Positions 1 to 43,303 of a stretch of DNA of 43,303 nt are shown piece by piece. How positions within the stretch are numbered: the first letter of the stretch is position 1; each line of letters starts with the position of its first letter. Made by a program: the position numbers and the translations under genes. The notes beneath the pieces were generated by a model. The model did not search any database, had not been told where the DNA came from, and saw only the letters and a list, made by a program, of their open reading frames with translations. This stretch comes from Candidatus Magasanikiibacteriota bacterium (GTDB lineage: Bacteria; Patescibacteriota; Patescibacteriia; Magasanikbacterales; UBA10146): contig JACRFU010000062.1 in assembly GCA_016212585.1 (NCBI GenBank), positions 1 through 43,303 on the forward strand. The letters run 5' to 3'.

Positions 1-62
1 AACACAAGCAAATCAACGCAATAATGGATTATGGAGCGCGGTTTCATAAGATTATGTCCATA
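1..62 (+). repeat. Family C palindromic element, partial copy (one arm, cut by window edge)
   Basis: nt 22-62 align at roughly 80 percent with 28949-28988, the right arm of the 28807-28988 palindrome. Shared pieces include the identical 12-mer TAATGGATTATG and the terminal ATGTCCATA. Confidence 0.6.
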
Positions 63-63
63 G

Positions 64-138
64 ACCTCAAAATTTATTCAACAATTCTGTCTCGAACTAT
101 GCGTATTTCGTTACAAAAGCGCATTCGGCGACAGACCC
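64..138 (-). repeat. Family A MITE, half copy (copy 1), abutting the family C arm
   Basis: ACCTCAAAATTTATTCAACAATTCTGTCTCGAA...AAAAGCGCATTCGGCGACAGACCC matches the reverse complement of the left half of full copies such as 8413-8573. The other half is missing. Confidence 0.8.
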
Positions 139-188
139 ATAATAGAAAATACGTACTAAAATGTCAAAAAGTTTCATTTGGGCATGAG

Positions 189-740
189 TTATGCCATCGC
201 GTAGCGCTTTAATGCTTTGCGGCACGCTTTGTAAGCCGGCACGGTCTGCGCCACCAGCTGCCAGAAAGCGCGTGAATGGTTCATTTCTTTAAGATGGCAT
301 AACTCATGCGCAACAATATAGACGGCAATATGGTCCGGCAAAAAAACTATCTGATAATTAAAATTCAAATTGCCTTTTGTTGAACAGCTCCCCCACCGGC
401 TGGAATGCTGTTTAATGCGCACTGCGCGATGAGCGTGTCCATACACCGCGTTCAATGCTTTGATTTTTTCATGCACCAGCGCGCGAGCGTGCTCACGATG
501 CGCAAGATACGAACGCCTGCCGTTTGGCAAAGAGACACGCGGCTTATGTTTTTGTATCCGCAACACCACGCGTTCTATCCATTGTTTTTTTGAATTCACC
601 CACGCGTTAAAACGCGCGCTTGGCATGGCGGACGGTCTCACCGCGATCACTTCTCCCGTGCGGCGCACCGTAATGCGCGCATGACGCGCTCGCGCGCTGG
701 AATGAGTAATATAAAAATTATTCGCCGCAAGAGAGGTCAT
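189..740 (-). CDS. YgjP-like / DUF45 (M48-type) zinc metallopeptidase
   Basis: 183 aa ORF with WGSCS...VAHELCHLKEMNHSRAFW (HExxH motif in the typical DUF45 context). Overlaps the msrB stop by 4 nt. Confidence 0.75.
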   Translation of the reverse strand: MTSLAANNFYITHSSARARHARITVRRTGEVIAVRPSAMPSARFNAWVNSKKQWIERVVLRIQKHKPRVSLPNGRRSYLAHREHARALVHEKIKALNAVYGHAHRAVRIKQHSSRWGSCSTKGNLNFNYQIVFLPDHIAVYIVAHELCHLKEMNHSRAFWQLVAQTVPAYKACRKALKRYAMA

Positions 741-1126
741 AAGCGTGGCATAAACTTCAATGCCGCGGAATTAACACAGTAGCGCGTATCTTTGGGCGTC
801 ATTTTTTCTCCTTCAAACGCATGACCCAAATGCCCGCCGCATCGCGCGCATACAATTTCAACGCGCGCGCCGTCGGCGTCCGGTAGGCGTTTGATCGCGC
901 TTGGGAGCGCGTCATCAAAACTCGGCCAGCCGCATCCGGCATCAAATTTGGCATCTGACGCGAACAGTTCACTCCCGCACCCCGCGCACCGATACATTCC
1001 TTGTGCCTTGGCATCCCAATACATGCCGGTAAACGGCCGCTCGGTGGCACACCCACGCAACACCTTGTATTGCTCCGACGTTAATTCTTTTTGCCACTCT
1101 TCCTCGGTTTTTACAATTTGATTCAT
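737..1126 (-). CDS. msrB: Peptide-methionine (R)-S-oxide reductase MsrB
   Basis: 129 aa with two CxxC pairs (CAGCGSELF, CARCGGHLGHAF), GWPSF and the catalytic RYCVNS motif. Confidence 0.9.
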   Translation of the reverse strand: MNQIVKTEEEWQKELTSEQYKVLRGCATERPFTGMYWDAKAQGMYRCAGCGSELFASDAKFDAGCGWPSFDDALPSAIKRLPDADGARVEIVCARCGGHLGHAFEGEKMTPKDTRYCVNSAALKFMPRL

Positions 1127-1168
1127 ATACAGAAAAATTATTTTTTAATCTCATTCAACGGCAAACCT

Positions 1169-1396
1169 TCAATCAATGCGTTGATTGGCTGAAAAATCCA
1201 AATCCTCAGAGAATCTATATTGTTCAAAATACATGTGGTGCAATGCTGCTCCGCCTTTGAAGATGAGCTTATTTTTAAGAGCAGAATGGGCAATAATCTG
1301 AAGAACGAGCGTTAGAAAATAATCTTTTTCGGCAATATGGAGCGGATATTTTAAGGTTTTACGATTGATAATTTCTAACTGTTGGCGGGTTATCAT
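1169..1396 (-). pseudogene. AbiEii/DUF1814 nucleotidyltransferase toxin, N-terminal 75-aa remnant
   Basis: KGGAALHHMYFEQYRFSEDLDFS matches the N-terminal NTase motif of AbiEii; compare the intact paralog at 19381-20076 (KGGTAALMFYDLTRNSVDIDLDL). Only about 40 nt remain before msrB, so the C-terminal two thirds are deleted. Confidence 0.7.
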
Positions 1397-1410
1397 AAAC
1401 GAAAATATTT

Positions 1411-2198
1411 TTAAGAGAGTGACATGTGATATTGTTCAAAATACTCGTCATAATAAAGTCTCCATTTCGCATTGAACTTTTTGTCCCCAGCAAGCATCCA
1501 GTGAGTGCCGTGTTTCGTATTTATAAGTTGATGTAAACGGGTTGAGTCAATACCAAGAAAATCAAAAATTAGACCGAATATTTTAATGGTAGTAACAGAA
1601 AACTGAGTGAGATATTCATTAATACGATTAAAATTAAGATCATTTTTATGACCCATAAGTTTCTCTATCACCACATCAATGGACAATTTGTTTTTATGAA
1701 AATTCACCATATCAATCAACGCTTTCTCGGCTGTGGCAATTCGTACTAAATTATTTTCTATTTGCTCTTCTTCATAACCAAAATATAAATGTGCTTTAGT
1801 TTTGACAAAGCCATACTCCATGTTATTCAACTTCACTGCTTTGAATGTTTTTAAACTAATTGAAACGGTTTTGCTCATAAGCTGATCAAACATATTATGA
1901 TATTGAAGCGCTGATTCAAAAGAAACATAAGAATCTGTAACCAAAAGATTGGCTATGAGATAAGGCGAAAGCGACAAAAAACCCGATTACTTAACTCTGA
2001 AATGGCATACAGCCCGCGTTTAATCCGAACGAGCCAACCATTTTTAGTAAGTTTGGTAATAAGATTTTTTGCTTGTTTATAATCCCAATCACTCTTGGCC
2101 GCCTCAATAATTTGCCCTGAAGTAACAATAAGACCATGATGCATGATCAAATTCTCCAATAATTCGCTTTGTTTAGCAGAAAGTATAGTTTGTTTCAT
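1411..2198 (-). pseudogene. AbiEi-type antitoxin (wHTH) split by a frameshift in a homopolymer
   Basis: ORFs 1953-2198 (..GWLVRIKRGLYAISE..) and 1411-1977 (..SPYLIANLLVTDSYVSFESALQYHN..) together form one AbiEi-like protein. They switch frame at the A6 run at 1976-1981. Adding one base restores ..SNRVFLSLSPYLIANLL.. Confidence 0.7.
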
Positions 2199-2335
2199 AT
2201 ATCATAAATCATAAAGATAAATGACTTTATACATACATTTTAAACTATTTTAAAAAATTGGTATAATTAACAAAATGTAATGCTAAAAATCCTTTTTTGT
2301 GTCATACTATAGCCATAATTTTAATCTTTATCAAT

Positions 2336-2460
2336 ATGAATTCAAAAAAGTGTATCAAATGCGGATCAAATCAGAACAAAAAGTATGGTAAAGTGCGTGG
2401 TAGACAACGGTTTCTATGCTTCTCTTGTGGCAGACAATTCATTCCAAAACGAGATACAAC
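2336..2460 (+). pseudogene. IS transposase N-terminal zinc-ribbon fragment (IS1 InsA / IS1595-like), truncated by family A copy 2
   Basis: MNSKKCIKCGSNQNKKYGKVRGRQRFLCFSCGRQF has the CxxC-x15-CxxC transposase zinc-ribbon pattern. The reading frame runs straight into the MITE terminus at 2461, and no catalytic domain follows. Confidence 0.55.
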
Positions 2461-2622
2461 GGGTCTGTCGCCGAATATGCTTTTGTAATGAAATGTACAG
2501 ATTTCGAGACAAAATTGTTGAATAAATTTTGAGGTTTAATTGCAAATTAAGCTGAAAAATTTTGAAACGATTTTGGCCGAAATATGTGCATTGCAGTAAA
2601 AATGGCATTCGTCGACAGACCC
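2461..2622 (+). mobile_element. Family A MITE, full copy 2 (162 bp)
   Basis: GGGTCTGTCGCCGAATATGC...GCATTCGTCGACAGACCC. The whole element is an imperfect palindrome. It ends 1 nt from the stop of the 2624-3241 gene. Confidence 0.9.
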
Positions 2623-2623
2623 A

Positions 2624-3241
2624 CTAAATGACTCGCGCAATAACACGCGTAGGTGCGCTGTCTGTTTCAAATTTGGCAGGCAAGGCATATACTTCAAATG
2701 CTTCAACACCCAAAAGCGCGTTTAAATGCGTGAGATTTTCAATGAGTAAAATTTCTTTTTCTAAAAATAATTTATGAATCGGAAATGGCGAATCATCGGG
2801 ACCGGGAGTGTCTAATCCGACCATTTTTACACCGTGGTCAATGAACGAAAGCGCGCACCCGCGTGTCATACGAGGAAAATCAGTGTAATACTCCGGCGCG
2901 CCAAACTTTTCCGACCAGCCGGTCAAGCACAACACAATACTCCCTTGCGAAATTTTTACCACACTCGCCACGGTTTCATCAATCACCGCTTTGCCGCGCG
3001 CGTCAATCAAAATATCTTGTCCTATCAACCTCTCAATCGGTATTTCAGAAAGTTTTCGTCCTCCTTTTACCATATGCATCGGTCCGTCTATATGCGTGCC
3101 TACATGCATGCCAGTTCGCACTTCATGATCCGCAAACTTGTCTTTTTCAATATTCGCAATCTGTTGTAATTGCGGTACAGCATCCCCCGGATAAACAGGC
3201 ATACGCGTGGTAAAGGTATGCGTGAGATCAATATAATGCAT
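2624..3241 (-). CDS. Cyclase-family protein (kynurenine formamidase-like, PF04199-type)
   Basis: 205 aa. N-terminus is MHYIDLTHTFTTRMPVYPGD, with HVGTHIDGPMHM and GLDTPGPD motifs typical of the putative cyclase / arylformamidase fold. Confidence 0.7.
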   Translation of the reverse strand: MHYIDLTHTFTTRMPVYPGDAVPQLQQIANIEKDKFADHEVRTGMHVGTHIDGPMHMVKGGRKLSEIPIERLIGQDILIDARGKAVIDETVASVVKISQGSIVLCLTGWSEKFGAPEYYTDFPRMTRGCALSFIDHGVKMVGLDTPGPDDSPFPIHKLFLEKEILLIENLTHLNALLGVEAFEVYALPAKFETDSAPTRVIARVI

Positions 3242-3435
3242 AACATTTTACTTCTTGTAATTATACTTTACTAAATATATTCTGTAAATGATGGCGCAAT
3301 CAAAAAACACGCCGTGACCAAAGCATGTTTTTTGATTATCTTTTATTTTTTATTCCCCAGATATTCTTTCGGCCAGTTGCCGATCAGCATCTGTAACTGG
3401 AGTAAATTTGTAGATAAACCTCGCTGACATACTAT

Positions 3436-3595
3436 GGGACTGTCGCCGAATGCGCTTTTGTAGCAAAATTTCTGAATTTTGAGATAGAATTGTTGAATAA
3501 ATTTTGAGGTTTAACAGCAGTTAAGCCGAAAAATTTTGAAACGATTTTGACCGAAATTTGCCAATGAAGGAGAAATGCTATTGGGGGACAAGTCT
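3436..3595 (+). mobile_element. Family A MITE, copy 3 (subfamily A2, right terminus degenerate)
   Basis: GGGACTGTCGCCGAATGCGCTTTTGTAGC...TTGAGGTTTAACAGCAGTTAAGCCGAAAAATTTTGAAACG... The right end is decayed to GCTATTGGGGGACAAGTCT. It starts 1 nt after the secY stop codon. Confidence 0.8.
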
Positions 3596-3596
3596 A

Positions 3597-4871
3597 TTAA
3601 TATATCTCGTAATCGTGCATAGAAACACGAGCCTCTACCTGCTGGACAATTTCAATGACCACCGCCACCACAATTAAAAGCGAAGTTCCGCCGATTGCCA
3701 AAGAAGTACTGCCTGCAAATTGGCGCAAAGTCAACGGTAAAACCGCGATTGCGCCCAAAAACAACGAGCCTGCAAGTAAAATGCGATTCATAATATAGGT
3801 GAGATATTCCGCGGTCAGATGGCCCGGACGAATACCGGGAATAAACCCGCCTTGTTTTTGCAAATTTTCCGCGATTTTTTGAGGTTGAAACACAATAGCC
3901 GCGTAAAAATACGTAAACACCACCACCAGAAAAAAATATACCACGGCGTAAAAAATCTGATTGTTAAACAAACTGATCGTTGACGCGGCCGCGTTGCGCA
4001 ACCATGGCGCGCTCGCGTGCGCAAAAAATTGCGCGATCATGCTCGGAAACAAAATCAAAGAAATCGCGAAAATAATCGGAATTACGCCTGCCATATTAAC
4101 GCGCAATGGCAAGTGTGACTGCGTGCCGCCGTAGGATTTGCCGCCATGAATATGCCGCGCGTACGATACCGGTATATTGCGCTGTCCTTCAGTAATAAAT
4201 ACCACGCCGATAATGGTAAAGATTGCAACGCCCACAAACAAAATCATATTCAACAGCTGGCTTGAGTCATACGTCAAAAGTGTCTGTTGAAGCCTGCCCG
4301 GCAAACCGGAAATAATACCGGCAAAAATAATCAATGAAATGCCGTTGCCGATTTTACGCTCGGAGATAAGTTCTCCAATCCACATAAGAAACATACAACC
4401 CGCGGTAATGGTGATCATAGAGGTGACCAAGCGCATAACGCTTAAATCCGTAATAACACCGCGAGCGGAAGCGCGCAGAAGCATAATGGTGCCGTATCCC
4501 TGTAAAATTGCCAAAGGCACGGTTGCGTAACGAGTATATTGATTAATTTTTTGCTGGCCTTGTTCCCCTTCTTTGGAAAGCGCGTCAAGCGAAGGAATTA
4601 CCATACCCAACAACTGAAAAATAATTGATGCGGTAATGTATGGTCCCACGCCAAGCATAATAACAGAAAAATTTTGCAAAGTGCCTCCGGAAAACACATT
4701 GACCAAGCCCAAAATCTGATTGGATTGAAAAAAACGGCGCAATGCGATAACATCTACGCCAGGAATGGGAATATGCGCGAGTAATCGGAAAATCACGAGC
4801 ATCCCTATGACAAATAAAACATCGCGTCGCAAATCTTTGATTTTCCAAATGTGTCCTAACCGTTCAAACAT
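3597..4871 (-). CDS. secY: Preprotein translocase subunit SecY
   Basis: 424 aa multi-pass membrane protein at the end of the spc cluster, with typical SecY sequence (..FSGGTLQNFSVIMLGVGPYITASII..). Confidence 0.95.
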   Translation of the reverse strand: MFERLGHIWKIKDLRRDVLFVIGMLVIFRLLAHIPIPGVDVIALRRFFQSNQILGLVNVFSGGTLQNFSVIMLGVGPYITASIIFQLLGMVIPSLDALSKEGEQGQQKINQYTRYATVPLAILQGYGTIMLLRASARGVITDLSVMRLVTSMITITAGCMFLMWIGELISERKIGNGISLIIFAGIISGLPGRLQQTLLTYDSSQLLNMILFVGVAIFTIIGVVFITEGQRNIPVSYARHIHGGKSYGGTQSHLPLRVNMAGVIPIIFAISLILFPSMIAQFFAHASAPWLRNAAASTISLFNNQIFYAVVYFFLVVVFTYFYAAIVFQPQKIAENLQKQGGFIPGIRPGHLTAEYLTYIMNRILLAGSLFLGAIAVLPLTLRQFAGSTSLAIGGTSLLIVVAVVIEIVQQVEARVSMHDYEIY

Positions 4872-4879
4872 AATGAATT

Positions 4880-5323
4880 TTAAACAGTTTTGCCTCCTGC
4901 TTTCTTAATTTTATCAAGAGCGCCTTTGGATAGCAAGCACCCCTTGATTGCCAGCTTCTTGGTAAGTTCCCCCTTAGAGAGTATTTTTGCTCCAAAACGC
5001 GTGGTGGAAATCAATTTTTTAGCAAATAATGCCGAAGGAGTTACGGTCTCGCCCGCTGAAAATGCTTTTTCAAGCTGACTGCAATTGACCACCTCCTGTT
5101 TGGTAACAAAACTTTTGAAACCACCCAATTTAGGTAAACTCAAAAGCATGGGGCGCATACCCAAACGTTTCAAACGGCCGCGTCCGCTTCCGGTACGGGC
5201 TTTCTGGCCTTTTTGGCCGCGCGCGCTGTAGGTGCCGTGTCCGGATGCATTGCCGCGTCCTACATATTTTGCTTTGCGATGCGCGCTTGCTTTTGGTTTG
5301 AGCGTGTGTAATGAAAGTGTCAT
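4880..5323 (-). CDS. rplO: 50S ribosomal protein L15
   Basis: 147 aa with GRGNASGHGTYSARGQKGQKARTG. Position lies between rpsE and secY. Confidence 0.95.
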   Translation of the reverse strand: MTLSLHTLKPKASAHRKAKYVGRGNASGHGTYSARGQKGQKARTGSGRGRLKRLGMRPMLLSLPKLGGFKSFVTKQEVVNCSQLEKAFSAGETVTPSALFAKKLISTTRFGAKILSKGELTKKLAIKGCLLSKGALDKIKKAGGKTV

Positions 5324-5337
5324 ATCAATTGGTATAG

Positions 5338-5952
5338 TTAAATTGCTGAATCAGCCTTTTGTTCAATGTGTGAAGCCTCCGGTGCGGCTATTGCTGTTTT
5401 GATACGGCGCGCGCGCAACATTTCCAATGCTTTAAATGTCGCTTTCACATTATTGATTTTATTTTTGCTTCCCAACATTTTACTCACAATGTTCGGCACG
5501 CCCGCCATCTGAAGCACAATACGCGTGGCACCACCGGCAATAATACCAGAACCTTTTGGAGCCGGCTTCAAGAGCAAAACACCGGACGCAAACTTTGCGT
5601 CAACACGATGCGGAATTGTTTCATTGATAATCGGGACGGTTATCATGTGTTTTTTCGCCTGATTAACCGCTTTATTTACTGAAAATGTTACGTCGGCTCC
5701 TTTTCCTACGCCATACCCTACGCGGCCTTTTTTATCTCCAATCACCACACACGCGCGAAAACGCATACGTTTGCCGCCTTTGGTCACACGGGTCACGCGC
5801 GCCAAATCAATAATTTCTTGGGCAAACTCGCGCTCTTCCCGTTCTCGGCGATCTCCTCTGCCGCCACCTCTTCCACCACGCGCTCCGCCTTGTCCGCCTT
5901 GGCCTTTACGGCGATCATTGCCGCTAAATTGTTTTGATTGCTGTTGTTCCAT
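5338..5952 (-). CDS. rpsE: 30S ribosomal protein S5 with an RGG-rich N-terminal extension
   Basis: 204 aa. The core is VTRVTKGGKRMRFRACVVIGDKKGRVGYGVGKG. The N-terminal ~45 aa are Gly/Arg low complexity (GQGGQGGARGGRGGGRGDRRE). Confidence 0.95.
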   Translation of the reverse strand: MEQQQSKQFSGNDRRKGQGGQGGARGGRGGGRGDRREREEREFAQEIIDLARVTRVTKGGKRMRFRACVVIGDKKGRVGYGVGKGADVTFSVNKAVNQAKKHMITVPIINETIPHRVDAKFASGVLLLKPAPKGSGIIAGGATRIVLQMAGVPNIVSKMLGSKNKINNVKATFKALEMLRARRIKTAIAAPEASHIEQKADSAI

Positions 5953-5981
5953 AGTTAATTTTTTATGGTGTGTATGGTGTG

Positions 5982-6359
5982 TTAGAACTCTAATCCGCCT
6001 TTGCGAGCGCCTTCCGCAACCGCCTTAATGCGCCCGTGATATTTATAACCACTCCGGTCAAACACCGCCTTATAAATACCCGCGGTTTTTGCCGCACTCG
6101 CAAGCGCTAAACCGGTTGCGTACGCCACACGCGTTTTGCCTTTGTATTCTTCCGGCGCGTCTGCCTCCTTTACGGATTTGCTCATCACGCCCACAACGGT
6201 TGATTGCTTCACATCGTCAATCAATTGCGCATAAATATGTTTAAGGCTTCTAAAAACCGACAGACGCGGACGATTTGCGGTGCCGGTCACACGCGCCCGC
6301 ACGCGATTCTTTCGCATCACGCGCCCCGTTCGTTTTTTTGTGATATCTTTTTTAAGCAT
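5982..6359 (-). CDS. rplR: 50S ribosomal protein L18
   Basis: 125 aa with RPRLSVFRSLKHIYAQLIDD and a C-terminal YHGRIKAVAEGARKGGLEF. Confidence 0.95.
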   Translation of the reverse strand: MLKKDITKKRTGRVMRKNRVRARVTGTANRPRLSVFRSLKHIYAQLIDDVKQSTVVGVMSKSVKEADAPEEYKGKTRVAYATGLALASAAKTAGIYKAVFDRSGYKYHGRIKAVAEGARKGGLEF

Positions 6360-6376
6360 AAAAATATATACGTATT

Positions 6377-6925
6377 TTAAGCGGCTGCTTTGCCCGCGGC
6401 CTTGCCAGCCTTTCTATGAACTATTTCATCAACATATTTGATCCCCTTGCCTTTGTACGGTTCTGGCTTCTTCAAGGCGCGAATGAGTGCGGCAGTCTGA
6501 CCAACCGCGGCCTTATCAATGCCGCTCACTTTAATGATTTCTTTTTCAACCGCAATCGTAATACCTTCTGGAATGGAAAATACAATTGGATGGGAAAACC
6601 CAAGCGAGAGTTCCAAATTTTTTCCTTTGACCGCGGCCTTAAAACCCACACCGCTAACCTCAAGCGACTTCTCAAAACCGTTCACGACGCCGTCAATCAT
6701 GTTGCGTACCAAACTTCCATGCAGGCCCCACAACGCGCGGTCATCAACCAGATCCGGGTCTTGCACGGTAATATTTAAAACACCCGCGTCTTGCGTAATG
6801 GAAATATGGGGATGCGCGTGCAATGTAAGCATCCCTTTTGGTCCTTTTACCATCACCTCAGCATCTTTAATGGTGACGGTAACGCCTGGTGGAATTTGAA
6901 TTGGTTTTTTTCCTACGCGTGACAT
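6377..6925 (-). CDS. rplF: 50S ribosomal protein L6
   Basis: 182 aa starting MSRVGKKPIQIPPGVTV, with EPYKGKGIKY. Confidence 0.95.
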   Translation of the reverse strand: MSRVGKKPIQIPPGVTVTIKDAEVMVKGPKGMLTLHAHPHISITQDAGVLNITVQDPDLVDDRALWGLHGSLVRNMIDGVVNGFEKSLEVSGVGFKAAVKGKNLELSLGFSHPIVFSIPEGITIAVEKEIIKVSGIDKAAVGQTAALIRALKKPEPYKGKGIKYVDEIVHRKAGKAAGKAAA

Positions 6926-6934
6926 ATGTTTTGA

Positions 6935-7327
6935 TTAAAACAATTCACAAATAACTTCTCCGCCCAAGCCTTTGGTGCGCGCGTCTCGGCTGGTCATCAA
7001 CCCTTGCGGTGTTGAGATTATGGAAATGCCAAACCCATTATGAATAGGCCGCAATTGGTCATGTTTAATATACACGCGGCGCCCCGGTTTACTGATGCGG
7101 GTAATGGATTGCAATGACGGCTCTTTCCCCTCATGATAACGCAATGTTATTTTCAACATTGGGAACGGCTTCTCAACCAATTCAAAAGAACGCAGGTATC
7201 CGTGTGCGGCCAAAATTTTGGCAATTTCAACTTTTACCTTTGAGGCCGGAGCCGTTACGGTTTCATGGCGCACTTTGTAGGCGTTGCGCAAACGGGTTAA
7301 GAAATCACTGATTGGATCGGAATGCAT
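6935..7327 (-). CDS. rpsH: 30S ribosomal protein S8
   Basis: Start placed at MHSDPISDFLTRLRNA, the canonical S8 N-terminus, which is an internal ATG of ORF 6935-7360. C-terminus is GGEVICELF. Confidence 0.9.
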   Translation of the reverse strand: MHSDPISDFLTRLRNAYKVRHETVTAPASKVKVEIAKILAAHGYLRSFELVEKPFPMLKITLRYHEGKEPSLQSITRISKPGRRVYIKHDQLRPIHNGFGISIISTPQGLMTSRDARTKGLGGEVICELF

Positions 7328-7353
7328 AAAAAATAATTCTTGTGTATAAAAAA

Positions 7354-7539
7354 TTACCAACTGGATTTTGTAATGCCGGGCAACTCCCCCCTATTTGCCA
7401 ATTCTCTAAAGCATATACGACACAGTTTGAAACGGCGCATATACCCATGCTTTCTGCCGCAACGCCAACATCGGCGCACCAAGCGAGTAGAAAACTTCGG
7501 TTTCTTAATGGACTTCGCGATTTGTCCTGTGGTTGCCAT
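7354..7539 (-). CDS. rpsN: 30S ribosomal protein S14, zinc-ribbon type Z (61 aa)
   Basis: 61 aa with CxxC...CxxC ([26 protein letters not shown]). Confidence 0.95.
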
Positions 7540-7544
7540 ACAGA

Positions 7545-8090
7545 TTATTTAGTAATCTTTTGTAAAGGGAATCCTGCCAAACGAAACAGCATCTTTGCTT
7601 CTTCAGGCGTTTTTGCGTCCGTGGTCACAGCAACCTCAAGACCATGCAGACGGTCAACCTCGTCGGATCGCACTTCCGGAAACGCGACATGTTCTTTAAA
7701 ACCAATTGCCAAATTACCTCTCTGGTCAAAACTCTTTTCAGACAATCCGCGAAAATCTCTCACGCGCGGAAAGGTGATGTTGATTAATTTGTCAATAAAA
7801 TCATACATACGCGCGCCGCGGAGCGTAACTTTGGCGCCAATAATCTGACCCTCGCGCACTTTGAAGTTTGAAATAGATTTACGCGCTTTGGTAAAGACAG
7901 ACTTCTGACCCGTAATATGTTCAAGCGTGCTTCTTACCGCTTCTTGTATTTTTGCGTCTTTAAGCAATTTACCAAAACCAACATTCACCACCACTTTGGT
8001 AAAACGAGGCGCTCCGGCCACCGATTTATAGTGGAATGTATTCTGAAGCGCGGCGCGTATTTCACTGATGTATTTTTCTTTTAAACTCAT
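7545..8090 (-). CDS. rplE: 50S ribosomal protein L5
   Basis: 181 aa with typical L5 sequence and operon position. Confidence 0.95.
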
Positions 8091-8092
8091 AC

Positions 8093-8401
8093 TTATAGGT
8101 CATTATTACATTTCTTGCAAACGCGCGTCTTGCTCTTGCCTTCAACCCTAAAACCAACACGCACACCGCGCTCGCAATGCGAACACAAAAGCGCGACATT
8201 TGAGACCGCCATAGGCGCGGACAATTCCAAAATCTGACCTTTTTGCCCCTGAGTGCGGGTGCGCAAATGCTTTTTAATAATATTTACTCCTTCTACCGCC
8301 ACTTTGTTCTCATGCGGAAACACCTGAATAACCTTTCCTGTTTTTCCTTTGTCTTTTCCCGCTAGAACTTTTATGGTGTCGCCAATTTTAATCTTTTTCA
8401 T
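8093..8401 (-). CDS. rplX: 50S ribosomal protein L24 (C-terminal CxxC...CxxC)
   Basis: True start is MKKIKIGDTIKVLAGKDKGKTGKV. The upstream part of ORF 8093-8464 is read-through of the MITE. The C-terminus carries CSHCERG...VCKKC. Confidence 0.9.
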   Translation of the reverse strand: MKKIKIGDTIKVLAGKDKGKTGKVIQVFPHENKVAVEGVNIIKKHLRTRTQGQKGQILELSAPMAVSNVALLCSHCERGVRVGFRVEGKSKTRVCKKCNNDL

Positions 8402-8412
8402 ATTGAGGTTAT

Positions 8413-8573
8413 GGGTCTGTCGCCGCATGCGCTTTTGTAATGAAACGCGCAGATTTCGAGACAAAATTGTTGAATAAATTTTGAGGTTTAATAATTTTTA
8501 AGCTGAAAAATTTTGAAATAATTTTGTCCGAAAGATGCGCGTTGCAATCAAAATGGCATTCGGCGACAGACCC
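8413..8573 (+). mobile_element. Family A MITE, full copy 4 (161 bp) between rplN and rplX
   Basis: GGGTCTGTCGCCGCATGC...GCATTCGGCGACAGACCC. It begins 3 nt after the rplN stop and ends 11 nt before the rplX ATG. Confidence 0.9.
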
Positions 8574-8576
8574 ATA

Positions 8577-8948
8577 TTATACCACTTCAGGCGCTAATGA
8601 AATAATTTTGGCAAAGCCTTTGTCGCGCAATTCGCGCGCAATCGGACCAAATACACGGCTTGCTTTTGGTTCTTTTGATTCTTTATCAACAATCACCGCG
8701 GCGTTGTCGTCAAAACGCACCGTAATGCCGTTACTGCGATTAATAGCCGCGCGCGTACGCACAATCACCGCATGCGCCACATCGCCTTTTTTAACCATAC
8801 CATACGGCTGGGCTTCTTTCACCGCTACAGTAATAATATCCCCCACGCGGGCGTAGCGCTTTTTGTAACCGCCAAGTACGCGAATACACTGGAGCTTTTT
8901 TGCTCCGGTATTATCTGCTACGGCTAACATGGTGCGGTGTTGTATCAT
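8577..8948 (-). CDS. rplN: 50S ribosomal protein L14
   Basis: 123 aa starting [18 protein letters not shown]. Confidence 0.95.
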
Positions 8949-8960
8949 ATTCGTGTTTAG

Positions 8961-9083
8961 TAGGACTTACGCCTTTGGCCAATTTCTTCGTCAAAGCCTG
9001 CGCTTCTCGCTCGTCGTAGATATACTACGGCTTGCTCCGATGCTCGGCTTTTCCTTGAACTTGTCTCAAAGGCGTAAGTCCTA
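8961..9083 (+). mobile_element. Family B MITE, copy 1 (123 bp) between rpsQ and rplN
   Basis: Perfect 17-bp TIR TAGGACTTACGCCTTTG / CAAAGGCGTAAGTCCTA, flanked by a direct 5-bp repeat TTTAG (8956-8960 and 9084-9088). Confidence 0.9.
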
Positions 9084-9084
9084 T

Positions 9085-9336
9085 TTAGGCTTTTTTAGCA
9101 ATACGCCAGCGCTTATCTTTGGATAACGGACGGCATTCAATAAAAGAAACCTTGTCGCCGGGCGCGTAGACGCCGCTGGTATAATGCACCTTAAATTTTG
9201 CGTGCACGATATAAAACTTTAAATACTTTGGGTGTTTTTTTACCTGTTCAACTTTTACCACAAGCGTTTTAGGCATCTTGGCGGAAGTAACAATGCCGGT
9301 AAAAACTTTATGTTGTACATTTTTTTTCTCTTGCAT
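9085..9336 (-). CDS. rpsQ: 30S ribosomal protein S17
   Basis: 83 aa with GIVTSAKMPKTLVVKVE, KHPKYLK and PLSKDKRW. Confidence 0.95.
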   Translation of the reverse strand: MQEKKNVQHKVFTGIVTSAKMPKTLVVKVEQVKKHPKYLKFYIVHAKFKVHYTSGVYAPGDKVSFIECRPLSKDKRWRIAKKA

Positions 9337-9337
9337 A

Positions 9338-9544
9338 TTATTTAATAACTATGTGCTTCAACAAAGTTAAGAGATGCGCGATGCGTTTGTGTGCGGCTTT
9401 CACCAAATGCACCTGCTTGACTTCTTGCGTGTGCACTTTAAACCGTAACGCGCGCAATGCCTCGCGCTCAGTGGCGAGCATACTCACGAGCTCATCCGAG
9501 TTTTTTGCACGCAATTCCTGTAATTGTATTTTTATTTTACTCAT
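9338..9544 (-). CDS. rpmC: 50S ribosomal protein L29
   Basis: 68 aa with LRAKNSDELVSML..EREALRALRFK. Position lies between rplP and rpsQ. Confidence 0.9.
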   Translation of the reverse strand: MSKIKIQLQELRAKNSDELVSMLATEREALRALRFKVHTQEVKQVHLVKAAHKRIAHLLTLLKHIVIK

Positions 9545-9959
9545 ATAAATCTTTGCTTACAAACGCGACTCTGGTAGGTAATTTATAACCAGCGAGTTTT
9601 ACTGCCTGCACCGCTATTTCTTTTGATATGCCTTCTACTTCAAAAATAATGGTGCCGGGTTTTACAATTGCCACATAGTGGTCAACCGCGCCTTTTCCTC
9701 CACCCATTGAGTTCTCGTTGCCATGCGCCGTGATGGGTTTATCCGGAAAAATACGGATCCAAAACTTGCCGCCTTTTTTTAAAAACTTGGTAATGGTACG
9801 GCGCGCGGCTTCTATCTGACGCGCGGTAATCCATGAATAATCAAGCGCTTTGAGCCCATATGTTCCAAACGCCAATTCAACTTTTGTAGTGGCAACCCCC
9901 GCGTTGCGGCGGCGGCCTTTATGCCACTTGCGATGTTTTACTTTCTTGGGAATCAACAT
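9537..9959 (-). CDS. rplP: 50S ribosomal protein L16
   Basis: True start is MLIPKKVKHRKWHKGRRRN. The upstream part of ORF 9537-10004 reads into family B copy 2. Confidence 0.93.
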   Translation of the reverse strand: MLIPKKVKHRKWHKGRRRNAGVATTKVELAFGTYGLKALDYSWITARQIEAARRTITKFLKKGGKFWIRIFPDKPITAHGNENSMGGGKGAVDHYVAIVKPGTIIFEVEGISKEIAVQAVKLAGYKLPTRVAFVSKDLYE

Positions 9960-9970
9960 ATTATGTGGTA

Positions 9971-10093
9971 TATGACCTACGCATTTGTCCAATTTCTTCG
10001 TCAAAGCCTGCGCTTCTCACTCGTCGTAGGTATACTACGGCTTGCTCCGATGCTCGGCTTTTCCTTGAACTTGTCTCAAATGCGTAGGTCATG
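9971..10093 (+). mobile_element. Family B MITE, copy 2 (123 bp) between rpsC and rplP
   Basis: TIR TATGACCTACGCATTTG / CAAATGCGTAGGTCATG. The interior is nearly identical to copy 1. Flanks are TGGTA / TGATA (4 of 5 match). The rpsC stop codon TGA (10089-10091) lies inside the element terminus. Confidence 0.88.
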
Positions 10094-10742
10094 TGATAAT
10101 CTCTTTTGACGCAAAAATATCTCCGCGATACACCCATACCTTAATGCCAATAATACCGTAAATAGTATGCGCGGTAGTGGAATTAAAATCAATATCAGAG
10201 CGAAGATTCTGCAAAGGAATTTTTCCTTCGGTAATAAACTCGCGGCGCGCGATTTCCGCGCCGTTCAAACGACCTGAAACCGCAATTTTTACTCCCAAAG
10301 CGCCTGCTTTGCGCACGCGCTCCACAGACTGCTTAAGTACGCGGCGGAACGGCACGCGTTTTTCAAGCTCAGTCACGACACCCTGTCCAATGATAGCGGC
10401 GGAAAGCGCCGGATGCGCTACTTCAAGAATATTCACTTTGACATTGGTCTTAACATCAAAAAATTTCTTTTGCAACTTTTTACGCAATTCTTCCGCTCCG
10501 GCGCCTCCGCGGCCAATAATCATGCCGGGTTTTGCCGCGGAAAGACTAATAGTAATATCGTGTGGGGTGCGTTCTATGCCAATCGCATCCACACCAGCGT
10601 CTTTGAACTCTTTCATCAAATGCGCGCGAATCGCCAAATCTTCGCGCAAAAATTTAGCATACCCTTTACGCGCGAACCATTTAGAATCCCATGTATAAAT
10701 ACTGCCGATGCGAAAAATTTTTGGATGTACTTTGTGACTCAT
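10089..10742 (-). CDS. rpsC: 30S ribosomal protein S3
   Basis: 217 aa starting MSHKVHPKIFRIG, with GIERTPHDITISLSAAKPGMIIGRGG (KH domain). Confidence 0.95.
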   Translation of the reverse strand: MSHKVHPKIFRIGSIYTWDSKWFARKGYAKFLREDLAIRAHLMKEFKDAGVDAIGIERTPHDITISLSAAKPGMIIGRGGAGAEELRKKLQKKFFDVKTNVKVNILEVAHPALSAAIIGQGVVTELEKRVPFRRVLKQSVERVRKAGALGVKIAVSGRLNGAEIARREFITEGKIPLQNLRSDIDFNSTTAHTIYGIIGIKVWVYRGDIFASKEIIT

Positions 10743-10750
10743 ACAATTAG

Positions 10751-11152
10751 TTATGATGTATATGTTGCGATTGCCGGCGCATCTTCTGTTTTTTCTTTCA
10801 CTTCTTTTTTGGCCGCGCGCATGATCTCCGTGAGCGTCAACTTAACAGAACAAGTCCGTTTGCGAATCTCATACGCTCGTCCAAACGCGCGCGGTTGGAA
10901 ACGTTTCAAAGTAGGACCTTGTTCCGCGACAATTGACTTAATTTTTAAATTGCCTGCTGATATATGAAAATTATGTTCCGCGTTTGCCACCGCCGATTTC
11001 ACCAATTTTGCAAGCGGTGTTTTATTTTTTTGCCCAGCAAACTGCAAAATCACGAGCGCGTCTTCAACACGCTTCCCGCGGATCTGGTCAATCAAGGGTT
11101 TCATTTTGCGCGTGCTTGTGCGAATTGTTTTGAGCTCTGCGAATACATCCAT
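10751..11152 (-). CDS. rplV: 50S ribosomal protein L22
   Basis: 133 aa in the conserved position, containing SAVANAEHN and AFGRAYEIRKRTCSV. Confidence 0.93.
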   Translation of the reverse strand: MDVFAELKTIRTSTRKMKPLIDQIRGKRVEDALVILQFAGQKNKTPLAKLVKSAVANAEHNFHISAGNLKIKSIVAEQGPTLKRFQPRAFGRAYEIRKRTCSVKLTLTEIMRAAKKEVKEKTEDAPAIATYTS

Positions 11153-11156
11153 AATA

Positions 11157-11489
11157 TTATTTCTTTGTGGGCGCTGGCGTGGCCGAAGCTTTTTTAGCCG
11201 CCTCTGACTGCGCCGTCTCTAAATCTTTTTGCATTTTGCCTCCGTGGCGAACAAACTTGCGCGTCGGAGAAAACTCTCCCAAACGGTGCCCCACCATATT
11301 TTCTACAATCATAACAGGAAGATGCTGTTTGCCGTTATGCACCGCAATCACAAACCCCACCATCTCGGGGGTTACCACACTGGCGCGCGCCCATGTTTTG
11401 ATAGGGGTTTTATCGCCTTGTTTCAGGCGCTTAACCTTTTTCATTAATTTTTCATCTATGTACGGACCTTTTTTTAAACTGCGTGACAT
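11157..11489 (-). CDS. rpsS: 30S ribosomal protein S19
   Basis: Starts [19 protein letters not shown], with [10 protein letters not shown] and [12 protein letters not shown]. Confidence 0.95.
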
Positions 11490-11495
11490 ACAAAA

Positions 11496-12323
11496 TTATT
11501 TACGATGTTGGATTATTAAAAAGTTGCTCCATTTCTTGCGTTTGCGCGTCTTAACCCCCAGCGCAGGCTTACCTTGCGGAGTTTCCGGACGACGCATACC
11601 GATTGGGTTGTGTCCCTCGCCGCCACCGTGCGGATGATCAACAGGATTCATGGCTTTTCCGCGCACTGACGGTCTCCAGCCCATATGGCGTCTGCGTCCC
11701 GCTTTGCCAAGACGGATCAAATTGCGGTCGGGATTGCTCAAAACGCCAATCGTCGCGGCGCATTCTTGGCTCACTTTTCGTAATTCGCCAGAAGGGAGTT
11801 TAAGTGTGGCATACCCCATTTCAACCGCCATCAACTGTGAACTAGTGCCAGCGCCGCGCACAATTTTACCGCCTTGTCCCGCCAATAATTCTATATTATG
11901 AACCATCTGGCCGACCGGAACAAATTTGAGCGGCATACGAGCGCCTGTTTTTACTTCAATGCGATTTTTTGAACTCAACACGGAGTCTCCTGCCGTAATG
12001 CCCTGCGGAGCCAATATATATGACTTCACTTTATCAGCATATTCAATCAATGCGATACGAGCACCTCTGTTGGGATCATATTCAATGGCGTTCACTGTTG
12101 CGGGTATATCATACCGCTGTTGTTTAAAATCCACCAATCTATAAAATGTGCGCGTGCCTCCTCCTCTGTGGCGCACAGTAATGCGGCCGTTGGAACGGCC
12201 GGTGCGCTTCTTGTGCACCATCATAAGCTTTTTCTCCGGTTTGTGTTTGGTGATATCGTCGAACGCATCCACCATAGTGGCGCGGCGTCCGGGAGTTGTT
12301 GGTTTGTATGTCTTAAATGCCAT
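11496..12323 (-). CDS. rplB: 50S ribosomal protein L2
   Basis: True start is MAFKTYKPTTPGRR. The upstream part of ORF 11496-12410 is MITE read-through. Contains RGKAMNPVDHPHGGGEG. Confidence 0.95.
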   Translation of the reverse strand: MAFKTYKPTTPGRRATMVDAFDDITKHKPEKKLMMVHKKRTGRSNGRITVRHRGGGTRTFYRLVDFKQQRYDIPATVNAIEYDPNRGARIALIEYADKVKSYILAPQGITAGDSVLSSKNRIEVKTGARMPLKFVPVGQMVHNIELLAGQGGKIVRGAGTSSQLMAVEMGYATLKLPSGELRKVSQECAATIGVLSNPDRNLIRLGKAGRRRHMGWRPSVRGKAMNPVDHPHGGGEGHNPIGMRRPETPQGKPALGVKTRKRKKWSNFLIIQHRK

Positions 12324-12325
12324 AG

Positions 12326-12487
12326 GGGTCTGTCGCCGAATGCGCTTTTGAAACGAAATGCGCAGATTTCGAGACAAAATTATTGAATAAATTTTGAGGT
12401 TTAATTGCAAATTAAGCTGAAAAATTTTGAAACAATTATGGCCGAACTATGCATATTGCAGTCAAAATGGCATTCGGCGACAGACCC
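12326..12487 (+). mobile_element. Family A MITE, full copy 5 (162 bp) between rplW and rplB
   Basis: GGGTCTGTCGCCGAATGC...GCATTCGGCGACAGACCC. Flanking 5-mers are CATAG (12321-12325, which contains the rplB start codon) and CATAT (12488-12492). Confidence 0.9.
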
Positions 12488-12494
12488 CATATGA

Positions 12495-12956
12495 TTATAC
12501 CGAACTCAAAAGAGTAATATGGTCTCCTTTGCCGACGGTAACCATTGCCTTCTTCCACGCTTTGCGCGTGCCGCTTCTGCGCCCAAACTGTTTTACTTTC
12601 CCGCGCATGCTCACGATGCGCACTTTGATAACCTTTACTTTAAAAACTGATTCAACCGCTTTTTTCACTTCTACTTTATTAGTGTTTTTTGCGACTTCAA
12701 ATACATATTGATTTTGTGTTTGGTGCAAGGTGTTCTTCTCCGTGAGAAGAGGACGCAATAATACGCGATGCGCGCCGCCAGTGGCGCGTGGTTTTTCTTC
12801 AATAGACGGTGTGGAAACAACCACTTCTGTTTCCTTGTTGGATTTTAATGATACAGTTTTTTCTGCAACAGCAACAATCACAGGTGTTTTTTTTTGTTGC
12901 GTTACTTGTTTTTTCTGCTCTTCTTTTTTATTTTTGTACCAATTAAAAATACTCAT
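12495..12956 (-). CDS. rplW: 50S ribosomal protein L23 with a ~55-aa N-terminal extension
   Basis: The C-terminal ~95 aa (LLRPLLTEKNT...FEVAKNTNKVEVKKAVE...KKAMVTV) are canonical L23. The N-terminal part is Lys/Glu/Thr-rich. Confidence 0.9.
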   Translation of the reverse strand: MSIFNWYKNKKEEQKKQVTQQKKTPVIVAVAEKTVSLKSNKETEVVVSTPSIEEKPRATGGAHRVLLRPLLTEKNTLHQTQNQYVFEVAKNTNKVEVKKAVESVFKVKVIKVRIVSMRGKVKQFGRRSGTRKAWKKAMVTVGKGDHITLLSSV

Positions 12957-12959
12957 ATC

Positions 12960-13601
12960 TTACTTTGATTTCACGCCGTAAGTTTTTTCCAATGATTCTA
13001 TGGTTCCCGGCATGGTAACAACATTTGCGTGGTTCAAAAGCGTTATAATATCTATCTGGTCGCGCGCAATAACCTGCACATTGTTAATATTTCGAGCGGA
13101 ACGCGCCACCAATGTATCGGACGCTGGCATAATCACTAAAATTTTACCTTTATGCAAAGGAAGTTTTTTCAAAAATCCCGCAACAAGCTTGGTTTTTGCG
13201 TTTTCCACCGCAAGGCTGTCAACAAGAATCAAACCGTTATTCTGCGCCTTGTCGGACAATACCATACACATGGCAAGCCGCTTCACTTTTTTATTGATTT
13301 TTAATTTGAAATTGCGTTCTGATGTTGGACCAAATGTAATACCGCCGCCGCGCCACAAAGGAGAACGGATAGATCCCGCGCGGGCTCGTCCGGTGCCTTT
13401 TTGCGCCCATGGTTTGCGTCCGCCGCCGCGTACCTCGCCTTTTTTCTTAGTGTCGGCAAGCACCTGACGGCGATTAGCAAACAAAGAACGCACCACCTCC
13501 GCAATCAACGCTTGTTTTGGTTTGATGCCAAAAACTGCCGCAGACAATTCTTTTGTCCCAATCACTTCGCCTTGTTGATTGTAAATCTTTAATGAATTCA
13601 T
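12960..13601 (-). CDS. rplD: 50S ribosomal protein L4
   Basis: 213 aa with GGGRKPWAQKGTGRARAGSIRSPLWRGGG. Confidence 0.95.
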   Translation of the reverse strand: MNSLKIYNQQGEVIGTKELSAAVFGIKPKQALIAEVVRSLFANRRQVLADTKKKGEVRGGGRKPWAQKGTGRARAGSIRSPLWRGGGITFGPTSERNFKLKINKKVKRLAMCMVLSDKAQNNGLILVDSLAVENAKTKLVAGFLKKLPLHKGKILVIMPASDTLVARSARNINNVQVIARDQIDIITLLNHANVVTMPGTIESLEKTYGVKSK

Positions 13602-13610
13602 AGATGCGCA

Positions 13611-14405
13611 TTACACGACGGTTTGTTCTTGAATTTTAGAAACATCTGCTGATATGTTTATTTCCTCTGTAACATCCGATGCTTGAGCTGATACCGTTTC
13701 CCCTACTTTAGACACTTCCTCTGTCAACGCTTCCACAGGCATGGCAGGCGCTGGCTCATGTTTCATTTTGATAACTTTTAATTCTCCGCCAGAACATTTG
13801 ATTAAAATAAGTCCGTTGCGACCGCCCGGAATTGCTCCCTTAATCTGTAAGATGTGCTTCTCCGGATCAATCGCCACGATTGATAAATTTTGCACGGTTA
13901 CCTGTTCATCTCCCATATGACCGCCCATGCGCATTCCTTTGAACACGCGCTGAACGCCGCCCGCTCCAATTGAACCAGGCATGCGCAAGTTATCTTTATG
14001 GCCATGACTTGCAGGACCGCCTCGGAAATGATGGCGTTTTACCACGCCCTGAAATCCACGCCCTTTGGAAGTGCCGGTGACATCTACCTTATCCCCCACG
14101 GTAAACATTTCCACCGTAATCATATCACCGCGTTCAACACCTGCAATTTCTTTTTCACTGACCGGCATCTCGCGAATCATCCGCATAGTGGGCAAATCTT
14201 TTAAATGTCCCAATTGCGGTTTGGCAATATGTTTTGCTTTTCCTTCGTCAAATCCAACCTGAAGAGCGGTTGTGTTGTCGTGCGGCTGTTTCTTGACATG
14301 CGTCACTACGCAAGGAGTTGCCTTGACAAGTGTTACCGGAACAAGCGTGCCGTCTTCGGCAAACACTTGGCTCATCTGAATTTTCTTACCAAAAATGAAT
14401 TTCAT
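13611..14405 (-). CDS. rplC: 50S ribosomal protein L3 with an acidic C-terminal extension
   Basis: Start placed at MKFIFGKKIQMSQVF, the canonical L3 N-terminus. Contains GTSKGRGFQGVVKRHHF. About 55 extra C-terminal residues. Confidence 0.9.
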   Translation of the reverse strand: MKFIFGKKIQMSQVFAEDGTLVPVTLVKATPCVVTHVKKQPHDNTTALQVGFDEGKAKHIAKPQLGHLKDLPTMRMIREMPVSEKEIAGVERGDMITVEMFTVGDKVDVTGTSKGRGFQGVVKRHHFRGGPASHGHKDNLRMPGSIGAGGVQRVFKGMRMGGHMGDEQVTVQNLSIVAIDPEKHILQIKGAIPGGRNGLILIKCSGGELKVIKMKHEPAPAMPVEALTEEVSKVGETVSAQASDVTEEINISADVSKIQEQTVV

Positions 14406-14655
14406 AAATTGGCAACCGTCATGGTAATTAAAAACCAGAAGTCCTGTTTCATGCGCGTTCAACTCATGCAAGCGCGCGCATAAACTAAAACTTCCAGCCT
14501 TTAAAATAATATGTTTTAAACAAAGGCGTTGTGAGAGCAGTGAGTTGTCAATACAATTTCTCCTTATATCGTTCTCCTACCTTCTCCCCGATGTTTTCCT
14601 TTGAGCGCCGTATCTATTCTGCGCAGGATCTTATCGAGTTAAATGTGAGAACGGT

Positions 14656-15012
14656 TTACATTTTGATTTCAATGTCCACGCCGGCCGGCAAACTTAAGTG
14701 CATTAACGCGTCAAGCGCTTTGGGTGTAGAATTGATGATATCAATCAACCGTTTGTGCACGCGCATTTCATATTGTTCGCGCGCGTCTTTGTGCACAAAT
14801 GTTGAACGATTAACGGTAAAAATAGCTTTTTCCGTTGGCAACGGCACCGGACCAATCACTTCCGCGCCGTTTCTTTGCGCTGTCTCAAGAATGGTGCGAG
14901 CCGCTTGATCTATAATCTTGCTATCATACGCGCAAATCTTGATTCGGATTCTCTGTTTATCATCCTCTTTTTCCTTTACCGCAACTGCTGTATTGTGTTT
15001 TGTTTGTGCCAT
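14656..15012 (-). CDS. rpsJ: 30S ribosomal protein S10
   Basis: 118 aa with [25 protein letters not shown] and VDIEIKM. Confidence 0.93.
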
Positions 15013-15083
15013 GCGAAAATCTTTTTATGAAAAGCGCGCCACGCTAGATTGCAACAAATCTTCACGGGCACGCTTTCACATAG

Positions 15084-16274
15084 TTATTTAAGAATCTTTG
15101 TTACCACTCCTGCCCCAACGGTTCTGCCACCCTCACGAATTGCAAAACGTGTTTTTTCTTCAAGTGCGATGGGAGTAATCAATTTAACAGTCATCTTAAC
15201 CGTATCTCCTGGCATTACCATTTCTGTTCCCGGCGCAAGAGCAATATCACCAGTTACATCGGTAGTGCGGACATAAAATTGCGGCTTATATCCGGTAAAG
15301 AATGGCTTATGGCGTCCGCCTTCTTCTTTGGTCAAAGTATATACTTCTGATTCAAACTCGGTGTGAGGAGTAACCGTACCGGGTTTGGCTACCACCATTC
15401 CGCGCAAAGCGTCTTCTTTTTTAATACCGCGCAAAAGCACGCCGGCGTTGTCTCCTGCCATACCTTCATCCAAAGACTTGTTGAACATTTCAATACCGGT
15501 AATAACGGTTTTTTGCGTGTCTTTGATACCAATCATTTCCGCTTCATCATTGACATGGATAATTCCGCGTTCAATACGACCGGTTACTACGGTTCCACGA
15601 CCTTCAATGGAGAAAACATCTTCAATAGGCATAAGGAACGGTTTGTCTGTCTCGCGTTGTGGTTGTGGAATATAGGTATCCAACTTTTCCAAAAGATCCA
15701 AAATTGGTTTGGATGCGGCTTCATCACTTGGATTTTCCAACGCCTTGAGAGCACTTCCGCGGATTATAGGAGTGGTGTCGCCAGGGAATTCGTATTTCTT
15801 CAAAAGGTCGCGCACTTCTTCTTCCACCAAATCAATCAGTTCAGGATCAGATACTTGGTCAACTTTGTTCAAGAAAACGATGATGTAAGGTACTCCAACT
15901 TGTCGCGCAAGCAAGATGTGCTCGCGTGTTTGAGGCATAGGGCCATCTGCGGCGGAAACCACCAAAATAGAGCCGTCCATCTGCGCGGCGCCGGTAATCA
16001 TGTTTTTGACATAATCGGCGTGACCCGGACAATCTACATGCGCGTAATGGCGCGTCTTTGATTCGTACTCAACATGGGTCGCGTTAATGGTAATACCACG
16101 AGCCTTTTCTTCCGGGGCTTTGTCAATTTGGTCAACACCTTTATCTTGGGAGATAAAACCATGGTGTTTTAACACCTGCAAAATAGCGGCAGTAAGAGTA
16201 GTTTTTCCATGATCAACATGACCAATGGTTCCTACATTTAGATGCGGTTTACTGCGGTCAAATTTCTCTGCCAT
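15084..16274 (-). CDS. tuf: Elongation factor Tu
   Basis: 396 aa with [18 protein letters not shown] and NKVD GTPase motifs. Confidence 0.98.
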
Positions 16275-16350
16275 AGATTTATGATATATTAAATATTAAA
16301 AAATTTTACTAATTTAAGCGATTTTTTATACCTAAAAAGGTACGAGCATT

Positions 16351-16379
16351 ACTATACCACAACAAAAAAAATAATGCAA
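16351..16379 (-). promoter_or_regulatory. Candidate sigma70-type promoter for tuf
   Basis: On the minus strand: TTGCAT, 17 nt, TATAGT preceded by TGG (extended -10-like). It lies about 75 nt upstream of the tuf ATG. Confidence 0.45.
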
Positions 16380-16402
16380 GAGCGGATGCTGTGGACAGCT
16401 CT

Positions 16403-16753
16403 TTAGCTCTCAACCGGCTCCAAATAATAGTGGTCTTCAACCTGCTTTTCTTCTAAAACTTGTGGTTTTTCAGCAAATTCTTCCCACCAATCCGGCGCGG
16501 CGGTTTCCGTCAATTCTTGAACAAGCACTCCGCCAAGCGGCAACGCGCTTTGGGCTACTTCTTCCTTTATAGGAGTAACAAAAGATGTTTTTTCCTGCAT
16601 TTTTTCTGTTAATCCCTGTTTACCAAACACTAGATGCTCATAATCTTTAATGGACATGACCACATAATTATTCTCTGTGGAGCGATCAATCACCACCAAG
16701 CGGTCGCCTGTTTTTTTGATGAGTTCTAAAATTTGGTCAAACGATTCGGTCAT
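16403..16753 (-). CDS. Phd/YefM-like antitoxin-fold protein with an acidic tail (no adjacent cognate toxin)
   Basis: The N-terminal DRLVVIDRSTENNYVVMSIKDYEHLV resembles the Phd/YefM beta-strand core. The C-terminal half is Glu/Pro-rich. Confidence 0.4.
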   Translation of the reverse strand: MTESFDQILELIKKTGDRLVVIDRSTENNYVVMSIKDYEHLVFGKQGLTEKMQEKTSFVTPIKEEVAQSALPLGGVLVQELTETAAPDWWEEFAEKPQVLEEKQVEDHYYLEPVES

Positions 16754-16787
16754 AGTGTATCAATTGTATAAAAAATATCTTCCCTTG

Positions 16788-17189
16788 TCAACCCGCGCTC
16801 ATATGATCCAACACCATCTGCATTAAGACGTAATACTTCTCTATACTCTCTAAAAGCTGTCTTGCGAATGCTTCATCATAGGTGTGTGTTGTTGTATTAT
16901 GATCATCCACCATTTGCAAAAGCGTTTCTGTTTCAACATCTGACACCAGTTCATGAACACGCAACGCTCTAAAACATTCTTTGGGGGAAGGCGCATTCGT
17001 CCCAAAACGTTCAAATAAAAATACTTTACATGCTTTCCAGCACAACTCAAACGAATATTCAAACCGCTGTATGGCGGCATCGCGCACAAATGTCTCCACA
17101 TTCTCCGGATTATATGCATCTAACGCTTCTTTGGGCGTCATAAGCGCTTTTTTGAATGCGCCCAATTTATAGATTAACGTTTGATCCAT
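16788..17189 (-). CDS. HEPN-domain protein, HI0074-family nucleotidyltransferase substrate-binding subunit (HepT-like toxin)
   Basis: 133 aa with DAAIQRFEYSFELCWKACKVFL, typical of NTase_sub_bind/HEPN. Overlaps the upstream MNT gene by 16 nt. Confidence 0.75.
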   Translation of the reverse strand: MDQTLIYKLGAFKKALMTPKEALDAYNPENVETFVRDAAIQRFEYSFELCWKACKVFLFERFGTNAPSPKECFRALRVHELVSDVETETLLQMVDDHNTTTHTYDEAFARQLLESIEKYYVLMQMVLDHMSAG

Positions 17190-17470
17190 ACAATCTTGTT
17201 ATTTTCTAAAACATTTTTTTGAAAAGCCGCCGCGGCCGTATTGAAATTGACCACATCTATTTTAAAAGGAAGTGTTGATGTTTCAAATACTTCCTTTAAT
17301 TTTCTTATATCTCCTTCAGTTATGTTTCCTTTCACTCCCACATCAACATCGGAAAATTTGTCTTGCCGCACCGCGGAACCAAATAAAAAAATCTGTATTT
17401 TTTTTCCTTTGGCAAAGGTGGAAAGGTCTTTTTTAATCCGTTCAAAATACTTTTTTTTATTCTGAATCAT
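17174..17470 (-). CDS. Minimal nucleotidyltransferase (MNT / MntA-like antitoxin)
   Basis: Start placed at MIQNKKKYF. Contains the polbeta-NTase motif FLFGSAVRQDKFSDVDVGV. The upstream part of ORF 17174-17566 is repeat read-through. Confidence 0.75.
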   Translation of the reverse strand: MIQNKKKYFERIKKDLSTFAKGKKIQIFLFGSAVRQDKFSDVDVGVKGNITEGDIRKLKEVFETSTLPFKIDVVNFNTAAAAFQKNVLENNKIVWIKR

Positions 17471-17483
17471 ATGCACATATAAT

Positions 17484-17537
17484 GGGTTTGTCGCCGAATG
17501 CCATTTTGACTGCAAAAGCGCATTCAGCGACAGACCC
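17484..17537 (-). mobile_element. Family A mini-derivative (54 bp, both termini, interior deleted), copy 6
   Basis: GGGTTTGTCGCCGAATGCCATTTTGACTGCAAAAGCGCATTCAGCGACAGACCC, flanked by a perfect direct repeat ATAAT (17479-17483 and 17538-17542). Confidence 0.85.
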
Positions 17538-17593
17538 ATAATAACAAAAAAATGCTTGTAATGCAAGAAAAAAATAATGCGTGAAAAACTTGA

Positions 17594-19402
17594 TTATCTC
17601 TCTCTGCTCGCGCGCAAAGCGTTCAATATGGCAACCACATCTATAAGCTCTTGCACCACGGCGCCGGTAAGGGGAGGCAATCCGCCCAGAGCGGCCACTA
17701 TCATGCCTATGCCGCTCAAACCCATGCCGATAAAAATACTCGTGAACGCAATCCGCACGGTGCGCCTGGCTATACCAAGCGCGTCGCACACCAAAGAAAA
17801 CTCACCACCCAAAAACACAATATCCGCCGCGTCCGACGCGGCCGTGCGTTCTTCATTTGAAAACACCAATCCCACATCCGCCGTGGCAAGCGCCGGCGCG
17901 TCGTTGATGCCGTCTCCCACCATTGCAATGCGAAAGCCTTTTTGTTTCAAATCCGCGACACCTCTCTGTTTGTCTTCCGGCGACATTTCCGCGGTTACCT
18001 GCACATGCGTGCCCAGCGCCTCCCGCACTCGCGCCGCGGCCGCCTCTTTGTCTCCGGTAAAAATACGCAATAAAAATTTCTGGCTCTGCAAGCGTTCAAT
18101 AATCGCGCGCGACTCATATTTTATTTCATCTTCAATAAAAAATGTCGCCGCAAGCACTTCATTTTCATAAAGCCCTACCGCCATGCTGTTATGATCTTGT
18201 ACTTTGGTCACAAAAAAATGCGAACAGGCAACAACCCCGCCAATTCCCTTTCCAATCTGTTCTTCCACTTTTTGCGCCTGCATCATGGGCGCATGCACGC
18301 TATGCGCGTATGAAACAACAGACTTTGCAAGAGGATGCAAAGAGTTTCGTTCCAGTGCGGACGCAATGCCAACCAACTCTTCCACACTGCGCGTGACGGA
18401 ATGAGACTCCACACTCGTAACGCGCGGCACGCCGAGTGTGATAGTGCCAGTCTTATCAAACACCAACGCGTTCACACGCGCGAGCGTCTCCAAGCTCGCA
18501 AGGCGCTTTACAATAATTCTACGTTTTGCCGCGGCATTAACCCCGCCCAAAAGCGCGATTGGTGTTGCCAAAATCAACGGGCACGGCGTGGCAATAACCA
18601 GCACCGCCAAAACACGACCCCACTCGCCGGAAATAAAATACGCACCCGCCGCGATGACGAGCGTAACCGCGGCAAACCAACCGCTTGCTTTGTCCGCAAG
18701 GCGTATGAGCGGCGCTTTTTCTCCCTGCGCTTTTTCCACCAACTCAATAATCTTATGATAGGTGGAGTCTTTTTCTTCCGCGGTCACACGCACCACAACC
18801 GCGTCTCCTTTGTTCACCGTACCACTGCGCACTACATCACCTTTGATTTTATCTATAATATACGGCTCGCCGGTGATTGATGATTCATCAGTAAGACCAT
18901 TTTCAGATTCCAAAATACCATCCAATGGTATAACTTCTCCCTTGCGGATACAAATCGCATCTCCCACGCGCACTTGCGCGATAGATCGTTTCTCTCCCGG
19001 ATTACCCTCAACCGCCATTAAAATATCCCGCGGAATACGCCCTATGAGCGATGTCAAAGATTTTCGTGCCAACTGCACGCCGTATGCTTCAAGCGCGCGA
19101 CCGGTGGACGCCATAAACGCAATCACAAGCGCCACCACATATTGACCCATCACAAGCGCCACCAGCAACGCCAAAAGAGCGATGTAGTCTATAGCATACC
19201 TACGCGCGCGCAATTCTTGCCATGTTTCTTTTATAAGCGGAGCACTGCCAAAAGCCACACCCACATACGCAACACCAACCGCTATCTCCGCAAATGCGAT
19301 AACGCGCAAAAGCGCATACAAAACAAAACACACCCCTACAAACAAAGGTCCTTTCCACCAGGTAATTAACGAACGGATAATCATTTTTTGCTTTCTAACC
19401 AA
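17594..19402 (-). CDS. Heavy-metal-translocating P1B-type ATPase without an N-terminal metal-binding domain
   Basis: 602 aa with DKTGTIT, MVGDGINDAPALA and the transmembrane motif ATPCPL. An alternative ATG at 19384 gives an ATGA overlap with the AbiEii stop. Confidence 0.88.
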   Translation of the reverse strand: MVRKQKMIIRSLITWWKGPLFVGVCFVLYALLRVIAFAEIAVGVAYVGVAFGSAPLIKETWQELRARRYAIDYIALLALLVALVMGQYVVALVIAFMASTGRALEAYGVQLARKSLTSLIGRIPRDILMAVEGNPGEKRSIAQVRVGDAICIRKGEVIPLDGILESENGLTDESSITGEPYIIDKIKGDVVRSGTVNKGDAVVVRVTAEEKDSTYHKIIELVEKAQGEKAPLIRLADKASGWFAAVTLVIAAGAYFISGEWGRVLAVLVIATPCPLILATPIALLGGVNAAAKRRIIVKRLASLETLARVNALVFDKTGTITLGVPRVTSVESHSVTRSVEELVGIASALERNSLHPLAKSVVSYAHSVHAPMMQAQKVEEQIGKGIGGVVACSHFFVTKVQDHNSMAVGLYENEVLAATFFIEDEIKYESRAIIERLQSQKFLLRIFTGDKEAAAARVREALGTHVQVTAEMSPEDKQRGVADLKQKGFRIAMVGDGINDAPALATADVGLVFSNEERTAASDAADIVFLGGEFSLVCDALGIARRTVRIAFTSIFIGMGLSGIGMIVAALGGLPPLTGAVVQELIDVVAILNALRASRER

Positions 19403-20076
19403 GCTTGTAATAAAAATATTGTTTCGGTTCGCAACTTTACTCGAGCCCAGTCTTTCTGCGATTCATTGAGCATCTCCCCAAGACCGTCAAGGATATGTCG
19501 GTTATCCATTTTCTCTAAAAGTTCTACGCATTTAACCAAAACATCTTTAAATGGCATCTTGGCACGATCTTCAACCAATTTTATATTTATCGGCCAATTA
19601 TTTTTAGCAAAAAAATACACATCATATACATCACGACTCGTTTTGCCGATTCGTTCATACATGGCCATTAACTTATTGGCAAACATATCTTCTTTGACCA
19701 TCACGGGCATTGAAATTCCCAATAATATTTTTAATTCATAGCGAGAACCAAAATTTCGACGATTGACTTCTATCTTGATATTCTGAGATTTTAAATCGTA
19801 TGAAATAACCGTGACCAAATTAAATCTTTTAATCCTTGCGTCAACAATTTTGCCATAACTCACGGAAATCTTTTGAATTTTCTCAAATACTTGCTTCTCC
19901 TTGCTTTCATCCAAAAGATCAAGGTCAATATCAACAGAATTGCGGGTTAAGTCATAAAACATAAGAGCGGCAGTCCCGCCTTTAAAACCTAGATAAGGAG
20001 AGAGTGATGTATCAGAAAAAATATCTTTCAAAATTTGTAATAAGATATTTTTATGTTTCGGATAGTCTAACGTCAT
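19381..20076 (-). CDS. AbiEii / DUF1814 nucleotidyltransferase toxin (type IV TA)
   Basis: 231 aa with GFKGGTAALMFYDLTRNSVDIDLDL. Lies immediately downstream of an AbiEi-like gene. Confidence 0.8.
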   Translation of the reverse strand: MTLDYPKHKNILLQILKDIFSDTSLSPYLGFKGGTAALMFYDLTRNSVDIDLDLLDESKEKQVFEKIQKISVSYGKIVDARIKRFNLVTVISYDLKSQNIKIEVNRRNFGSRYELKILLGISMPVMVKEDMFANKLMAMYERIGKTSRDVYDVYFFAKNNWPINIKLVEDRAKMPFKDVLVKCVELLEKMDNRHILDGLGEMLNESQKDWARVKLRTETIFLLQAWLESKK

Positions 20077-20087
20077 ACCCTTTTATC

Positions 20088-20648
20088 TCATAATTTATTG
20101 TCTTTGTAATGTTTTAAATATTCCGCAACCTTTTTTTCCATTCTCTTGTTACGATATATCGGCAAAATTTCAAAAACTTTTTCCCAATCCAAAACATCCA
20201 AGTGATCAAAATGGTAATCTTTACTAATATATATCCTATCCAAAAATGCCCGTTCTTTTGTGGCCGTAGATATGTCATTTGTATGTTCAATTCCCATTGT
20301 GTTGCTTAAAACGTAATCTTTCATCCTGATGAAAGATATCTTTTGTCCATCAGCTTCAATCTCACGAGTAACATATGAAGCAACAAAAATGTTTCCGTAA
20401 TATTGAAAATTTACTCCGGCACGTGTTAATACCGTTTCAAAACTGATATATGAAGGGGTATAAATTCTAGTAGCCAACTCAAAACGGTTATAGTTTTTAT
20501 CTTTAGCGTAAATACCCTGATAAATTCTAATCAATTTCCCTTTTTTTGCATAATTGCTTAATCTTACCCGAACATTGGTTGTGCCTTGTTCACCCCACAA
20601 CAAAGCAATGTCTCTAGTGGAAAAGACAGTTTTAGGAGATCGTAACAA
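20088..20648 (-). CDS. AbiEi-type antitoxin / transcriptional regulator
   Basis: 186 aa with FSTRDIALLWG...KKGKLIRIYQGIYA...TPSYISFETVLTRAGV (AbiEi_4-like). Confidence 0.75.
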   Translation of the reverse strand: MLRSPKTVFSTRDIALLWGEQGTTNVRVRLSNYAKKGKLIRIYQGIYAKDKNYNRFELATRIYTPSYISFETVLTRAGVNFQYYGNIFVASYVTREIEADGQKISFIRMKDYVLSNTMGIEHTNDISTATKERAFLDRIYISKDYHFDHLDVLDWEKVFEILPIYRNKRMEKKVAEYLKHYKDNKL

Positions 20649-20764
20649 AATCTCAATATATTCACCTTTTAAGAGTTTTTTATTCGTATGTTTACTGGTA
20701 GTAAGCTTAAAACTTACTTCCAGTACAATTATACACCAAAACTAAATGGAAATCAAGGTCAACA

Positions 20765-20862
20765 CAGACTGTCTGAGAACTGCCATTTTAGAGTTTTTTT
20801 GAAATTTTTTTGGCTAATTTTAACACCGCAATTTTCTAAAAATTGAGTTTCTGGACAGTCTG
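20765..20862 (-). repeat. Divergent short relative of family A (98 bp)
   Basis: CAGACTGTCTGAGAACTGCCATTTTAGAG...TTTCTGGACAGTCTG. Termini are a 9-bp inverted repeat (CAGACTGTC / GACAGTCTG). GACTGTC..GCCATTTT and the TTTGAAATTTTTTTGGCT core are shared with family A. Confidence 0.55.
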
Positions 20863-20887
20863 ATAAACCTCTAAATATTTGAAATGT

Positions 20888-22966
20888 CTATTTTTTCTTC
20901 CCTTCAATAATCAACTGCTCAACATTTCTTGGCACATCCGAGTAGTGCGAAAATTCCATAGAGTAACTCGCGCGGCCTTGCGTCATAGAACGCAGTTCCG
21001 TTGCGTAGCCAAACATTTCAGAGAGCGGCACATCAGCATCTATCACCTTAATCCCCGCGCGATCGCGCATTTCTTTAATCTGTGCGCGTTTGGAGTTGAG
21101 ATTGCCAATAACGTCTCCCATAAATTGTTCCGGCGTTACCACTTCCACTTTCATAATCGGTTCCAAAATTACCGGCTTTGCTTTTTTAACCGCTTCTTGC
21201 AAAGCAAATGATCCTGCCAATTTAAATGCCTGCTCGGAAGAGTCAACTTCATGATATGAACCGTCAAACACCGTGGCCTTCACGTCAATCATGGGGTAGC
21301 CTGCCACCACACCGCGATCCAATGCTTCTTTGACGCCTTTTTGAATTGCGGGAATGTATTCTTTTGGAATCACACCGCCTTTTACTTCATCTTCAAACTC
21401 GTATCCTTTGCCTACTTCGTTTGGTTCAATCTTCAGCCAGCAATGGCCATATTGTCCACGACCGCCGGATTGGCGAATGTATTTACCTTCTGCTTTCGCG
21501 CTGGCGCGAATCGTTTCTTTGTACGCCACTTGCGGAGTACCAATGTTTGCTTCAACTTTAAACTCCCGTTTCATGCGATCCACAATAATTTCCAAATGCA
21601 GTTCCCCCATACCGGAAATGAGCGTCTGCATGGTTTCCGGATCGGACTTAATACGGAATGTGGGGTCTTCTTCACCCAATTTTTGCAAAGCAACACCCAT
21701 TTTTTCCTGATCCGCTTTAGTTTTGGGTTCAATCGCCACGGAAATAACCGGTTCCGGAAATGTGATAGATTCAAGAATTACCGGCCGGTCCGTTGAACAA
21801 ATCGTGTGTCCGGTAAAGGTGCTTTTTAATCCCACAATCGCGGCAATTTCGCCCGCGTACACTTCTTGCACTTCTTCACGGCTGTTGGCGTGCATGCGCA
21901 CAATGCGCCCCACCCGTTCTTTTTCACCGGTGATGGTATTGATCACATAAGAACCGGACTGCAAAATACCGGAATACACCCGAAAATACGCGAGCTTCCC
22001 CACAAACGGGTCGCTTGCGATTTTGAATACCAATCCCGCAAATGGTTCGTTATCCACGGGATGAACTTCAATCATTTTGGTCTCGTCATCCGAATCTTTG
22101 CCAATGAGCGCTGGCACATCCAAAGGCGATGGAAGAAAATCAACCACCGCGTCAAGCATAAATTGCACACCTTTGTTCTTGAGAGCACTTCCGCACAAAA
22201 TGGGAACAATTTCAAACTTCACCACCGCGGCACGCAAAACTTTTTTCAAATCCGCAACAAGAATTTCTTCTCCTACAAGATACTTGGTCATGAGAGCTTC
22301 ATCATTTTCAACAATTTTCTCAATGAGTTTGGTACGATATTCTTCCACTTTTGCTTTCATGTCTTCCGGCGGGTCAGATTCTTCAATTTCTCGTCCCAAA
22401 TCATCTTTATAGATATACGCGCGGCGGGTCAGCAAATCAATAATTCCTTTGAAATGTTCCTCGTCGCCGATAGGCAACTGATACGGAAGCGCGTTGGGTG
22501 TAAGGCGTTCGTTGATTGAACGAACATCTTTGAAGAAATCCGCGCCCATTCGGTCAAGCTTGTTCACAAAACAAATACGCGGCACTTTGTATTTGTCCGC
22601 TTGGCGCCACACGGTTTCGGATTGCGGCTCTACACCCGCTACACCGTCAAACACCACCACACCGCCGTCCAGCACACGCAACGATCGTTCCACTTCCGCG
22701 GTAAAATCCACGTGACCGGGGGTGTCAATAATGTTAATGCGAGTGTTCTTCCAAAAACAGGTGGTTGCGGCGGCGGTAATGGTAATGCCACGCTCCTGCT
22801 CTTGTTCCATCCAGTCCATAGTGGCGGCGCCTTCATGCACTTCACCAATTTTGTGTTTCTTGCCGGTATAAAACAAAATGCGTTCACTCACTGTAGTTTT
22901 ACCGGCATCAATGTGCGCGATAATACCAATGTTGCGAGTTCGTTCTTGAGAATATTCACGAGGCAT
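20888..22966 (-). CDS. fusA: Elongation factor G
   Basis: 692 aa with [17 protein letters not shown] and NKLD motifs. Position follows rpsG. Confidence 0.98.
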
Positions 22967-22978
22967 AAAAGTTCAAAA

Positions 22979-23446
22979 TTAACGAGCAAAATGAGCGAAT
23001 GCTTTGTTGGCGTCTGCCATGCGGTGCACATCGGCGCGTTTGCGCACGGCGTCACCTTGGTTCTCGGCGGCGGCCATTATCTCTTCGGCAAGTTTTTTAT
23101 GCATAGGCTTGCCTTTCTTGGCGCTCGCCGCGGCAATAAGCCAACGGAACGCGAGTGCGCGCTGGCGTTCTCCGCGCACCGGTATGGGAATCTGATAATT
23201 AGCGCCTCCCACGCGGCGGGATTTCACTTCTACCGTGGGAGAGAGATTCTTGTATGCAGAATCAAAAACCTCCATAGGGTCTTTATTCACCATTGATTTG
23301 ATAAAATCAAACGCGCCGTACACAATTTTTTGCGCGATGGTTTTTTTGCCGCGTTCCATGATGGTATTGATGAGTTTTGCAATCAATTCGCTTTGATAGC
23401 GTGGATCCGGAAGAATTTTTCGTTTAGGGGCTTGTTTTCCGCGCAT
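22979..23446 (-). CDS. rpsG: 30S ribosomal protein S7
   Basis: 155 aa with typical S7 sequence (..VEVKSRRVGGANYQIPIPV..). Confidence 0.95.
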   Translation of the reverse strand: MRGKQAPKRKILPDPRYQSELIAKLINTIMERGKKTIAQKIVYGAFDFIKSMVNKDPMEVFDSAYKNLSPTVEVKSRRVGGANYQIPIPVRGERQRALAFRWLIAAASAKKGKPMHKKLAEEIMAAAENQGDAVRKRADVHRMADANKAFAHFAR

Positions 23447-23448
23447 AT

Positions 23449-23868
23449 TTATTTCTTAGGTTTCTTAATCCCATAGAGCGAACGGCTCCGTCTGCGTCCA
23501 GCAGCTCCTTGCGTGTCATATACGCCGCGCACAATGTGATACCGCACGCCGGGCAAATCTTTTACACGGCCGCCGCGAATCATGACAATGGAGTGTTCTT
23601 GCAAATTATGGCCAATACCCGGAATATACGCGGTTACTTCCATGCCGTTAGAAAGACGGACACGGGCGATTTTGCGCAAAGCGGAGTTTGGTTTTTTAGG
23701 GGTCATGGTGGTTACCTTGGTGCACACTCCGCGCAAAAACGGCCGGCCTTCCGCAAGCGATTTGCGGCGGCGGTGCAAAGTGTCCAGACCAACCTGAAGC
23801 GCGGGAGCCTTGCTTTTGTACTTCTGTACTTTGCGCCCCTTCTTAATCAATTGATGTATAGTAGGCAT
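23449..23868 (-). CDS. rpsL: 30S ribosomal protein S12
   Basis: Start placed at [13 protein letters not shown]. Contains [20 protein letters not shown]. Confidence 0.95.
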
Positions 23869-23966
23869 AAATAAAATAAAAACACTAATAATTAGTGCAA
23901 CTCTTTTTTTAAAGCGCGGGGCTTCCAACCACGAAAGCTTGCCTTTGCTTTTATTAACGTGAGATA

Positions 23967-23995
23967 AGTATATGATATGACGAAAAATATGTCAA
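23967..23995 (-). promoter_or_regulatory. Candidate str-operon promoter
   Basis: On the minus strand: TTGACA, 17 nt, TATACT. It lies about 100 nt upstream of the rpsL ATG. Confidence 0.5.
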
Positions 23996-24055
23996 GATTG
24001 CGCAATCTGGGCAAGAGTCTAATCTAAATGCACCACGATACATCACGGCTCACGT

Positions 24056-24084
24056 TTGACAACCTTTTACCAATAAGTTAAACT
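24056..24084 (+). promoter_or_regulatory. Candidate promoter for the Phd/RelE-like pair
   Basis: TTGACA, 17 nt, TAAACT. The direct repeat TTAAACTAT occurs at about 24078 and 24107 and could be an operator. Confidence 0.4.
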
Positions 24085-24113
24085 ATAGATAATCTTAAGT
24101 TTAACCTTAAACT

Positions 24114-24338
24114 ATGCAGAAAATCAGCACAATTGTTGGAGTAAAAGAACTCCGAGAAAATTTAGACACATTTATCGCACAAATCAATAAAGGCGCGCGT
24201 TTCACCGTGGTGAGGCGTTCAAAACCCGTCTTTATCATAACACCTGTTACTGCGGATGAAGAATGGGAAGAAGTCGCGGATTTTACCAAAATTAAAAAAG
24301 GTGGAATAAAAATTGAGGAAATTTTATCCCGGCTATAG
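24114..24338 (+). CDS. Phd/YefM-type antitoxin
   Basis: 74 aa; VGVKELRENLDTFIAQINKGARFTVVRRSKPVFIITPV. Lies directly upstream of a RelE/ParE-like ORF. Confidence 0.65.
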   Translation: MQKISTIVGVKELRENLDTFIAQINKGARFTVVRRSKPVFIITPVTADEEWEEVADFTKIKKGGIKIEEILSRL

Positions 24339-24342
24339 CGAT

Positions 24343-24588
24343 ATGACGGATAAAATTCAAAAATCTCTTGACACACTATCTGAAAAAGAAAAAGAAGTTG
24401 TGAAGGATCTGCTCATTAAAATCAAAACCGGGCGACTTTTGGGAGTTGATATCAAAAAATTAAAAGGTAGAGAAGATATCTATCGCGTGCGAAAAGGAAA
24501 AATAAGAATAATTTACAGAACGTCTGCCGATGGAATCTATCTCTTGGCAATAGAGCGGCGAAGTGAAACAACTTATAAAAATTTTTAA
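24343..24588 (+). CDS. RelE/ParE-superfamily toxin
   Basis: 81 aa from the ATG located 4 nt after the antitoxin stop. IKKLKGREDIYRVRKGKIRIIYRTSADGIYLLAIERRSETTY is the classic RelE/StbE C-terminal pattern. Confidence 0.7.
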   Translation: MTDKIQKSLDTLSEKEKEVVKDLLIKIKTGRLLGVDIKKLKGREDIYRVRKGKIRIIYRTSADGIYLLAIERRSETTYKNF

Positions 24589-24615
24589 ATAAAAAAACCA
24601 TGTGTTTGCATGGTT
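24589..24615 (-). terminator. Intrinsic terminator downstream of the 24675-25223 gene
   Basis: Stem AACCATG / CATGGTT with a 6-nt loop, followed on the minus strand by TTTTTATTT. Confidence 0.5.
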
Positions 24616-24674
24616 GAGTGGGGTTGGTTATCTTGTTCTTCTTACACGTGCAACGCGGTCAGGGTTTCAAGAAC

Positions 24675-25223
24675 TTATGCCACGTCGTAAGTGGGCGGAA
24701 AGACCTTGTCGTAGGTGTCCAAAATCACAGGATGTACACCATAGGACACAAGATCTGCGCGGGTGAATTCGTGAAGTCCGAATTCCTTAACGTACTCATT
24801 TGGATCAAGCTGAGTGGCCACATATAGACGTTCATCCGCAGAGAGCTCCACGTAGAATGTGTAAGTGAGCTGATCGAAGCCAATACCATGCGTCTCTGTC
24901 AGTCGATCTCTCAACAAATACCGCACCATGTCCACAAACAGGAAACGCCTTGGTTCCACAGACAGAGAGGTTTCACGGAAGAATGTCGCCGCCATTCCCT
25001 CTCGCGCTTCGAGCCCACACAGAAGCGCACCTCCAATCCACCACAACAAACCTTCAGCAGGTCTATTGATGTGGCGCGCAAGCCAAATTTTCTGGCTCAT
25101 TGTGTCCACAATGACCGCGTAAGTACAGACGCGAACGAAACGGTCCCCTGCCAAATCGCGAAACGTTGACGGTCGGCGACTTGTCATATCTTCTGTATAG
25201 AACTTTGGTTCTATTTTGGACAT
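24675..25223 (-). CDS. Hypothetical protein (182 aa; weak Nudix-like resemblance only)
   Basis: Start placed at MSKIEPKF, preceded by AGGAGAGG 8 nt upstream. IGGALLCGLEAREGMAATFFRETSL only loosely resembles a Nudix box. Looks GC-richer than neighbouring genes by eye. Confidence 0.6.
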   Translation of the reverse strand: MSKIEPKFYTEDMTSRRPSTFRDLAGDRFVRVCTYAVIVDTMSQKIWLARHINRPAEGLLWWIGGALLCGLEAREGMAATFFRETSLSVEPRRFLFVDMVRYLLRDRLTETHGIGFDQLTYTFYVELSADERLYVATQLDPNEYVKEFGLHEFTRADLVSYGVHPVILDTYDKVFPPTYDVA

Positions 25224-25560
25224 GATTTTTGCCTCTCCTGCTGGTTGAATTGTCAAACATCGCGTTGTGCGCGCAAGACTCTCTTGCGGTTGTGAATTAC
25301 GAAACTGCGTTGAAGCAATGGCTTTGAGGGGACTGCGCAACCGCGGGTCGCGTGCGAGCTAGAGCAAAAATCCTTCAAGGATTTTATGCGTACCCCGAAA
25401 ATCTATTGCTTAAAAAAGCTGTTTCGTAATTCACAGCTTACGAAATCGCAATATAGAGTATCATAACATAAAAAAACTATTTGTCCACACCCGCACCCCT
25501 TGCGCTCTAAACGCCGCTATCATAAAATGGGTTGGGCTTGTCTATTAACCTATAACCCTT

Positions 25561-27000
25561 ATGCGCTTCCTATACCCTGAAAATGAACGGCAAGAACTCA
25601 CCTACGAAGACGTATTTTTGATACCCCAGTATTCCGAACTCCCATCGCGAATGGTGGTTGACATAACACCAAGAAACAAACTTGGGACTATCCCCCTGGT
25701 GGTTTCAAACATGAACGCTGTTGCAGGCCGCCGCATGGCGGAAACCATGACGCGCCGCGGCGGTATTGTTGTGTTTCCGCAAGATATGAATTGGGAACGG
25801 GTAGAGCGGAGCGTGCGCTATGTAAAACAATGCCACGCGGTGTATGAGACAGCAGTTGTGCTGAATGAAGACGATGTTGTGCAAAATGGTTTGAATCTTA
25901 TCAACAAACGCGCGCATGGCGCCGTGATTGTGGTGAACAAAGAACAAAAACCTGTTGGTATTTTTACGGAAAAAGAAGCGCGCTATCAGGATCGCTACAC
26001 GGAGCTCAAACGGGTTATGCGTCCGGATCTGGTAACGGTCCCTTCTTCCGCTTCGCCGCAAGAAATTTATACACTTTTGGATAAAAATCGCATCTCGCTC
26101 GCTCCGGTGGTGTATCCAAATGGTACACTTGCCGGTGTAATGACTAAAAAAAGCATGGTGCGTTCTACTCTTTACAAACCCGCGCAAAACGAGCGAGGAG
26201 AATTGCTCACTGCCACGGCTGTGGGCATCAACCGCAAACTAGAAGAAACCATTGGTTTTCTTTTGACAATAGGAGTGGATATCATTGTGCTTGACACCGC
26301 GCATGGACATCAAAAAAGAATGTTGGACGCAATCCGCGTGGCACGCGGTTTGATGGGCCCCACGCGTCCGCTCGTGGCGGGCAACGCGGTTACGCCGGAA
26401 GCGACACGCGACTTTTTGCAAGCGGGAGCGTCAATTGTAAAAGTTGGCGTAGGACCCGGCGCCATGTGCACTACGCGTATGATGACCGGCGTAGGCAGGC
26501 CGCAATTTTCCGCGGTACTGCAATGCTCACGCGTGGCGCGAGAGTCTGGCGGCAGTATATGGGCGGATGGCGGCGTGCGCCACCCGCGCGATGTCGCGCT
26601 TGCGTTGGCGGCCGGCGCAAGCCATGCCATGTTCGGCTCATGGTGGGCAGGAACATATGAAAGCGTGGGGGACATTCAATATGACGAACAAGGCCGCACG
26701 TACAAAGAAAACTTTGGCATGGCGTCACGCCGCGCCGTCATAGACCGCACCAACGCGGCGGAAGTATTTGAGCAAGCGCGCAAAAAATATTTTGAAGAAG
26801 GCATAAGCTCATCGCGTATGTATTTAAAAAAAGGAGAAGAGAGCGCGGAGGATATTATTGATAAAATAACCGCAGGAGTGCGTAGTGCGTGCACTTACGT
26901 CGGCGCCGCCAATCTGGAGGAATTTCACCACAAAGCGCTTGTGGGCGTACAAACCCAAGCGGGATATAATGAAGGTAAGGCATTAAAAGAGAGCTGGTAA
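25561..27000 (+). CDS. IMP dehydrogenase / GMP reductase family protein with CBS pair (GuaB1-like)
   Basis: 479 aa with LTYEDVFLIPQYS, VVSNMNAVAGRRMAETMTRRGG, the catalytic loop VGVGPGAMCTTR and ADGGVRHPRDVALALAAGA. Confidence 0.85.
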   Translation: MRFLYPENERQELTYEDVFLIPQYSELPSRMVVDITPRNKLGTIPLVVSNMNAVAGRRMAETMTRRGGIVVFPQDMNWERVERSVRYVKQCHAVYETAVVLNEDDVVQNGLNLINKRAHGAVIVVNKEQKPVGIFTEKEARYQDRYTELKRVMRPDLVTVPSSASPQEIYTLLDKNRISLAPVVYPNGTLAGVMTKKSMVRSTLYKPAQNERGELLTATAVGINRKLEETIGFLLTIGVDIIVLDTAHGHQKRMLDAIRVARGLMGPTRPLVAGNAVTPEATRDFLQAGASIVKVGVGPGAMCTTRMMTGVGRPQFSAVLQCSRVARESGGSIWADGGVRHPRDVALALAAGASHAMFGSWWAGTYESVGDIQYDEQGRTYKENFGMASRRAVIDRTNAAEVFEQARKKYFEEGISSSRMYLKKGEESAEDIIDKITAGVRSACTYVGAANLEEFHHKALVGVQTQAGYNEGKALKESW

Positions 27001-27022
27001 TATCTGCGCCGCGGGACAAGTA

Positions 27023-27035
27023 TATGGACATCACA
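27023..27035 (+). repeat. Solo 13-nt copy of the family C terminus
   Basis: TATGGACATCACA is identical to 28807-28819 and to the reverse complement of 28976-28988. Confidence 0.55.
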
Positions 27036-27210
27036 AAGAGACCAGTTCATGAAAAAGCCACAACCGTTCACCATGCCACGCGCGTCTTCAGCGTCTGGAT
27101 ACCAATCAAGCGCTTGCAAAAACACTTGAGCGCACTGGACATTTGCGTACTCGACCCAACACCCGTCATTATCAATAAAGCCACAACCTTCCAAAAATTC
27201 ATACAAAATA

Positions 27211-27236
27211 CACTCAATTAACTTTGAGTGCTTTTT
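27211..27236 (+). terminator. Intrinsic terminator-like hairpin
   Basis: CACTCAA, TTAACT loop, TTGAGTG, followed by CTTTTT. It lies about 210 nt downstream of the IMPDH-family stop. Confidence 0.45.
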
Positions 27237-27253
27237 AATCCGCGTGCCTGATA

Positions 27254-27282
27254 TTGATTTTTTTTTAAAAAAATGCTATAAG
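27254..27282 (+). promoter_or_regulatory. Candidate promoter for the 440-aa orphan gene
   Basis: TTGATT, 17 nt, TATAAG with TGC immediately upstream (extended -10-like). Confidence 0.4.
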
Positions 27283-27374
27283 ATACTAATCGAGTGTTCT
27301 TTTATCACTTAAGCGTCCAAAGGGGGGCGCTTTGAATAATCCATACTCTAACCCAAAAAAAGAAAGGGTGAGTC

Positions 27375-28697
27375 ATGAGACAAATCTACGCTTTCCTGCG
27401 GACTCCGGATATCGGACTGCAGATCGCAGGTGCGCCGCATCAAACGCTCGCTGCGTTGCCGACGACAACACAAAAAGTGTTTGAACGGCTGTATAGAGCC
27501 GCGCTGTACTTCAAAAGCAACAAAGAAGCGCCGCGCGCGCCGGTCATCACAGAACTTCTCCAAACATATTTGGACGGACACGATGCCGCGTCCTACTACG
27601 CGCAGCTTCCTGCCGCCATTGTTGAAATCCATGAGTATTTCGCGGATTTTGTGCGGTTCTACCTGCCACGCGATCTCCGCCAGCTCTTCACCTCTGAAGG
27701 TATTATCACGAACATCGATGATCCTGCAGATCTCGTGGTGAGTATTTTCTTTCCTCATGAAATCCATGGAAATGGGAGAACGGAACACATCTCTAGACTT
27801 GCAGAGATCCGTTCATGGATTGCCTTGCGCACATGGTTTTGCGCCGTACGATGGCTTACGGAGAGAAGCATACTCCAACGCGGACGCGATCACATGCAAA
27901 GAATCACTGCGGCGTTTGAAGATGATGTCTTTGAGGCATGCGAGAGAGACAGGATGCGCGTCCTCAACATCACTTACGATCCGCATAGATTCACATTCCG
28001 TGGAATCGCGCATACGCCAAATGGCAAAACAACCATCGCCATGCCGCTCTCCATCCGCCGTATTGACATCAAAGGGTCGCCCGTAGAAGTGATCTTTGAT
28101 AGTCGCGTCAAATCACCCCACTCAGTTTGGAGAAAAATCAGCGCGTCGCGCAGGTTGGCTGATCACCTCGCGGAAATGCTCATTTTCTTCACTGAAGATG
28201 ATTTTAAAAAAACTCTGTCAATGCTGAATCGTGTCGTACTCCATGACGAAACTGCCAAAGTCAAAAACGGCACGCGAGTGGACAGCACACCCAATCTTAA
28301 CGCGTTCACCTATGCTGGAGTGTTCTGGAGCGGGACAATCCATTTAGGAGGCGTCGCCTCAGAGCTTGAATGCTCATCTATAGAGCGATACTTCAACAGC
28401 ATGGCGGGGCTCAACTTGTTCAACCACCTCGCCTATGAAGTACGGCGGCTCATCCGGCAAAGTGCAGACGGGTCTCCCTCTCTCTGGGAGATGATTTTCC
28501 CCGCAGCACTCTATACGCCGCTCACGCTTGACCTCAAAATCAAGATGATCGTGCGTCAGCTTGCGTCAGTTGCACAAGATTTCTATCCGCATGATCAACG
28601 AGCGCGCGTAGAAATTGATCGCGTGAGCAAACTGCTTCTCGCGCATCCTAACGGGGTTGATGATCCGCTCTCGGTAAGAGGTCTCATAAGGATCTAA
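27375..28697 (+). CDS. Hypothetical protein, 440 aa, no recognisable domain
   Basis: Long uninterrupted ORF with AAAGGGTGAG upstream of the ATG and its own terminator. Composition is visibly GC-richer than the surrounding genes. I found no motif I can assign. Confidence 0.7.
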   Translation: MRQIYAFLRTPDIGLQIAGAPHQTLAALPTTTQKVFERLYRAALYFKSNKEAPRAPVITELLQTYLDGHDAASYYAQLPAAIVEIHEYFADFVRFYLPRDLRQLFTSEGIITNIDDPADLVVSIFFPHEIHGNGRTEHISRLAEIRSWIALRTWFCAVRWLTERSILQRGRDHMQRITAAFEDDVFEACERDRMRVLNITYDPHRFTFRGIAHTPNGKTTIAMPLSIRRIDIKGSPVEVIFDSRVKSPHSVWRKISASRRLADHLAEMLIFFTEDDFKKTLSMLNRVVLHDETAKVKNGTRVDSTPNLNAFTYAGVFWSGTIHLGGVASELECSSIERYFNSMAGLNLFNHLAYEVRRLIRQSADGSPSLWEMIFPAALYTPLTLDLKIKMIVRQLASVAQDFYPHDQRARVEIDRVSKLLLAHPNGVDDPLSVRGLIRI

Positions 28698-28730
28698 GCG
28701 ACTTCGCATCACACATCAAAATACTAACCA

Positions 28731-28754
28731 AACACCCCAACCGGTGTTTTTTTA
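28731..28754 (+). terminator. Intrinsic terminator of the 440-aa ORF
   Basis: AACACC, CCAACC loop, GGTGTT, followed by a T run. Confidence 0.55.
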
Positions 28755-28806
28755 TAACAAAAAATCGTCCCAACACGCGCTGGGGCGATTCCTCATTTTG
28801 TAAATC

Positions 28807-28988
28807 TATGGACATCACATTTAGAAATCGCACTAAGCATTCTTTAATATGGATGATGTGCGAGCACGTTGGAACGAAAAAATAAGCGAGCTGTATTACC
28901 TATACAGCGAGCTTATTTTTTTGTGAAACGAGAAGCACATCGCCATAGTAATGGATTATGAGTGCGATTTCTAAATGTGATGTCCATA
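28807..28988. mobile_element. Family C palindromic element (182 bp) overlapping the 3' end of ndk
   Basis: Perfect 28-bp inverted repeat TATGGACATCACATTTAGAAATCGCACT (28807-28834 and 28961-28988). The arms continue as an imperfect palindrome to a central hairpin. Confidence 0.75.
28875..28922. terminator. Bidirectional terminator-like hairpin at the centre of the family C palindrome
   Basis: AATAAGCGAGCTGTAT (28881-28896) pairs with ATACAGCGAGCTTATT (28902-28917), leaving a 2-nt internal mismatch. An A run lies on one side and a T run on the other. Confidence 0.45.
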
Positions 28989-29567
28989 CACTACATCTCT
29001 GCGCTCGTAAGAAAAAATCTGATCCGGCGCAAACCAATGGCTGATTTCATGCTGTGCTTCTTCCGGCGTTTCCGAGGCGTGCACAATGTTCATGACCGCG
29101 CGCTTTTCTTTGTTTGCCACCGCAGCGCTGTCTGTGGAATAATCGCCGCGTATAGTGCCCATATCCGCCAATACCGGCATGGTGTTGCCCACGAGTTTGC
29201 GAATCATATCCACCGCGTGCGGACCCTCAACCACCATCTTTACGAGCGGAGCCGAGGTCATATAATCAACCAGCCACTTGCGCACCATTTGTCCGATTGT
29301 CAGCTTGTCCGTGGTACCCAATTCTTTCATGGCGTCATAACCGTATTTTTCATAGGTAGAGAGTGTCTTCTCTCCAAGACGGCCAATCCATATTTCCGTT
29401 TTTGGATAATGATTGTCAATCTGATCATGAGTGGGCTGAAACATCTGAAGCGCCACAATTTTGAGCCCGCGTTGTTCTATGCGCTGGATAATCTCTCCGG
29501 CAAGACCGCGGATGACACCGTCCGGTTTTACCATGACAAACGACTGTTCAAGACGAGGATTCTGCAT
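28971..29567 (-). CDS. ndk: Nucleoside diphosphate kinase (long form)
   Basis: Starts with SFVMVKPDGV and has NIVHASETPEEAQHEISHWF. The last 6 codons (YGHHI-stop) lie inside the family C inverted repeat. Confidence 0.88.
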   Translation of the reverse strand: MQNPRLEQSFVMVKPDGVIRGLAGEIIQRIEQRGLKIVALQMFQPTHDQIDNHYPKTEIWIGRLGEKTLSTYEKYGYDAMKELGTTDKLTIGQMVRKWLVDYMTSAPLVKMVVEGPHAVDMIRKLVGNTMPVLADMGTIRGDYSTDSAAVANKEKRAVMNIVHASETPEEAQHEISHWFAPDQIFSYERRDVVYGHHI

Positions 29568-29630
29568 ATGTATGATTTAATAATTCAAGTGAGCATAGGA
29601 TAACAAAAAATCTGAGATTTGGCAAGTAGC

Positions 29631-31697
29631 TTACAGCTCATCAATTTCACGTAAAAAGCCTTTGCGTTTTTTGGGCGTTGCGGCGCGTGAAGCACTCACG
29701 GATTCTTCTTCAAACGGCACCTGCACGTCTTCATCTATCACCATCGTTGGAACATCATCATTCCATTGCCCGTTGCCGTCCATCACGGTATCGTCTGTTT
29801 TCTTAACAAGAGAAGGATGAAGCTCCTGAAGAAACTGCGACGCCTGATGCACAATGCTTGGGTCGCGCGCGTCCAGCATGGTGTAGGTCAAAAAAAGTTC
29901 TCGTTGCGCGCGGGTTACCGCAACATAAAACAAGCGCCGCTCCTCCTCTTCACCTCCTGCTTCTGACAATGCGCGTTCATTGGGGAACGCGCCATTGACC
30001 AAATTGATTACAAAAACCGTATCCCACTCCAACCCCTTTGCCTGATGAATGGTGGACAATATCAAGCGGTCGCGTGTATTGCCCGCCTTGTCTTTTGAAC
30101 CATACGCGTCGTCAAGCGTCGCGGAATCCAAAAAATCTTTTGTACTTTTTGCGTGAGAAGCAAATTGCGCCAACTGCTCCAAATCCCCCACCCGATCTTC
30201 ATAATTTTCAAATGTGTCTTTGAGATAATCAGCATACGCGGATTGTGCTATTCCTTCTATAAATCCGCTCGGGTGATCCCCTTTTTTCTTCATTTCTTGA
30301 ATAATACTCATCATATTTTCCCAGCCGGTGCGGGCGCGAGCGGGCAAAGGCTCGTGTAAAATGGCTTGCAAAACAGCCTCCAAATCTCCATGCGCCATAA
30401 TACGCTCCACCAGCGCGCGAGCGGTCTCGTGTCCAATCCCCGGTTGAAGTGGAAGAACACGCAGCCACGCCATGCGATCTTTATGATTAGAAATAATCCG
30501 CAAAAAACCCAGCACATCTTTAATATGCGCGCGGTCAAAAAAACGCATCCCTCCGCGGAATTCATACGGAATATTATTTTTTACCAGCTCCATTTCCAGC
30601 GCGCGCGCTGAAAAAGCACCGCGAAACAACGCTGCCATAGAGGCGAGCGGCCTTCCGGCACTTGCCGAGCGTGCGACTTTTTGCACAATATATTGCGCTT
30701 CTTGAGCAGGCGTCATGTGCACGGTAACATGAGGCTTGACATTTGATGCGTGGTGGGCTTTAAGCGTTTTTTTAAATTGTTTTTTGTTTTGCGCGATAAC
30801 ATCATTTGCCAAAAACAAAATCTCCGGCGAGGAACGATAATTTGTTTCCAATTTAAATGTTTTTGCTCCCGCAAATTCTTTGGGAAAATTCAAAATGTTA
30901 TGAATATCCGCCGCGCGAAACGAGTAAATGGATTGCGCGTCATCTCCCACCACCAATAAATTCTTGTGGATATCGGCAAGCAAACGGACAATCTTTGCCT
31001 GCAGTTTGTTGGTATCCTGAAACTCGTCAACCAAAATATATTTAAACTGTTCCGCCCATTTGTTCCGTATGGTTTCATGATCTTCCAATAACTCCAGCCA
31101 ATAGGTGAGTAGGTCATCAAAATCCATTACATTTGCGCGTCTTTTTTCCCGTTTATACCGCTCGGAAACACTCTTAAGCGCGTCGGTAAACGACATAAAA
31201 CGAGGGTATTTGAGCTCTATTGCCTCATCAAGCGGCAACTCTGTGTTGCGGGCGTAAGAAACCATAGAAAGCAATGTGGACGCCGCGGGAGTTTTTTTGC
31301 TTTTGGTATCCAGACCTTCTTCTTGAAGGCAATGTTTGAGCAAAACCTCCGCGTCATCTTGATCCATAATCGTGAAATTTTTTTCAAACCCAATCGCGCG
31401 CGCTTCCATGCGCAACACGCGGCTCGCGACAGAGTGAAAGGTGCCGCTCCACAAACCTTTAACTTTTTCACCCATCAATTTTTCAACGCGCGTAAGCATC
31501 TCTTTTGCGGCCTTGTTGGTAAATGTCAAAAGAAGTATCGCCGATGGCACGATACTCTTTTCCAACAAATAGGCGACACGATAGGTGATGACTCTTGTTT
31601 TGCCGGAACCTGCTCCCGCGAGCACGAGTACATACCCGTCGCCTTGTTTGACAATCTCATACTGCTCGCTGTTGAGCTCTTTCTTAAAATCTATCAT
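29631..31697 (-). CDS. UvrD/PcrA/Rep-family ATP-dependent DNA helicase
   Basis: 688 aa with LAGAGSGKTRV (Walker A), ILVDEFQDTN, VGDDAQSIYSFRAA, TIHQAKGLEWD and YVAVTRA. Confidence 0.92.
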   Translation of the reverse strand: MIDFKKELNSEQYEIVKQGDGYVLVLAGAGSGKTRVITYRVAYLLEKSIVPSAILLLTFTNKAAKEMLTRVEKLMGEKVKGLWSGTFHSVASRVLRMEARAIGFEKNFTIMDQDDAEVLLKHCLQEEGLDTKSKKTPAASTLLSMVSYARNTELPLDEAIELKYPRFMSFTDALKSVSERYKREKRRANVMDFDDLLTYWLELLEDHETIRNKWAEQFKYILVDEFQDTNKLQAKIVRLLADIHKNLLVVGDDAQSIYSFRAADIHNILNFPKEFAGAKTFKLETNYRSSPEILFLANDVIAQNKKQFKKTLKAHHASNVKPHVTVHMTPAQEAQYIVQKVARSASAGRPLASMAALFRGAFSARALEMELVKNNIPYEFRGGMRFFDRAHIKDVLGFLRIISNHKDRMAWLRVLPLQPGIGHETARALVERIMAHGDLEAVLQAILHEPLPARARTGWENMMSIIQEMKKKGDHPSGFIEGIAQSAYADYLKDTFENYEDRVGDLEQLAQFASHAKSTKDFLDSATLDDAYGSKDKAGNTRDRLILSTIHQAKGLEWDTVFVINLVNGAFPNERALSEAGGEEEERRLFYVAVTRAQRELFLTYTMLDARDPSIVHQASQFLQELHPSLVKKTDDTVMDGNGQWNDDVPTMVIDEDVQVPFEEESVSASRAATPKKRKGFLREIDEL

Positions 31698-31700
31698 GCG

Positions 31701-32090
31701 CTATTTGGTATTCAGACACTGCACGCCTTTAAGCACCACGTCCGGAGTCGGCTTGTATTGAGGATTTGCAAGAATATCCGCCAAATTTTTTTCACCTAAT
31801 TGTTTTGCCAAACACGCTTTTTCCGCCGGTTTGAGCGAATCATAAAACCCTTTGACCGTGCCAAATTGTCCCATTTTCTGCATCATTTCTTGAATGCCGC
31901 TCAGTTGTGTGCCACCCAATCCGCTCATTTTTCCGCCAAAACCTTCCGAGCTTAAAGCACTCATCATGGGAGCAATACCCTGCCATGGCTTTGCTTTAGC
32001 AAGCGCGAAACCACTTACCAAGAGAACGAGTCCAATACCTGCCCATACAACAAAAAATATGGTTCCGAACAAATGGTATATAAATTTCAT
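31701..32090 (-). CDS. Small membrane-anchored/secreted hypothetical protein
   Basis: Start placed at the ATG giving MKFIYHLFGTIFFVVWAGIGLVLLV (one TM/signal segment). The TTG start at 32120 listed in the ORF track is only 4 nt from MITE copy 7. Confidence 0.55.
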   Translation of the reverse strand: MKFIYHLFGTIFFVVWAGIGLVLLVSGFALAKAKPWQGIAPMMSALSSEGFGGKMSGLGGTQLSGIQEMMQKMGQFGTVKGFYDSLKPAEKACLAKQLGEKNLADILANPQYKPTPDVVLKGVQCLNTK

Positions 32091-32124
32091 ATGATATATA
32101 AAAAATAACTTATGGCTCAATTAT

Positions 32125-32204
32125 GAGTCTGCCGCCGAATGCTATGCCCGTAACAAAATGTACGTATGCGCATTGCAGTCAAAATTGCATTCGGTGGCAG
32201 ATCC
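32125..32204 (+). mobile_element. Family A internally deleted derivative (80 bp), copy 7
   Basis: GAGTCTGCCGCCGAATGCTATGCCCGTAACAAAATG joined to TACGTATGCGCATTGCAGTCAAAATTGCATTCGGTGGCAGATCC. Flanked by a perfect direct repeat ATTAT (32120-32124 and 32205-32209). Confidence 0.8.
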
Positions 32205-32221
32205 ATTATATCAGACTCGTG

Positions 32222-32253
32222 AAAAAAAAGAAACTTCAGCGGTTTGACTGAAG
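32222..32253 (-). terminator. Intrinsic terminator downstream of the 32288-32953 gene
   Basis: CTTCAG, 8-nt loop, CTGAAG, followed on the minus strand by TTTCTTTTTTTT. Confidence 0.55.
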
Positions 32254-32287
32254 TGTGGAAAAATTGGTTTGACATCGCCTCGTATGA

Positions 32288-32953
32288 TTACGCGGATGGC
32301 GCGTCCAAAGCAGTTGAATCTGCTTCTTGCTTAAAAGCTCCGCGCAATAGATCACACAGATACCGGCGGGCATGGCCGTGGTCAAGCCGCCAGCTTTCAA
32401 GCAACGCGTAGAGCACATGCATGGTTTCCAGACGATCACTGATCAGTGTCCGATGAGGATGATTATCATGGATATCTCCAACGCAATCACCAACCACCAG
32501 TGCACGATCGAATTTTCGTGTCTGACGATTGTAAAGTTGAAAAATCCATCCATGCGGCAATGGAGACACTCTTATCTCGTCGATATAAACACGCAAAGTC
32601 AAGTTGAGAGATGCCTTGACAAACATGCTCATATCACGCACTCGCGCGATAGTCCTCACTGTTGTATCAAAAAGATACACTGCGGTCGATGCTCTTTGCT
32701 CACCATATAATGACTCGTCGAAATTAATAAGGTGGATACCAAGCTGAATGCAATTCGCTGGATCCGCAAGATCAATCGCGTCGGCGAGCATCTCATAAAG
32801 AAACACGTCGTGAGATACATCATGCGCTCTTTCGCAAGAGGTCAGGTATCCCGCTACAATAGGAAGCACCGCGCGCCAAGACATATAATGAACATCTCCA
32901 AGATGTTGAAGGTGTTGAGTTGTTTCAAGGAGCAATAGAAGTTTGCTATCCAT
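32288..32953 (-). CDS. Hypothetical protein (221 aa), His/Asp-rich, no recognisable domain
   Basis: Start placed at MDSKLLLLLE, preceded by GGGAGG 5 nt upstream. Looks GC-richer than neighbours by eye. Bracketed by family A remnants. Confidence 0.65.
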   Translation of the reverse strand: MDSKLLLLLETTQHLQHLGDVHYMSWRAVLPIVAGYLTSCERAHDVSHDVFLYEMLADAIDLADPANCIQLGIHLINFDESLYGEQRASTAVYLFDTTVRTIARVRDMSMFVKASLNLTLRVYIDEIRVSPLPHGWIFQLYNRQTRKFDRALVVGDCVGDIHDNHPHRTLISDRLETMHVLYALLESWRLDHGHARRYLCDLLRGAFKQEADSTALDAPSA

Positions 32954-32964
32954 CTTAACCTCCC

Positions 32965-33053
32965 ACAAAATGTGGTTGAATGATACACTGAGACGAAAAA
33001 TTTTGAAACAACTATGGCCGAACTATGTCAAAATGGCATTCGACGACAGACAC
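32965..33053 (+). repeat. Family A partial copy 8 (right half, left terminus missing)
   Basis: ..GAAAAATTTTGAAACAACTATGGCCGAACTATG-TCAAAATGGCATTCGACGACAGACAC matches the right half of copy 5. Confidence 0.75.
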
Positions 33054-33149
33054 AATACAAGACCATATCACATTTCAAACACAAACGCAACATCGGATAG
33101 GATATGTGTCAACGGGAAATAGAAATGTCCTATAGACATCCTGCCTTAA

Positions 33150-34367
<1,218 letters not shown>

Positions 34368-34661
34368 TTACGCCTTTCGCACATATCCGTGGCACACATC
34401 CACAAGAATCTTATCACCATCTTTGAACACTTTAGTGTCATGTTTAGTGCCAATTACACATGGCTTATTGAGCTCACGAGCAACAATTGCCGACTCGTTT
34501 TTTTCAAAGTGCTTTTTCACAAACATTCGCGCATTTTTGCCTGTTATAATTTTTTGTGTTTCAGAAAAATGCAATGAGTAACGTTTACGCTCTCGTAATT
34601 CTTTGCGTGATATATTCACGCGCCAGGTCTGAATCAACGCGCGCGCTTCGCTCAGCGCCAA
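34368..34661 (-). pseudogene. Remnant of a PEP-utilising mobile (swivel) domain gene lacking the phospho-His
   Basis: SAIVARELNKPCVIGTKHDTKVFKDGDKILVDV parallels [34 protein letters not shown] of the 38734-40167 protein. The GGxTSH segment and the whole N-terminal region are missing. Confidence 0.6.
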
Positions 34662-34708
34662 GTAACCAAATTCTTCATGAGTGAAGCTTTCTTCGCTATT
34701 CTTACATC

Positions 34709-35278
34709 TTAATGTATAAACATCGCGTCGCCGAAAGAGAAAAATTTATAGCCGTATTTTTTTGCTTCTTCGTAGGACGTCAAAACGCGCTCACGGAGCG
34801 CAAACGCGGACACAAGCATGAGCAATGTTGACTTGGGCAGATGAAAGTTGGTAATGAGCGCGTCCACAATACGAAACTCGAAAACTCCCCCGTCATGCAC
34901 CGCTTTGCCGACAATGCCTTTTATCCCCTCTTGAAATTCAACTACTACACCCTCTTTGAGTTTATGTCCGGGTTTGCCAAGTGCTTCCCACACACACGAA
35001 TCCGCGCCCATACTCACCGGCTTTAACAAAAAAATTTCAACGCCTGATTTTGTATTGCCTTGCAGGCAGCCATTGAGCCTGGATCTAAATACTTTGATGT
35101 TGTTGAGCACCAACACATCTCCGGCGCGCATTAGTGCCGTAATTTCAAAAAATTTCCGATGTACCGTCTCGCCTGTTTTACGATCTAACACCAACAATTT
35201 GCACGCGTCGCGCTTGGCTTGCGGCTCTTGGGCAATAAATTCGTGGGGTAAAAAATAATCAAAATCCGAGGTGAGCAT
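34709..35278 (-). pseudogene. queA: queA (S-adenosylmethionine:tRNA ribosyltransferase-isomerase) with an in-frame internal deletion of ~150 aa
   Basis: 189 aa. The N-terminus [25 protein letters not shown] and C-terminus [22 protein letters not shown]...[10 protein letters not shown] are canonical QueA. The central part (PLPPYI, AAPTAGLHF) is absent; bacterial QueA is about 340 aa. Confidence 0.7.
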
Positions 35279-35287
35279 AATCGTACA

Positions 35288-36749
35288 CTATTTCAACTTT
35301 TTTACCCATCCATGGTTTGCGTTCACCTCAACTATATCGCCATCACGCAACACTTCCGTCGCAATCTTGGTACCGATAATGCTTGGAATGCCAAGCTCAC
35401 GGGAAACAATCGCCGCGTGAGAAGTAATGCCTCCTTCACTAGTTACTATTGCCGCGGCTTTTTTCATTGCAGGGGACTGTCGCCGAATGCGCTTTTGTAA
35501 CGAAATTTCCAGATTTCTGGACACAATTGTTGAATACATTTTGAGGTTTAACAGGAGTTAAGCCGAAAAATGTTGAAACAATTTTGGATGAAATAGGGGA
35601 ATTGCAGTCAAAATGGCATTCGGCGACAGTCCCTGCAGTGATATAATCCGGCCGCGTCATGACCGCTACCAAAATATCACCCTGTTTAACTTTGTCGGCT
35701 TCCGTGGCCGAATTAAGTATGCGCACAGGGCCAATTGCTCTGCCGGTTGAAGCGGATAACCCCCTAAAATCATCAACTTGGTCATGTGGTTTTTGCCCCA
35801 AAACCATTTTTTTCAATTCTTCCAAGCACGCGCTTGGTACCACCTCAAACGCTTCTCCGACCACAATAAATCCGGATTTTTTTCTACCTTGCAATTCTTT
35901 TCGCGACGGTTCTCTTTTTGACATAATATCTTTAATTTCTACCGGATAGGCAAATTTCAACTCATCCAATGTATAATCCGTGCGCCGGACAACTTCTTTC
36001 AAAATAGTACAACCCATATCAATGTTAAAATAGGTTGCTTTTTTACACTTATCTTGCCACCATGTAAAATCTTCCGAGATCTGTATGAGCGCGCGCAGAA
36101 GCGCGGACAATTTTACTTTTTTAAACAGCGCTTGTTTTTTTATTCTATTCAAGCGCGGCGTTTCATACAAATGTTTCAATTCCTTCTTTAAATCTTTGCC
36201 GCTTTTTTTCCACGCTCTGATTTCTTCTTGAAAATGCTTCACACTCAACACCTGCGCTGTGATATAATTATTCTTGCTCCAATACGAGCGCTTTTGATAG
36301 GCGACTAAATTATCCTTGGAAACGCCCACTATAATTTTAAGCAGTTCTATTTCCGCCTGATTGCTAAATGATTGATGCACGGGCGCAGTGGCAATGCTAA
36401 AAATTTCAGTAAATTGTGATTCTTTAAATCTCGCGGAATTTTTTGAGCCATATAATTCCTTGCGCAGTAGCGCGCTGATAATCTCGTCCGTGCCCAAAGC
36501 AAAATGATCAATCAAAATTGTTGAAGTGGCGCAATTGATGAATAACGTATAGGTGGTATTCCACACTTCAAGAAGTTGCGCATCGGAACATTTTTTTAAA
36601 TCAATCGCAGGGAATGTTTTCCAAAAATATCGTTCATATATCTGTTCATCTTTTTTCCATTTCTTGAGCAATTTTGTTGAAAGCCGAGGGTCTTTTTTGG
36701 CAAGCTCAACAAACCGTTTTGCCGCACACCGTATATCACCCATTTCCAA
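35288..36749 (-). pseudogene. PEP-utilising-enzyme-like gene (paralog of 38734-40167) split by family A copy 9
   Basis: The upstream part ends ..ILVAVMTRPDYITA and the downstream part starts [28 protein letters not shown]. The intact paralog has ..[42 protein letters not shown], so the 166-nt insertion (161-bp element plus 5-bp duplication) sits exactly between A and M. Confidence 0.85.
35473..35633 (+). mobile_element. Family A MITE, full copy 9 (161 bp, subfamily A2) inside a coding sequence
   Basis: GGGACTGTCGCCGAATGC...GCATTCGGCGACAGTCCC, flanked by a perfect 5-bp direct repeat TGCAG (35468-35472 and 35634-35638). Confidence 0.92.
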
Positions 36750-36768
36750 ATACCAATCTGCAAATATA

Positions 36769-37506
36769 TTATCTCAAATACCGCGCGATATTCCTATTAT
36801 GCTCGTCAAGCGTGTGAGCATAATACATTTTTCCGTCACGACCGCTTATAAAATACCAATACGCATTTGAGGTTGGATTGATAGACGCATTGATAGACGC
36901 CAAACTCGGATTATTGATAGGCCCCGCGGGCAACCCCTTTTCTTTATAAGTGCCTCTGCTTGAATCAACTTGAAGCGGCATTCCAACGCGTAAACGCCGC
37001 CACAAAATATCGGCAATGAGCGCGCGATCCTCCGCCGTCTTGCCTTCCGCCTCCACCAGCGAGGCCACGGTGAGCACTTCAAAAATAGTTGTATGTTGTT
37101 CTTTAATTTTTGCACGCGCCTCCGAGGATAATTTTTCATCCATCTCGCTCAATACTTTTTCAACTATATTGCGCACGGCGGTGTCTTTAAAAAAACGATA
37201 GGTGTCGGGAAAAAAATATCCTTCTATTCCTGCGTCTGCCGGAGCGTCCGCAAATAATCCGGGGAAAAGTACGCGATAACGCGACGCTACAGATCCAACC
37301 GCACGCGCCCATACTTCCACAGAAGGCACTAAACCTCTCTCCACCAGTAATGCGCCATATTCTTTCAAAGTACGCCCCTCTACAAACGTAATGGTCGTTT
37401 CTTCCCGTGGCACGATTACACGTTCTGACCGTCCATAGAAAAAAGCAATCGCCATCACGAGGGCGAAAATACAAAAAGCAAAGGTTGTTTTTATGAACCG
37501 GCTCAT
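36769..37506 (-). CDS. mltG: Endolytic murein transglycosylase MltG (YceG-like)
   Basis: N-terminal TM segment, EGYFFPDTYRF, ASLVEAEG, GLPAGPINNPSLASI and YFISGRDGKMYYAHTLDEHN. Confidence 0.88.
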   Translation of the reverse strand: MSRFIKTTFAFCIFALVMAIAFFYGRSERVIVPREETTITFVEGRTLKEYGALLVERGLVPSVEVWARAVGSVASRYRVLFPGLFADAPADAGIEGYFFPDTYRFFKDTAVRNIVEKVLSEMDEKLSSEARAKIKEQHTTIFEVLTVASLVEAEGKTAEDRALIADILWRRLRVGMPLQVDSSRGTYKEKGLPAGPINNPSLASINASINPTSNAYWYFISGRDGKMYYAHTLDEHNRNIARYLR

Positions 37507-37518
37507 AATTTCTATTAA

Positions 37519-38601
37519 TTACAAAAATTTTTTCTTGCCTTTTTGCTCCAAACCCGCCACAATTTTTTTTACATCCTGCGCGCGGCCTTTGGGGCAAATC
37601 AACAGAGCGTCTTTAGTGTCTACCACAATCATATTATCCAGCCCGATGGTGGCGATAATTTTTCGCTCACTGCCATATACCAAACAATTATGCGTATCAT
37701 GCAATTCAACCTGCCCGCGCGCGATATTGCCGTCCGGCGTCATGGCATTTAAAAGCTGATCATAAAGAGCATCCCACGCGCCAATGTCGCTCCACCCAAA
37801 ATCACCCTTAATCACCAACACATCAGACGGATCCAGTTTTTCCGCCAACAAATAGTCAATGGAAATCTTTGGCAGTTGCGCAAAAAGTTTTTTAATTGAA
37901 CGAGCAGAACCCTCCTTAATAGCTTTGCGAAGCGCTTCAATTACCGGTTTAAGCTCCGGCGCGCATCGCGCCACGGCGTCAACAAATTTGCGAGGCGTCC
38001 ACATATAATAGTTCGCGTGCCACAGATACTCCCCGCTTTTAATGTATCGCGTTGCTGTTTCCGCGTCGGGTTTTTCCGTGTGTCCCAAAAATTTATACAC
38101 TTCTATGCCATTCACGCTTTTCCAGCGCTTACCGATGTGCGTGTAACCGAGCGCGGTACTGGGGAAGGACGCCTGCACTCCAATATCAACAAGCTTGCCT
38201 GTTTCCCGCACCAACTCGCCACCCGCTGAGAGCGTGGCAATAAAACGCTTTACAGAATCAATGCTGTGGTCTGAAGGGATAAAGACAAACGGCTCATTAG
38301 GTGCGCGTTCAAGCAAATGGAGCGCGGAAAAAATCATTGCAGGCGCCGTGTCGCGTTTTTCCGGTTCAGTAATAACATGGTCTGGCGGCAATGCGGGCAG
38401 AAGTCCGCGCAAAACCTTTGCTTGCAAACTATTGGTGGAAAAAAATATATGTTCCGGCTTGAACCCCGAAAGCAACCGCTCATATGTTTCCACAATCATG
38501 GGCTTGGTGGACACAATAGGGAAATACTGTTTTGGTTTTTTATGCCGCCCCATGGGCCAAAGCCGAGTGCCTCCACCGCCGGACAAAATTATCGCGTTCA
38601 T
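37519..38601 (-). CDS. Mannose-1-phosphate guanylyltransferase-like nucleotidyltransferase
   Basis: 360 aa starting MNAIILSGGGGTRLWPMGRHKKPKQY (sugar-nucleotidyltransferase G-loop), with typical ManC/CpsB N-domain length. Confidence 0.8.
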   Translation of the reverse strand: MNAIILSGGGGTRLWPMGRHKKPKQYFPIVSTKPMIVETYERLLSGFKPEHIFFSTNSLQAKVLRGLLPALPPDHVITEPEKRDTAPAMIFSALHLLERAPNEPFVFIPSDHSIDSVKRFIATLSAGGELVRETGKLVDIGVQASFPSTALGYTHIGKRWKSVNGIEVYKFLGHTEKPDAETATRYIKSGEYLWHANYYMWTPRKFVDAVARCAPELKPVIEALRKAIKEGSARSIKKLFAQLPKISIDYLLAEKLDPSDVLVIKGDFGWSDIGAWDALYDQLLNAMTPDGNIARGQVELHDTHNCLVYGSERKIIATIGLDNMIVVDTKDALLICPKGRAQDVKKIVAGLEQKGKKKFL

Positions 38602-38733
38602 AGTTTAATTTTTAAAATTATTGCAAGACTTTATTTTATTATTTTATTCCTATTTTCTGCGTTCATACACTTGGCTTCAAATGATTCTTGTGTTTTGATT
38701 TTTTTATCATACTAATATTTACTCCGAAAATAT

Positions 38734-40167
38734 TCAACAAACTTTTTGAGCAATCCCCTGCGCGGGGCTTACTTCCACCAAATCATCATCTTTGAATAAC
38801 GTAGTAGCAATCTTGGTACCCACAAGGCACGGAATACCGAGCTCACGGCTCACTATAGCCGCATGGGATGTTAAACCACCCGTATCAGTAATGACGGCGC
38901 AGGCTTTTTTCATGGCAAAAATATATTCCGGACTCGTCATCGGCGCGACTAAAATTTCTCCGTCTCGGAACATTTCTACCTTCAAGGGATCCAAAAGAAT
39001 ACGGATTTTCCCGCGCACGGTGCCATGCGTACCCTTACTCGCAACAATTCCTCTCACTTCTTTCACACCGATTGCCGCTTCCTCCATACTACTATAGGTA
39101 TTCCAAACATACTCGGTTTTTTCAGCGTTGAGCTCTTTACACTCATGGAAAAATTGTACCCCGAACCCCTTGGCTCGCTCCATTAATTTTGCATGTAAAT
39201 CCTTGCCTTTGATAATCTCCGTTATTTCTTGATGCCATAAATTATGTAGCTCATCAAATGCATACTCGTATCGTCGCCCAACCTCTTGAACTAATGCATC
39301 AGTATAATGCAAAATAATAAAAATATATTTCTTGCGCTCATCTTGCCAACCAATACCATAGCTAATAGCTTCTGCAATATCCATCAGTTCTGCGGGTACA
39401 TTAAACTGTTTCTGGATTGCTAATTTGCGCGCTTTTGTTTCTTCTATTTTTTTCTTAATCTCAATCACCATCTCCGGCTTCACTTCTTTTTTTCGCTCCA
39501 CAAAAAATTCAAGCGGCAAGACGTGCGTCCCGGCATAACTATTTTTAAGCCAAAAAAACTGCTGCTGATGGTTTGCCAAATCCGTTGTTTGGTTCAAAGC
39601 GATTTCTTCTTCCTGATAAAACGACAAACGAGTTGGAGCAGTCAAAATTTCAAGAACTTCAGTACTATTCCGCTCATCCGTAATATATTTTTTTATCCGT
39701 TCAGTGAGATAATGAGTTGAACCGTAATTGGCAAGTTCAGGAACCGAACCGGTAATCCAAAATTTGATATAATACTTTAATAAATCCGTCCACAAAATCA
39801 ACAGTTCCGCGTCTGTTATTTCTGCAAGTTTAGTCTTGCCGATTTTTTTTTCAATATCCTGAATTCTTTTAACATCGTCAAGCCATTCCCTATATATCTT
39901 TTCCCGCGATACCCTCGGCAACAGGTATTTCAAAAATATTCTTTCACCGGTCGCGTTGACATCCTGGGCGTTATTAATCCAAAAACTGCGGCCATTTTTA
40001 AACAACCATAGTGTTTCCGGCCAATTCTCGCCATACCTTTCACGAAAATGTTTATAATGCACCTCTACAAAGGTAGAACTATATAAAAATTTCCCGGGGA
40101 TGGGACCCCACCGAAAGATATTGCTTTGTGGATCAAATGGTAATTTAATAATGGAGTTTTTTACCAT
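38734..40167 (-). CDS. PEP-utilising-enzyme mobile-domain protein (C-terminal phospho-His swivel domain, N-terminal region of unknown function)
   Basis: 477 aa. The C-terminus [48 protein letters not shown] is the PF00391-type domain. I saw no ATP-grasp GGKxxN motif in the N-terminal 380 aa. Confidence 0.75.
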   Translation of the reverse strand: MVKNSIIKLPFDPQSNIFRWGPIPGKFLYSSTFVEVHYKHFRERYGENWPETLWLFKNGRSFWINNAQDVNATGERIFLKYLLPRVSREKIYREWLDDVKRIQDIEKKIGKTKLAEITDAELLILWTDLLKYYIKFWITGSVPELANYGSTHYLTERIKKYITDERNSTEVLEILTAPTRLSFYQEEEIALNQTTDLANHQQQFFWLKNSYAGTHVLPLEFFVERKKEVKPEMVIEIKKKIEETKARKLAIQKQFNVPAELMDIAEAISYGIGWQDERKKYIFIILHYTDALVQEVGRRYEYAFDELHNLWHQEITEIIKGKDLHAKLMERAKGFGVQFFHECKELNAEKTEYVWNTYSSMEEAAIGVKEVRGIVASKGTHGTVRGKIRILLDPLKVEMFRDGEILVAPMTSPEYIFAMKKACAVITDTGGLTSHAAIVSRELGIPCLVGTKIATTLFKDDDLVEVSPAQGIAQKVC

Positions 40168-40275
40168 AGCCTTTAACTTGCTCTACATATTCAACGAGCT
40201 CCGAACGAGTTACATTTTTTCCTTTAAGATGATGATAAATTGGATTATAGGTATAGGCCATATTCCAAAACAAGT

Positions 40276-40815
40276 TTAAAAAACAGATTTAAAAAATCTA
40301 ACAATAATCCATGTGCCTAGCCAGCCAAGCGCCAACCCAACCGCCACATCGGAGAAATAATGCACACCCGCGGCCACGCGGCCCAAGGCCACAAGTATCG
40401 CCAGCACCCACGCAAACCTCCCCCATTTTTTGTCATATATATATACAACGGCCGCAAGCGCCGCCGCCACCGTGGCATGGCCGGAAGGAAACGAATGGCT
40501 TGTTATGGGCTCCGCGATCAATTCCTTAATCGCATGAAACACCACAAACGGCCGTGCGCGAAACCATAATTTCCCTATCACCCATTTGGCGGCATACGTG
40601 GCAAACACGCTTGCGATAAGATTGAGAAGCGCTTCCACCCGCGCCATTTTTGATCCCGTGCGATACATAATCACCAACACCGCCACCAGCGCCAAAACAA
40701 AAATCAAATAATCAGCCGCGCCAACCGCAAGCGGGACACTCCACCCGTGCGTGGCAAAAAAATGATTAAACCCAAGTGTTAATTGGTGGTCCCATCCGCG
40801 TAAAAATTCTAACAT
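40276..40815 (-). CDS. PAP2-family phosphatase (undecaprenyl-diphosphatase/BcrC-like)
   Basis: 179 aa membrane protein with KxxxxxxRP (KLWFRARP), PSGH (SFPSGHA) and SRxxxxxHxxxD-like (GRVAAGVHYFSDV) motifs. Confidence 0.85.
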   Translation of the reverse strand: MLEFLRGWDHQLTLGFNHFFATHGWSVPLAVGAADYLIFVLALVAVLVIMYRTGSKMARVEALLNLIASVFATYAAKWVIGKLWFRARPFVVFHAIKELIAEPITSHSFPSGHATVAAALAAVVYIYDKKWGRFAWVLAILVALGRVAAGVHYFSDVAVGLALGWLGTWIIVRFFKSVF

Positions 40816-40824
40816 ATGTGTTTA

Positions 40825-40947
40825 TCGGACCTACGCATTTGAGACAAGTTCGAGGAAAAGCCGAGCATCGGAGCAAGCCGTAATATACCTACGACGAGCG
40901 AGAAGCGCAGGCTTTGACGAAGAAATTGGCCAAATACGTAGGTCCTA
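40825..40947 (-). mobile_element. Family B MITE, copy 3 (123 bp, inverted relative to copies 1-2) between gpmI and the PAP2 gene
   Basis: GGACCTACGCATTTG...CAAATACGTAGGTCC. The interior is the reverse complement of copies 1 and 2. TTTA lies on both flanks (40821-40824 and 40948-40951); the right one overlaps the gpmI stop codon. Confidence 0.88.
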
Positions 40948-40948
40948 T

Positions 40949-42550
40949 TTAAATAAGTGACTGACCGGTCATTTCCGGCGGCTGTTCAAGCCCCATAATT
41001 TTTAAAATGGTCGGCGCGACATCCGCGAGCATCCCCACCGGCGCGGACAAACTCAAATCCCCTCCCATGACGTCGCCACCGGGGCCAGTCTGCCCTTCCC
41101 ATTGTTTGCCGATAATAATAAGCGGCACCGGATAGGTGCTATGCTCTTTATCAATCCCCCCTGTTTTCAAATTGATCATTTCTTCCACATTGCCGTGATC
41201 CGCGGTAAACACTGCCACATATCCTTTGGCAAGCGCCAAATCCGTAATCTGTCCGAGCGCTTTGTCTATTACCTCCAGGCTCTTTACTGCCGCGGGCAGG
41301 TTTCCCGTGTGCCCCACCATATCCGCGTTGGCAAAATTAATCGCAACAAGTCCATACGCGCCCTTTTCAATCGCTTTCAATGCTTCTTTGGCAATTTCCG
41401 GCGCGGACATTTCCGGCTTTTGATCATAACCGGACACATGCGGCGAGGGAATAATCATTCGCTCCTCCCCGGGGAACGGTTCTTCCACGGTGCCATTCAA
41501 AAAAAATGTAATGTGCGCGTATTTTTCCGTTTCCGCCACATGAAATTGTGATAATCCAGCGTTTGCAACAACTTCCGCCAAACAATTGATAATCACATCC
41601 GGCGGGAACACCACCTCAACAGGCAAACTTTTTTCAAACTCCGCCATGGTAACAAACAATAAATTTTTGTATTCACGCGCCGTGAACTTATCAAAACTGG
41701 GAAGCGCGAACGCTTTGGTCAATTCGCGCGCGCGGTCCGGACGAAAATTAAAAAATACCACCGCGTCGTTGTCTTCCACCGTTGCCACCGGCTTGCCGCC
41801 ATCGGTAATGGTTACGGGAGCAAACTGCTCATCATATACTTCTTTTGCATACGAAGCTTTGATAGCTTCCGCGGGGTCTTTTGCTTGTTCTCCCTTGCCT
41901 TCCGCAATGGCGCGATATGTTTTTTCTATACGGTCCCATCGATTATCTCTGTCCAAAGCATAAAAACGACCCGCCAAACTGGCAACGCGGCCAACTCCGT
42001 ATTCTTTGATTTTTGCCTGCAACCTCTCCAAAGACGCGCCGCCTCCGTTAAACAATGCGTCGCGGCCGTCCAAAAACATGTGGATGTAGACTTCTTTAAT
42101 TTTTTGTTCCGCGGCAAATTTTAAAAGCGCGTACAAATGCTCCTCTGCAGAGTGTACGTTGCCGTTGCTCACCATGCCCATCAAATGCAAACGAGATTTA
42201 TTTTTTTTGACATGCGCGGCGGCCTTGAGAAGTGTTTCGTTTTTATCAAACGCGCCGCTGGAAATAGACTGATTGATGCGCAACAATGTTTGATAATATA
42301 CGCGTCCTGCGCCAATGTTCAAATGTCCTACCTCGGAATTGCCCATCTGCCCCCACTCCAACCCCACCTCATTACCGGAAGCAATGATAGTCATGGCAGG
42401 GTAAGTTTTGAGCAATCGGTTAAACACCGGCAATTTGGCCTGTGTAATGGCGTTGCCGTCCGAGGGCGGCGCAACGCCCCAGCCGTCGCAAATAATGAGA
42501 ACAACAGGCTGAATTTGCGCTTTATTTGGCTGATTTGTATCTGTTGGCAT
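40949..42550 (-). CDS. gpmI: 2,3-bisphosphoglycerate-independent phosphoglycerate mutase
   Basis: 533 aa with ICDGWG, SEVGHLNIGAGR and ADHGN motifs. Length is typical of iPGM. Confidence 0.93.
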   Translation of the reverse strand: MPTDTNQPNKAQIQPVVLIICDGWGVAPPSDGNAITQAKLPVFNRLLKTYPAMTIIASGNEVGLEWGQMGNSEVGHLNIGAGRVYYQTLLRINQSISSGAFDKNETLLKAAAHVKKNKSRLHLMGMVSNGNVHSAEEHLYALLKFAAEQKIKEVYIHMFLDGRDALFNGGGASLERLQAKIKEYGVGRVASLAGRFYALDRDNRWDRIEKTYRAIAEGKGEQAKDPAEAIKASYAKEVYDEQFAPVTITDGGKPVATVEDNDAVVFFNFRPDRARELTKAFALPSFDKFTAREYKNLLFVTMAEFEKSLPVEVVFPPDVIINCLAEVVANAGLSQFHVAETEKYAHITFFLNGTVEEPFPGEERMIIPSPHVSGYDQKPEMSAPEIAKEALKAIEKGAYGLVAINFANADMVGHTGNLPAAVKSLEVIDKALGQITDLALAKGYVAVFTADHGNVEEMINLKTGGIDKEHSTYPVPLIIIGKQWEGQTGPGGDVMGGDLSLSAPVGMLADVAPTILKIMGLEQPPEMTGQSLI

Positions 42551-42606
42551 AGTGGGGGCAGTATATCAAAAACCAGCTTGATTGTAAATTAACCAGCCCT
42601 CGCTGA

Positions 42607-43161
42607 CTAGACAATTACTGACACTTGTTTCCCCTCAATCTCATATTTCTGATCACTGTGACTGCCTCCTATCGTATCCACATATTCAGTGGTACCCGGC
42701 CCGCCGTAAGATTTTAAGACATGACCGTACGGCTTCAATGAATAATTCTCGTTAAATTTACCCGATATCACCAAAGGCAATCCCATCTGCCGTGTTTTTT
42801 CTTCTGCAACACTAAAAAGCACATCATTGACAACTTGAATTGGAGCGCCCTCGCGATGGTAACTTCGTTCCAAGTGCACCACCGGCGTTTTTGATTCTTC
42901 ATCATAAAGAATGCGGAGAATTGATCTGCCCATAATCTCTCCGTCAACGTCGCGCACAAAAATTGTTTTAATCTTTCCGTCCATTACGTAAGAAATCAAA
43001 TTACGGTTTAAATACGGCGAACCGTTCACATTTTGGCATGAACCCGAGACATCGTTTCCCATGCGCAGTAAAATGTCAGGGTCTTCTGATTCTTCTGCCA
43101 CCAATCCTTCCGTGTTTTGTTTCTCTTGGCCTTTTTTGAGGGTACGCACTACTCCTTGCAT
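42607..43161 (-). CDS. Hypothetical protein (184 aa)
   Basis: Uninterrupted ORF with no motif I can assign. Confidence 0.5.
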   Translation of the reverse strand: MQGVVRTLKKGQEKQNTEGLVAEESEDPDILLRMGNDVSGSCQNVNGSPYLNRNLISYVMDGKIKTIFVRDVDGEIMGRSILRILYDEESKTPVVHLERSYHREGAPIQVVNDVLFSVAEEKTRQMGLPLVISGKFNENYSLKPYGHVLKSYGGPGTTEYVDTIGGSHSDQKYEIEGKQVSVIV

Positions 43162-43233
43162 GCATAACTGTCCAAAGTCCTGAAAAATATGCTAAAATAA
43201 AGGCAAAAGTGGTGAAAATTTAATCAAACTACT

Positions 43234-43303
43234 ATGCCAAAAACAAAGTCTATCACAGCTGAAGAGATCATCGGGCTTGTGCCGGATGAAATGCTTGACC
43301 GAT
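43234..43303 (+). CDS. 5' end of an ORF running off the window (MPKTKSITAEEIIGLVPDEMLDR...)
   Basis: ATG at 43234, open to the window edge. Only 23 codons are visible, so no function can be assigned. Confidence 0.3.
   Translation, partial: MPKTKSITAEEIIGLVPDEMLDR

Follow-up and report, generated by a model that had tools for sequence, protein, structure and literature searches.

Correia elements duplicate TA at their targets, and processing by RNase III, a Correia feature, has been shown for them. The Correia/NEMIS elements of Neisseria are MITEs of small size (~100–160 nt), non-coding and multicopy, with TIRs and a hairpin formed by the whole element (PMC10969869). The family described here resembles Correia- and ERIC-type elements, which are operon-embedded hairpins, mostly intergenic and co-transcribed, with an occasional strain-specific gene disruption (PMC10969869), whereas its sequence is different, its hosts are Patescibacteria and its target duplication consists of 5 AT-rich base pairs. 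It shares 5-bp AT-rich target duplications and stable predicted RNA hairpins with TIMEs, which are ~262 bp long with 38-bp Tn3-type IRs and 5-bp AT-rich repeats, usually single-copy and found mostly in Pseudomonas (PMC4133298). Unlike TIMEs, the present element is 161 nt long and of high copy number, and its TIR measures 18 nt (~27 nt with two mismatches) in place of the 38-bp Tn3 IR. The Tn3 end sequence begins with GGGGTCTGACGC, and the outer TIR bases of the present family, GGGTCTG, resemble this end.

Rickettsia palindromic elements (RPEs; Ogata 2000/2002), as summarised in PMC10969869, are ~150 nt long and lie in protein-coding genes of reduced genomes. Our locus is similar to what that summary describes in combining a palindromic mobile element of about this length, a protein-coding gene and a reduced genome. 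RPEs are, in the same summary, in frame and translated with their host gene, whereas 166 nt of added DNA shift the frame here, leading to a stop at 35439, and this copy is the sole intragenic one of 36. Translational bypass elements (T4 gene 60; mitochondrial ‘byp’) are hairpin inserts of 27–55 nt with matching flanking codons, and in T4 gene 60 a stop codon directly follows the take-off codon. Our locus likewise has a hairpin insert in a coding sequence between matching codons, although the GCA match is a trivial result of the duplication; the insert is 166 nt rather than 27–55 nt long, the codon after the take-off site is GGG and not a stop, and nothing at the locus is evidence of bypass.

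Structure of the insertion

The window, that is, the whole stretch of DNA analysed here, comprises 43,303 nt of a contig from a Candidatus Magasanikiibacteriota bacterium. The mobile element occupies 35473–35633 (161 nt), inside a minus-strand PF00391 gene spanning 35288–36749 (hereafter PEP2). Its left TIR (35473–35490, plus strand) reads GGGACTGTCGCCGAATGC, with 0 mismatches to the search pattern, and its right TIR (35616–35633, minus strand) is the exact reverse complement of GGGACTGTCGCCGAATGC; both are 18 nt long and perfect. The 5-bp target-site duplication is also perfect, with TGCAG at 35468–35472 and again at 35634–35638 on the plus strand. The orientation defined as forward for the family lies on the plus strand, antisense to the host gene. 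Together with one TGCAG, the added DNA amounts to 166 nt (3 × 55 + 1).

The minus-strand ORF from 36749 to 35439 encodes 436 aa, composed of 372 native codons (35634–36749, with a TTG/ATG start at approximately family position 66) and a read-through tail of 64 element-derived and out-of-frame codons (35439–35633) that ends at the stop codon 35439–35441. The C-terminal remainder (35288–35467, minus strand) encodes 59 aa from an ATG at 35467 and contains the catalytic-His motif. A further ATG at 35539, within the element, opens an 83-aa ORF in the same frame as this remainder; in formal terms, PEP2 could still yield a downstream piece from the native ATG after the element or from the one inside it. 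When the element and one TGCAG were taken out, the sequence was rejoined as ...TAT ATC ACT GCA / ATG AAA AAA..., giving a 431-aa protein with a single complete PF00391 match (E 9e-25, profile positions 2–72 of 72) that was colinear with the intact paralog at 38734–40167. The complete PF00391 domain with its GG(x)TSH phospho-His motif exists only after this excision. A preliminary description of the same DNA had already reported the insert of 166 nt, not a multiple of 3, the reading of the N-terminal part through the element to a stop at 35439, and the restoration of a frame colinear with the paralog; our recount reproduced its coordinates and all of its arithmetic.

In mRNA sense, the element is predicted to fold into a single long hairpin (−74.2 kcal/mol, z = −9), whose base lies 5 nt ahead of the downstream ATG (35467). 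A promoter and terminator scan of 35200–36900 gave counts no higher than those of shuffled sequences. Rfam covariance models yielded no match at the gathering score across the whole window, and the interpretation of the element as an intron or ribozyme was rejected because of this result.

The position of the insertion within the protein differs from what was first proposed. Contrary to the preliminary description, it does not fall at a domain boundary: in the restored protein, the PF00391 match begins with residue 355, the phosphohistidine domain covers residues 327–428 according to alignment with solved PEP synthases (8a8e, residues 380–481), and the insertion point follows residue 372, at a place 45 residues inside this ~100-residue domain and 16 residues ahead of the catalytic His of GGITSH. 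The insertion bisects the phosphohistidine domain. The downstream piece had been described as a 60-aa swivel domain keeping its own ATG at 35467; the ATG is indeed native, corresponding to a conserved internal Met (the paralog also reads A-MKKA), but the piece has 59 aa and represents only about the C-terminal half of the domain.

Distribution of the element

The 18-nt TIR matched 14 sites in the window with at most 3 mismatches, against 0.01 expected, and the element at 35473 belongs to a repeat family rather than being a chance palindrome. At least nine copies of this family are present in the 43 kb. Further full-length copies were located at 2461–2622, at 8413–8573 between rplN (L14) and rplX (L24), and at 12326–12487 between rplW (L23) and rplB (L2), so that each of these two spacers of the ribosomal-protein operon holds one copy. 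The copy at 8413 starts 3 nt past one stop codon and ends 11 nt ahead of the next start codon; the ORF fusion that appeared when it was excised in silico was an artefact, because the rplN stop codon was removed together with the copy. A fourth full-length copy, just downstream of secY (3436 to ~3596), has a degenerate right end and the same left-end variant (GGGA...) as the copy at 35473. Two copies are internally deleted, namely one of 54 nt that consists of the two ends only (17484–17537, perfect ATAAT duplication) and one of 80 nt (32125–32204, perfect ATTAT duplication), the latter missing from L001, the related contig described below. TIR matches also identified a partial copy with the right end only (32971–33053) and a copy of opposite orientation that is cut by the window start (1–138). 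In three older copies of the window, the duplication is no longer intact.

The same ends were found in many Patescibacteria MAGs, among the matches listed from a scan of one genome per species, and the hosts among these matches include Kerfeld-, Magasanik-, Falkow- and Azambacteria as well as unclassified Patescibacteria MAGs. In one MAG (JAZDNE01), many contigs terminate within a family copy; this MAG and one of Kerfeldbacteria (MHKF01) are among those rich in copies. The scan of the genome collection used a 17-mer over 596 Gb, for which ~70 chance matches are expected; lone matches from Nocardia, Bradyrhizobium and other GC-rich genomes were ascribed to chance, their number being as predicted for a 17-mer. 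The family end is GGGNCTGTCGCCGAATGC, with 5-bp duplications that are nearly all AT-rich (ATTTA, TAAAT, ATAAT and similar) and that were perfect in 19 of the 36 paired copies from the window and other genomes. Twenty-three full-length copies, each 161–164 nt long and devoid of coding capacity of their own, were aligned. Across the family the 18-nt TIR is almost invariant, extending to ~27 nt if two mismatches are allowed, and where its position 4 varies (T, A or G) the opposite end always holds the complementary base. In its size, TIRs, fixed-length duplication and dispersed polymorphic copies, the element is a MITE by the structural criteria used for prokaryotes. A literature search for MITEs in CPR/Patescibacteria returned nothing relevant and, as far as can be told, the family is common in these bacteria and apparently undescribed.

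The 23 aligned copies share a common hairpin of 45 pairs, in which 94.9% of cells are paired and 21 of the 45 pairs show compensatory changes, both partners having changed. A result as good as this was reached in 0 of 500 shuffles, and slid controls were far lower. G-U combinations outnumbered A-C combinations 56 to 9, a ratio biased by prediction on that strand and by shared ancestry; this asymmetry hints at a strand-specific RNA.

Of the 36 paired copies, that at 35473 alone breaks up a long ORF, and it does so at a target, TGCAG, that departs from the usual AT-rich sites, from which we infer that intragenic copies are normally purged. No autonomous partner with the same TIRs was found among 105 loci, and no transposase was detected in or beside the copies by ORF clustering over 56 low-GC loci, inspection of solo TIRs and Pfam searches of adjacent ORFs. 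The ORFs near copies in this search were housekeeping genes and one IS110-family gene only. The sole long stretch bounded by TIRs (3195–4742 of locus L105) was rejected as an autonomous element, as it represents a family copy in which a transposase gene of the IS110 family is nested.

Comparison with relatives

The homolog search gave 2859 matches, of which 120 were listed, 41 were aligned and four were read directly. The best homolog (P0004) is 92% identical to PEP2 and contiguous over the insertion site. Its contig (L001) is syntenic with positions 28.4–41.1 kb of the window at ~90% DNA identity, and reads GATTATATCGCCGCAATGAAA at the position of the element; this is an empty site with a single target, CCGCA on the gene strand. 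The empty site was also present in two further metagenome contigs of the L001 lineage (L111 and L113). All 41 aligned homologs and the four read directly (P0004 among them) are contiguous at the insertion site, and no insert was seen there in the 120 listed of the 2859 homologs, all of them single uninterrupted gene calls. The possibility that orthologs carry the same 166-nt segment at the same site, which would have argued against a recent neutral disruption, is thus contradicted by every homolog inspected. The scan of metagenomes for an empty site returned the sister lineage only, and none of the window’s own lineage. Two independent Logan contigs from run SRR12113407, one for each junction, have the same flanking genes, agree fully with the window wherever their flanks were compared, and stop ~29–31 nt into the element. 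Since they run from the flanks into the element, both junctions are real in an independent assembly. With the TIRs, the target-site duplication, the multicopy family and the empty site in a relative, the clean MITE insertion proposed in the preliminary description is borne out, including the empty-site comparison that it had recommended.

Members of the protein family typically have ~490–500 aa with a C-terminal phosphohistidine ‘swivel’ domain. In the window, the paralog PEP1 (38734–40167, minus strand, 477 aa) is intact and unbroken across the site (EYIFAMKKACAVITDTGGLTSH), whereas a third, PEP3 (34368–34661, minus strand), is a 97-aa remnant of what is a 582-aa protein in L001, resulting from deletions of ~1.3 kb and 217 nt. 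Other neighbouring genes have also been reduced relative to L001. An in-frame deletion of 525 nt left queA with 189 aa compared with 366 aa in L001, and an HD-domain gene was lost; short microhomologies mark both deletion junctions. The low dN/dS in the remnants implies that these neighbouring deletions are recent too.

Between the window and L001, PEP2 had a dN/dS of 0.10 at a dS of 0.39 (308 comparable codons; 61 synonymous and 28 non-synonymous changes), with values of 0.101 and 0.093 upstream and downstream of the insertion, respectively, and of 0.05–0.19 in the neighbour genes. A dN/dS of 0.10 means that PEP2 was under constraint during most of the period after the two lineages diverged. 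The disruption is therefore recent, as the preliminary description had argued from the near-perfect termini; the perfect TIRs and target-site duplication and the equally low dN/dS on both sides agree with this dating.

Signs of relaxed constraint are present on the window branch. When the 26 amino acid differences between the window and L001 were polarised with 41 family members, the rarer residue was that of the window at 17 positions and that of L001 at 6. Derived changes in the window’s PEP2 hit three 100%-conserved columns (I129S, R235C and C401S), C401S being located in the downstream piece. When the differences were crudely divided on the assumption that both branches had equal synonymous change, omega came to ~0.19 for the window branch and 0.07 for the L001 branch, and the relaxed (neutral) phase would occupy no more than a minor share of the window branch (~10–13%). 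PEP2 departs from highly conserved columns at 5 positions compared with 0–9 in intact family members; given that this count is inside the family range, the residue changes may be regarded as moderate evidence for decay.

Only 4 of 44 genes in this genome use a Shine–Dalgarno sequence, and with so rare a use its absence at the downstream ATG carries no information. Initiation here probably depends on open A/U-rich leaders, which the downstream ATG does not have.

Interpretation of the locus

The reading that we consider likely is that a MITE inserted into one of three tandem paralogs and that PEP2 is now a recent pseudogene, whose loss is tolerated. The element would have entered at codon 372/373 by cut-or-copy transposition, presumably mobilised by a transposase supplied in trans. 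A Tn3-like enzyme is a candidate in view of the AT-rich duplication of 5 bp and the terminal GGGTCTG, although the defining 38-bp IR is absent. The 166 extra bases shift the frame, so that the N-terminal 372 residues gain a 64-residue nonsense tail, while the last 59 residues with the catalytic His are separated from the first half of the domain. The predicted mRNA hairpin, which is very stable, ends 5 nt ahead of the downstream ATG. Because the frame is shifted and the domain split, PEP2 has probably lost its function, and this loss would be tolerable with an intact PEP1 in a neighbourhood that is visibly shedding genes.

The preliminary description had left the choice between recent inactivation and expression as two polypeptides, and we strongly prefer the former. 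Loss of the N-terminal part, substitutions at invariant sites and the fresh deletions of the neighbours all favour inactivation, while the second half of that proposal is weakened by the split domain, C401S, the truncation and the neighbouring deletions. It would require that the N-terminal 372 residues (with or without the tail) and a 59- or 83-aa piece reassemble into a working protein. There is a native ATG just past the element and a second, in-frame one inside it, the downstream dN/dS (0.093) is as low as that upstream, and the stop of the N-terminal ORF at 35439 lies only 28 nt beyond the downstream ATG, so that ribosomes would open the hairpin on their way. The low dN/dS, however, records history before the insertion, and the split falls 45 residues into a ~100-residue fold rather than between domains; C401S alters a family-invariant Cys in the downstream piece, a hairpin of −74 kcal/mol has its base 5 nt from the ATG, and a split gene was found in no relative among the 120 listed of the 2859 homologs. 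We regard two functional polypeptides as very improbable. Even less credible, to the point of being extremely improbable, is a single polypeptide made by skipping or reading through the element, whether by a +1 frameshift (e.g., on GAAAAAAG), a GCA–GCA hop or RNA excision. Both frames are open over 35539–35439, the take-off and landing codons are identical owing to the duplication (GCA ... GCA/ATG) and the element is a strong hairpin, but 166 nt is not a multiple of three, the take-off codon is followed by GGG rather than by a stop as in T4 gene 60, Rfam has no match in the window, other copies of the family avoid ORFs, and a frameshift would place ~62 foreign residues within the catalytic domain of the product.

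Some doubt attaches instead to whether the MITE was the inactivating lesion. PEP2 could already have been dead through 5′ truncation, the MITE being a neutral passenger. The gene lacks the conserved N-terminal ~63 residues of its family and begins at about position 66, directly after the yceG stop, without the family-invariant F25, P29 and R45. The same truncation junction occurs in L001, which further lost ~50 nt and a frameshifting 131 nt. Nevertheless, after this shared truncation the 308 codons still show a dN/dS of 0.10 over a dS of 0.39, which disfavours an earlier death, and shorter family members of 402–441 aa exist in databases; we therefore consider this explanation rather unlikely. 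An assembly artefact, in which a repeat copy was misplaced or is present in a minor fraction of the population only, would be suggested by the multicopy nature of the element, by the assembly breaks that occur at its copies and by the start of the window, which falls within one of them. Against this, the duplication is exact, excision restores the frame exactly, the Logan contigs enter the element for ~29–31 nt at both junctions from identical flanks, and the metagenome scan returned no empty-site sequence of the window type, all of which makes an artefact highly improbable.

It was also considered that the element might be a domesticated structured-RNA module acting as an RNA-processing or insulating site, with the PEP2 copy uncoupling two expressed pieces. 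The basis for this proposal, which we rate as decidedly unlikely, lies in the compensatory hairpin changes across several CPR classes and in copies placed bases from stop and start codons of the ribosomal operon. If it were true, the PEP2 copy would split expression rather than simply kill the gene. Under the preferred reading of inactivation by a MITE, the event itself would be of an ordinary kind, in which a redundant paralog is inactivated by a mobile element, and would represent gene decay and not a new mode of expression.

The family is of practical relevance in that it fragments Patescibacteria assemblies, many contigs ending in copies, and could serve as a marker for assembly repair and strain typing. 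The unusually strong covariation of its hairpin makes it a candidate for the study of transposition and RNA processing in unculturable organisms. The locus itself is of value because it offers a dated view of a CPR genome undergoing reduction. The 15.9-kb L001 locus overlaps only ~13 kb of the window, and within these ~13 kb the comparison revealed three MITE insertions (from two families), four deletions of microhomology type and one interrupted gene, with an additional partial MITE copy in a non-aligning stretch.

Covariation and genomic context of the hairpin element

In an alignment of 23 full-length copies of the MITE family, drawn from the window and from other loci, the whole element was recovered as a covarying hairpin, with compensatory changes at 21 of the 45 pairs; the fourth position of the terminal inverted repeat and its partner always co-varied. 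On one strand, G-U cells outnumbered A-C cells (56 and 9, respectively), although this count is biased by the structure-prediction procedure, and the excess hints that selection may act on an RNA or single-strand form of the element. Two full-length hairpin elements lie within the essential ribosomal-protein operon, between rplN and rplX (8413–8573) and between rplW and rplB (12326–12487), where stop and start codons are located 3–11 nt from the elements. These copies must be co-transcribed and tolerated.

Occurrence in other genomes

A MITE copy in Falkowbacteria contig MFFY01000052.1 (L105, 3195–4742) contained a nested IS110-family transposase gene (PF01548 and PF02371), and the palindromes of the family may be targets of IS110-type elements. 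Many contigs of the metagenome-assembled genome (MAG) JAZDNE01 terminate approximately 120–140 nt inside an element copy (loci L007, L014, L016, L029, L042, L052, L063, L064, L067, L069, L085, L091, L095, L102, L106, and L108), and the start of the window is likewise an assembly break inside a copy; the MITE family is a major cause of such breaks. Several full copies of this element of Patescibacteria, with perfect duplications, were also found in CAYMCJ01 (L004, L012, and L019), a MAG labeled ‘uncultured Gammaproteobacteria’. Either the labeling or binning of this MAG is questionable, or the host range of the element is wider.

Gene losses in the window and its relative

Comparison with L001, the syntenic contig of a relative with ~90% DNA identity, revealed further losses. 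The queA gene (34709–35278) encodes 189 aa in the window and 366 aa in the relative, the difference being accounted for by an in-frame internal deletion of 525 nt with GAGTT microhomology at its junction (34882/34883); the dN/dS of the remnant was 0.195. Two deletions, one of ~1.29 kb and the other of 217 nt, reduced the third PF00391 paralog (34368–34661) to 97 aa, compared with 582 aa in L001; because the dN/dS of the remnant is still 0.07, this loss is recent. An HD-domain gene (208 aa; L001 720–1346) was nearly all deleted from the window (~40160–40225), with ~500 nt missing and TTGA microhomology. In the sister lineage, the counterpart of the MITE-split PF00391 gene carries extra deletions of ~50 nt and 131 nt (L001 4755–4960), the latter frameshifting, and retains a single called ORF of only 308 aa; its degradation is independent of that in the window.

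Second repeat family and other features

Repeats of approximately 125–130 nt, 91–95% identical to one another, were present at 8956–9084, 9970–10090, and 40824–40952, the last of which is not present in L001. With inverted ends of their own (AGGACTTACGCCTTTG...CAAAGGCGTAAGTCCT), they probably represent a second MITE family. Between MITE remnants at 32125–32204 and 32971–33053, a 226-aa ORF (32288–32968) without a Pfam match showed only 27% identity to the syntenically equivalent ORF of L001, while the flanking DNA was ~87–91% identical; the gene is either hypervariable or replaced. Among all 44 plausible genes in the window, just four starts were preceded by a Shine-Dalgarno-like motif, even a weak one, with A/T-rich leaders found in their place. 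Finally, a 12-nt tandem duplication (GCGTCTATCAAT ×2; 36877–36900, minus strand) in the 3′ part of yceG encodes SINASINP in the YceG/MltG C-terminal region.
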